This document shows positions 1-64,000 of a stretch of DNA of 64,000 bases, one piece after another. The translations under genes were made by a program, and so were the position numbers. This DNA comes from Rhynchobatus australiae (taxonomy: Eukaryota): positions 31,071,345 through 31,135,344 of the forward strand of contig JAUZTB010000017.1 of NCBI GenBank assembly GCA_034780895.1. The letters are read 5' to 3'. Position 1 is the stretch's first letter. Every line of letters starts with the position of its first letter. Under the pieces are notes generated by a model, which saw only the letters and a list, made by a program, of their open reading frames with translations, searched no databases and was not told where the DNA came from.

Positions 1-297
1 CAGTCTTGGCTGCCTTACTGATTGAATAAGGAGGACCAAGGAATTGGGCTTTCCTCATCTGGCCCAAGTAACAGCAAGAATCTGGAGATCATTGGCAGCA
101 ATTCTAGCAGCAGGCCAGTTCCAGCAAATTCTGGTCCAATGTCACTTTACACAACAAATAACAAAACTTGTGATTTAATAGGATGTCATAGCTCAGGATT
201 GGCATTGAACCTACATATTATGATATAATGTACCAGAAATGGTTGGTGAATTGAATGGAGTTAGAACCAGCTTGTTTCCCAGCATCAAGATTTCCTT

Positions 298-618
298 ATG
301 ACATAGGAGGAGGCCATTTTGGCCCATCCAGTCTATGCTGGCTCACAGAGCAATCTCATAACTACTGATTTATCCTGTAATCCATTTTCTCCACATTCTC
401 ATCAAATCCCACCAGCTTCTACCATCACCTATGTACTAGGAATAATTTAGAGTGGCCAATTAACCTACTAACCTGTATGTCTTTGAGTTGTGGGAATAAA
501 CACTAGCGGATGGAGGAAACCCATGCAGTTACAAGGAGAATGTGCAAGCTCCACATGAACAGTATCCTGGTCGCTGGAGCCATAGGGCAGCAGCTCTACT
601 ATCTGTGCCACAGTGTTC
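298..618 (-). mobile_element. V-SINE (HE1-like) tRNA-derived SINE with CR1-derived 3' tail
   Basis: Reverse complement has a tRNA-like head (GGCACAGATAGTAGAGCTGCTGCC...), the V-domain-like GTGGAGCTTGCACATTCTCCTTGTAACTGCATGGGTTTCCTCC, and a CR1-type tail (GATGGGCCAAAATGGCCTCCTCC). Confidence 0.8.
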
Positions 619-2789
619 CCATTCATCACAGCTTACCTGGGCTGGATAGTGAGGGCAGATTGTATAGCCGGGAGGCATCTGGAAAGGCATAGTGAGGCCT
701 CAACCACTGTAGTGCTGAAACCCTGTCACCTTTGTCAGGGTCAAAGTTGGAGGTGGAACCTTGCCTTCTGCAAATGCTGTCAAGACTTTAACAATTTTTA
801 AATGTCTTTGATTTCCATTAAGATTGGAGTAATTTTTTAAAAAGCTTAAAAATTTTCAAAACACATTTAGAGATTCTGAAATCATTACAAGAATATTGAA
901 TTGCTAAACATGAATAACTAACATCCTTTCTCATTTAATTTATAGGGCCATGAATTCCCATTCAAACCAGTGGGTTTGCAGCTCCTGTGTCAGGTATAGG
1001 TCTCATAGGATGAGAAAGGTGGATTTCATAGAGTAATTCCAGCATGACTAGACTCTTCTGTTGAACTCCATGTGGAGTCGATGATGGGTCAGTGACAGAT
1101 GAGCCAACATCCATCACTCAGCACATCGCAGAATCACAGCAGGTTCAGCTAGGTTGGGGACTTACCTGGGAGCAGCCAAATACCAGTATTATGCAAGATA
1201 GTAAATGCGACATTTGTCATGCCATTATATTTAGCCTAATATTTGAGTACACCTCTCTTTAAATAGAAACAGGCACATGCAGAAATATCCTGCTAGGATA
1301 AATAGTTAAAAAGCATGATTAAATCAATCCACAACATTGTAAAATTGTTTATTTAGTCATCTGGCTGATAATCTTAAAATCTTCGGACCGTCCTTGTGTA
1401 GACATCATGAGGTGAAGATTAGGTGGATGAGGCAACTTTCTTGCAAGCTTTGAAACGTGCTGATACCCAAAAAGTCATCAAATTGAATTTGTAAGAACAT
1501 CTTGATCACTAAAGAAATTGATATGAACAAATACTTGTTTCTCCCTCAGTTGCCTTTTTTTCTTTATCCCTCTCTCTCGCTTTACCTCTCTCTCACTTGG
1601 TAATCCTCCCTCTCTCATTCCCTTCCTCTTTGTTCACATTTGTTTCACTGGGATTAGTGCCAATCATCTGGCAAAGTTTTGGCAGTCAATTGGAAGAATC
1701 CTTGCAGAAATTCTCAGAAGTTAATTTTTCATTGCATTCCAATATCAAGTGGATTTTCACCGTTAAGATGCAGGTAAATTAATAACGCATGTTTCAAGGC
1801 TCTTCTTTTCATGCAAGATATATTTCAAAGCTTGTGGTCTGACATGTGCCCTAGCACCAAAGAAGTGAAAAGAGTCTGTCTACTTCTAGTTGCCTGACTG
1901 TCATCAGAGGATACAAGGATGTACTGAAAATATAAATCCCATTATACCACTGTCTCCTTTTCTTTCAACTGGAGCTCATTTTTCAATTGCACACCGCTAT
2001 CTAGTCCCTCGATGATTGTATAACAGTGTTCTAATTAAAACTCCAAAGAGTATGAGCTTGTGCATGTTTACTAGATTGTCATGTTAAGTGAAGGCTTTGT
2101 TTAGGTGGAACTTTCCCTTATCTCTTTCATGTCCTTTCTGGTGAAATGACTTGTTGACCTTCGGAATATTTTTGCATTGATGTGCATCAGCAGTCAGAAA
2201 CTGGAGTCAGTGGATGTGCTGTGTGTGCATACTAAGAAGTAATAGGAAATATGATGAGGACTGAAATGACTTGACCTGATAGATGCAATAAGAGTGTCTC
2301 AAGGACCATAAACTTTCAACATTCAGCGTGATCCCTTTATGTAAACTGCAGCAGCACCCTGAATAAAATGATCTATGTTTAGAAATGTTCCATGCTTCAG
2401 AGGTTTTTAAACAAGATCTATACTTAGACCCCTACTCTTCAATTAGTGGTACAGTAGTTAACACTCTATTGTTTCTGAGTAAATTTAAAACAATCTGAAA
2501 ACGTTGTTCAGTGATTCAAAACGAGTCTTATGTTCCCAAGTAGCTGNNNNNNNNNNNNNNNNNNNNNNNNNNNNNNNNNNNNNNNNNNNNNNNNNNNNNN
2601 NNNNNNNNNNNNNNNNNNNNNNNNNNNNNNNNNNNNNNNNNNNNNNGTAGCTGATGTTGAAGGTGTAGAGTGGACAAGAGGAGGAAAGAAACTCAAGTGG
2701 CAATTAGAGATATCATATTTCAACCCATTGTGTGTAGCATACATTCTGCTGGCCACCATTTTAGCTACTGTTTAGCGCATCTCCCTAAC

Positions 2790-3365
2790 ATCATCAATTT
2801 CCACCTCATAACATTCTCTTCATCCCAGCCTCAGCTCGCTTGCTGCTGAAATCCACATCCATGCATTCGTTACCTCTAAACTTGACCATTTCAATACCAT
2901 TCTGTTTGGCCTCCTTTGTTTGACTCTCCATAAACTTTGCTGCCTGTGACCTAACTTAGACCAAATCCTGTTCACCCATCAGCCCTGTATTGCTGACTTG
3001 CATTAGTTCTCAGTTAAGTAATGCTTCAAATTTAAAACTGTCTTCCTCATTAAGAAATCCCTGTAAAGCCCCATCTACTCCAGCGACACAATCCTCAGGT
3101 ACCACTGTGCATCTGGCCCCTTCATTATTCCTCAGTGTAGTCACCTCACCTTGTGGGAACCAAGGCCTTGAACTCTGAAATTCCCTTGCTAAACCTTTTT
3201 GTTTAGCTACCTGCAACCTCTAAGAAGCTACTTTAAACCTACTTTGACTAAGCTTTTGTTCACCTGCCTTGGTAATTCTTTGTGATTTGGTTTCATTGTT
3301 TTGACAATGTTTCTGTGGTGATTCTTGTGACACTTTGTTAAAATGAAAGCATTAGATGAATACTA
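2790..3365 (+). mobile_element. L2-clade LINE 3' fragment (degenerate)
   Basis: Decayed translation AAEIHIHAFVTSKLDHFNTILFGL...PISPVL resembles the L2 ORF2 C-terminus (AETLIHAFVTSRLDYCN..L.GL...HITPVL..LHWLP). Confidence 0.75.
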
Positions 3366-3419
3366 ACAACTGTCTCAGAACTTCATTTTGGATATTAAGA
3401 ACACATTACTTTTTTGTTA

Positions 3420-3620
3420 TAGATTGCAAGTTGTAAATCTTTGATCTCCAAAAGCTGGGGGCAATTGATATGTTAAACCAGTCATTAATAGATTTTTCTT
3501 GGACAGTGCATTAAGTATTTTTTAGCCAAAGCAAGTGGATGAAGATAAGATGTAGATCACCCATGATCTAATTGGACTGCGAAGCATACTCAAGGGGCTG
3601 AGCTCCTGTTCCTCCTGTCT
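3420..3620 (+). mobile_element. CR1 LINE 3' end fragment
   Basis: AGATCACCCATGATCTAATTG...CTCAAGGGGCTGAGCTCCTGTTCCT matches the typical CR1 3'UTR terminus seen in other copies in this window. Confidence 0.6.
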
Positions 3621-6469
3621 TGCAAGCCAATTTGCTCGATAAGAACAGGAAATTGGGGGTTTGAATACTTTTGGGTTGGGGATACTTTTGGTAAATATTT
3701 TTTCATTGAAATTTGGAAATTACAGAGGATCTTTTGGTTTTTGATAAATAACTGTAGATTCAGCGTAAACAGAAATATGGCAGTTGGTAAAGTGGTATTT
3801 CCTTTTGAGTAGNNNNNNNNNNNNNNNNNNNNNNNNNNNNNNNNNNNNNNNNNNNNNNNNNNNNNNNNNNNNNNNNNNNNNNNNNNNNNNNNNNNNNNNN
3901 NNNNNNNNNNNNGTAGTTTTTATTTTGTAGAAGGATGAATTACTTCATTCTGCTCAGGTTAAATCCTTCCAGATAAAATATCTACAAATTCCTGCAGTAT
4001 TATTTTCTGCTTATTGTTATGTCTCCATGATGTCACACCAACACTAGTATCAAGTCTAAGTAAATGTCTATATTCAGCCACTTTCATTGTGATTGTGACA
4101 AAAGGTTTTTAAATTAGACAAGTTTGAAAGCAAAACTTCTGATTTGCACTGTTTTTATTATCGTTAATTTTCTACTCTTGGTGTGACTGAGAACAGTTTG
4201 ATTAAGTTCCATAATAGATCTGCCCTTTGCACTCTCAGAGGGATGACATAAAGCCTTAGATATATACTTCAGCAAAGCTGACACAGATGCCACCAAAATT
4301 TATAACCTATTGCCTCTAATATATGAAGGTTGCTTTTCCTTTTACTTTTCAAAGGCAGAAAATGCTGCTTTCCATATTCAGCCTTTGAAGAGGCTGCAAG
4401 CAGATTTTAGAATGCTACTGAATCATTCCGACCTTTTTCCTCTCCTTTTTGCTACTCTGCATCAAGTATCCCCTAATTATTTGGGAATGAAATTCCTCTT
4501 CAGTGGCAACACAAAATAGCCAATGATTAATCAGTAGCCTGTTCTATGCCTTAAGGCCAATTGAACAGAAAATTGGGTAGGTGTGAAACAGGCAGCTAAT
4601 GTGTTATTTCCCACTTTGCATTCTCTCCATTATCAATATAACCCCTTATAAATCTCAAGTAAATGCAATTTTTTCATCTGCACCACTCATGCTTCTGTTC
4701 TATGCTTGCTCCAGCCTATATCTAGATTTGTATATAATGGTACAAGACCAGCATCTCTCAAACCTGATTTCCATAAAAAGAGGAGAATTTGCCACTGTTG
4801 TTGCTCCCTCATTGGTTAGGGAAAGAGGATTGCCTAATGATTGCATAGAACAGCAATTATGGTTAAATAGTAGTCTTCTGAAGATGGATTTGGCATAACA
4901 AGTCTTTAAGGATCAGGAAGTACTAATTGAGAGTTTTCCATCAAGAACACAACACAGTAAATTTTGGAGGGCCAGTGAAGAGTGACTTTAATAGATTTGA
5001 TAATCCTTTGTTTGATGCTTCATATTGCCTTCGGAGATAGACTGGGCCTGGAATTAATTCTCACCTCACTGGTTCATCACACACCTGAGGTTCATCACAC
5101 ACCATGCCTGTTCATGTTGGTGGGCCATGTTCACACGTACACGTGAGCATTTCAGTTTGGAGCAGAGTAGGTTGCTTGGCCCCTTGAGTCTGCTCTGTCA
5201 TTTAAGCATGGCTGATTGCATTGTCCATCAGCTTGGACAAAGCATGAGTGTTTCTGGGATTCACAGCAAGGGCATTTTCTGTGTTCATGATGGGTTCCCA
5301 GAGTAGCTTCCCACCGTTGGTTAACAGTGGCTCTGGTGTGTGTCTTGTCCGTGAATGCAGGCATGAGGTGTTTGACTGTAGGCTCTGTTATGGATTGGCA
5401 AGAGCTGACTTTGTGTAGTGATGCTGAAACCATGGTTTAGTGAAGGGAAAGATCCTGTGATGGTGCCTTACCTAGCATTTGATGGAGAGGTGAAGGCAGG
5501 TGTTGACCTACATTTTTACACTGTCTTCCCAGAAAGTCTTCCAAGATTCCAATTCGTTTTCGGTATGAAATCACTCAATGTTTAACCTGCATTGGCTGCT
5601 GTAATGTTTAAATGGGCAGTTGCTGTTGTCGGCACCACCTGCTGTCAAGTCCTCAAGACTACCTTGTTTTATAGTTGGATTAGACAACATCAGAGATACC
5701 AGAGAAGTCCAGTCATTTACACTTGGCATAATCTTCATTTTTTGCTCTTGTTTGCTCAGAACTGAGTGTGTTGTTAATTTTCTTCTCATTCTGCAAAGAA
5801 TCAATGCTGTTTCCTCAGGAAATAACACTAATTTGGCAACTCACATTCCTTAACAGCTGTTGAACCTTTGATAATTGAATTGAAAGAGTCACTGATTAAG
5901 TCATCCTGCTGTCTTTAATATACAGAGTAAAGTGCCAATAGTGGTCCAGCTCCAAAAAAGTTTAATCTTGCTTTCTAAGTACCTTCTAAGAAGCCCATCC
6001 ATTGCATCTAATAATTCCTCGGGGTATGCTGAAAATCTTCATGAAGGCAGTTGCCCGTGATAAAGATTTCCAGTCAGAACTATTGGCACTGTTTGATACT
6101 TAATGCAGAGAATCCTTCTCAAGTTGTGGAGATCTTGCTGGTGAAAGTGCCTTTTCACTTTCCTGAGGAGCTAAAGAGGAGGTATTTCTCTGCTGAAATA
6201 TGTTTACTTTCATCCTCAGCATCTTGTAAGCTGGTCTTGGCTTTTATTGTAGACATTAGTCATGGTTTGCAGAAGTCACTGTTGGTGAGATCTAGTCTAT
6301 TGCAGTGAAAGTTCATGGTGCAAGTCACTCAGTAAGCTTTTGACATGGGACCATTAGCTGTTAAATCCCAAAGCTAGGTGGGCTATCATTATCCCAGTTA
6401 ATACCTGTGTACCTGAGAGGAGTCAGTGGAGCGAGGTTCTCAAGAACATGCCCAGAAAGGGTATTTATT

Positions 6470-7420
6470 CATCACTATTTTCCCAACATTCTCCTGTCAC
6501 CTCCTGTGCAAGTTCCTCCTCTTCCTTCCGCATCTCCTCTACGTTCTCATCCTCTTGGATGGTTTCTAGCAAAGCCTTTGCCTTTGAGGTGCAGTTATAA
6601 AGTATGCATCAGATGACAATGAAGTATCTAGCTCTCTCGGGGATGTTGCAGGGTACCTCTGAGTAATGCGGACTCCTATTCTCATCCTAAATGCTGCTTC
6701 TATTTCTTCATGGTCCAGTATCTACCATTACAAAGTTTCTCTACACTTGGGCTATGCTCTGCCTCCTGTGTATTCTCCTAGTCCCCCAAGAACCATCACT
6801 CCATGCATCAGCTGTATGGTGGATCCTCGAGAATAAATGAGTCGCACAGACTTCACAGGCCATGAGAATTCTATTTTCATGGCTAGACATTTAGGCAGTG
6901 ATAGTTTGCAATACATATGGAGTTCCTGGTTCTCAAGGGTCCCTAAAGTAGCACATGAATACAATTTGACTTCTTGAATCTTCAGGAATGCTGCATTCTT
7001 TGGAAATTCACTTGATTGCTATGATGGTCCTTGCTCAAGGGAAAGGTGACAAATCACCTCTTAGAGTAGAGAGTATCAGTAATCTCCCCAATCCTGTGGA
7101 ATGCAGGAAACTGGATATATGGGATAAGTGTGCTGTTGCTGTTTGGAATAATTAGAAAGTTAAGAAATACAGGGTGATAATGGCCTTGACCTCTACAGGC
7201 AGAGTAGTTAAGTCATGATCGAGCTCAGCCTGTGGAATGTCAATATCATCATGGACTTGGAAGTCCTTAGCCTCTGTATCTGTTGCTTATTTGAGAGTTG
7301 TAGGTAGGGATAGGGTCGACTGACTGGAGCCCTTCTTCCCCTCCTTCTGCAGAGTCCCTGGACATGTCTGTCCTGCTTTTGACACCTGACCAGCACACCA
7401 AGAGGAACTGCCACTGGAGC
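6470..7420 (-). pseudogene. PIF/Harbinger DDE transposase (HARBI1-like, DDE_Tnp_4) pseudogene
   Basis: Minus-strand motifs in canonical order with stops and frameshifts: PYPYLQLSNKQQIQRLR (N-terminus, ~7260-7320); AAFLKIQEV/NCIHVLL*GP (cf. AGFP.VQGAIDCTHVAI.AP, ~6935-6995); NYHCLNV* (cf. GFHSLNVQ); WP..SV(H)DSFIL (cf. YPGSVHDSFIL); WFLGD (cf. WLLGD.GY); PERARYFIVI*CILYN (cf. PE.V..IV..CC.LHN); acidic tail EDENVEEMRKEEEE. Confidence 0.85.
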
Positions 7421-9049
7421 AGAAATTAGAAAGAGGAAATAACTAGAGAAATGGAGATGTATCACACCAGCTTAGTCACCTACTGAATCCACAACATCTA
7501 ACTGCTGTAGAGCAGATCGCAGAAGTGGGTGAAATGGAACTGAGTGGCCCTTAAGTAGTACGGTAGAGGTGAAAGAAAATCTGGTTCCCTGTGAGTGCCT
7601 GACAATGTTTCTAAAACAGGAAACTGGGACCCAATGTCAACTATTAAGCTGTAAGGGAGCATTGCACAATGAATGTTGTTATTGCATGTGCTGCTGATAT
7701 GTGCTAGTGCTTACCACACATGGATAGACTGGGTTGAATTGCACAAATCATGCAGGGTGTACAGATTGACATTCTTTCCTTGATTAATATGCGGGGACAT
7801 TGAAATTCAGTTGTACAGCTCAAAGATGTAGCGTCGTGCATGAGACTTTTTATACTATATAATTTTATTGAAAATGCTGTGGTAAAGTTTAGAGTATTGT
7901 TGGGTGATAGTGATGTTAAGGGTGAGAGGGATAATAAGGGTGGAATCTTCGATGTTGTCATTCACATTTAATCAGTCAACTGCAGCTTTATCTTTAGATA
8001 AACAATTAACTTATGCTATAGTGATATGCTTGCATTCTGGGATTGTACATATGCCTGAGAGGTGCTGGCTGTGCATTCAAATGTCTGGAGCAGTTCCACA
8101 ATCTAAGCCTGACCTATTAAGCTAAGGCCATACATGTAAACTGGAAATTGGTGCTGACATTCTTGTTGCACATGAGGAATCTAATTTCTGACTGTAATGC
8201 CATCTCAGTTTAGCTGGGTATTCAGTTCTAAAGACTTGCTTGGTTCAATTATGATTTGATTTTTGTATTAAAATATTGGAACATATATATTGGTGATCCA
8301 AACAAAATGGGGTGGGTTTGACAGTGCTTCTAAACAGTATTGAATTCAGTAGGTGATTTTTTTTAAACAAAATTCATTTTGATCNNNNNNNNNNNNNNNN
8401 NNNNNNNNNNNNNNNNNNNNNNNNNNNNNNNNNNNNNNNNNNNNNNNNTACTAATAGAAATCTAGGGTTGAGTCTAAAGAACAGATTTGGTGGGTGGGAG
8501 GGAAGGGGGTTATGACATGACAAAGGGAATAAAACATGATGGTTTATAAGTAAGCTTTTGGGTATTAACTAGTGCAATATTTTTGATTTAAAATCTTGAA
8601 GGAAGGCTACAAAATATTCTAAAATGTGCCAACAGTTAATTAATCATCTACCTGTTTTAACAATGTTTCCTTTCATTTTTATGTTCTTTACCCTAGAATT
8701 AACACAATTAAAAATGTTAAGTTTTTGGGTGGCCCTGAAGTAGTTTTAATTTTGGAGGGCTGAGTTCATTTGGTTAACTTGGAGGATATTTCGTGGCTTA
8801 AGGGCTTCCAGTAAAATCAGCTATTGAAGAAAGGATTTTGTACATGTTCTGTGCAAAATGTATACATTGCTTTGTACCTAAATACTTAGAGTATACTTCA
8901 TGTTTGTATTCTTCTTTGGGAGAAAAACTTGCAGATGATATCGATTTGCTTGCTTTTCTGTCCTTTCTGTTTTGCTCAGAGCTTCATATTAAAAATCTAC
9001 AATTACTATCTACATTACCCTGTGAAGGTGCTTATGTAATGTTGTATTC

Positions 9050-9250
9050 AGACTAGAGGTCCTGATTTGATTGTCAATCTGGAGTCAGATAGCTTTTCAC
9101 ATCTGGAACAATGGATAGGGTACTAACAGGCTGTGGATTAGGGAGGGGACAAAAATCAGTGAAAGATATTCACACTCCTGTTTATAATCAATAAGTTCCG
9201 GCAGAAAGTTGGGTTTTGTGTGTGTGGCTTCTTGGTGCAAAAGAGGATCG
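9050..9250 (+). mobile_element. LF-SINE-like ancient SINE fragment
   Basis: GGGAGGGGACAAAAATCAGTGAAAGATATTCACACTCCTGTTTATAATCAATAAGTTCCGGCAGAAAGT...TGTGTGTGTGG resembles the recalled LF-SINE body; highly diverged. Confidence 0.4.
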
Positions 9251-10689
9251 GATGATGGATCTCAAATTAACCTTGAGAGGGTTATTTGGTTGGAGAAGCT
9301 GCAGTTGGTCCCAGTTTACATCCAGTATATGTAAATGTTGATTCTGGGAAATTGGTCATAATCATCAACCTGGGCATGGGTTAAATAGAAGTTCATCCTG
9401 CGAAAGTTCTGACTCCATTCCGTCCCACAGGAATATCAACTCCATTTTTCATTAGCCCAATAAAATGCATTTAAGCCATCGTGAGTTGGGTTGATATTCT
9501 TGAAATGTTTCTCAGTGTTTTGAGATAGCTGGCACCTGAATTCCAAAGCTGCATCAGTTGAAACTCTGGTCCTGGTTAATTATTCCTTGGGGAAGGTAGT
9601 TCTTAACGCAAGACCTACAAGTTTCACTGAAGCAGTGTGGTGGAGTTGGAGAAACTACACTGGAACAGACAGTGTGGGACTGGTACAGGAGGGTGCATCA
9701 GGAGCAAGAGGCTTCTGCCCCCTCCTATACCAGTCACACACTGCACATAAAGCCTGTTGCATTGGGTTTTTACTGCAAGAGGCTTTATGTGCACACAAGT
9801 GGCTGTGGTCCTGAAGTGAAACTTTGAAGATTGCCTGTTACAATTAGCTGTGCAATGGCAACATAAGGCTGTGGTTTGCCATTTCCTTTCTCTGTGGTTA
9901 ATACATTCCATTATAGGGATGTGGAGTTTATTATTTTGCATCAGGACTGCAATAATTATTATTTTATATCTTTTACCATCCTGTTAATTACCCGTGGCCA
10001 AATAAGTTTCAAGTGTAACTGGGCTATTCCACATGACTATCTTCTAAAATCTAAAAAAAAACAAAGCAGTTGGACATTTTCTGTGTGTGCATTGATGATC
10101 GGATCACTAATAATGAAGTATCTGCATGCTGTTCAAGATCTGTTGCTGCCTTCATGGGCCCCAAGTAGTTAAAACTTCAGGGGAATGTCTACAATGACCA
10201 GAAAGTTGTGGGGCTGGAGCCCCTGACCTAAGCTGTGCATCCCATCCCAATTTACAGATATAGCTCTGCATCACAAAATGTTTGGAGTGAAGTATAAAGG
10301 CAGGTTTACATTGGAACTGGGTTCCATTTATACCTGCATGTGACACTCCATCCTCAATCAGAGCTGGAATTTAAATGCTGAAGAATTTACTATGGTGAGT
10401 AATTTCCTGAATATATCAGTAAGTGAGCCTCTTAAGTTCCTTTGGCTGAACCTATATCTTCCAGAGCTTCTCCTTTTGGCCTTGAAGTAATTTAATTAGT
10501 GAGTATTTATCCATTGAGTACTTTTTCTCTTGTAAACAGTGGCTGCATTTCTCTCAGCAGAACTGAGGGATAATGTTTCAAACAACATTCTGAAATGCTA
10601 CATTGCCAAGGTGCCCTTTTATAAAGTGCTTATATTTTTTAGCCTTTTGACTTTGTAATAAAGCACTATGGTTTACAGGTGCCACTGCA

Positions 10690-11408
10690 TCTTGGAGGAT
10701 CTATCCTGGGTCCAACATATTGATGCAATCACAAAGAAGGCACGCCAGTGACTTTGCTTTGTTAGGAGTTTGAGGAGATTTGGTATGTTATTAAGACTCT
10801 TGAAAATTTCTATAGATGTAAGGTGGAGAGCATTCTGACTGGTTGCATCACAGCCTGGTATGGAGGCTTCAATGCACAGGATTGCAAGAGGCTGCAGAGG
10901 GTTGTAGACTCTGCCAGCTCCATCATGGGCACAACTTTCCTCACTATTGAGAACATCTTCAAGAGCCGGTGCCTCAAGAAGGTGGCATCCATCACTAAGG
11001 ACCCTCACCATCTAGGACGTGCCCTCTTCTTATTAGTACCATTGGGGAGGAGGTACACGAGCCTGAAGACCCACACTCAATGTTTCAGGAACAACTTCTN
11101 NNNNNNNNNNNNNNNNNNNNNNNNNNNNNNNNNNNNNNNNNNNNNNNNNNNNNNNNNNNNNNNNNNNNNNNNNNNNNNNNNNNNNNNNNNNNNNNNNNNG
11201 AAGACCCACACTCAATGTTTCAGGAACAACTTCTTCCCCTCCACCATCAGATTTCTGAATGGTCCATGAACACTACTTCATTATTCCTTTATCTTGCACT
11301 ATTTATTTTGTAATTTATAGTAATTTTATGTCTTTGCACTGTACTGCTGCTACAGAACAACAAATTTCATTATTTATAAGTCAGTGATAATGAACCTGAT
11401 TCTGATTC
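10690..11408 (+). mobile_element. Rex1/Babar LINE 3' fragment
   Basis: ORF 10823-11269 ESILTGCITAWYG...KRLQRVV...RCLKK..SITKDPHH.G..LF...P.GRRY.SLKT.T..FRNNFFP..IR.LN is the Rex1/Babar RT C-terminus; ends in a (CTGATT)n-like tail at ~11400. Confidence 0.9.
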
Positions 11409-13594
11409 ACAATTAAAAAAAAATAAAGCAGTTTTGCCTAAAGTTAAATCCTTGCTTATTCCTGATTGGATCTTGCAAATTTTTTTATTCTTAAAACTAA
11501 TGTAATGCTGTAATGCTTCACCCACATCCCCACCCCTTAAAGGGAATTATAGTTAATTTGGAAAATAAATTTGTAGATAATCCATCTAACTATTTAGGAA
11601 TTATTAATCATGACACATTCAGTCTTGAGCCATATTTTAAGTGCTTCATCCCAAGGAATATACATATTTTTCCAGAGACTATAACAAAACTGCAGCCTTA
11701 CTTTATCAACTTATATTAATTTTACTACTTTTCAAAGACCCCAGTCCATGGTCAAGCAAACCTGGCTTTGTTCAAGAGTTTCCCATTAATAAATTACATT
11801 AGTTAAGATGGAATCTAATTCTGTAAGGTGTGAGATTTGCCTCTGTTGGGGATTTCTGCAGTTAATGATATTTGCCTGAATTTTTACTGACCTCTCACTG
11901 AAGAGTTGAGTGAGAGAATGAAGAAAGAATCTGCAGAATTTTGGGGCCATAACTTTTAAACTTAGGATAACCGTAGGCATAAATGATAGCAGAGTGGCTG
12001 CCTATTATACTCCATCCAAAGTTCCATTAAAACCAGGAGTGCTCCTCTGACCACCACACAGAAATCTTAGGCAACCTCTGCCATCAATTTGCCTCCCACT
12101 TCTCCCTGCCTGGTTGAAATCACAAGTTCCCGGTGGTGGTATTTGCCAAATGGCGTTCAGCTCCCACTCACTAGCTACTCCACAACCACTAATTTCCCTT
12201 TTGATTTTGGTTATTTGAATGTTCAGTGACATTCAATTATACATACTGTTATAATCTGCTGCCATCAGATTTATAGAGCTTTTTCATAAGCCTGCCTTGA
12301 AATTAAGGTTCTTAAATTTATGATCAACCTGAAAAGTTGGGAGCCTTCAGTGAACATAACACTGAAAACAAAAGTTAAGTGATGAATACAGTATCAACTC
12401 TTCAAACTGATGTGTTAGATAATGGTAGTGATTTTGCAGCAAGTTCAAGGTCAAATATCATTTATAAGTACACAAATGTAGTCACCAACTTATTTTCTTT
12501 TGTGTTCACTTTTCAAAAGGTTATTTATATAGGTTTATAATTATAAACTTTTATATGATTATAAACATTTATAGTTATAACTTTATAAAGGTTTAAATAA
12601 TTATTTTTCTTTACTTTTTCTTATGAAATATAGGCAGATATTCCCTTTTTAAAAATATCCAGATCTTGCAATGGACCATTGACAGACAGTTTCAGTTATT
12701 GATTCTACTACAAATATCTTCCTTGGCAGAAGCAGAGCCTGACCTGCAAACGTCACTTGTTCTCATTTTGAAAACTTCCCTTACTGCTCACACTGGGCAG
12801 TTTTCTATCGGTTGATGCATGAAGGGATGTCACATTTTGATTTGCTTTTCTGTGGGAAAAGAATGTCCTGAAGCATTGCCAAAAGATGTGTTCTATCTCA
12901 TATTACCAAGCAAGAAGAATTATTTGAACCACAGCCATCTCTTCCAACACTTATCACCTGTTAAAAGTACTGTCCAATTCCCAGGGCTCAAATGTTCCCT
13001 CTGATTTTTCTCTTCTATTTGCTATATCAATGAGTATAATTTAAATTAATTCATATGAAACTCCTGCAACATTTCTCCTCCTCTCATAAATGTAATTTCA
13101 TTTAACCACTCTTGCCAGAAAACTACTTTGCTGGTGTAATAAGCAACCATAATGTTAAATGCATCAGGGATATTGCTGAATGGGAAGGATAACTCCAGTT
13201 AAAGATCACCAAAAATAACACTTTATAGTTACTCTGTTTGTTGATCTACTAAAGTAAACCGCAAAGATCTATCTGGATTAAGGAAACTTCACAAATATGA
13301 TGTTACCTTTATGCCCAACATTACATATACAATTACTTGGAATATCCAAAGCACAACTTTTAAACAATATGTATGCCAGCCTCTTGTGCTATAGTATTAG
13401 TAATTTCTTTAAACAAACCTTCCTTGTATGCAAGGCTATTATCCTTCATTCATTGGGAAACACTACATTTTTAAAATATAGACCTAAACTTGTGTTTGAT
13501 AAGTACTATTTCTAATGAAAAGATACAAAATTGTATCATCACTTGAGGAAAATAATGATTAGTAAAGAGACTTTATTGAGCTTTAATGAAAGGA

Positions 13595-13920
13595 AATAAC
13601 AGCAGAAACTTCTAGAGGTAATCAGGTGGTCAAGGTAGCTCTCTGGAGAAGAACAAAACACCTGCTTCAGGTCAGTGATCTATCATATGAACTTGTAAAG
13701 GTTAAGAATTAAAACATATTTTAGGATGCAGATAAAGTTGGGCGTGGAGGATGGAGAAAGGAACAAAAGGAAAAGTGAGTGTGATTGCCCAAAAGCAAAA
13801 TACTGCAAATGATGGAAATCTGACATAAAGAAAAATGCTGGAAGCACACAGCAGGCCAGGCTGCTTCTGTGGAGAAAGAAGCAGTTAATGTTTCAGGTTG
13901 ATGACCTTTCATCATAATTG
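13595..13920 (-). mobile_element. Penelope-like element terminal-repeat fragments (two degenerate copies)
   Basis: Reverse complement ATGATGAAAGGTCATCAACCTGAAACATTAACTG...CTCCACAGAAGCAGCCTGGCCTGCTGTGTGCTTCCAGCATTT resembles the terminal segment attached to the GIY-YIG fragment at 60.1-60.8 kb. Confidence 0.7.
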
Positions 13921-15304
13921 ATTTATTTTCAATCTGTGATCAAAAGGAAAGAAGGCAGAAGAAATTAAATGATTACAGGGGGGGACGATGGTACAAGATA
14001 AAAGGGGAAGGTAAAGAAAAATGAATTAAAGGGAGATTTAAATGAATAGATCAAAGCCATTATTTGAAATTGATGAAGTCTTATTTGGTTCAGGAGCCTG
14101 CAAATTATTCATTAAACTTTTATTACATCCAGGTACAATCCTCTTGGATTATTAGAAAGAGAATTTTTTACTGATCTGTTTCACCACTGCACAGCAATGG
14201 GTTGGCAAAGCCAATCTACAGAGGACCTGCATGCTGCAAAGCATTTGGTGGCAGAGATAAACATTTTACTTTGAGCTGCAGCTCTCTAAACTGCTGTTGT
14301 AAAGCCAGATTTGCAGCTCCCAAATCAGCCATTTCACTGCAATAAGCAATTATATACCAGATGCTCACCACAATTATCTAATTGAGATGATCTAGAAAGA
14401 TGTATCAGAGTTGATCTTATTTTCACAATCAAGTCTGTGCCATAATGTTTCAACACCATTTGCAACCATTGTAAAAAAAAATCTCACTGTTGTATGATAC
14501 TAATCCATGTCTAAATAAATTTGACCCCTTGCAGCTGATAGATTGAGGAATCTTTCAACTCATTGCCTTGGATTGGATTCAATCCCTGTATTTATCAACA
14601 AATGGAGATTATGCTAACCCAATGCAACATCCACTTCCTTTCCTATAGTTTCCAATATGTTGGATATCAGAAGAAAGAATTTGATAATGCATAAAACGCA
14701 CAAAAGTTAGTAGATTTCAATTCCTTGTATTTAGTTCTTTATGGTCATTTCCATAAAATAAACATCTCTTCTAAACTGACATTAAATATACTTCCATTGG
14801 GTGTAAGAACAGCGGCAGGTTGTGGAAAAAATCTTAAATTATCTGTTAAATATTAAAAGAAAAAGTCACTAGATTTTAGATTATGAAACCCGTGAGAAAA
14901 CGCACATTGGGACATCATCCAAGTTTTGTTTGGAGACTAAACTGTAGAATGCTCAGCTGGACACAACATGGTAACATGTGTGATTGGAAAGACCAGCAAA
15001 AACTAATGGTTAGCAGCTAGCCTGCTGGACTTCTAAGGAAATTGACTCTTTGGTTCTGTTCCAGGAAATAATTGTGCAGACACATATATGCAATGTGATT
15101 TTGGAATTAGAGAGAGGCTCCAGCAATAAAAGGAAATCCTAGTATCAACAAAAAGACAGCTCCAGAACTAGAAATGAATTTATTTTGAGAGTTATTTATG
15201 TGGTTGAAATGATAGTGGCTGAAACTGAAAGGGTTCCTCTTTTCTCATTTCTGGCATTTTGCTATATGATTTTGTGTTTGTATAAAGGCAGTTCAGAGTT
15301 TCAA

Positions 15305-15955
15305 CTTTAATTTGGTGGCAGTACCCTTGTCTCTGAATCAGAAAGTTGCACTTTTAAGTTGCACTTCAGAACAGCTGCACAAAATTTTTATTGCAAGAAG
15401 AGTGAGATTGACAATTTGAATCATTTGAGGGCCAGTCTTTGCCAACATGGAAGTGCTAAACTTTGTGAGGGGTCCTCACAGAGGTTAGCCCTGGTGTAGG
15501 TTCAGTGACTGCATTCATTTCAGTGGAGAGGAAGCGTACCAAGAAAGAGAAGAAAATTGCAGGTATTCTAGTTTCCTGGTATTTTAAATGTTTTGCTTCT
15601 TTTGACTTAAATTTTGATTTTTTTAAGCTTTAATATTTTTTAATTTTTGAACACTTTTGAATTTTCATGAATGTTGGAGTCTTTTGATAGTTTTGACAGT
15701 TGTTAACCTATGGGCCTGACTTTGCTGGCTTTCGAACAAGAAGTGGTGGGCTTACCAGTAGTGACAGTGCAAGTATTTTCCTGGAAGCACCGTCAATTGG
15801 ATAAGATGTCAAGCCCTGTCATTCTTTCATATGAAAGATCCCGCCTAATATCTACACTCAACTAAATCATAAAACAGATTATCTGATCATTTATTTAATT
15901 GCTATTTTGTAGGAACTTCTGTGTGCAAATTTGTTGCCGTGTTTACTCAATTTGC
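15305..15955 (+). mobile_element. DeuSINE (SacSINE1-like) 5' part, interrupted
   Basis: tRNA-like head GGTGGCAGTACCCTTGTCTCTGAATCAGAAAGTTG at ~15315; Deu-domain-like AAAACAGATTATCTGATCATTTATTTAATTGCTATTTTGTAGGAACTTCTGTGTGCAAATTTGTTGCCGTGTTT at ~15870-15945; unrelated sequence lies between ~15400 and ~15790. Confidence 0.65.
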
Positions 15956-15984
15956 TGCTATGTTTACTCTCATTACTCTCCTTT

Positions 15985-16115
15985 TCACATTGGCCATCTT
16001 GCCTTTCCACTCTCAGTCCTGATGCAGGGTTTCAGCCCAAACCATCAACGATTCCTCTGCCTCCACAGACGCTGCCCGGTCCTCGATGTTCCTCCAGCTC
16101 TGTATTGTTTGCTGC
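15985..16115 (+). mobile_element. Penelope-like terminal repeat fragment
   Basis: CTTTCCACTCTCAGTCCTGATGCAGGGTTTCAGCCC...CCACAGACGCTGCCCGG...GTTCCTCCAGC; close relative of 16975-17105. Confidence 0.75.
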
Positions 16116-16359
16116 TGTTCTTAATGTGCTGTAAGTTCATGTCTGAAACCTATCAGTGCATTCTGAGAAGCGTTTTAACAATGGTTTGCAGCATCCAATA
16201 AACAGAAGATGCCTGTCCATACGGGGATTTACATGCAGCTGGTGCTGTGGCTGAGGCAGATATAAAAACAGATTTAATGAAAAAGGAGAGCTTGCAAGTC
16301 AGGAATGAGCCTCAGTCTCTCTTTCACAGGGTTCAGTTAGAAGCTGTCGACTGGCACCA

Positions 16360-16871
16360 ATAGCCTGTCCTGGTCCAACCACGTAGATGCCATGGCTCAG
16401 AAAGCTCATCAGTGCCTCTACTTTCTCAGGAGGCCAAAGAAATTTGGCATGTCCCCTTAGATACCCACTAATTTTTATCAATGAACTATACATCCTATCC
16501 AGATGTATCACGGCTTGGTATGGCAACTGTTCTGCCTGGAACTGCTAGAAACTGCAGAGAGTTGTGGACACAGCTCAGCACATCACGGAAACCAACCTCC
16601 ATGGAGTCTGTCTAACTTCTTGCTGCCTAGGTAAAGCAGGAACATAATCAAAGACCCCACCCACCCCGGACATTCTCTCTTCTCCCCCCTCTCGTCAGGC
16701 AGAAGATACAAAAGCCTGAAAGCACATCCCACCAGGCTCAAGGACAGCTTCTATCCTGCTGTTATAAGCCTATTGAACGGTCCCCTTGTACAACAAGATG
16801 GACTCTTGACCTCACAATCTACCTCATTATGACCTTGCACCTTATTGTCTGCCTGCACTGCACTTTCTCTG
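16360..16871 (+). mobile_element. Rex1/Babar LINE 3' fragment (second subfamily)
   Basis: Decayed LSWSNHVDAMAQKAHQCLYFLRR...CITAWYGNCSA..C.KLQRVVDTAQHIT...IIKDPTHPGHSLFSPLSSGRRYKSLKA.P.RLKDSFYPAVISLLNG; runs into an N-gap. Confidence 0.9.
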
Positions 16872-16974
16872 NNNNNNNNNNNNNNNNNNNNNNNNNNNNN
16901 NNNNNNNNNNNNNNNNNNNNNNNNNNNNNNNNNNNNNNNNNNNNNNNNNNNNNNNNNNNNNNNNNNNNNNNCTC

Positions 16975-17105
16975 TTCTCTGTGCTAGCATCCTCGCCTTT
17001 CCACTCTCAGTCCTGATGCAGGGTTTTTACCTGAAACGTCGACATTTCTTTCCTCCCCACAGATGCTGCTTAAGTCGCTGAGTTCTTCTAGCAGGTTGTT
17101 TGTTA
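16975..17105 (+). mobile_element. Penelope-like terminal repeat fragment with hammerhead-like motif
   Basis: CAGTCCTGATGCAGGGTTTTTACCTGAAACGTCGAC...CCACAGATGCTGCTTAAGTCGCTGAGTTCTTCTAGCAG. Confidence 0.8.
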
Positions 17106-17109
17106 CTAA

Positions 17110-17210
17110 ACTACAACTGTGACTGCACTTCTCAAAAATACTTCATTGACTGTAAAACATTTTGGATGTCCTAATTTTGGGTAAAGTGCTAATTAAGTTC
17201 AAGTAGTTTA
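17110..17210 (+). mobile_element. DeuSINE 3' part (continuation of 15305-15955)
   Basis: CTACAACTGTGACTGCACTTCTCAAAAATACTTCATTGACTGTAAAACATTTTGGATGTCC...AAAGTGCTAATTAAGTTCAAGT resembles the DeuSINE/L2-type 3' tail. Confidence 0.65.
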
Positions 17211-17739
17211 GTCTTATTTTTCCCCAATGTATACAATTTCAGATATTCCTTTCTTATCAGTATGGCTTAATTGCAGATGCTAATTTTTGTATGGTGATGA
17301 GCACCAGAGTTTCCTTCTGTTTCAATCATTTTGTTCCCAAGCTCCATTGATCTGTTTCATAAAATGATTAATCCCCTTCTCAAGGGCAGTTTACTTAAAA
17401 ATGGGGAATTCATGATGTTGAGAATCCATCCTTCTGAGTCAGAGATTCTGTCTTTGCTGTTTCTCATTTATACTCCATCTATTTTCTATAAACTGTTTTG
17501 TTCTTGTTTATCCTCAGTTTATATTTTAGAATTCCTGTAACCAATAATATAAAATGCCATGCATTGCTTGGCAGATTTTAAATTTAGAGTGTGGTGCAGA
17601 CCTACCACATTTTCCATATTTGTAATCACTGCGATTAAAATACTTTGTTTAATTCTTTGAACAGCACCTAGTTTAGAAAAATCATAATTAATGTTTCAGC
17701 ATTGATTAACAAAACCTGTCTGGCTCCAAAAGATGTACA

Positions 17740-17983
17740 ATGTTGACAATGAGGGATAAATATTGATCAGCATGCTGAGGAAATCATCTGATTTTCTTTG
17801 ATTATAATACCACTGTATCTTTTGCAGCCCTTGGAGAGAGCCAACAAGTTCAAGGTTTAGCATCAATTTTTTCAGATGGTACTTCAGAGTGTTAGCCTAG
17901 ATTTAATGTACTCATGTCTCTGGAGCAGGATTTGAACTTAGAACTTCTGCCTCAGAGGCAAAAATACCACCACTGAGCCACAC
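17740..17983 (-). mobile_element. DeuSINE (SacSINE1-like)
   Basis: Reverse complement begins GTGTGGCTCAGTGGTGGTATTTTGCCTCTGAGGCAGAAGTTCTAAGTTCAAATCCTGCTCCAGAGACATGAG (tRNA A/B-box head), followed by Deu-like ATATTTATCCCTCA. Confidence 0.7.
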
Positions 17984-18879
17984 AGTTCCTTTGAGTCAGT
18001 AAGTGAAATAACTCGTTCGGGGTAGCAATATGACTGTCCAATGGCTTCTAGTGGTAAGTGTGCTCAATGATGATGATCCAGTGTTATGATATGGCAATGA
18101 TTTCTGTGTGATAAATAATCACTTACTTGAAGCAGTGCTGCACTGTTTGTCAACATTACTCAACATTATGAGAACGTGGGGGAAGAAAGTTGATTGGACA
18201 AAAAGTAGTAAATATAACCTTTGCATAGGCTGGTCACATGACACCAATGTTACATTACAAATACTGTAAATACCTGGGAGTTCTCCTCTTTCTCAAAAAT
18301 GTACACACAACACTCTATTTAAAAGTGGAATTACCTCCCACATTCAATTTGTGGCTAATTGTTCAAACTTTCCAAACCCAATTGCATACATTGAAAGAAA
18401 GTTAATTTATTAAGAGTTGCTGAACTACAGCTGGTGTAATCACAACTAGCGAGTAACTTACTATTTGGTCTGTCTTACATATGTAATTAGATCATTTCAC
18501 TATGTTAGTTATATAACAAGCAGAAGGCGGTCTTCTCTTTGCCTTTGCAAAATCCATTAGGAGCTGCTTTCAAATGGAAATGTAGTGCTAAAAATCCAGG
18601 TTCCCTGCTTTTGTAGCAGGCTGAAGTGATGGTTGGATGATTCCCAATTCAATTTGCTCTGAACAAGGGGTAGTCAGTTCGTGCCAAGATGTTGGTGTGT
18701 AGCTACCATTAGGATACAACTACTAGTGCTTTGATCTATTTCCTTATTATTTTAAATATTTTTTACTGTTCATATAGTAGCACTTTAAGATTCCGGCACA
18801 AAAACTGATCAATTTACTAATTTTAGGATTATGAACTGAAGGCAAACTCTGGGTGCAAAGCATGCTTACATGGACTTTA

Positions 18880-19150
18880 AGTCAAAGTTGAGTTTATTGT
18901 CATATGCACAGGTGCAACGAAAACTTACTTGCAGCAGTATCATAGGCACATAGCATCAAAGACACAGCATTGACAAGATAAGCATAAATTATAAAAAAAA
19001 TTATACAAGAAAGACTGTTTCCTCCCACATTCTAAAGACATACTTGTAGGTTAATTTGGGGTTTAAAATGGGCGGCGTGGACTTGTTGGGCCGGAAGGGC
19101 CAGTTACCACACTAAATAAAATTTTAAAAAATTTAAAATTTAATTTAATT
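18880..19150. mobile_element. LINE 3'UTR fragment (minus, Rex1/Babar-like) with an adjacent 5'-truncated V-SINE-type fragment (plus)
   Basis: AAGTCAAAGTTGAGTTTATTGTCATATGCAC...CTTACTTGCAGCAG (reverse of a LINE tail), then GTTTCCTCCCACATTCTAAAGAC...TTGTTGGGCCGGAAGGGCCAGTTACC with an AT-rich tail. Confidence 0.55.
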
Positions 19151-20035
19151 TAACACAATTAGAACACAAAAAATACAATGTCTTTATCCTGATGTCAGTA
19201 AAGTGCCTATTTTGATGATTACCATCTGCTCAATCACCATATGAGAGATCAAATATATAAAGATTTATCTTAAAAGGGGACATATTCAGAGGGATTATGT
19301 TAAGATTGAAAGTCACTGAAATTGACTCTGTCCTGTAACGTAGACCTAATACTTCTTGGCTTTAAAGTGATGAAGTGTGAAGTGATAATAATAATGAACC
19401 AAATAAGGAAGCAAAACAAAATGAAATGAATAGATCTGCTGCAAGTAGCTTGCAAAGAGCCACCATGCTCTGGTGCCATCAATGTTGTGAGGTTTTGTAA
19501 AATTCATTTCAACACTGTAGTACTTGTTGCTTGGGGTTTAAATTGGGCCCACAAGCTGAATTATTTACAATGTGAAATAAGTAACCTATTAATAACTTAT
19601 TTACTTTTAGCTAAGAATAGTTTCTGCCCCTTTCACATACTTCATTTACATTTGAGGTTTCTAGTTATAGTGATGCCACAGTGGATATATGGAACTGTGA
19701 GGCAGTGGTCCCACTTATCATTACCGTAAAACCATGGAATGGGACCTCAACAAAATGTATCACCATTTGTTCAAAACTGTTGTGGCACAAACTTGCCTAG
19801 ACACGATAAGTGAAGTCCTCACAATCAGTTTCTGCTAACCTTTATTCAATTCAATAGATAGGTTCTATAGACAAGTCCATGTGAGTAAGCAAGTTTACAG
19901 TATGTAGCTGGATTATATCCTATGGTAGGATTACCATTTGACATGATGCGTGCACATGAGGTGCAAGGGGAGTTGAGACTATTAAACTCAGTGTAATGAC
20001 ATCAGTGTGATATCTGACCTTGTACTCTTCCACAG

Positions 20036-20095
20036 GTTTCAGCTCATTACTGTTTGCACTTTACTTCCAATTTAGAAGGATTAGACTCTAGCAAT
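20036..20095 (+). CDS. Candidate internal coding exon of host gene (alternative donor would end it at 20115)
   Basis: Branch-like CTGAC plus pyrimidine tract TTGTACTCTTCCACAG acceptor; open frame VSAHYCLHFTSNLEGLDSSN; donors AAT|GTAAAT (phase 0, compatible with the 30428 exon) or TAA|GTATGT. No homology evidence. Confidence 0.3.
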
Positions 20096-20399
20096 GTAAA
20101 TATTACAGAACATAAGTATGTTTCCATACTTATGAATCATTATCTTCATGAACAAATTTTGGTATTCTTTGTGGACCAGTTTGAAAATTCTGATAGTGAA
20201 GGAAAGTGAATCATATGCTTCTGATATGCACTGCACACACTATTAAATTGTTTTCTAATAGCTAGATATTTTATAGATGATCAATTTTTAATGAAATGTT
20301 GTTGCATTAAGATTTTGAAAAGAACTATTTTGCAGCAAGCCGATGTTTATAACCTCAGACAATTTTCTTCTATTCCAAGATTGTTGACATAATAGAAGA

Positions 20400-21590
20400 T
20401 CTTTAAGAAATAGGAACATGATTAAGTTGTACATTCCTCAATCCTACTCTGCCATTCAGTAGTGTTATTGATAATCTGATCTTTGGCCTCAATGTTTACC
20501 TGCCTTGAACATGGTTAATAACCCATAGTGTTCTGGGGTAGAGAATTCCGAGGATTCACAATTCTCTACCCCAGTAATTCCTCTTCATTTCTGACGTGGT
20601 TGATCCTCTGTCTTCAGACTGTGTCCCCTGGCTTTAGACACCCTCACCAGGGGAAACATCTTCACAGTATCAACTGCTTCAAGCCTCCTCAGACCCTTGT
20701 GTGTTTTGATTAGATCACTTCCCTTCCATCTGAACTCCCAGAGAGTTTAGATCCATTCTATTCAACCTTTTCTCTTTTTTCCTAAAAAACCCTCTGATCC
20801 CAGGAGCCCAGCAAGTAAACTTTCATTGCACCAAATCTAAAGTTGGTAAATTCTTCCATCAACAGACCAAAACTCCAGATATAGTTTCACCAAAGCCATG
20901 TAGAGTTGCAGCAAAACTTTTTTACTCTTGTGTGTCTTACTCGTTGCAGTGAAAGCTAATATACCATTTGCCACCTTAATTACTTCCTATACTGCATGCT
21001 AATTTCCTGTGTTTCTTGTGCAAGGGCACCCGGACAAAAATGTAGAAAACGGGAACCGGAGGTCACCAGACAGTTCTTCAAGCCTGTTCTGTCTTTCCAG
21101 TACAATCAGCATTAAACCTGTTTCTTGATACCAGTCCTCTTGAAGCATTTTGTTTAGAAATCCATCTAACTCCTCCTTAACTATATTTAACAACTTGGCC
21201 TCCACTGCCTTCTGTGATCTCATGGACACCAAGTTTTAATAGTCTTGTACTACTTGCGTAATACCTTGCTTTTCTATTCATATTTCCTATCATTATGTGA
21301 CATTTTCCAATTTTTTCATCTACTCAATAAACCTGTTTAAATTCTTTTGTCTACACTTCATTCGTTCATGGCAATTTACTTTCCCACCTATCTTTGTATT
21401 ACCAGCAAAAAAAAAGATGAATTATGCCTAGTCCCTTCATCTCAGCCAATAATCTAAATTGTAAATAGCTGAGACTCTAGCACTAATCCCTGAGGCCTTC
21501 CTATTAGTATCAGCTTGCCAACTTTAAAATGACCTGTTTATCCTTGCCTTCTATTTTTCAGCCCTTAACCAATTTTCTGTCCAAAATAAT
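20400..21590 (-). mobile_element. Old CR1 LINE 3' half with a nested shorter CR1 3' piece (~21040-21225)
   Basis: Reverse-oriented CR1 tail (AAGAAATAGGAACATG...GCCATTCAGT) and RT C-terminal region ending at the reverse of the G.PQG.VL motif (AGCACTAATCCCTGAGG, ~21480). Confidence 0.7.
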
Positions 21591-22559
21591 GTTACCGTAC
21601 TTTTAATTGTTTAGTGAAAGGGGTACTGTTATATTTGAAAAGATATTTCTGCAGCAAATCTTAATGGTTATTCTCTGAACTTGATGCATATCAGTTGATG
21701 AAACTTCTGGCTTGAAGGAAAGGATTCCCACCTGGAAATGCTTTACTTGAGTGTGTTAATCAAAATGTTTCCTTTTATTTTGGATATTTTACACTGGTGG
21801 CAACTTTTTGAACTTTGGTCATTTCCCACATGTACTGATCACTCACTTGGTATGCAGCAAACAAAATGGCAAAGCTCCATGTTTGGTTTAAGGCTTAAAT
21901 TCTCAGTAGATGATTCAATAAGAGGGAATTCATAAAGTTTGGGAAGCTGAAATGTGTTTTATTTAAGAAGTTCTCTGCAGTATACATAGAAGCAATAATT
22001 GTTGTATACCTAAAATTTCAACCAATATTGTAAACAGAATAAAGTCAGAAGGCTTGGTTGATCAGGTTTACAAAAATTAAGTTTAATGAAATACTATCTT
22101 GTGCACGTCAGCTCTGGTTAACCTGTAGAAGATATCGCATGTATGCAATAGGTTATTGCTGAGCTGCCTCTCCCGATGTTGGTTGTGTAGAGTGTTGAAC
22201 CGTGGGAATTATTTCCCAAGTTCATTGGGGTATTTTGGGCAAGGGCTTCTTGAAAAGCAAAGAGTTTTCACCCCTTCCTACAGACATTTGAATGTCGAAA
22301 AATACCACAGCAAAATCTGGTCCTGATTTCACACAGCAGCTGGAAGTCACTGGATAGGGATTAAGGGAGGCTAAATTTGGTAGTGCCTAAAAATGGATAC
22401 ATGGATTAAAATGTAAAATGCGCAATTTATATGCATTGGAACTGCTACAACCAACATTTAAAATTCATCCTGCCTGCTTAGTTTGATGATTCCAGCATCT
22501 TGGAAGTGCTGATTGCATTGTGCCTTGCCTTGTTTCTTCAGCCTAGGACCCAATTTTGT

Positions 22560-23585
22560 GAGAGGTCATCATAAGTTCAAAGGCAAATTGGGTTCAAAAT
22601 TGCCTTGGTAATTAAAGGAGGTTTGATGGCAGAGGGTTGCTTTTGTGATTGGAAGCCTGTGCCACAGGGACTGGTGCTGGGGCCCTTGCTGTTTATTATA
22701 TACATTAATGATTTGGTAGTGAATGTAGGAGTTATGTTTGCAAGTTTACAAATGACACAAAATTGGTGATGGATGTTGATAGTGAAGAGAGTAGTTTTAG
22801 GCTATAGCTGGATATTGTTAAGTTGGTAAAATGGGAAGAGCAATGGCAGATGGAATTTAATCCTGATGTCTGAGGTGATGCATTTTGGGAGGACTAATTA
22901 GGCCAGGACATAGTGCATGATAGGGCCTGAAGGAGTATGAGGAACAGGCGTGCAAATCCAAGGATACCTGAAGATGGTTAGGAAGGCATATGGGATACTT
23001 GCCTTCATAAGCCAGGGCATAGAACATGAAAGCAGGGAGGTTATGGTTGAAACTTTATAAAACATTGGTTAAGCCACAACCAGAGTAATGTGTGCAGTTC
23101 TGTTTGCTACACTGTAGGAAGGACATGATTGTACTGGATAGGCTGCAGAGGAGATTCACCAAAAATGTTGCCTTGGATCGAGCATTTCAATTTTAAGGAG
23201 AGACTAGGCTGGGTTTATTTTCCAGGGGGACCTGAAAGAGGTGTATAAAATTAAGAAGGTCATAGATAAAGTGGATTAAAGAAACTTTTCTCCATAGCAA
23301 ACGTATCTAAAAACAAAGGGCATAGGTTTAAGTTAAAGGGTCGAAGGTTTAGAGTGTATCTGAGGAAGACTTTCCCCTGAAACATGTTTAGAATTTAGAA
23401 TGCACTGCCTGGGTGGGTGATGGAGGCAGAGATCTTAACAAAATTTGAGAAATATCTAAATAAGTATTTGAATAACTCGGGCAAAGAAACCCATAGACTA
23501 AATGCTGTTAAATGGCAAGATTACAGATGAACATGTTGGGCCAAAGAACCTATTTCTATGCTATGTGTTGAGATGATTCTATGAC
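22560..23585 (+). mobile_element. CR1 (HER1-like) LINE 3' fragment
   Basis: PQGLVLGPLLFIIYINDL, W.MEFNP...EVMHFGR.N, LYKTLVKPQ.E.CVQF motifs; ends in a TTCTATG-type tail. Confidence 0.9.
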
Positions 23586-23639
23586 AGTAAGAGTTGATTT
23601 TTAAATTCCTGATGATTTGGGATCAGGGTAGGACTCAAA

Positions 23640-25445
23640 CCATCTGAAATGCATCCTTGGCATACCAATAGTTTTCTCAGTGAGACCGATGACCGTGAGG
23701 CTGATTGCACTCCTGGCCTTCATTGGTCATGTTCCTTGTGGGTGTCATCCCCCATGTTTTCACCCAGTATCCACTATGTCTGAACTGCCAGCCAATAAGT
23801 TTTGGAGGTATGAAGAGATCAAGTTAGCATGCCAAAGGGTGAAAGCATTATAGCAACTCTCAAGAAATATTTTTGTTGGGTTGGATAATCATGTTCCTTT
23901 AGTACATGGATAGTTGATGTGATTCACCTTCCTGATAAACTAACCATTGGTCATCTGCCTTTTCTACAGATGTGTGACCGACTGAGAGATCCTGTAGGTA
24001 TATCAGGAGATCCCTGGAAGANNNNNNNNNNNNNNNNNNNNNNNNNNNNNNNNNNNNNNNNNNNNNNNNNNNNNNNNNNNNNNNNNNNNNNNNNNNNNNN
24101 NNNNNNNNNNNNNNNNNNNNNGATGAAACCTGGCCACTATGTCCAGCAGGCCAGAGAGCTTGTTCTTGCATGCATCAAGTATCTCCGATCTTCAACTTGC
24201 GTCCATAGACAACGCTGTTCAAAGGGCGATTATCCTTGACCTGTACACCTTGTATAGTGGGTATGGTTGCTGCTCTACTGCTGTTCTTGTTATTAACCGT
24301 GAAGGCTCCTGTTTCCAGGTACCACCACTAAAGTCTGCAGAAGTGCAAAGATAAAGTTCTAGAACAGTGAAGGAGATTGAGGTGTCAGATTTAATTGATG
24401 GATGTGGCTGCTTCTGGTACCGCTCAAAACACAGGGTTCGGGATAAATTAATAACGCAGTCATTAGTTGGGTGTGTGTCTACAATGACGTGCATGGACAA
24501 CTTTAATTAGTCATTTGTGCGGCATAGAGTCACACCCTGCTTCCCTGGTGCAGAAATGATCCGTGGCTGTACTCCTTCAGCCAGAAGCCAAATCCAGTGA
24601 CCTTTGTTTTTGTTTAGTCTTGGATAAAGTATGGTTTTATTTTAAGTTGCCGCTGCACCCTTGAGTGAGTTATTGTAGACTGGTTCAGGTCTGCTGTGGT
24701 GAAGTGCTGGGGATGGACTCGGGTGAGAGGAAACTCTGTGAACAGCTCTTTAACTGGGCTGGCACGATGAGCTGTCAGTTGGTTGTACTAACACTGTACT
24801 CTGCACAGGATGAAGTGATGGTGATTAATACCAGCATGAACAAGTTAACCTATCAGTTTTGGGGGCTTCAACCATTGCTCATGTAAGCTGATCCTAATGG
24901 ATAACCAGGAGGTTCAGGTGGCTGCTGTCTGCTCATGTTGAAGAGCAACACTCTGTTGAACTAACTAGTGAAAGTGCAACTGATGCGTATAGTAGTAACA
25001 AGTTTACACTCCCAATCTCCCCCTGCACTTGTCCCTCGTTCAATATTGTGGAGGTGGTAGGCTGCTCTAAGATGGTACCTGGAGATTTCCCTGCCCCAGT
25101 TCTTTTTAAAACAAAAAGCTCGAAGAAACAAACACCAAGTTGATGTTTAGTAAATGAGCTGCTGGTGTAGAAGCACAATGTCGTCGACTTTATGGGGCCA
25201 GGCTGGAATCGCCACTTTGGGAGGCAGGTTCTACCGAGACTGGGGCTTCATACAGGTGTCACCAATGTCAAGGCTGGGCTGCCAGAGCAAGCTACTGCTT
25301 AAGTGAAGCATTTGGGGTTTGCTCGGGGAAGAGCTGTTGTGTAAACGTTTATCTGCACATCTCCCCCCGATGGGCCATCGTCCAGAGCTGGGAAGTCACT
25401 ATCAAAGGTGTGCGCCAGTTTGGGTTAACACGTTGATGAGTATTA
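23640..25445 (-). other. Unclassified CpG-retaining island with decayed coding-like frames (possible DNA transposon or endogenous viral remnant)
   Basis: Lies between a CR1 end (23585) and a Penelope fragment (25450); visibly richer in CG than the flanks; long minus-strand frames broken by isolated stops; no match to repeat families I recognise. Confidence 0.4.
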
Positions 25446-25449
25446 GATA

Positions 25450-25770
25450 GACACGCAAGAAATTCTGCAGCTGCTGGATGTATCTGGAGCAATACACAAA
25501 AAGTGCTGGAGGAACTCAGTAGGTCAAGCCGCATCCATGGAAGGAAATAAAGTCGACATTTCAGGAGGGGAGGGGGAGGATCACACGCAGGCAGGCGATA
25601 GGTGAGTTGAGGTGAGGAGGGAAGGTAGGTGGGAGGGGGAGAAGATGTAATAAACTAAGTGATAGGTAGAAGAGGCCGAGGGCTAAAGGAGGAATCCGGT
25701 AGGAGAGGGCAGTGGACTATGGAATAAAGGATGGGGAAGGAGAGGAGATGGGCAGGTCATTAAGGCAGAT
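25450..25770 (-). mobile_element. Penelope-like element terminal fragment
   Basis: AAAGTGCTGGAGGAACTCAGTAGGTCAAGCCGCATCCATGGAAGGAAATAAAGTCGACATTTC is the reverse complement of the 60730-60805 segment type, followed by the purine-rich body. Confidence 0.8.
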
Positions 25771-27169
25771 ATTTAACGATGATAACAATGAAAGGGTCAT
25801 TTATTTGAATGGCTTCACCTTTGACCCTTGTTAAAATTGTGGTTCCTTACTTTTTGTATTCCTTATTGGCAACCAGGTGATTGATACCCAGGAACGTGGT
25901 TTCTATGGTTTGAATGTGTTTCTTGAAGGATCTCTTGCAGCAGGACAATGTCCATGTTAGTGTTGCAGAATTTCTTTGGAAATAAGTCATATTTCTCTAT
26001 GAATAAGCCTTCGCTAAAGTAATCTACTCTTGTCACTGATACTTTTTTTTAATCTTTATGAATGTGGTTCTAACTTGTTCTTTCAGCCAGAAGGTCTCCA
26101 CCTTGGGAGTGTTAATCAACAGGTTTATCAGGTCAAGCAGGCAGAGTGCATGATGGATGCTACCACCCACCCAGACTGCAAACTGATCTGCAAAGTTCAT
26201 TTCCACTAAAAGTTTTTTCAAAGTTATTTAAATAATGTTCTGGCACAACTTCTGTGAAGAAAACTTAAGAAGAAGACATCTTTTTAAGGCTGCAATATTT
26301 CTACACAGATTTTCCTGTCAGCTCTTCAGTGCCTGGCCTGTACTCTTATGTTGATCTCACTGACATTTTAGGGAACGCAGGAAATTTGCATGTACTTGTT
26401 TTTAAAGCATCACACTCTTTTTATCTTGCTCTTAATGAGCTGTCATCATATTGAAATTGGTAACCCATCACTCCTTGAGGAATTTCCTACAGGCAGGCTG
26501 ATGTGTTGAGATTAAATGTGGAAGTCAAAGAATTGGTGTCACCCTCCCAACTCTATCCCATCATGCAAGTTAAAATTTCCTCTGAAGGACAAGAAGGTCT
26601 CGCCCACTAGATTTACTTTGTATTGAAGAATTTAATTCATCACCACCAAACAAAATGCAGAAGAAAAATGCTCAGTCTAATCCAGCAGAGTTCTCCATCT
26701 TCATATTATGTGGAATTTTTATCCAAGTACGATGGAAAAAAATCAGAAATGCACATAGCAAATGGGTAGCAAGAGTAGATCTTGTAGGTGCGGAAAATAA
26801 GGAAGAACATCACCTGTTCGCGAGTCATGTGATGTACCGTTGAATAAACAGCTAAGCTTTTTTGTTTTTAAAGTAAACACTGTGCTCAGATTTTCTGCTT
26901 CTGTGAGATGCCAGTAGGAATTTGGCACCAGTATAGTTCTAGGCAAGCAGAATGATTCAACACACTGCTAAGCGTTGTGCTTCAGTAACAAATAACAGGG
27001 AATTGTCAGGGTAAGTGCAGAAAATGAGCCTAAAAATGGGCTGGGCAGGTCATTTCTTTATGTTCCTGTTGTACTGATCAAACTTGTTTTACAGTGGGAC
27101 AATTAGCAAGAGCAAGGTAGCGGAGAATAGGTTGATACAGAAACAAAAGGCATAATCAAACAGTTTTTC

Positions 27170-27410
27170 AAGAGACTTTTCCAAAGAAGACCTGAACAGG
27201 AAGGTCCAGAGCATGAACATGGCTGAGTGCAAGTGGCTATTTGGAGAGAGTGAAGGGGTAAAAGGTTCAGTGTAAGAAGAATAAAGTATCAATGCAAGGA
27301 TGTATGCAAGGAAGGATTCATTAATGAAATATGAGTTGATTGCACAGGATATTGAAACAAAAACAAGAATTATGAAATTGATTAATGATGTGATGAAGAT
27401 GTGGATAAGA
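27170..27410 (+). pseudogene. Myb/SANT-like DNA-binding domain remnant (Harbinger partner-gene type)
   Basis: FSKEDLNRKVQSMNMAECKWLFGE...KYELIAQDIE resembles FS.E.L..LV..V......LFG...W..IA..V of MSANTD/Myb_DNA-bind_5 proteins; decayed. Confidence 0.45.
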
Positions 27411-27459
27411 CATTTGTCAGCAGTTGGAAAAGCAGTCATGAGTAAATGAAGTTGCTAAG

Positions 27460-27560
27460 ATAAGCGGAAATAAAATGGGATTGGTATGAGTGGGTGTTTG
27501 ATGGTTGGCACAGACTTGATGGGCCTAAGGCCTTGTTTCCATACTGTATAACTCTATAAC
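27460..27560 (+). mobile_element. CR1 3' tail
   Basis: AAATGGGATTGG...GGTTGGCACAGACTTGATGGGCCTAAGGCCTTGTTTCCATACTGTATAACTCTATAAC. Confidence 0.75.
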
Positions 27561-27784
27561 ATCAGCTCTAACATTGCCACGAGGGCTCCTCAAATCCTAA
27601 CTGCTATCGAGGAAAATAAATATGTAAAATCAAGGTGAAATGATGTAACACAGTTAAGAATATTGCTCTGACCATTGCTAAAAAGAAATATTAATAAATA
27701 TAATTGTATGTTTACCAAATGAATGTTTGGAAATTGCGTGCAAGAGATCGCCACCTGATTTCAGTTACATACAACATACGCATA

Positions 27785-28035
27785 CAAGATACAACAGAAG
27801 CAGACCATTTAGCTCAACTGGTTTGTGCTTCATCTTATGTTTCAAAGAGAATCCTTCCACAATTCTTTGTCAAACTCTATCTGCATATCCTTCAGTGCCT
27901 TTCTTCCTTCATACCCTTATCTAGCTTCCCCTTTCAGTCATCTCAAACCACGTCATATGGTAATTAATTCCATATTCTTAACACTCTGGGTAAATGAGTT
28001 TCTGCTTAATTTCATATTAGATGTTATTGTAACTA
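27785..28035 (-). mobile_element. Old CR1 3' fragment
   Basis: ACAACAGAAGCAGACCATTTAGCTCA...ATTCCATATTCTTAACACTCTGGGTAAATGAGTTTCT is the reverse of a CR1 3' end. Confidence 0.55.
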
Positions 28036-30427
28036 ATTTGTGTTTCTAACTCCAGACAAATCCAGAACAGCTAAAGGTGGGGATCTTCATAATTTCTATT
28101 TCCTAATATCCCAGTCGGAACCCTTATTCTAGTCAAGCAATGCCTTACAACTTCAAACTAAAAGAAGAATGTCCCCATTACGTGAATTAACATTTATATC
28201 ATTTTCACAAAAGCCTAACCGTGATACCTTAAAATTGGATTGTCAGGATAATAGTCGTTAATACCAAAGTAAGAGCAGTTTTCTACTTTGGGCATATAAT
28301 CATTTATATTTTACTGTATCTGACATACCTGATGATATAATGACATAACTGATCAAATGTTCATTGTGAATGTGATTTTGTGGAATCTGGCGTACAGGTT
28401 TTACACAACATATAGAAAGGAAACCAAGTGCTTGTCCACTTCTCCCAACATTGCGACTTGAACATGCCTAAAACCAGGTAACACATAAAACAATCATAGA
28501 GAAAAGATGTTGCATCCTAAACTTCAGGACTGTTTTCGAATCTAGAGGCAAAGAACAGTGTTTTAATTCATAGCATTTCTTAGTATATCACCCTGGTTAA
28601 TTGGACATTGAAATTAAATGTATAATTGGGAGTTGTTGGTGGCTTGATCTCAGTGCTAATTATTTTATTTACCTCAGTTCAATTAAGGCAGTTTGTTAAC
28701 TCATTCTTGCTACAGTAAGAAAAGCTTGTTCGAATTTTCAGTAAAGGCTTTGGTTTTATAATTAATGAGTCATTTGTGGTGGTCTTCTTGAAAGCTGTTA
28801 GTTCAATGTGTGATTAAGATGATGGCATGTTTTGTGAGAGTTAATGGCATTTTCTCCCCACTATGACTGCAACGCTAATTGAGAATGTACAGAGAGTAAT
28901 AATGAAAATAGCTATCAAAAATGCAAAGAACAGGTGGCACTGAACACTTCCTTCTGCAAGACTCAGGATTTTCATGCATGGAGCAATTGCTGAATCTTTT
29001 TTGCAAATGATTAAATACCAATCACCTTTACTCAAAGCAATTTTTTTTCCTCATTTTAAGGTGCATTCTTGCACTGATCAAGATGCAAGTTTTGGATGAT
29101 GGGATCTCTTTCCAATTATCAGATGAGCATCACAATGGACAGGCTGGAAGCAGTGTGAATCTGCATTTCCCCTGTCACACTCACATCCAATAAAAAAAAA
29201 CCTTCAATGGGATGAGGGATCTCCACACCAGGCTCCATCATGGATCTGTGAAATGGCATGGGAATGGATAGTTAATGAGTTGATAATTCCTACTTTTTTA
29301 AAAATTTGGATTCTGTACATTTGTAACTGCGGAGAATTTTATTCCAAAACCTGTTGGATTAAAACTAATTTCAGAATGAAAGGGCGTACTCTAATTTATT
29401 TCGCCATCCTTCTCAGCACAGTTTGTTAACCTGCTCTACAACTTGCTTGCCCCCATTGAATATTCTTCAGATGGGAAATGCATAAGATATAGGGATAAGC
29501 AGCAAAGAAATCATATCTGATGGTATGAACAGCACAATCGAGATATGCCAAAATAGTACCTCATTCTTGTTTAGTACTAGTTTGAATCTGTCATGATCAT
29601 ATAATTTTCCAGAGGGATTTCAAAAACAAAACAGTGAAATAATTAAATTTAACAGTATGGCTTCTTCTGGAATCATGTACCCATGGTTATATTGGCAGTT
29701 CATATATTTGAGCCTTTTACATGATTGCATTAACAAGAACATGCTCTCTCCTAGCAATACTTTTCTTAATCTCTTAGCCAAACTTCCAACTCAAATCAAA
29801 TGTAGTATTTGGCACTGAAAAAAATACTTTCTATAAACAAATTGCTAAGATTTTTGCTTTCAGCCTTTGGATATAATTCAAAAATGTTGCCCTGCAGAGT
29901 TGCCCAGAGAAGTAAAAGGGCAAGGGTTTAGATTGTTCATTCTTGACCCTTAAGAATCTCATTGAAAAATTGGAAGAGTCTTGGTCACTTTGCACTATAG
30001 TGAGAGAGTAAAACTTCAGTACTTTGTGGAAACTGGTGGAGATCTATTTAAAAGTTTCTATTATGAAATCTTCACTGTACCCCAGTGTTAATGACCTGTG
30101 CATCTTGTATCTTATGTTCCAAAGTTTTAAAAATGTGAGATGGAAAAGCTCTGAGGAAAATGTAACAAAAGGAGTACTAAATAGTTGAAAGGATTGTATG
30201 CTATTGTTATGGCATGCAACAAAAAATTGCATTTTTTATTAGATCTGTAGGGTGGTTATGTCAGAGTAACAGAGAAACACTTTTACTGAAGTCTTTTCAT
30301 ACCTTTTAGCCTTTATTAAAAAACAATCATCAGTAATTGTCTGTTTTTCAGTGCCTTCAGTTTTATTTAACAATCAAACTTTCCATTAAGCTTCTGCAGC
30401 GATCCATTGATGCAATTTATTTTGCAG

Positions 30428-30713
30428 ATTCACTGTACACTGAGAGGACCAGGGGCAGTAGAATCACACGATTACCTTCTGCATCCTTCGAAAAAGATCT
30501 TGGCTTCAACGGTTGTCAACAGAAGCCCGGGAGGTGGAACTTACCTCAAACTATGTGCAGATGGTTCCGTGCCTAAGATACGTGCCACTTTGTACAGGAC
30601 CACTGTTTCTGACCACATTGCTGGCGCTCTGCTAGAAGCAACTGCAGTCACTGGGACAAGGAACACACTTCTGAGTCCTTCGGGGATACCCACAGGCAGA
30701 GCAATGCTCAAAG
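30428..30713 (+). CDS. Internal coding exon (286 nt, phase 0 to 1) of an unidentified large host gene
   Basis: Acceptor ATTTATTTTGCAG| and donor AAG|GTAAAT; a single fully open frame IHCTLRGPGAVESHDYLLHPSKKILASTVVNRSPGGGTYLKLCADGSVPKIRATLYRTTVSDHIAGALLEATAVTGTRNTLLSPSGIPTGRAMLK; GC and CpG are higher than in the AT-rich flanks; not repeat-like. Confidence 0.75.
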
Positions 30714-31852
30714 GTAAATGTCATAAATATCTTGTGTCCTTGATGCTAATTAAGACTATTAAGATTATAAATGCATCATGTTGGGTTTAACTAACAATGG
30801 TTAGGAAATGCTTTGCATAATATGCCACGTTTACTGAAATTTTAATTTCTGCTTTTCAATGCATTTGGGAATTAAATGAATTCTTTCTTGCTCCTCATAA
30901 TGAGATTTAAAAAAAATTAAATCCTGGGTTAAACTTTCTAGTAGAATGAGACTTTGTCTGCAAATTCAACTACTTCATTCTGGAGAATGATGTTACTCCA
31001 TATTGCTGTGACTGGCTGTTTAGATTTTCCTTTCTGCCATCACTGAATTGCTGCAAAGTGCATTCAACCCACAGTTTTGTCAAAGTTGTTGATGTTTCTG
31101 GTGTGTGTTGAGAATTATGCTCAGTGTGCTGCACAAATAGAACTAAGACGTGTTCAATTCTGTTGGTGAATTAACAGATGGAATTCATTCTGACATATTC
31201 CTATTTTGTGTAGGAAGTTCCTGTTATATTATGGAAGTGTTGACATTTTTCATATTTTTGAAAACACTGAGAGCAAAACAGTCCAGAGAGGTTGAAGGTT
31301 GAAATTTTCTGTGTTGTGAAGTAATAAATTGGAATATTGAGGTATCATAAGGGGCGCTTGGTGTCTGTGGGAGAATTATTGGGACAATCTTCGTATCAAA
31401 ATAAAACCTGAAAAGAGGTGTTGCCTGGCAGCTTACTACCTGCTGCAAACCCCTGATGGTGGTTTAGACTGAATTCTTCCTACTTCAAAAGGAGAAGCTA
31501 GTCATGTGACATTTGTGGTTTTATGCCAAAAAGAAGGTAAAGTAGTTAGTTCAATAGCCTGTACTAATATCTTATCAAGTCCACATTTTCCCCTCTGGAA
31601 CAGGTTGCAACAGAGTAAGGTGTTATCAGCAGGGATTAGCTTCTGTAGAGTACAATAAAATGTTGGCATAGAACCTGTTGAATGAATCCACAAGTTGTAC
31701 TTAGAATTGCAGTGGCAGTGCTTGATTCCTTACTGACACTTCATTTGATTGACTTGAGACTACAGCCACCTGACTTGAAATAAGTGTTTCAAGTCCTAGT
31801 GTTTTCTGTTTTTAACGTGTCCTCTGGTACTGTTGTCAAACTTATCCTACAG

Positions 31853-31941
31853 AGCACCATGGACTTGGAATAATAACATCCGTGAAACAGAAAAATGTAC
31901 ATTCGAGCAGCCTGATGCATCTAGTTTAGTGTCAATAGATG
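31853..31941 (+). CDS. Candidate small exon of host gene
   Basis: Acceptor CTTATCCTACAG| and donor ATG|GTAAGA; one frame is fully open (APWTWNNNIRETEKCTFEQPDASSLVSID); a direct phase-1 join from 30713 instead gives EHHGLGIITSVKQKNVHSSSLMHLV*. Confidence 0.4.
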
Positions 31942-34169
31942 GTAAGATGTAAATGATTAAGCTACCTTCCCAAAAAGTAAATTGTAGCTTAATGAGGAAA
32001 GGGCTAAGATTTCATACCCAAAGTGTATTCTGGCAACATTGCTTGGGAAGAATATTTTGGTAGGTACTTGATTACACTGAGTTTTGGGGCACTGATACCA
32101 ATTTTGCTAAGTTCCAGTCAAAATCCCAGTAAAGTGATTCTTGAGTCTGCTCTTAACATATGGCCTCAATTTTTTTTAGAAAAAGGGCAAGTATGACAAG
32201 CCAATGTCACCAGTAGAGCTTCTCCTGATTTGTGAAGCCACATTAAGGCAAATTAGTGTGCCTGATAAGTGTTGTCCTTTTTAAATGCTGGATACAATAA
32301 TTAAGCATGGATGATCGACAGCAGTGGGAAAAGCGGGACATTTGAAGGCATAGCACTTCCATGAGGGATTTTGCTTGCACACCTGGGCAACTTGCATTGT
32401 GTATAGATGGCCCATCAGCAGGGTGAGGTAGACTCCCCCTATAATGCTGAACAGGGTTGGTAGTTATTCTGTATACATTTAATTTAACTACTTTAGAATA
32501 AGTAATTTTTCATGTTATATTTAAATTAAGCATGTTATTTTTAAATTTTCCCACCATTGTCCAAAAACTACCACGAATATTGAATAACAGATTATATTCA
32601 TATAATACCTTTGGCATACCAAGAAGTCTTTATGCTTAGATTTGCAGAAAGGATGGGACCATAAGTAATTTGAACTGTAAACGCAATACAGTATGTAGTC
32701 CAAATGGCAATCTTGTTATTTGACTTCAGAAGACAGGATGTCATGTGGTGTTTTAGTTTTTAAGTGTTTTAAAATGCATGAACAAATTCATCATTTTTTT
32801 TTACAGAAAGATTTTTGGGATAAATTCAATTTCTGTTTAAAGATCATATTTTAAACTCCCCAGAGCCTCTGTCAAAACAAATGTTGTGGCAATTATGAAT
32901 GGGAAATCTACCCAGAATCTGCTGTTTCCATTCATGCTGCAGTATTAAAGTATCTAAGAATTACCACTTCAGTGCTCTGAAGCAGTAATTCTTTGGTCCC
33001 ACGCTCCCAGGAAAGAAAACACTCTCAGAGAGAACGTGGATCAGAGAATCATCTGGAATCTGCAGCTAATGTTCCTTGCAAGTGGCTCTGTGGCTGCAAA
33101 TTGGGAATTGCACTTTGAATATCTGTTCCCAGACTGATTCAACTTCATGAATAAAACCAATGCAGTGAGAGATGGTTGAAAGCTGCCAATGTTTGCAAAT
33201 AGCTTGTTTTGTAACATCTAAGAATAGTTCAACAAAATTTGCATCGTTTTTACTCTTTTTTTTCCCATTTCTTACTGCTCCATCAAGAAAATCATGGATA
33301 AAGATCCCAGCATGTTATTCAGTGGAATACAAGAGCTTTCACAGTAAACTAAGTTACACTAAGCCTGGGCTCTTCTGCTCATAAAAGCCAATGGAATTTA
33401 AACTGCATAGCCATGAAACATTGATATGAGTAAAAGAGGATGTTAAAGCAGTGCAGCCTGATGGGTCACAACAATTTTGTGCAAGGGCCCTTGACTCTGA
33501 TAGTCTCTATGTGTAGAAATGGACAAAGGCATTTCCTCAGTGAACCCTGCCATTACAAAGAGTTCAATAAGTGGATCTCACTGAGAAAGAATGGTGGGGT
33601 GTAGATTAAGAGTGGGGAGGGGTATGAGATAATGACTGGGGAAGATAACTGGAGGTGGGGTTTAGAAAGGGGACTTGATTACTATTGTGAGTTATTGTGG
33701 AGGAAGATTGTGGGAGGGGATAGGGTGGCAGGGGGGTGGTATTGGAGGAGGATAGTCTGGATGAGGTGCTGGGGGCAGTCAGGAAGATGGTTGGAGAGGC
33801 TTATGGTGAGTCTCAGGATTTTGGCAGGAGAGACACTGGTGGGAGTCCATCATTGACCATGATAATTTAAAGAAAGAAGTTCTTTTTATGGAAGGTGGAA
33901 ACCTGGACTCCCCAGGGGTGATGGAGGTAAGATTGAGCCCTTTTAGCTAATGTTGATCCAGGCTGCAACATTACACTTAAGATCAACTTCAGTGTTTCAA
34001 ATCCTTGCCATTCTTAGGTCTCAAATGCATGGTGGAATTTAGCACAGATGATGTCGATCGTAAAGTATACATGGATAAATATCCTTGAAATGTGACCAGG
34101 GTCCTTTGTGCATGTACTCTTCATACACACAGAGAACTGATTGTCAATTCAGAAGCTTTTTGATTTGTT

Positions 34170-35540
34170 CATTTTCTGGGCTATGAAGGTCATTGGCAAG
34201 ACCAGCATTCATTGGCCATTCCTAATTGCCCTTGAGAAGGCAGTGGTGAACTTTTGAACAGCTGCAGTCCTTCTGGTGACATTAATCCCACATAATGTTG
34301 TATTGGGGAGGTGGTTCTATGATTTAGATTCACAGACAATGAAACACCTACGACACATTTCCAAATCAAGATGGTATGTGACTTGGAGGTGAACCTACAG
34401 GTAGTAGTGTTCCCATGCACCTGCTGCACTTGTCCTTAATGGAAGAGCTTGCAGCTTTTGAGAGGTGCTGGTTAAGTATCTGGGGTCAGTAATTGTAGTA
34501 CATTTTGTAAATGGGACACCATGCAGCCATCGTGCCCAGGTGGTAGAGGGAATGAATATATTTGGGTGGTTGATGGGGTACTATTCAAGTGGGCTGCTTT
34601 GCCCTGGATGGTGTGGAGTTTCTCGAGTTGTTGGGACTGCACTCACCCAGTCTGTTGGAAGGTTTTCCATCATGCTCCAGACTTGTACCTAGCAGATGGT
34701 GGATAGGCTTTGAGGTGTCAGGAGCTGATTCACTCCCTGCAAGTTTCCCAGCCTCTGACCTCATGTAGCGACTGTATTCGCGTGGCTGGTCCAGTTGAGC
34801 TTTTCCTCAGTGGCGATCCTCAGTTTATTGATGTTGAGTAACTTGGTGATGGTGCTACCATTTAAATATCAAGGATAGGTGATTAGACTCTCTTGTTGGA
34901 GATGATTATTGCCTGATAATTTTGTGAGGCAAATGTTACTTGCTACTTTTCAGGCCATGCCCAGATACAGCAAAACTGAGACAACGTTCAGACATGAACC
35001 GCTTTATTTGGTGACAAGTTCTGAATGGGGAAAACAAATTATGAAATCATCAGTGACGTCCTCATTCCTGACCTGTTGGCTGTTTAATTGCCCACCACCA
35101 TTCATGGCTACATATGGTAGGACTGTAACACATCAATCTACCACAGGTAGATTAGTGAGGATGAGGTCAAGTAGTTTTATCTCTCATGCTGGTTTGTGCA
35201 CCACCTATCACAGACCCAGTCTGGCAGCTATGTCCATCAGAACTTGCCCAGCTCGGTCAGTGGTGGTGCAACTGTTGGAGGTAGGCATTGAAGTTCTTTA
35301 CCCAGGGTATGTTCTGTGCCCTTGCTACTTTCTGTGCTGCTTCCAAGTGTTGTTCAAAATGAAGGAGCCCTGATTCATCAGCTGAGGAAGAGCAGTAGGT
35401 GATAATCAAAAGAGGTTTCCTTGCCTATGTTTGACCTGGTGCCACAAGACTTTGTGGCTTGGAGAAAATGTTGAGGACTCCTACCACTTGTACACCAATG
35501 TGCCATCATCTTTGGTGGGTCTTTCCTGCCAGTGGGACAA
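34170..35540 (-). mobile_element. CR1-group LINE, second family, 3' fragment
   Basis: Begins with GGCAAGACCAGCATTCATTGGCCATTCCTAATTGCCCTTGAGAAGG (reverse 3' tail); shares sequence with 47975-48760 and 60930-61450; more 5' LINE sequence follows after an internal deletion. Confidence 0.75.
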
Positions 35541-35542
35541 GA

Positions 35543-36430
35543 TAGAATCAGAGTTGTACAGCATAGAAACAGGCCCTTCAGCCCACTGCATCTATGCTGA
35601 CCAGCATGCCTATCTATACTAATGTCACTTGCCCACATTAATTCCATATGACTCTATGCCCTGCTCATTCAAGTACCTGTTAAGATGCTCTTTAAGTGAT
35701 GTCACTGTTCCTGCCTCCACCACCACCACCATCACTGGCAACTCATTCCAGCTACCAACTAGTTTGTATGAAAAATTTACCCCTCGGATCTCATTTAAAC
35801 CTTCTACTTCTCACCTTAAACCTATGCCCTCTAGTTTTAATCTCCCCTACCATGGGAGATGTTTGCTGGCTATGTACACTTTTCAATTTTATATACCTCT
35901 ATCATGTCACCTCTCAGCCTCCTTTGCTCAAGGGAAAACAGACATAGCCTACCCAATCTCTTTTGAAACTCAAGCCTTCCAATCCAGGTAACATCTTTGT
36001 GAATCTTTTCAGCACCGTCTCTAGCTTAATCACATTCTTCCTATAGTGTGGTGACCAGAACTGCGCACAAATCTCCAAGTCTGACCTAACCTACATTTTG
36101 TACAACTGTAACATGACATCTCAACTCCTATACTTAGTGCCTTGACTGATGAAGCCAAGCGTGCCATACATCTTCCTCACCACTCTGTCTACCTGTTTGC
36201 ATTTTCAGGGAACTATGCACTTGTATCCCAAGGTCTCTGTTCAACAACACTCCCCAGAGGCCTGCCATTCACAGTGTATGTCCTGTCCTGGTTTAACTTC
36301 CCAAACTGTGTCATTTCACACTTGTCCGAATTAAATTCCACTCGCCATTCCCTTTCCCACTTTCCCAGGTGATCGATATCCTGCTGTAACCTTAGACAAC
36401 CTTCATTGTCCAGTGTACCACCAACAGTTC
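35543..36430 (-). mobile_element. CR1 (HER1-like) LINE 3' fragment
   Basis: ORF 36213-36461 GCLRLQQDIDHLGKWEREWRVEFNSDKCEMTQFGKLNQDRTYTVNGRPLGSVVEQR is the CR1 RT C-terminus; tail at 35543 (TAGAATCAGAGTTGTACAGCATAGAAACAGGCCCTTC). Confidence 0.92.
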
Positions 36431-37544
36431 TGCTGTACATCACATAAGAACATTGGGCCATTTATTGAATTTTTGGCCTGTTTATGCTGAAAATGGTGAA
36501 ATACATTAATGATCTCATGGACTGAGTCAGAAGTCTAATTTATTTTAAAGTTATAATTTAATCAGATGGTTTGCAGACTCATTACAAAAACCCTCTTCCA
36601 TATCTTCCTTGGCTAAATTCACAGTGGTTTTAGCAGCTGAAGAACCCAAACAATCACAAATGTGTGCTGACAGGCTGTGGCCTTATCTTCCATTGTGCCA
36701 ACACAGTTTACAAGGAGATTGAATATTTTCAATTCATAGCTGAATTTTATTATGCTGTCATCTACACAGCAGTAAATCNNNNNNNNNNNNNNNNNNNNNN
36801 NNGCTTCAAAGTTCTTTTAAAATTGGTTGAAGGCTGAAATTCTCTTTTGAAATCATGAGGTGCATCCCCCATAATGAATACTGCAGCACTGTGTGCTTGT
36901 CGGCATGGGACTAAGGCATTGAATTGCACTGTAATGTCACACCAGCCTACTGTTCTGTGACATTTCTGAAAACTACAATGCATATTAAAGACAATGGCTA
37001 ATAAATAAATTAAACCTACAATTCACAAAGATGCTGTTTTCGAATGTTCTTGTTTTCCGTTACATGGTGAGAGGATTTTGAATTTTAGTTCCTGACCTGT
37101 TATTTTGTCTTGTGTCCTTGAATATGAAAGGCTGCCAAGCGATACTTTTTCTCCTTATGGAAAAAGGTGTGGTGTGTGGGAGTTTTGCTGGCAGAGTGCA
37201 TTGATTAATGCTTGCATCCATTTGCTATCAACTGCACTGTGAAGGTAATTGATTGTGTTTCCTGCCTGTATCAGAGACTTCATGTGCAGCTGTCCGTAGC
37301 TAAGCATGAAATGAGCTGTTGCTTAGCACATTTTATAACTATTTATTATATTAGAGTGTGCTTCAAGGACAAAATATTCTGATGCTTATTTACTTTAAAA
37401 GCTAATGGGATGGATTGCATTGGTGATAAGTGACATTGAGGAAGAGCCGAAAAAATAAATAATTAAAATATGTTGATAAAAGATTAAAACAACTGATATG
37501 TAAAATTAATTAAAATATTAATACTAATTAAAATAAAATTGAAG

Positions 37545-38972
37545 TTCCTTAAAGGGGTGGTCTAGCAATAGTGGATGCATTGGTTGTAATCTTCCAACAA
37601 TCCTTAGGTTCTGGAGAGTTACTAAAGGATTGGAAAACTGCCAACACGTTACCCTTATTTGGAAAGGGTGGGAGGCAAAAAACTAACTAGATACAGGCCA
37701 ACCTAACATTTATTATTGGAAATGCATTCGAATCAGTCAATAAGGAGGTAATAGCAAAACGTTTGCAAAGTCATAATTTGATTCACCAGAGTCGACGTGG
37801 TTCATCGTGGGGAAACAAAGTTGGACAAATCTGAAGAGTATCAGCCAGAATGATTAGAGGAGAATCAGTTTACACTTATCATTCAAAAGTGTTCAACAAT
37901 ATGCCACACAAAAGGTTACCTTACAAGATAAGAGTTCATGGTGTAGGATGTAATATATTGGTACAGATAAGAGGATTGGCTAACTAGCAGGAAGCACGAG
38001 CAGGGATTAGGGGAATATTTTCAGGTTGGCAACCTGTACCCGGTGGGGTGCCACAGGAATCTGTGCTTTACTGCAGTTATTTAGAATATATATTAGAGGA
38101 GGTAAGCAAATATGATGTAGTCATATTTGTTGATCATATAAATGTTGGGAGGCAGGCAAGCTATGAGGAAAATACAAATGGTTTACAGAGAGCCATTGAT
38201 GGATTAAGTGAGAGCAAAAAATTGACAAATTGAGTATAATTTTGGAAAATGTGAAGTTATTCAGTTTGGAAGGAAGAATGATAAAACTGATTATTATTTA
38301 AATGGAGAAAAACTGCAGGCAGCTACAACAAAGGGATTTGGGGGCCCTCATACATGAGTCATCATGAAGACCAATGCAATGCTGGTGTTTATTTCAAGGG
38401 GGTTGTCATATAAATGTAGGAAATTTATATTATAACTGTACAAAGACCTAGAACACACCATATGTTCTATGCACAATCCGATCCCCTAATTTAAGGAGGC
38501 AATTCAGAGAATGTTAACTAGGATTATCCAGGATATGGAGGGACTGCCCTGTGGGGAGGGGTTGAACAGGTTGGGTCTGTACTCATTGTAATTCAAAAGA
38601 ATGAAAAATGATCTTATTGAAATATGTAAGATTTTTAGGGGGCTTGATAGGATAAGTGCTAAAGGGGATATTTCCCTGCATGGAGTCTAGGACCAGAGGA
38701 CATTGCCTCAGAATAAGAGGATGCCCATTAAAAAATGAGATGAGAAGAAATTTCTTCTCTCAAAAGACTGAGTGTCTTTGGAATTCTTTGTGTCAGAAAG
38801 TGGCGGAGGCTGAATATTTGAAAACATTAAGCTGTGGTAGAATTATGGAGATTGGCTGGAAAAGTGGATTTGAGCAAAGTTGTATCAGCCTTGATCGTAT
38901 TGAATGGCAGAGCAGCTGTGAGGGACCAAATGGCCTACTTATGATCCTGTTTCCTATGATCTTATGGTCTTA
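37545..38972 (+). mobile_element. CR1 LINE, longer RT fragment with 3' UTR
   Basis: LVVIFQQSLGSGELLKDWKTANTLPLFGKG..., GVPQESVL, ESRTRGHCLRIRG...EMRRNFFSQ....LWNSL; tail CCTGTTTCCTATGATCTTATGGTCTTA. Confidence 0.88.
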
Positions 38973-41900
38973 AAAGCCAAAAACACACACTTTCACTTAA
39001 CTTTTTGTTTAGTGATTTTTGGCTACATTCAGATGAATGGGACCTACTGAATCTGTCATCTCTAGTTGACCTGAAGCTGAGAGGGCAAGATGCAAAATGT
39101 ATCAAACACCTCTGCTTAGGTCATTATGGAATATCCATTGACGATGGTAAATCCAGGGAAAAGACTGAAAGGCTTAGGGAGCCATATAGTCTCATCTTGC
39201 TCCTACCTCTTTTATGCTTGTGTAATAACCATCTTAAGTCTAAGTCCATATCCTTCACATTCAGCAGCATTTTCATCAATATCCAGGGATCAACATTGAA
39301 CAGGAACTTTGCAGACAACATGTAATAATTTCTGTCTGACAAATGTACTCGGGTTCTTTGAAGAAATGGCTAAATTAGAGAATAAATGGTATGAAATGTA
39401 TATAGTTTACATGAATATTTCAGGTAATTTTGAGCAAGTTTCATCTGAGCTTTCTGAAAGACTCTGAAGCTCACATTAACAGCATAGTAACAAATTTCTT
39501 TTATAATTATGAAGATGATAACTAACAGCAACTAATAGTCTAAGTGATGTGCTGGACCTCACTGGCGAATGCCAGTTTATCCGAAAAGAATTTTAGCTGT
39601 TGAAGTGGCAATAAGACCAGACGTTTTGTGTATGCTTTGTCAAGTATGGACCACCTGAACTTGCTGAATGACAGATGATGCTGCATCTGTATACATGTTC
39701 TGTCCATGGACTCCATGAGGAATTGGCTCTCACGTGCTAGAACAGGATCTGTGACCCCATTTCATTTGGGGTTGTAATGCTGTGAATATCAAAACTAAAA
39801 GAATTTAATTTTATCAATTGCTTAAAGTTATATTAATGCTTTTATTTATGCTTTTATGTTTCTTTACCTTTTCAAAGACAGTAATTTTTAAAAATTGTTT
39901 ACTTCAAATTTAATGTGTGCCAGAAATGTCTAAAAGATAATGAAAGATCCCTCAGCTTTGAAAGCCTGCAAGACTGGGGATAAGGCTTTTTGCTCAATGG
40001 CTTATCAAAAGTTCTTTTGTTGCTCTCCAGGAGTCTTGAGCAAGTAAGATTTTTGCCTTTTACATCCAGACTAAGTTTTAAAAAAAAACAATATTGTGGG
40101 ACTGCAATGAATGATTCCAGGCAACAGATGTAGGTCAACTAGTGTTGGTGTGATGTATCTTGTCTTAAGTTGTTCTGTATTTTTTGTAATCAGTTGTACA
40201 ACACAGCAAACTATTCCAATAGTAGATTAAAAACACTGATAAACATAAAATTTTACCTCTGGTGACTTCTAAAATAATTAGTGAAAGACTCCTGATGAGA
40301 TTTTTTTCTATGTAGTACACAAGGATTGGAGATGATGCATTATTTTGAGGACTTGTAGACATTAAGCTAAAATGGAAGTAGCTGTTCACAGTAAGGAGAA
40401 GTACTGAATGGTGGTGCCAGTTAATAGATTTTCCTTCCGCGTTGTCAGTGTCAGGTACTCGTCAATTTGATATGATAAGGGTTAACTGCAGGGTAAAATT
40501 TGTTCAACTTTATCCCTTCAATTATAACCTTCGAAATGAACTCCCTGCTGCACCAGTACAAATTGTAGGCTAATGATTCTTAACTAGGTTGAAAATCCCC
40601 AAACTAATTTTGTGCAGACTTTCAGTAGACACAAGAGAGAAGTCATTTCTTGCTACTTTCCAACAGAAAGATCACTGGATTTTAGGATTCATGGGAGTAC
40701 TTCCATCAGGGTTCTCCACAAGTCTGCCATAAGACCAGCAGAAGCCACAGGAATATGGCAATTTACAGTGGCAATCAAAGGAGGTTTGCAGAAACCTATC
40801 TCTGATATTTTATGCATTCAAAAATTAAGTCCATTTTAATATCAATAAAGGAACATTGACATGAATATGCAATCAAAATAATTAAGTGCTTTGATAGCGC
40901 AGATTGAGAGAAAATGATTCATTGACAGGAGTGTTAGTAACAGTCCACATGGATTAAAGCGAATTCACAAAATGAAACTGCAGAAATATAAGTAGATTTA
41001 TTTCATTTATTAACATGTTATGACCTGAATGCACTCAGTGGAAAGTTTCACAAATGTCATTCAACAAATATGGTCTCCATCTATGGCGTATGGTTTTGCA
41101 GTTATGAAATGCATGTAGGTATTAATACATAAAGGATATTTTCAGTAGTCTCCAAACTACAGACTTTTGGCAGATCAGTGTACCAAATCAATTTTCTTCT
41201 GGATATGTCAGCACTATGATATTGTAAATGTACTTCAGGTGAAGCAAAATAAATCATTTCCATATTTGTTTTGCGTCACTCTGAAAATTTGACTCAATTT
41301 TCCTCCCGCTTGCACATTGAATACTATCTTTGTGTCAAGTGTGCGCAAATGATATCAGTCCCCATGTAACATTCTACCAACTGAAAATGCATGGTGCAGT
41401 CTAGGGCACTATGAGGGTAAGTGTATTGCTTATCTTCTACCCTTTGGGGCCCATGTTCCCAGGTCCTGAATAATTACAACATTGACCTTCACTCCTCAAT
41501 CTTTCACTGACAATACTTACAGTGGCCTTGGTTTTTATGACTTTTGATCCTCCAGCTCTCTCATGCTTAGTCATAGAGGCCCTGAACCGAACCCACCAAC
41601 CTCCTCCTCCCAGGAGGTCTAAATGAGACCATCCAACTGCTGAACCTCTCTCCCATTTTGAACTTGGCCTTGGTTCAGGCGAGAGCACCCTGCAGTCCTC
41701 TTGGGCTCCACTGAAGTTTGCAGCGACAAAACAATCACAAGCCCACCACAGAACAACCATTCTACATGCCCATAGCAGCAGACTACAATTTCCAGACCAT
41801 ATTCTCGTGATCAGTCAACTTTTCATTCTCACTAAGTGAGGAATATTAATGTTGAGATGAGCACATTTCTGTCTTTCAGTATCAGAAGTTAGCATGCTCT

Positions 41901-42929
41901 AATCAAATATACCGAAGATAAAACTTCTTTGACTCCAGATGAAAATGACCCCAATCCCTCTGCCAAAGAACACCTGTTCCTGCACTACATTGCCAGACTC
42001 ACCACCGGAAACTGCCAGTTTGTGGAAGAGTTGGAAAAAGGCTTTGAGTCCAGGTAACAAGTTGAGGTTCTGTGACAGGCATCTTTACAGCTAATGGGAA
42101 AAAAAGGTAAGTTATTTTCTCTATCAGACAGGGCTGCATTGGAACCCTGGCCCCTAACATTAAAAAAAATCAAAGATCTGATCTTTGTTTTATGACCATA
42201 ATATGGTCTGTTAGGATCATATAGCACGTGGTTAATGACCATTGAAACCATTTGTTATATAGCACATAAAACTATTCTTGGGAGATGCACTTTTGGCTGT
42301 ATAATGCTTCATGCACTCTGAGGCAAAGTGCCAGAGTATCACTGCTAATGTGACTTGAGAGATGAATATTCAGGAATCTACTGAAAATATTTTTCTCCTT
42401 GCCTCACTTTGTCAGAAAAATGAACAAGGCAAAGTGACTGGGAGTGACTCCAAGTGGAGAAGTAGGCTGGTGGGGGTTGATGTTGATCAGGCTTTATTTA
42501 TTTCAAGTATGACTGAATGATGACTTTTACAAGGTGAAAGAAAACTTCATGAAGTATTTCTGCATTTGAAGCAACTGGGTAACTCAGAGTAAGTCTATCT
42601 TTTCCAATTTCTGTCGTGTTTATCTAAATGCGGAGCTGCCGCTTAGCATTTTTGTATTTGTAATTCTGACAGTAGTTTTCTTCTGATCAAAGCAAATCTC
42701 CTGCATTCTTTGAGTTGCTCAACCACATTGCTGTCTGCATTCATCTCTCTAATCAACCCAGCTATCTATCTCTATAACTTGCTCTGCTGACTGTCCCTCC
42801 AACACACTCTTAGCTTATTCTGCCATTCCTTTCTCTAATGTCATCCTGCCTATCTTCTTTGCCCTGCCCATTTCCCTCACCCACCTGTTACTTCATCTCA
42901 CTGACTTATTTTGCTGTCCATCTCTCGCA

Positions 42930-43215
42930 AGGGGCATAAGAAGTAGGAATATTATTAGGCCATGTGGACTTCTGAGCCTGTTGCTCCATTCAATAATATC
43001 ATAGTGTGTTGCATCTTAATCTACTTTCCTGCTTCATAATCTTGAATGCTACCCCCAAGTCCAAAAATCAATCTTGGCCTTGAATATTTTAATGACACAG
43101 ACTCTACTGTGTTCTCTGGTAGAGATTTCCAAAATTTTGCAACTCACTTAAGGAGCTTCCTCCTCTTCTCCATCTTAAATGGGTGATCCCTCATTAAGAA
43201 ACTATGCCCCTCTCC
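42930..43215 (-). mobile_element. CR1 3' end running into a gap
   Basis: CATAAGAAGTAGGAATATTATTAGGCCATGTGG...GCTCCATTCAATAATATCAT...GGTAGAGATTTCCAAA is the reverse CR1 tail. Confidence 0.7.
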
Positions 43216-44179
43216 NNNNNNNNNNNNNNNNNNNNNNNNNNNNNNNNNNNNNNNNNNNNNNNNNNNNNNNNNNNNNNNNNNNNNNNNNNNNNNNNNNNNN
43301 NNNNNNNNNNNNNNNNNNNNNNNNNNNNNNNNNNNNNNNNNNNNNNNNNNNNNNNNNNNNNNNNNNNNNNNNNNNNNNNNNNNNNNNNNNNNNNNNNNNN
43401 NNNNNNNNNNNNNNNNNNNNNNNNNNNNNNNNNNNNNNNNNNNNNNNNNNNNNNNNNNNNNNNNNNNNNNNNNNNNNNNNNNNNNNNNNNNNNNNNNNNN
43501 NNNNNNNNNNNNNNNNNNNNNNNNNNNNNNNNNNNNNNNNNNNNNNNNNNNNNNNNNNNNNNNNNNNNNNNNNNNNNNNNNNNNNNNNNNNNNNNNNNNN
43601 NNNNNNNNNNNNNNNNNNNNNNNNNNNNNNNNNNNNNNNNNNNNNNNNNNNNNNNNNNNNNNNNNNNNNNNNNNNNNNNNNNNNNNNNNNNNNNNNNNNN
43701 NNNNNNNNNNNNNNNNNNCCTATTAAATGGATATGCTCGAATTTCACCATTTAATACTCCTCTCAAATATTTGCCCATTCACTCAAGCCACCTATATCCC
43801 TTTGCAGATTCTTTACCTCCTCCCAACGGGCTTTCCCATTGATCTTTTGTATCAATAATGAGTGAGTGTCACTGTTTGAAAATAAGTAGTTGGCCATTTC
43901 AGGCATCTTTTTCTCTGTGTCTTCTGTATTTGGAACACTGTTTTGTCAAAGAAAGGTGGAACCAGACTATTTTTAAGGCAGAGGTAGATGGGTGCTTCCT
44001 AAGCTGCTTATAATCATATCAGCCATAATATTCGTGCCAGTTAGTTTAACTTCAGAGGTGGGCAAATTCTAAGGCCCAGTTTAAACCTTTTGAAAAGGCA
44101 CAGATTAATCACAGACAGGGGTATCTATAGGGACTGTACCTGGGGTGTGGGACACACAGACTGGACTGGGTGTACCCAG

Positions 44180-44540
44180 GGTATTTAGGAGGCGGAGGGT
44201 GACCTTACAGAGGTTTATAAAATCATTAGAGGCATAGGTAATGTGGATGATCGCAAACTTCCTCAGGGTGGGGGAGTCTAAAACTAGAGGGCGTGGGTTT
44301 AAGGTGAGAGCGGGAAGATTTAAAGGGGACCTGAGGGGTCAGTTTTTCACCCAGAGGGTGGTGGGTTTGTGGAATGAGCTGCTAGAGGAGGTGTTAGAGG
44401 GGGAAACGATAAAAACATTTGAAAGCCATTTGGAGGAGTACATAAGGGATATGGGCCACACACAGGCAAATGGAAATAGTTCAGTCAGGCACCTCGGTCA
44501 GCATGGATGGGTTGGGCTGAAGGACCTGTTTCTGTGCTGG
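44180..44540 (+). mobile_element. CR1 3' end
   Basis: GESKTRGRGFKVRAGRFKGDLRGQFFTQRVVGLWNELLEEV (ORF 44241-44597) is the CR1 ORF2 C-terminus. Confidence 0.92.
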
Positions 44541-47500
44541 GCACCTTTCTCTGGATCTATTAAACACAGGAGAAGACAGAAGGGCTGTGTGGCTTAATCT
44601 TGCTCCTCACTTACCTTTTCATCTTTCTGGACCTCCCACCTATATCACACAGTCATGATTGCCCCCACTAATCCTAGATTCACCAATCCCCCTGGTCCCA
44701 GCTGTTTCATCACCCCCCCAAGTCCCAGCTGTTTCATCACCTCCCAGTCCCACCTCTTCCATCATCCTCACCCTAAATTTATAATCACTCCTTATCTACC
44801 CCATCTCCTGGCCACATATCTCCAACCATTCCTGGCTCTGAATGCCTGATCAGTCCCTAGCTCTGCCACCTCCATTACCCTGTCCTCTATCTCCCCTTCA
44901 CGGCCCAATCAGCCCCCCCCGCCCCCCCCCCCCCCGAAAGTCACCTTTGGGCTTGTCTCCTCCATCACTCTGACTCATTAATCATCTCAAGACCCAACTC
45001 TCTGATCACCCTGACCCCGGCTGACTGATTGGCTTCTAGCTCTGCCTCCTCCATCTCCTGTGACCCAGTCAAGCTTCTGATGCAGCATCCCCACTTTAGA
45101 CCAAGAGTGAGGCAGAACTCAACTCAACTCAACCCCAAGTACTGCAGTGTGGCAGCCCTTTGACTGCTGGCCCTTTCTCCCACGCCAGATCTCCTGGACC
45201 TGAGTCTGCCCCAGATGTTGCATTTTCCTGTGCATGGTCCAAAGTGCAGGAAGTGTTGCAGCAGTTCAGTTGTGCGCAAAGCCACTGATGTTTGCCACAC
45301 CAATCATGCGACTGAAACTACTTGTTGGCCTGCCACACAACAACCTTTAATTGTATGCTACAATTTCTAGGGCAGTGTGCTGAAGGACAAGTTGTAAATA
45401 TAACATGGGAAATTGAGTGATTGAGACTTAATGTAGGACAGGTTATATTTGCACAAATTGAACTGCAGCTTGAGTTACTTTGATTTTAAAGCATTTTTAA
45501 CATATTTCAATCTCTGTATCATATTCTGTTTATTTGCTTGAAAATAGCCAATATTGAAGTCTTCAGGAAATTAGAGGCCTCTTCTTCTAATGTGAATTAT
45601 TGGAATAGTGAGGCAGTGAAAATATGAAAATAGTCATGTTTTACGTAAGAGCATAAACATACACTATTTCTTTAAATTTGTGTTTTGTGCTGCTTTTTTG
45701 ATCCCAGGGAGAAACTGGCATCTGCATATGTTGAACGTCAATGTGATGCTGTTTCCTCTTGTTTGTGTGCAGTGCTCCAGCACACAAACGTGAAGAAATG
45801 ACTAAAATAGCCGTATTACTAATTTTAATAGCAATATTAATTTGATAGAATAGAATGGCACAGATATTAGCAGTATATCGTATCAGCAAAACCAATCCCC
45901 AGGGGATTGAAGCAAGTTGATTGAACCAAGTAGATGCAGAAATCTGAAGTAAAATTCAGGCTCATAGTTTGTGGTATAATTTAACGATTGATATAACTTC
46001 AATGTATTAATATTTCTAGTTCTCAATCTGAACTTGTTTTTTGTATTTCAAACCTAATCTTGCTGTTCTCCTTGAAGCAGTGTGTTTATGTTGGGTGACT
46101 GAACAATAAATAATACATGAATAAAACCAAAGTTTGTTTGCCTAATATGACGGGATCATTTTGGCAGATTTGGGAAAGTTATGATCTTTGGTCCAAATAT
46201 GCACGGATTTGGCACCTACCCCAAGTCACCATCAAGAGGCTGTTTTCAGATTTGGTATTATTTTAATTTAACTGTCAAACTGTGAACACTGAGCAGATGC
46301 CTGGCTGTACTTCGTTCTATATACACCTCAAATATACACTCACCCCAAATACTTCCCGGTCCTGTATTAGATACATAATTAACTTTAAGGACTATTATGA
46401 TGACAGCCTTGTACCTGGTACAAGTTAGCTTGGCATGTATGGCAAGACTGCTTGTTTGCACATGGAAATTGCAATTGGGGCTCTACAGCTGTCAAAGGAT
46501 GTTAGTTAGTATACTTTGTTTAAACAACCCTTTGTATGTTTACAGGAAGGCTTGAGTGTAAATGTAAAAGGCAGCCTGAAAATTTAAGAAGAGGTTGAAC
46601 AGAGCAATCAATATTTGACTGTTAAATGTCTGTCCAAAATCCCACCAATTTGGCTCAGCGAATTGCTTACTGTTTTGTTTAGATGAGAAAAGCATGCAAG
46701 CACCCATTGCCCTGAATTTTTAGTCTGAGTCTGAAAATTGTTGCTGAAGCTCTACTTCAGAATCTTGGTTGACAGTTTGCTACAGTACAGTGGGACCATC
46801 ACATACTTGGAGAGTACTGATTTTCAGATGAGTCATTAAAAAAACCTGATGGTAAATGTGAGATTCTCCGTCTCNNNNNNNNNNNNNNNNNNNNNNNNNN
46901 NNNNNNNNNNNNNNNNNNNNNNNNNNNNNNNNNNNNNNNNNNNNNNNNNNNNNNNNNNNNNNNNNNNNNNNNNNNNNNNNNNNNNNNNNNNNNNNNNNNN
47001 NNNNNNNNNNNNNNNNNNNNNNNCTGGCCTCTAATGCAGCAGTTACCAGATTTTAAAATACTAAGTGGCTTGGTTTGGGACTGAGTCTTGAGATATTGAC
47101 AGACACCGCATAAATGTGATTTTTTCCTTTCGCATCAATGTAAAATTCTGAACACTTTTAACCAGTGCCTATCAAGTGAATGCATAAAATGGCACCAAAC
47201 CAATAACCACCATCAGAGAGGCCTCCCGCAGTAGGGAGCATACACAGCTCCCTGTTTCTGGAAGATGAATTCTTTTTTCCGATTGAAGTTGGAATGTATT
47301 TTTGGATCAGCAGTGATACTGTGAACTTGTATTGCATCTGGGCTTGATGTACCCGATCTTCCAGTGACTGGCATTGATACTGGCTACATAGGCAGTAAAG
47401 CAGATTGCTTCCCATGTTCCTGTAATTGCTTGAAGAGATTCACATAGAGGAAAAGTAACCATTCAACTCACCCAATGTTGTAATTTTTTAAAATCAGAGT

Positions 47501-47974
47501 TATAAATGCAGTTTCTTCTTTTCACTACCCCTACCCCCAATTCTGTCCCTGCTTCCAGACCAATTCAATCTTCTCTCCTACCTTACCCACACTTAAAATT
47601 TCCAATTGCAGTTCTGGACATGGGATCAGGCAGAGGATCATCTGAGACAATTTGACAAATTGCAATCATTCTTCAGTCCTTAATTTCAAGAAGGGTTTGC
47701 AAAGGGGCATGCTTTTTGATCTTGCTTTCCTGGGTGGTTTTTCTAAAATTCAGTAAGATCGCCAAGATATTTGTGAAAACAAAATTGTAATGTACTTCAT
47801 TTGGAACACCACATATACTGCCTTCCAAAAAGATTTTATTTTGGTAAAGCCAGAAAAATTGAAATCGTTAACCTGCTTCATACTGGGAGATGAATCATCA
47901 TTGACATAATCATTCGAATCAACTCCATTTTTGTATTATTGTGATTTATACTCGTACTGTTAATTAATTTTCAG

Positions 47975-48760
47975 GCTATGTATGTTGCTACCAAGGCCAG
48001 CATTTATTGCTCTTGAAAAAGTGGTGGTGAACTACCTTCCTGAAATGTTGCAGTCCATCTTGTGAAGGCATTCCCGTGTTGCTGTTGGATTGGAAGTTCC
48101 AGGATTTAGACCCAGCAGTGATGAAGGTCCAGTGGTATATTTCTAATTCAGAAAGATGTGTAATTTGTAGAGGATCCTGCAGTTGGTGGTGTTTCCATGC
48201 ACCTGCTTACTTTGTAATTCTTGGTGGTAGAGCTTGCGGATTTGAGAAGTGCTGATGGAGTAGCCTGGGCAAGTAACTGCAATGTATTTTGTAGATGTAC
48301 GAGCTGCAGCATTGGTGCACTGGTGGGGCAGGTTTTGAATGTTTACGTAGTTGATGGGGTGCCAATTAAGCAGACTGCTTTATCCTAGGTGACGGTGTGC
48401 TTCTTGAGAGTTGCTTGCATTGTACTCATCCAGGCAGAGTGTAGCACTACACTCCTGATTTGTGGTTTTTAGACACTGGAAAGGCCTTGGAGTATCAGGA
48501 GGTGAATCAGTTGTTGCAGGATACTCAGCCCCTGAGCAGTCATGATATTTATGTGACTGGTTCAGTTGAATTTTCAGTTAATAGTGGCCCCCAAAATATT
48601 GATAACAGGGGACCTGGTGATGATGCAACTGAATGCCATGGGTAGATGGTTGGACAACCTCTTGATGGAATTGGCCATTCCCTGACACTTTTGTAGCATG
48701 AATTTTACTTGTTAATTGCCAGTCCCTGCTTGAATGTTGTCTAGATCTTGCTGCATGTAG
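47975..48760 (-). mobile_element. CR1-group LINE, second family, 3' fragment
   Basis: CCAAGGCCAGCATTTATTGCTCTTGAAAAAGTGGTGGTGAACTACCTTC...; homologous to 34170-34950. Confidence 0.78.
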
Positions 48761-48844
48761 GCATAATAATGGAAACAGTATTGTGATTGGTGCTAGAAAT
48801 GCAGCTTGAAATGGATAAGACAATGGCTTTATGATTTTTTTTTG

Positions 48845-49480
48845 TTATGGGATTGGTGATAACTCTGCTATGGGGACAGGAGCTAGAGATGGTATTGGGA
48901 TTGTTACTCTTCTGGTACATTTACTGATACTATCTCTGCTATAGGGTTTGGTTCTCTTGCTTGGAATTGTTGTTACACTGGTATGGGGATATGTGTTGTC
49001 TCTGTTATTAGCCACATTATAGCTTTTCAATGGGGATATGTATGGACACATTGGGTTTGTTGCTGATAATGTTTTGGGATTAGTGCTGATACTTGTTTTG
49101 GTATTGATGCTGGCAATTGTATTGAGGTTGTGAATCTATGTTATAGATAGGCATTGGGATTGATACTGATAATCGTATTCGTATTGTTGCTGGAACTGAT
49201 TTGATGGGCTCAGCACAGGTAAAGAAATTGATGCTGATATTGAGATTGCTGTTTGCACTGGTGTTCGGAATTGATGCAGTTTCCAGGGATTGGGAATTGG
49301 TGCAATTTCTAGGGATTGGGAATTGATGGCCAGTACTGATTTTTGTATTAGTGTTGAAAATGATATTGGAACTGACCTGGAATTGGGTTTAGCATTAGTA
49401 TTAGGATTGGGGTTGATGCTGGTACTGAGACTGGTGCTGACACTAGCTTTGAGATTGTTGCTGGAAATTGGTTCAGTATA
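48845..49480. repeat. Degenerate G/T-rich periodic repeat (hexamer-based, GGTATT/GGGATT/GATGCT-like units)
   Basis: Recurrent CTGGTATTGGGATTG(A/T)TG-like units; local duplication TTCCAGGGATTGGGAATTG / TTCTAGGGATTGGGAATTG at ~49281-49326. Confidence 0.65.
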
Positions 49481-51164
49481 GTTGCCAGGAGTTGCAGTGT
49501 GTGATTTAGTTCCCTGATACAGTTGTCTCTGTGTGGGTTGCTACCCCAAAGATGAATGCCTTGAAATGTATAGATTATGGGGAAGTGTCTGAAAGAATGG
49601 TTCTTGAGTTTAGGGAGAGCTTTTGATGGTGTATTGTGGAATGCAGGGATGCAGCAGCTGCATCCTCCCAGAGGAGGAAGAAAACGGACAGTGAACCGTA
49701 ATGGAAAGAGCAGTAGGATGTGACTGGAAGAGTTCATGGCATAATGTTAAACATGGAAGATGAAATCATTGCATTGTGAAGGGGGAGTGTGAATGAAAGA
49801 GATAAGGTGATAGACAAGTGGAATTTGGCACAGCAAAAGATGCATTGTCAATGATTGTGCCCTAGTTTTTCAATGTCCTGCAAATAATATTAAATAAGAA
49901 GCCTGGAAAGTCAGAAATCATGTTTTGTAGTTTTTTAAAGATGAATTAACACCTTGTTCAAAACATTATTTTGATGTGAATGTGCATTTTTAGTGCTGAG
50001 AAATATATTTGCTCATATTTCAGATAATTCAAAAAGCTGAATTATTTGTGTATTGAATGAGCCTTTTTTGTTGAAGGTTCCTATTTCTTTGGGATTGGTT
50101 TAAGGGTTGACCTAGTGTGAACAAAATTGTAAATCCACCCTATAGTGGAGGAGTTTTACAGGTTTGATTGTTTAGGGAAGATTAATTTAGAACTTCTGGC
50201 AGATTATGGGCTGCAAGCGGGAAAAGTTGGACGTAAGAAAACATTATGAAGAGAATAAGTGGAGAAGCTTATTGCGAATTAACCAGTCTGCAAATTAGCT
50301 GCAAACTGTGACGCACAACCTGAACTACAATGTGATGTATTATAGAGCTTGCAGTACCAAATACTGGCTTCAGTAGTTCGAGTCGGTGTTGCAATGTGTG
50401 ATAGTCCCCTTTGGAGCCACGCAATCTGAGCTCTTATCTGTAAGTGTTGGTAACCTGATCTACTTTAGAAGATCTGAATGCCTTCATAGCTTGCATAAAG
50501 CATGATAAATATGTGTTTTTGTCACAGTGTGATGCACTGATCCAGGCAGCTGCAGCTTGACAGCTAGCATAGTGTGTTGTCATTCTGCAAGCTTGAAGTA
50601 CCTGTCTCTGGTTTTATGGTGACTTGCTGTGATTTGCCATGTGAACAGAATGGATAATTCCTTCATAAGTGAGTTGCTGCATTTTTTTAAATTAAAAAAC
50701 CTTCTATGGTGTTTGCAATCTGTCAAGCATTTTTGTAAAAAAAAAACTCAGCTTTTAGTCTTTACCGGAAATTGTGATTCAATGATTGACGAATTGTGAT
50801 TTGAGTTTGCATTCTGTTGAACAGGAGAAGCACTTGTGTGCCTAAACTACAATAAGGGTTCTACCAAATGTGTGACTCCTCTTCTAAAATTATCACTTTT
50901 ATTTTTTCTCTCCTGTTACATGCACATTTAGTCTGTGCAGAAATTTTATCTTTTCAGTTAGAAATTCACAAGGTATGCGTATAACTGTCATGAATGTCAG
51001 TGCCTACAAGTAAACACCATTCATCTCAGATTCTGCCTGTTTTCTCGCATGTGTACTGTATTATTGTGCAAAGATGAACAGAAGGGTTTGTTGATTTCAT
51101 AATTAATATTTAATTACACTGAGAATATTACAGTGTCACTGCCAATAAAGTGGTTGCTGTTTAA

Positions 51165-51410
51165 AAATTTATTCTTGGGATCTGAGCAACACATTTTATA
51201 TTACTCATTCTGGGTTGCCCTGAGGATATTAACCACCTGGCACCTGATTAAAATCAAACATGACCAGTNNNNNNCTACCCCTGAAGGATACAATCCAGTA
51301 GATTTTTAATACTCTTATTAAGTTGTTGAATTTGACTTTGCTATTTGTCAGAATGAGGTTCAAATCCGTGACCTCTGGGCTGTAGTGTACTCAGCTACCT
51401 TACCAAGCCA
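51165..51410 (-). mobile_element. tRNA-derived SINE (same type as 62300-62490), degenerate
   Basis: TTATTCTTGGGATCTGAGC...GTTGCCCTGAGG...CCCTGAAGGATA...GAGGTTCAAATCCGTGACCTCTGG; tail related to the second LINE family. Confidence 0.5.
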
Positions 51411-52619
51411 ATGTGGCTGAAATGTGCTGTACAATTCCTGTGATTCCAGTAATGGAAATGAGCATCATGACAACTGTATACTTTTCAGTAAAATGGGATT
51501 TGCCAATTTATTTTGACCATTTCTCCCAGTGAATGGTTCTGGTATTTTGTACAACTCTTCTGACAATTAGGGAATATATCTTTTAACTGTAGAAAAGGTA
51601 AAGCTCCCCATAACCTCTGCATAATTATTTCAGTGGTAAACCTGTAATGCTTAATGGGTCAAAATTGACCTTGAGAACATAGGGACTGGAAACAGATGGC
51701 AGCATTTCAGGAATAAACTGTGCAGCAAAGACTAGCTGCAGTGGGAAGTGTCCTGTTAATATAATGATGAGAAAGGATCTAACCACAAACTGAAGCTTAT
51801 TCAGTAAATTTGGTATGGGATCACAGATGGGTATGCCACGTGCGGATTACTGAGTATGAAATGGGAATCACATAGCTTATTTCTTGTATTTTGTTTTTAT
51901 ATATTAAGAAGAAGCAGCGCAAAGAAACAAATACAGTACAGAAGCATGTCATCTTGGGCCAAGTGATCCATTGTGGTGTTTATGTCCCACAGTTTACTTT
52001 TCCATACAGTTAATTCCTGTAATGTTATCCATTTGTAATCTCACTGCTTCAAGAAGTCTTACATATCTCATTCCTCTTTATAAATTTATTGGGTGAATAT
52101 GAGATAGACTTTGATTAAGATAATTAATATTCCTTAATACTGCACAGGTTTAAGTTGTATAGATTGTCAAGAAGTTTTCAGTGAAGAAATGCTAATGCCC
52201 CTAAACAAGTGTTTTGGAAAAGACTGTCACTCGATTCTCATCTGGTACATAACACTGCGCCACCTGGTGTATTTACAAGGGAGGAGATACATGCCTTGGA
52301 AATGGGCTTTAATCCTTTCTTAGGTGCACTAAACGTACTGCATATAGTATGAATATCTGGTTGGATACCCCACTAACCTGTAGTGAAATTACCCAACATT
52401 ACAATGGAATGAGTTCTATCGTAGTTTACACCCAGAATAATGTGCCAAAATGTGTCCTGCACAATTCAAGATGGGACCTCATCTGATTTTGTACCACTGC
52501 AGATGCATTGTTACACACTTGAAGAAGTGGTCAGCCCTTAAAGGCACACTCCACATGCAGTCATAGACTGGTAATGCACACTATAGCTATCATGGAGGAG
52601 ACAAAAGCTGCAGGGGATA

Positions 52620-52835
52620 TGGAATGACCCCACGATTTTGAGGGACCTGAGCATTCTCATAAGTGAAATGCATGCTAAGAGGGTGATCCTATGTGCCAGA
52701 GAAAGCCAGGAGATCCACTGGGCCCATCATTATATAATCCTGAGAGGAGGTGGATCCAGCTGTCTCCTTGTGATATGAGAATCTGTAGTCGTACAAGTAA
52801 TGCACAATGAATTTCATGTCCTCACGTTGTCAGGA
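52620..52835 (+). pseudogene. Myb/SANT-like DNA-binding gene remnant (Harbinger partner gene)
   Basis: PRF*/RDLSILISEMHAKRVILC...S*EEVDPAVS...*C...EFHVLT parallels APRFSD.DLE.L..EV..RR.VL...WEEVA.AVS...QCRKKFNDL. Confidence 0.6.
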
Positions 52836-55419
52836 TGAACTGCCCACACCACAGACAGTTGTAGTGAGCCGCTTCAATAAAGGGATCAGGAATTCATTCA
52901 CTGTATTATGATCAATGCACGGAAGGATGTGAGCCATTATTTTTGTCATCTGGCCTCTCTCAGCTGATTACTGGTATTCATGTTGGTTTTAAAGATTGGA
53001 GTGTGGAGATGATACTTTATCTGGATTTAACAAGCTCCTTGTGAGAAATGTTGATCTTTGAGAGAGTCCATTATTGTTCCTTCAGTCAATGCCTCTTTTT
53101 TTTCTGTTGGGAGATAAGGTTGCTGCTGTTCTGTGAGACTTCCCCTGGGTAGTCTGTCTCGTCATCCTGCTTCTCTTGTTCCACTGCTCTTCAGGTTGGG
53201 CTCCAGATATGGTGCCAATGGAGCCAACGTTCTGACAATGGACTTTGAGGTCAGGGCCAAAGACTTGGGCTCAAGCAGCAGAATATCATACATCTACCAT
53301 CATGGCAGCTTTTCCCACAGCAAGTTTGGTACTCGTACATCTCATTTCAGCAAGTTGGGCATTTGTGCTAGGACTGTGAATTGGGATGAGGAGCCAGAGA
53401 AGCAGAGGGTAGCACTTATCCTCCTGGATCCATCCCTCTGGACAGTGTTGGCCCTGAAAAATGCCTGACTACTTAGTATACCTGAGAATTCCTGAAAAAA
53501 ATTGACATTGACATCGGGAAAATCTGATGACCTCTGCTACCTGAACAATCTAAGGAAAAGGTCCATGTAATGAAGGGGAAACTCTTTGGACCTTGAGTGT
53601 GATCTGAAGCTGCTTGGTCAAGTCTCCCAATGTCAGCAGTGTACCTGTGAATGGACATAGCTGCAGCAGAGTATCACCATGTGCTTCCAGTTGTTCTGAG
53701 ACCATTGAACAGCAGTTGTAAGTACACCCTAAATCTCTATGCTGACAAAGGAAGAAACGTGTCATAGTGACTGGTGATGTCATTAAAAATGCATCTGATA
53801 GTGGGATGTCTGGCCAATCCAAATGAAGAAGCCTTAGTCTTATCTACACAGGGCTCACTGACTGATCTCTCAATGACTTACTGTTGAATAGAGGTCTAAC
53901 AAATACAGTATTTCAGCCAGTCCACTTTATGTAAGAATGATGAACATCAATCCTAATTTAAGACCATGAATTTAAAAGCTAGATAATGTAACAGTTTATT
54001 TAAGTACAAGGTAAGGGAAAATGCATTTTGTCCAGAAAGAAATGTGATGAGAACCAGTGTGGCTCCAGAAATTTGAACCGGCACTTTCCAGAATGAGTCA
54101 TGTTTGCATTGGACAAAAATTCAGCTTTAGACAAGCAGTGATGATGTCATTCCCAGTGCAGTAATGAAGCATTGCAGTGAAATTAGACCATATTGTTCTG
54201 TTAGTGACAAACTAGTGGAGCCAGATTAGAATTCTATTAAGGTAAGCCCCATGCCTGCTTTCTATACATAGGGCCATCCCACTCACTGATCTCACTCCAT
54301 GACTTGAAACCACCTGTCACTCCGACGTTATCAACCCAGGCTTTGGCAGCCCAACTCTCCAACGCCATCCCCATTTTGATTAGCCCATGCCCCAATTGTT
54401 GATCACCTGCTCTTCAGCTCCCACCCCTACCTGACCACTGACATTGTCCTGACCTCCACTCCAGCCCAAACCTCTGTGCCACCCCCTCTCGGNNNNNNNN
54501 NNNNNNNNNNNNNNNNNNNNNNNNNNNNNNNNNNNNNNNNNNNNNNNNNNNNNNNNNNNNNNNNNNNNNNNNNNNNNNNNNNNNNNNNNGGCGTCCTCGC
54601 GCCTACGTTTTCCGTGTTCACCAGATCCTCCCCACCCCCCCCCCATACCCTACCCTGTCACTCTCTGATTGCTGAACACAGCCCCACCCCATTGCTCTGA
54701 ATTAGACAGCCCTCCACACCTGGTCATCTTTGGCAGTCCTCCTTCCAACCCACTCTGCATCATGACCCCTTGCCTGATACTGAGCAACTCCTGTGCCTGA
54801 CCTTAGTTGCCACTCCACTCCCCTAACATCCTCACTTTCTCCAATCTGATTCAACACCTACATGCTCACCCACCAGATTGGGCCTTTGACCATTGGCAAT
54901 CCTTGCCCCCTGCCCTTTCTCTAGTTGACCCCTTGGACCAGGTGCCAGTCCCAAGCAGTGCATCTTTATTCACGAATGCCTGTTCTGTTTGTTTGGTGGG
55001 GGGGCCTTGCCAAGGTGGCTGTTGCCAAGCATTATAGCAGCCCTGTAGAGCATTTGCAACACTGCACAATAATTTCTAGGTCTGAATGCAATCACTTCAG
55101 ATTAAGATTCAATTGGATTTGTTACCTATCCTTTTGAAATATTGCTTTATCTAGCAACAGCATTGTTTCTGGTACCCATGTTATTTTCTGCTTGCAAGCA
55201 CAACAGTCATGTCTTGCAGTGGATATGAACCTTTTCTCTCAATGTGAGACAGATGCTCTGTTCTGAGCTCTTCATGAAAGGAGGTGATGAGGCACAGAGA
55301 AGAAGTTTCAAGAGAATACACAAAACTTCCTTGAAGTGCATCATGCTCATTTACTCCTTTGAACTTCTGGCTCATGAATGGTCAAAGTGAAGGAGGAGGA
55401 CTTGGAGTGGTGTTGAGAA

Positions 55420-55640
55420 TCCCAAGGCCATGCATTGGGATGACACAGAAGCTCTGCAAAAGCAGCAGAAGGAGCACACAACCTGACAAACTGTCCAATC
55501 ACCTTCCCTAGCAGTCACTCCTACCCCTATTAATGGAAGGTTCTGTGCCTACATTGACCTGCTTCGCCACCTCAGAACCCATAAAAATAGATAGATAGAA
55601 GCAAGTCAACCTTGATCCCAACAGATGCTCAAGAAGGAGA
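55420..55640 (+). mobile_element. RTE-clade LINE 3' end
   Basis: CAGCAGAAGGAGCAC...GCCTACATTGACCTGCTTCGCCACCTCAGAACCCAT (cf. the ..IGL.SHLRTH zinc-finger end), followed by GAAGCAAGTCAACCTTGATCCC...AAGAAGGAG tail. Confidence 0.65.
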
Positions 55641-56150
55641 AACCTTGTGTTTTGTACCACGATAACAGAAGGATGCTATCATTAGAAGAGGATATTTCAT
55701 GGAATCACTCATAATGGCATTGAGAAATATTCATGTTGTTTGGATTAATTCTGTTCATCTGATGGGGAGTTCATTAATTTCTAGACTTTGGTACTTTTTT
55801 GGTGATATGAGATCTTGAATGGAATCACTAGTATTCTAATGTGTAGAGAGCATCTGTGCATCAGTTTCCATGCCAATTAGTAGTGTTGATGAATAAGGAT
55901 CTGTTTGCCGAGCCTGAAGGTCTATATTGGGAGAGATGGTAAATATTCAGTCACCAGGTGAAAGTAATGTTTTTTTAAGTGTTATGAATAACTTAATGTA
56001 AACATCATAGTGATTTCATGGACACCAATATTAACTGCATTCAGATAATTAGATGACTGATTTTAAATGAGGGGCTAATGTTAGCCAAGGTAGGTGTAGG
56101 GCTATGAAAGATGCTACACATATGCAGTTGCTTTCTTTTTGGTCTTTTTA

Positions 56151-56345
56151 GTGACCTGCCCATGCCGTCCATTGCGCCCTGAGAAAATAGGTGACCTGCC
56201 CATGCCATCCATTGTGCCCAGAGAAAATAGGTGACCTGCCCATGCCATCCATTGTGCCCAGAGAAAATTGGTGACCTGCCCATGCCATCCATTGTGCCCA
56301 GAGAAAATTGGTGACCTGCCCATGCCATCCATTGTGCCCTAGGGA
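56151..56345. repeat. 40-bp minisatellite, ~4.9 copies
   Basis: Unit GTGACCTGCCCATGCCATCCATTGTGCCCAGAGAAAAT(A/T)G starts at 56151, 56191, 56231, 56271 and 56311; no spacers. Confidence 0.97.
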
Positions 56346-57864
56346 AACCAGTAATCAGTGTGTCTTTCATTGTATCTGATTTGAGTTACTGATCTGCCAC
56401 CTGGCATTTGGAAGCATGACTTCACTGGCCATTTCAAAAACATGAGGAATTAGATCATACAGAAAAGATGGAATATAAATAAATGACAGTTTACAGAAGT
56501 GAAAAGGTTTCTTTTTCAGCTGTGTTTTGCCTTGTTTTCACTCACAATTAAATCTGAACCTGAAGGGACTTAGGATTTGCCAGATTAGGAGTTTTTTCAC
56601 GTAGTACCAAAATAATGGCTATTTTGTATGACTTAATGTCTGGAATTTTTACATTGGTGCTTAGGGTTTCAGACCTGCAATAACTGGAACACTTTGGGTT
56701 TTTATTATTTGTGATGCAGAGTTGTTTCTGGTGATGCATGAAAACTAGGGGGCTTGAGATAATGTGCAAGGTGCTACTGCAATATTGGAACTACTGATTA
56801 CATCCAACATGAATTCTTATCTTTTATTGCATTTTACAGATAGCTTTGTGTACCTCTTCACAGACCAATGTTTCCCAATATGTTTCTTTCACCCTGTTCC
56901 ATAACATGTAAATGAGTAGGAGCTGAATGTAATACTGCAATACAGGGGTGAACACTGGTAACACAATAATCAGTCTTCTTAATTCTCAAATTTTGCTCAG
57001 ATAATATATTTTCAGGTGCTTCAAATTGTCTCATTTATTGTACAGCTTCTTCTGTAGGGTTCAATACTTAAACTGGACATGCTTGAAATTTATAGTTATT
57101 TAATTTCATTGTATGAGCAACAATCAATGTACAGTTTTACTAAAAGTGTAAAACAGTATGTCTCTGAAATGCTAATTTCACAATTAAATTAATCCATGTT
57201 TAATTTGATTCTGTTACGCCAGATTTCATGAAGAAAATAATGGGATTCAAGAGAGAATTTGTATTTAAGATGTGTTGTGCTGTACATTAATTCTTTGAGC
57301 ATCATAATAATATAAGTAATTTTGACTAAACACTGTCTGTTATTAAACCAAGAATATGACAAATTATATAAAAAGTGAAGGGTTCAAGTCAAATTCCGAC
57401 CTGTCCTTGATGTATGCGCAAGTCTTTGCTTTTCAAGAATGTCCTCTGGCTAGATTGTTTAATCACCATATATGGAACACACAACAGAGTTGAATCCTTG
57501 TCCACGTTTTATATTTAACTATTAATGCTTATTAAAAAAAAAAGTGACCAATTGATTTGTGTCAGTCTTCGAAAATGATGTCCCATGGATAAGATAGATC
57601 CTTCTGCAGTTGTCTATCATTTGCTTTCACTGTAATTCAGATTAAACCATACTGCTTCTTTCTTTACACAAATTTTAAAAAGCCTGTGGTGGTAAAAGTC
57701 AATATACAATCAATAAATGCTCAGTACATTAAATTAGACTTCTTTCAGGCATTATGGTGAGTGTCACCTGGTTGTTAAAGAGATTAATGATCTTTGTTCT
57801 TCTAAGCCACCTTTGAATGACAACCAAATTATTTACCTTTTTTGCACTCCCTGCCTTTGTTCAG

Positions 57865-57901
57865 TGCATCTCTTGAGGGAAATTGTTCCACTGAGAAACA
57901 G
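57865..57901 (+). CDS. Candidate 37-nt exon of host gene
   Basis: Long pyrimidine tract TTTACCTTTTTTGCACTCCCTGCCTTTGTTCAG| and near-consensus donor CAG|GTAAGC; open in phase 1 (VHLLREIVPLRN) and phase 2 (ASLEGNCSTEKQ). Confidence 0.4.
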
Positions 57902-59759
57902 GTAAGCACTTTATCTTAAGGGACAAAATTTTGCAAACATTTTACCAGAAAGGAAGATGCAGTAGAATCCAGCATCTACTTGCACCATTGTTAGGTTCTG
58001 TATACATGCTGGAAGCCATGTCTCTGTGCTCATTGACTTGTGCATTTTCCTGTTATCTAAATAAGAACTGCTAACGAGCTGGGCAGCTGAGTTAGCAAGA
58101 ACTAGGGCTGTATGTTGGAAACATGTCAGTGAAGGTAGTGCACAGATCTAATACAGGCCAAATGTTAGGACTCATTTAGTGAAAACGACTTGCCATTAAT
58201 TAGATCTATTAATAAACCAGTGTCCTCAATACATTTAAAGCAGCTAATTTTGTATATCGATTGGGATATGACTAATAGTTCAGTTTTCAGAAATTTCCTT
58301 ACGAATAATGTCTTAACCATCATGTATTAATTCTGTAGAACATCAAATATAATGCACAATTGTTGAAACAAAAGAGCCATGATATAATTTTCATCAATCT
58401 GCCATCCTTGCAGGCCCATGGTTTTGTATGTTGTCAGGGTGCAGCATTGCCGTTTTGGAAACTATAAACATTCATTTGCACAATGGTCACTTCATTTGTT
58501 TGGTTTTATCTTAGATTCATTACCCTGATTGTATGTAATTCTGATTTTCTGAAGGGCATAATTATGAGAATTGGGGATAATATTTTCTTCCACTCAGTTG
58601 CAGTACTTTCAGAGCCCTAGGTTTTCAAAGAGCTGGCTCAAGGTTGATTAGAGCAATGATACTCAGTGCATTCTCGTGGCAAAGATCAATAGGAATAAAG
58701 AGATTTTGTAAGTGCCTACAGTACATAGATTAGATTCTGTCAATCCCCACAAATCATTGTTAAAACTTGATATCAATCTGTACATGTAAAATACATCTTG
58801 TGGGGTTGGGGGGGGGAGGGAGGGTGGGAAATCAATTATAGAAATCAGCATATCAAAAGTGAGACTGGTGACTCAAAACCTGATTTTGATGGAAATTTGT
58901 CTACTGATAAAATAAATCTCAGGAACCTGATGGGATGAATTTACTCTAAATGTTGCACAATTTGATGCTTCAATGAAATTTAAGGAATCCTACTCATAAA
59001 TGCCTGGGATGTACATGTTCCATGTGCCTAAAGTCCAGTGCAGCACAATGGTTAATATAGGGTTGGAAGTCACATTTACCCTGAGATAAGTCAATTCTGT
59101 CTTGTATCTCACAATAATGAATATTTATACAAGCAATGGCTAAGAAATGTTTTGATTTTATCGGCAGGAAGTGATAGGTCTCCACCTGCTAGATTCAGCC
59201 CTGTGACATGACTCTACTAGTGTAGAAAAGTAATGAGAAGGTGGTTCACTCTTCTAATGACAAATTCCAGATGAGTACTTTAGCCCCTAAAATAAAAAGG
59301 CTTGAACTGGTGATACACAGCCTCTCAAGCTTAAGAAAGTGCTGGAAATTTTGTGGGACTTTTTTGTTCGTTACCAATGCTTTTCTTTGTTATCCTCTTT
59401 ATTGGTAACATTTCATCATCAAATATTAAACAGGTTCTGCAGGTCTCAATCTCAGTTTTCAGAGAAGTTGGAGTAAACCAAAAATGTATATTAGCCTAGT
59501 TGCATGGACTTAATCTGATTACATTGCAGAAAAACCAGACAGTAATTACAATATTTCAGACTGTCTCCTCTTGTATTGCAAAACCGATCCTCACATAATA
59601 CAGATCAGAGTTATGAGTTAATCGTTCTTCTTGATGTGATGGCTTGAACAATTACAAATATTGCCAGACCTTTTCTGAAATGTGCCCCTTTACATTTAAG
59701 CAAACTTTGGGCCTGCCTCTAACAGAGGCTGCCAGCTGAAGGAAAGGTTTTGGAATAAG

Positions 59760-59890
59760 ACCAAAAAATGCTGGAAATATCAGCAGGTTAAATGGCATCT
59801 GTGGGGAGAGAGGCAGCATCCTGAGCAATGACCTTGTATCAAAACTGGAAGAGTTTCCAGCAGCTGGTGTATTTTGCTCTGTTTTGTAAA
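59760..59890 (-). mobile_element. Penelope-like terminal fragment (degenerate)
   Basis: AAAAAATGCTGGAAATATCAGCAGGTTAAATGGCATCTGTGGGGAGAG...GACCTTGTATCAAAACTGG. Confidence 0.6.
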
Positions 59891-60101
59891 TTTATTTTTC
59901 CAAGTGCACTTTTCAATGGGGCTAGTGGGGGTGGGGAATTTCACCTTTACCTACATTGCTATTGCACATTAGTACATTATGGGCATGGCGGAGTTTGGAG
60001 GTTGGGCAATTATTTCCAGTAATATTTGTAGAATCGCAGAATTCTTAAAGCTGAGAAAGAGGCCATTCAGTTCATTGAATCTTTTCCAACTCCAAGAAGA
60101 G

Positions 60102-60810
60102 CATCGGGTGCTCCCGATGCAGCCTCCTGTACAACGGTGAACGCAGATTGGGTGACCGCTTCGACGAGCACCTTCACTCCGTCTGCCGCAACAGCCAGGA
60201 CCTCCTGGTGGCCACTCACTTCAATTCCACATCCTACTCCCATACTGACGTGTCTGTCCATGGCTGTCTCTACTGTCACGTTGAGGCCAGTCGCAGGTTG
60301 GAGGAACAACACCTCATATTCTGCCTTGGGAGTCTCCAAACTGATGGCCTCGNNNNNNNNNNNNNNNNNNNNNNNNNNNNNNNNNNNNNNNNNNNNNNNN
60401 NNNNNNNNNNNNNNNNNNNNNNNNNNNNNNNNNNNNNNNNNNNNNNNNNNNNNNNNNNNNNNNNNNNNNNNNNNNNNNNNNNNNNNNNNNNNNNNNNNNN
60501 NNNNNNNNNNNNNNNNNNNNNNNNNNNNNNNNNNNNNNNNNNNNNNNNNNNNNNNNNNNNNNNNNNNNNNNNNNNNNNNNNNNNNNNNNNNNNNNNNNNN
60601 NNNNNNNNNNNNNNNNNNNNNNNNNNNNNNNNNNNNNNNNNNNNTGCTCCTCCCCCTCCCCCTCCCCCCACCTTCTTATTCTGGCTTCTGCCCTCTTCCT
60701 TTCCAGTCCCGATAAAGGGTCTCGGCTTGAAACGTTGACTGTTTATTTCCCTTATTTCCCTCCAAGGATGCTGCCTGACCTGCTGAGTTCCTCCAGCACT
60801 TTTTGTGTAC
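60102..60810 (+). mobile_element. Penelope-like element 3' part: GIY-YIG endonuclease C-terminus plus terminal repeat
   Basis: CSRCSLLY...RRLGDRFDEHLHSVCRNSQDLLVATHFNSTSYSHTDVSVHG.LYC..EASRRLEEQHLIFCLGSLQTDGL is the PLE GIY-YIG end; after the gap comes the terminal repeat with a hammerhead-like motif. Confidence 0.92.
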
Positions 60811-60929
60811 TTCTTTCCCCCCACCCACACACTTTTTTCCTGTAGACATGCAAAGAATTCTCTCTAAAGTATCTAACCAGTTTCCTTTGAAANNNNNNNN
60901 NNCTACCCTTGTATTTGTTTTAATTAATT

Positions 60930-61450
60930 TACTTTTCAGGATTTGAGCACTGCTGACAAGGCCAACATTTGTTGCTCATCTGTATTTGCACAAGAAGATG
61001 GTGCTGTGCCAGAGCCCTGAATGGTTGCAATTCTTCTAGTAAAGGTACTCTCACAGTGCTGTGGGAAAGGGAGTTCCAGGATTTAAACCCAGCGATGATG
61101 CAAGACCAGTGATATTTTTCCAAGAGATGGTGTGCAACATGCAGGTTGTTATAATGCATCTGCTGTCTGTGTCCTCCTTGGTGGTAGAGGTCATGTGAAT
61201 GCGAGGTATATGGGATATTGGAGTAGCCTAGGCAAGCTGTTGCAGTTCGTTCTGTAGATGGTACATACTGCAGCCATTATGTGATGGTAGTGGAGCAAAG
61301 GAACGTTTAGGGAAGTAGAAGAGTAAACTCTTTTCCCTGGTTGTTATTGGAGCTGCACTCATCCAAACTGGTGGAGAATATTCTGTCACACTTGTGATGT
61401 GCGCGGCAGTGTAGATGATAGAAAGTGATTATGGTGTCAGGAGGTCAATA
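60930..61450 (-). mobile_element. CR1-group LINE, second family, 3' fragment
   Basis: CTGACAAGGCCAACATTTGTTGCTCATC...GAGTTCCAGGATTTAAACCCAGCGATGATG; homologous to 47975-48760. Confidence 0.75.
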
Positions 61451-61679
61451 ACAACTATAAGATACTTAAAAGGATTGCTCTCTGGAAAATGCTGCAGGAT
61501 TTGTTGTTGTTACTTCCACCATTTGATGTCTCTAATAGCTGCTCCTAAACTTTAAGGATATCTGGCATACTTTTTCCTTCAAAGGAGTTCTTAAGGCAAT
61601 CTTATACTGTAAGGACAAGGAGCGAAAAAGTGCCGCACGCTGTTGACTTCGTTTATTAATGCTTCCACTAGGAAACCAT

Positions 61680-62170
61680 GGAGCCACAAGAAAATAAGAG
61701 CAGCAATAGGTTACATCCCATCGAGCCTTCTCCAACATTCAATGTAATCATGGCTGATCTTCCCCAAGCCCCAGTTCCTCTTCTGTGCCTGTTTTCCATG
61801 GCCCTCAATTCCTTGATCTTTCAAAAAAAAATTTGCTTCCACCTTAAGTACTTCCCAATAATCTAGTCTTCATCAGCCTCTGGGTCAGAGAATTCCAGAG
61901 ATTCACCACCCTCTGCAAGAAGCTCCCAGATACCTTCCTTTATAAATGACCACTTTCTTATCTTAACACTATGTACCTTCGCTCAAGACTCTCCCACTAG
62001 TGGAAACTTCTCAACATCTACCCTGTCTTGCCCCTGTGTTTCAGTACAATCATTCTTCTAAACTACAAAGGATACAGATTAACTTTGTTGGCCTCTCATG
62101 ATAGAACAGCCCTCTCATCCCAAGAATTAGCCTGTTGAATCTCTTTGGGACTGCCTCCAATGCTACTATA
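61680..62170 (-). mobile_element. CR1 3' fragment
   Basis: AAGAAAATAAGAGCAGCAATAGG...CATTCAATGTAATCATGGCTGATC...CAGAGAATTCCAGAGATTCACCACCCTCTG. Confidence 0.8.
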
Positions 62171-62299
62171 AAACCGTGCATGATAGTCTAATAAGGCTGC
62201 CTGCAAGAACACATGTAACCACAATCCAACACTGAAGTGTGTGTCTCCCCTTTAAGGATTTGGAGGTTGCATCATCCCAGTTAATGAACTTCAGGAACT

Positions 62300-62490
62300 T
62301 AAGTTACTTCAGGAAACTAAATCCACCATCCTTCCCCAATCTGGCCTCTGATTGTAGATCCACTAATATGGTCCCTTTAATGACCCAGCAAGCCATTACA
62401 GAATAAACTCTGTTAAAGGGGCAATTAGTACAGGACAATAAATGCTGCCATTGCCAGAAATGTCTACATTCTTTAAACAGATGAAAAGAA
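62300..62490 (+). mobile_element. SINE 3' part sharing the tail of the second LINE family
   Basis: GGGGCAATTAGTACAGGACAATAAATGCTGCCATTGCCAG corresponds to the reverse complement of the tail at 34190-34235. Confidence 0.6.
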
Positions 62491-62706
62491 AATTTTGGAA
62501 CTGAACACTCCAGGTAAACATTCATGGAGGATCAAGTGTTCAGTTACAGCAGCTATTTAAATAGATCAATGACTAGATGCACTTTGTAGACTAATTTCTA
62601 CATGCTGCTGCTTCAATTGAGTAATGGTTTGGTGCTTTGTTGATTCCTTTAAAATTGCCAAACTGCTGAAGAAAGTTGTCTTGATCTCAAAGCTTCTGCA
62701 ACAAGC

Positions 62707-62809
62707 AAAACAAAAACAGAAAATGCTGGAAAAAATGAGCAGGTCAGGAGACGTGTGGAAGGAGAAATCTGATCTGCTGAATGCTTCCAGCATTTTCTGT
62801 TTTTATTTT
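62707..62809. repeat. Inverted repeat of Penelope-derived terminal sequence
   Basis: AAAACAAAAACAGAAAATGCTGGAA (62707-62731) versus TTCCAGCATTTTCTGTTTTTATTTT (62785-62809), 24/25 complementary; inner arms AGCAGGTCAG/CTGATCTGCT. Confidence 0.85.
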
Positions 62810-62880
62810 AGTTTTCTAGCATCTGGAGTTCTTTTCTGATTTGCGCAATAAGCAGTTGCTCTTGATCATGGGTGGAATAG

Positions 62881-63975
62881 ATCACATGGAATCCAGGGAG
62901 AGATAACTAATTGCATTTATAATTGGCTTGATGGTAGGAAGTAGAGTGTGAAGGTCAAAAGTTGTTTCTCGGACTGGAGGCCTGTGACTAGTGGTGTGCC
63001 ACAGGGATCAGTGCTGGGACCTTTGTTGTTCGTTATTTATATAAATGATTTGGATGTGAATGTACAAGGCATGGTTACTAAGTTTGCGAGTGATACTAAA
63101 ATAGGTGGTGTCATAGACAGTGAAGTGAAAAATTACAAGAGGGTTTTGATTAGTTAGGTACATGGGCCCAGGTTTGCCAAGAGGCTTTCAATTCAGTTAA
63201 GTGCAAGGTGTTGCACTTTAGAAAGTAAAACCAGGGTACGACTTATACAGTGAATGATTGGGCCCTGGCAAGTGCTATGGAACAGAGAGACCTCAGAGTA
63301 CAAGTACATAGTTCGCTGAAAGTAGTGTCACAGGTAAAGGCATGCTGGCCATTCATCAGTCAGGGCACTGAATATAGGAATTGGGACATTTTATGTTGCA
63401 GTTGTAAAAGACATTGGTGAGATCACACTTGGAATATTGTGCACAGTTTTGGCTCCCTGTTGTATGAAAGATATCATTAAATTGAAAAGAGTGCTAAGAG
63501 GATTCAAGAGGATGCTTCCAGGATTCAAGAGGATGCTTCCAGGATTCAAGGGCCTGAGTTATGGGGAGAGGTTTGGCAGACTAGGACTTTATTCCTTGGA
63601 AATAGGAGATTGAGGGATGACTTTACAGAGGTGTATAAAATCATGAGGGGTATAGATAAGGTGAATGCACATGGCCTTTTTCTCAGGGAAGGGGAACTAA
63701 AACCTAAAGGGCATGTGTTTAAGAGAGGTGATTTAAGAAGGACTTGGTCAACCTCTTCATGCAGAGCATAGTGTGTAGATGGAATGAGCTGGCAGAGGAA
63801 GTGGTTGAGGCAGGTATAATAACATTTAAAAGACATTTGGATAAGTACATGGATAAGAAGAGTTTAGAAGGATATGGGCCAAACATGAGCCAATGGGATT
63901 AGCTTGGTGGGCTCCATGGTAAGCATTGGGCCGAAGAGCCTTTCTCCATGCTGTATTACTCTGACTATGACTCTA
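62881..63975 (+). mobile_element. CR1 (HER1-like) LINE 3' fragment, relatively young
   Basis: [49 protein letters not shown] (ORF 62948-63157); CR1 tail ending CTGTATTACTCTGACTATGACTCTA; contains a 21-bp tandem duplication at 63500-63550. Confidence 0.95.
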
Positions 63976-64000
63976 TTAGTCAACATTCCATTTGGAGTGA

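Follow-up and report, generated by a model that had tools for sequence, protein, structure and literature searches.

The DNA analyzed here, referred to as the window, is a stretch of 64,000 nucleotides from Rhynchobatus australiae, and the island under study occupies its positions 23640–25445, between two repeats (Table 1). The left-hand repeat is a LINE fragment that we, like the first-pass annotation, take to be of the CR1 type, and its 3′ end abuts a truncated transposase. Summed contig depth lay at a flat, single-copy level of ~3–7 across the island interior and reached thousands on both flanks. The repeat-flanked position, the assembly gap and the presence of the peptides quoted in the first-pass annotation in minus-strand frames were all confirmed.

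Table 1. Features of the island and of its flanks, in window coordinates
Feature	Position	Strand	Details
High-copy LINE fragment, left flank	22580..23570 (approximate)	+	RVT_1 E 0.0045 (weak); high depth
Transposase pseudogene, catalytic-domain part	23642..23869	-	Profile ~189-281, frameshifted; 44.4 bits, score reached by 0/200 shuffles
Transposase pseudogene, middle part	23898..24019	-	Profile ~94-134; 23.9 bits, score reached by 0/200 shuffles
Assembly gap, 100 N	24022..24121		55 letters there in the organism C contig
Probable N-terminal part of the transposase	24122..24290	-	Profile ~15-68; within the colinear 61-bit alignment; alone 14.7 bits, score reached by 13/200 shuffles
Single-copy stretch upstream of the transposase	24291..25445		Likely non-coding; GC 0.44-0.49; bulk of the CpG excess
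Very-high-copy repeat, right flank	25446..25790		Summed depth to ~3e5; CpG o/e 0.51; Penelope-like according to the first-pass annotation

A protein query from the left arm of the island, the second of the quoted peptides, gave a weak second match in the genome (E 0.5) at a dispersed locus, whose DNA is colinear with 23640–23890 over ~250 nt, with indels of 3 and 6 nt. Searching with this locus returned 10 other places, the island among them, and one of the seven scanned loci found through it carried a DDE_Tnp_4 match (E 3e-5). A search with one intact open reading frame (ORF) of the same genome yielded 105 homologues, most of which carry the name putative nuclease HARBI1; 69 of these, together with two ORFs of the genome itself, were used for a protein profile of 71 HARBI1-like sequences. 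In hmmsearch this profile matched two island frames in order, at 23996–23898 (minus strand, profile positions 102–134, E 0.005) and 23805–23695 (minus strand, profile positions 225–262, E 2e-5). A frameshift-aware alignment to the HARBI1-type profile was colinear on the minus strand from 24290 to 23643 and scored 61.1 bits over profile positions 15–281 of 382; on the plus strand of the island the same profile gave 19.6 bits, and the maximum over 40 shuffles was 23.9. Across 68 window tiles the median of this score was 18.6, and values above 30 were obtained only in the island and in two other Harbinger fossils. At the DNA level, nhmmer with a profile of 23 genomic copies, one of which had been found with an island query, matched 23869–23642 with an E-value of 6.3e-9 over the window and, weakly, 24019–23901 at profile positions 340–459, colinear with the next match that starts at 662; it gave no match for the N-terminal piece 24122–24290. 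BLASTP of the catalytic part against the set of 105 proteins yielded 37% identity over 62 aa with a HARBI1-like protein of Heptranchias (E 3e-7).

Based on this colinear homology to HARBI1-type DDE_Tnp_4 transposases on a single strand, we are highly confident that the minus strand from ~24290 to ~23640 carries a PIF/Harbinger transposase gene in broken form, likely the relic of an old cut-and-paste transposon insertion that decayed without function. The assignment is firm for the part left of the N gap and weak for the N-terminal piece taken alone. The HMM, the frameshift-aware alignment and the 23-copy DNA profile contradict the first-pass statement that the island resembles no Harbinger family. 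That annotation had called the island the best candidate for something undescribed in the window and had named a clear match to a known repeat class as one way to refute this; such a match exists, and the claim of novelty was wrong. The homology was missed by Pfam alone, by tblastn with intact ORFs and by a DNA profile built from only four intact genes, and the island was absent among the matches listed for a PF13359 search of the genome.

The transposase is interrupted by frameshifts and stops throughout. An internal deletion of ~57 codons (profile ~132–188) joins its middle and catalytic parts, with an alignment jump of 57 positions, and the first catalytic Asp motif (profile 155–161) falls within the deletion and is lost. 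The codon of the second catalytic Asp is now His, and the catalytic Glu is kept; no intact transposase with a DDE triad is thus present. The segment ending in PPKLIGWQFRHSGYWVKTW is the GWLLGD motif region of a Harbinger transposase in decayed form. Profile positions 282–382, the 3′ end of the transposase, were found neither in 22500–23645 nor beyond the LINE. The relic would be unable to transpose now.

The first-pass annotation had seen in the island the fossil of a foreign element such as a large DNA transposon, a Maverick/Polinton or a DNA virus. The part of this that stands is that the minus strand holds the decayed coding sequence of a DNA mobile element, while a Maverick or a virus was matched in no search. 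A Maverick/Polinton or DNA-virus origin of the entire island, or its reading as a bornavirus-like G-M-L junction, seems highly improbable to us, although the island is present in single copy between retroelements, and a bornavirus of a skate with the G-M-L order is described in 10.1101/2023.08.23.554433. No viral family or protein was matched, and for 23640–24020 this origin is largely refuted by the transposase profile matches. The LLIYL...LVYQ peptide that had been offered as Maverick-like is an off-frame reading of transposase DNA, whose neighboring frame matches profile positions 102–134. Homology to the Maverick polymerase B, integrase, ATPase, protease or capsid was not detected, at a sensitivity limited by the frameshifts, and neither homology to bornavirus G, M or L nor transcription stop signals above chance were found by Pfam, PDB, protein-library and motif searches. 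The fish-bornavirus termination motif occurs in the window at chance level (36 sites, 34.6 expected), with one island site at three mismatches. A plus-strand frame resembling by eye a capping motif of the mononegavirus L protein was rejected after a search of PDB gave no match.

The transposase homology accounts for only ~0.55 kb of 1.7 kb and leaves the CpG excess of the island unexplained. With a GC content of 0.46 and 30 CpG, the island has a CpG o/e of 0.335 in comparison to 0.182 for the window; the top-ranked of the sliding 1.8-kb windows overlap it, a value of 0.335 is attained by one tile among 77 taken at 20 other loci, and the Poisson probability, taken as a single test, is 0.0014. 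The reported CpG richness holds on average, but it is patchy. The part to the left of the gap has a CpG o/e of 0.17 and the part to the right one of 0.38; within the latter, four successive pieces have 0.41, 0.41, 0.18 and 0.55; the peak of 0.55 is at 25101–25445, adjoining the right-flank repeat. When the window was divided into 35 non-overlapping tiles, the two of the island had 0.32 and 0.28, and two unrelated tiles had 0.30 each. The excess thus sits in 24291–25445 (23 CpG in 1155 nt) and not in the transposase. A second CpG-rich patch of the window, at 60001–60500 (o/e 0.62), lies in a repeat-like stretch.

The minus-strand frames had been described as reading through isolated stops. They are no more open than shuffled sequence: in 500 dinucleotide shuffles per arm, the probabilities of as few stops and as long an ORF were 0.18 and 0.45 for the right arm and 0.81 and 0.37 for the left arm, and in five sub-regions of the island stop counts and ORF lengths did not depart from shuffles (P 0.10–0.81). 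Pfam contained no family at E ≤ 1 for 10 read-through frames of the island, with sensitivity limited by frameshifts, and nothing for 75 ORFs of the window. The PDB sequence search gave nothing but a chance annexin match (E 0.03). Protein libraries of 5.8 billion and 1.84 billion were searched with the first quoted peptide and the most open frame (441 codons) only; the former, searched against longer proteins only, and the latter, against the 1.84-billion library, both remained without match. For 24291–25445, Rfam and viral contigs returned none, the Atlas search with a 104-aa ORF provided no lead (best 0.76, recognition 1177), and other genomic copies were not found.

The stretch 24291–25445 is likely non-coding and represents either the 5′ region of the element or unrelated old DNA. 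An unlikely alternative is a composite, in which only the DNA left of ~24290 is a Harbinger pseudogene and the 1.15 kb upstream of it has a separate, foreign source and is too decayed or novel to match; it could be cargo that the element picked up, part of another mobile element or an endogenous fragment of a virus. Such a composite is compatible with our explanation of the left part, and the upstream stretch is indeed single-copy, richer in GC and CpG than its surroundings and unlike the 5′ region of the other Harbinger fossils here. Nevertheless, its coding signal does not exceed that of shuffles, Pfam, the 1.84 billion proteins (most open frame), Atlas and viral contigs gave no matches, and 23 CpG in 1155 nt make up the whole CpG effect. 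A cargo-bearing Harbinger, with ~1.15 kb of foreign or host DNA captured upstream of its transposase, or an unrecognized viral fragment that landed against the fossil, seems to us slightly less probable again. Raised GC (0.44–0.49) is typical of 13 Harbinger fossils. About ten other Harbinger fossils have a 5′ region of 450 nt in common, which is absent from the upstream DNA of the island.

A second ORF with a Myb/SANT domain was not detected at the island. Since one shark protein carries a Myb domain fused upstream, the upstream stretch was tested for Myb as well; a Myb/SANT profile of 13 sequences had no match in 24122–25700, and its scores in and around the island were 11.1 and 16.6 bits in comparison to a null maximum of 19.2. 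In other copies the side of the Myb gene is downstream, which is here taken by the LINE. For terminal inverted repeats, expected at 25–50 bp in an autonomous PIF/Harbinger, no convincing pair was seen in 22800–26300, and no 3-bp target site duplication was detected around the still undefined ends of the element. A 17-nt terminal-repeat candidate at 25081–25097, a pattern picked after viewing the island, had 24 genome matches versus three for a control; these matches show no flanking similarity to the island, and only three of 23 are near a transposase. A likeness of 25009–25167 to the repeat at 34410–34568 was rejected, being weak (E 0.12–0.66), with a 3-sequence profile finding nothing.

DNA searches of the genome with the island returned only the window itself, confirming its single-copy status, and depth gave no indication of a copy at ≥80% identity. 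Five public runs from four organisms contain part of the right arm, with no RNA run among those listed. In organism C, one contig of 1990 nt spans 23376–25420, LINE flank included, at ~96% identity; over 23600–25420 it differs by 66 letters and five indels, and the 100 N correspond to 55 letters in it. Since this contig carries the same stretch together with the LINE flank, the insertion would predate the split of organisms A and C. Ten of the 40 differences listed (62 entries in all) are of the CpG type. In the first quoted frame the differences fall 6/5/7 on the three codon positions and are accompanied by frameshifting indels, and 6 of 18 are synonymous versus 28% expected under neutrality; for the second the synonymous share is 6 of 13 versus 26% expected, a point against decay without function, in small numbers. 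Both counts are drawn from 40 of the 62 entries. From this sequence comparison, the island appears to change near-neutrally, free of constraint. Runs X1 and X4 each have one contig that joins window 23802 to 25456 with 13 letters between, probably a chance short match beside the high-copy repeat.

These data also bear on the possibility that, instead of being a dead transposon copy, the island is a domesticated, HARBI1-like gene derived from Harbinger or the processed pseudogene of such a gene. The genome does contain several intact HARBI1-like ORFs that are conserved in other sharks and rays; the island, however, is full of stops and frameshifts and is changing near-neutrally, and its detectable DNA relatives are the decayed copies L007 (60.5% over 195 nt) and L009 (64% over 109 nt) and not intact genes. 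We consider this origin very unlikely and retain that of a dead transposon copy.

Related copies are dispersed through the genome. At least 66 matches to DDE_Tnp_4 (PF13359) were identified, and the dispersed relatives of the island transposase have ~60–78% DNA identity. The window itself contains two more decayed Harbinger fossils, at 6476–7419 and 53307–53783, both on the minus strand; the latter keeps the common 5′ region and has a weak, convergent Myb-like piece near 52640–52715 on the plus strand. The same arrangement, with Myb/SANT downstream of and convergent to the transposase, is clear in L085 and L092 and weak in L066 and L067. A dispersed repeat family of ~600 nt with ~60–70% identity occurs at window 35115–35553 (minus strand) and in L100, L103, L106 and L111, in the last of which it follows a Harbinger transposase.

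Four HARBI1-like ORFs of the genome are without stops: L019 964–2124 (+), L021 1085–2425 (-), L026 1273–2532 (-) and L029 670–1953 (+), the last split by an assembly gap. L021 is 63–84% identical to proteins of Mobula, Narcine, Carcharodon and Scyliorhinus, L026 81–85% to proteins of Mobula and Narcine, and L029 78–98% to proteins of Pristis, Scyliorhinus, Chiloscyllium and Stegostoma; an intact ORF of the genome reaches 99% identity to a protein of Pristis pectinata, which points to a sawfish or close relative as the likely host. Both catalytic Asp residues are missing in L021 and its matches, and the first is missing in L019. The four ORFs are conserved in other elasmobranchs and are candidate domesticated transposase genes of a kind specific to sharks and rays. 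Eleven chromosomal Myb/SANT (PF13873) matches, L048–L058, have no stops inside the domain and are possible domesticated Myb-like partners; a transposase fossil lies within 9.5 kb in only one of nine Myb/SANT loci with wider flanks (L085). Little-decayed DDE_Tnp_4 transposases of other clades are found on tiny unplaced contigs of a few kb (L018, L020, L022, L024, L025, L027, L028 and L044), with L024 and L025 only ~30–34% identical to the HARBI1-like set; young elements, horizontal transfer or contamination could explain these transposases.

In comparison to known PIF/Harbinger elements (PF13359 DDE_Tnp_4, vertebrate HARBI1-type clade), the island shares the colinear homology, which takes in the Glu and the surroundings of the second Asp, and the many dispersed decayed relatives within the same genome. 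It differs in being non-functional, with frameshifts, stops, the 57-codon deletion, the first Asp lost, the second changed and the 3′ end missing, and in that neither a Myb/SANT ORF nor terminal repeats nor a target site duplication were detected. The best pairwise matches of its in-frame piece, annotated ‘Putative nuclease HARBI1’ from Heptranchias perlo (P0078, 37%) and Pristiophorus japonicus (P0067, 36%) over ~60 aa, are open reading frames, whereas the island is a pseudogene. The domesticated HARBI1/NAIF1 and MSANTD genes of jawed vertebrates derive from the same transposon superfamily and, as described in PMC9392472, are intact, conserved and expressed, in contrast to the unconstrained island. 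The island is a descendant of a Harbinger transposase that does not qualify as an autonomous element; it is ordinary transposon debris and not an unknown element.

Harbinger elements use two proteins, a transposase and a Myb/SANT partner that binds the terminal repeats (PMC9179366). The parent of the island may have moved by this usual two-protein mechanism and would have inserted before organisms A and C separated. Part of the transposase would then have been lost by deletion, with drift since, and the downstream half, the side of the Myb gene in other copies, may have been removed later by deletion or by the LINE insertion.

The island matters little alone, since the genome contains dozens to hundreds of such dead Harbinger copies, and the four intact HARBI1-like ORFs are of greater interest. 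It illustrates that heavily frameshifted fossils escape Pfam and tblastn and resemble orphans until lineage-specific profiles are applied. A survey from 2022 reported no Harbinger in the elephant shark and called for checks of other cartilaginous fish (PMC9179366), and HARBI1-like proteins of sharks and rays are already numerous in database annotations. The island adds a small data point on the former abundance of Harbinger transposons in rays.
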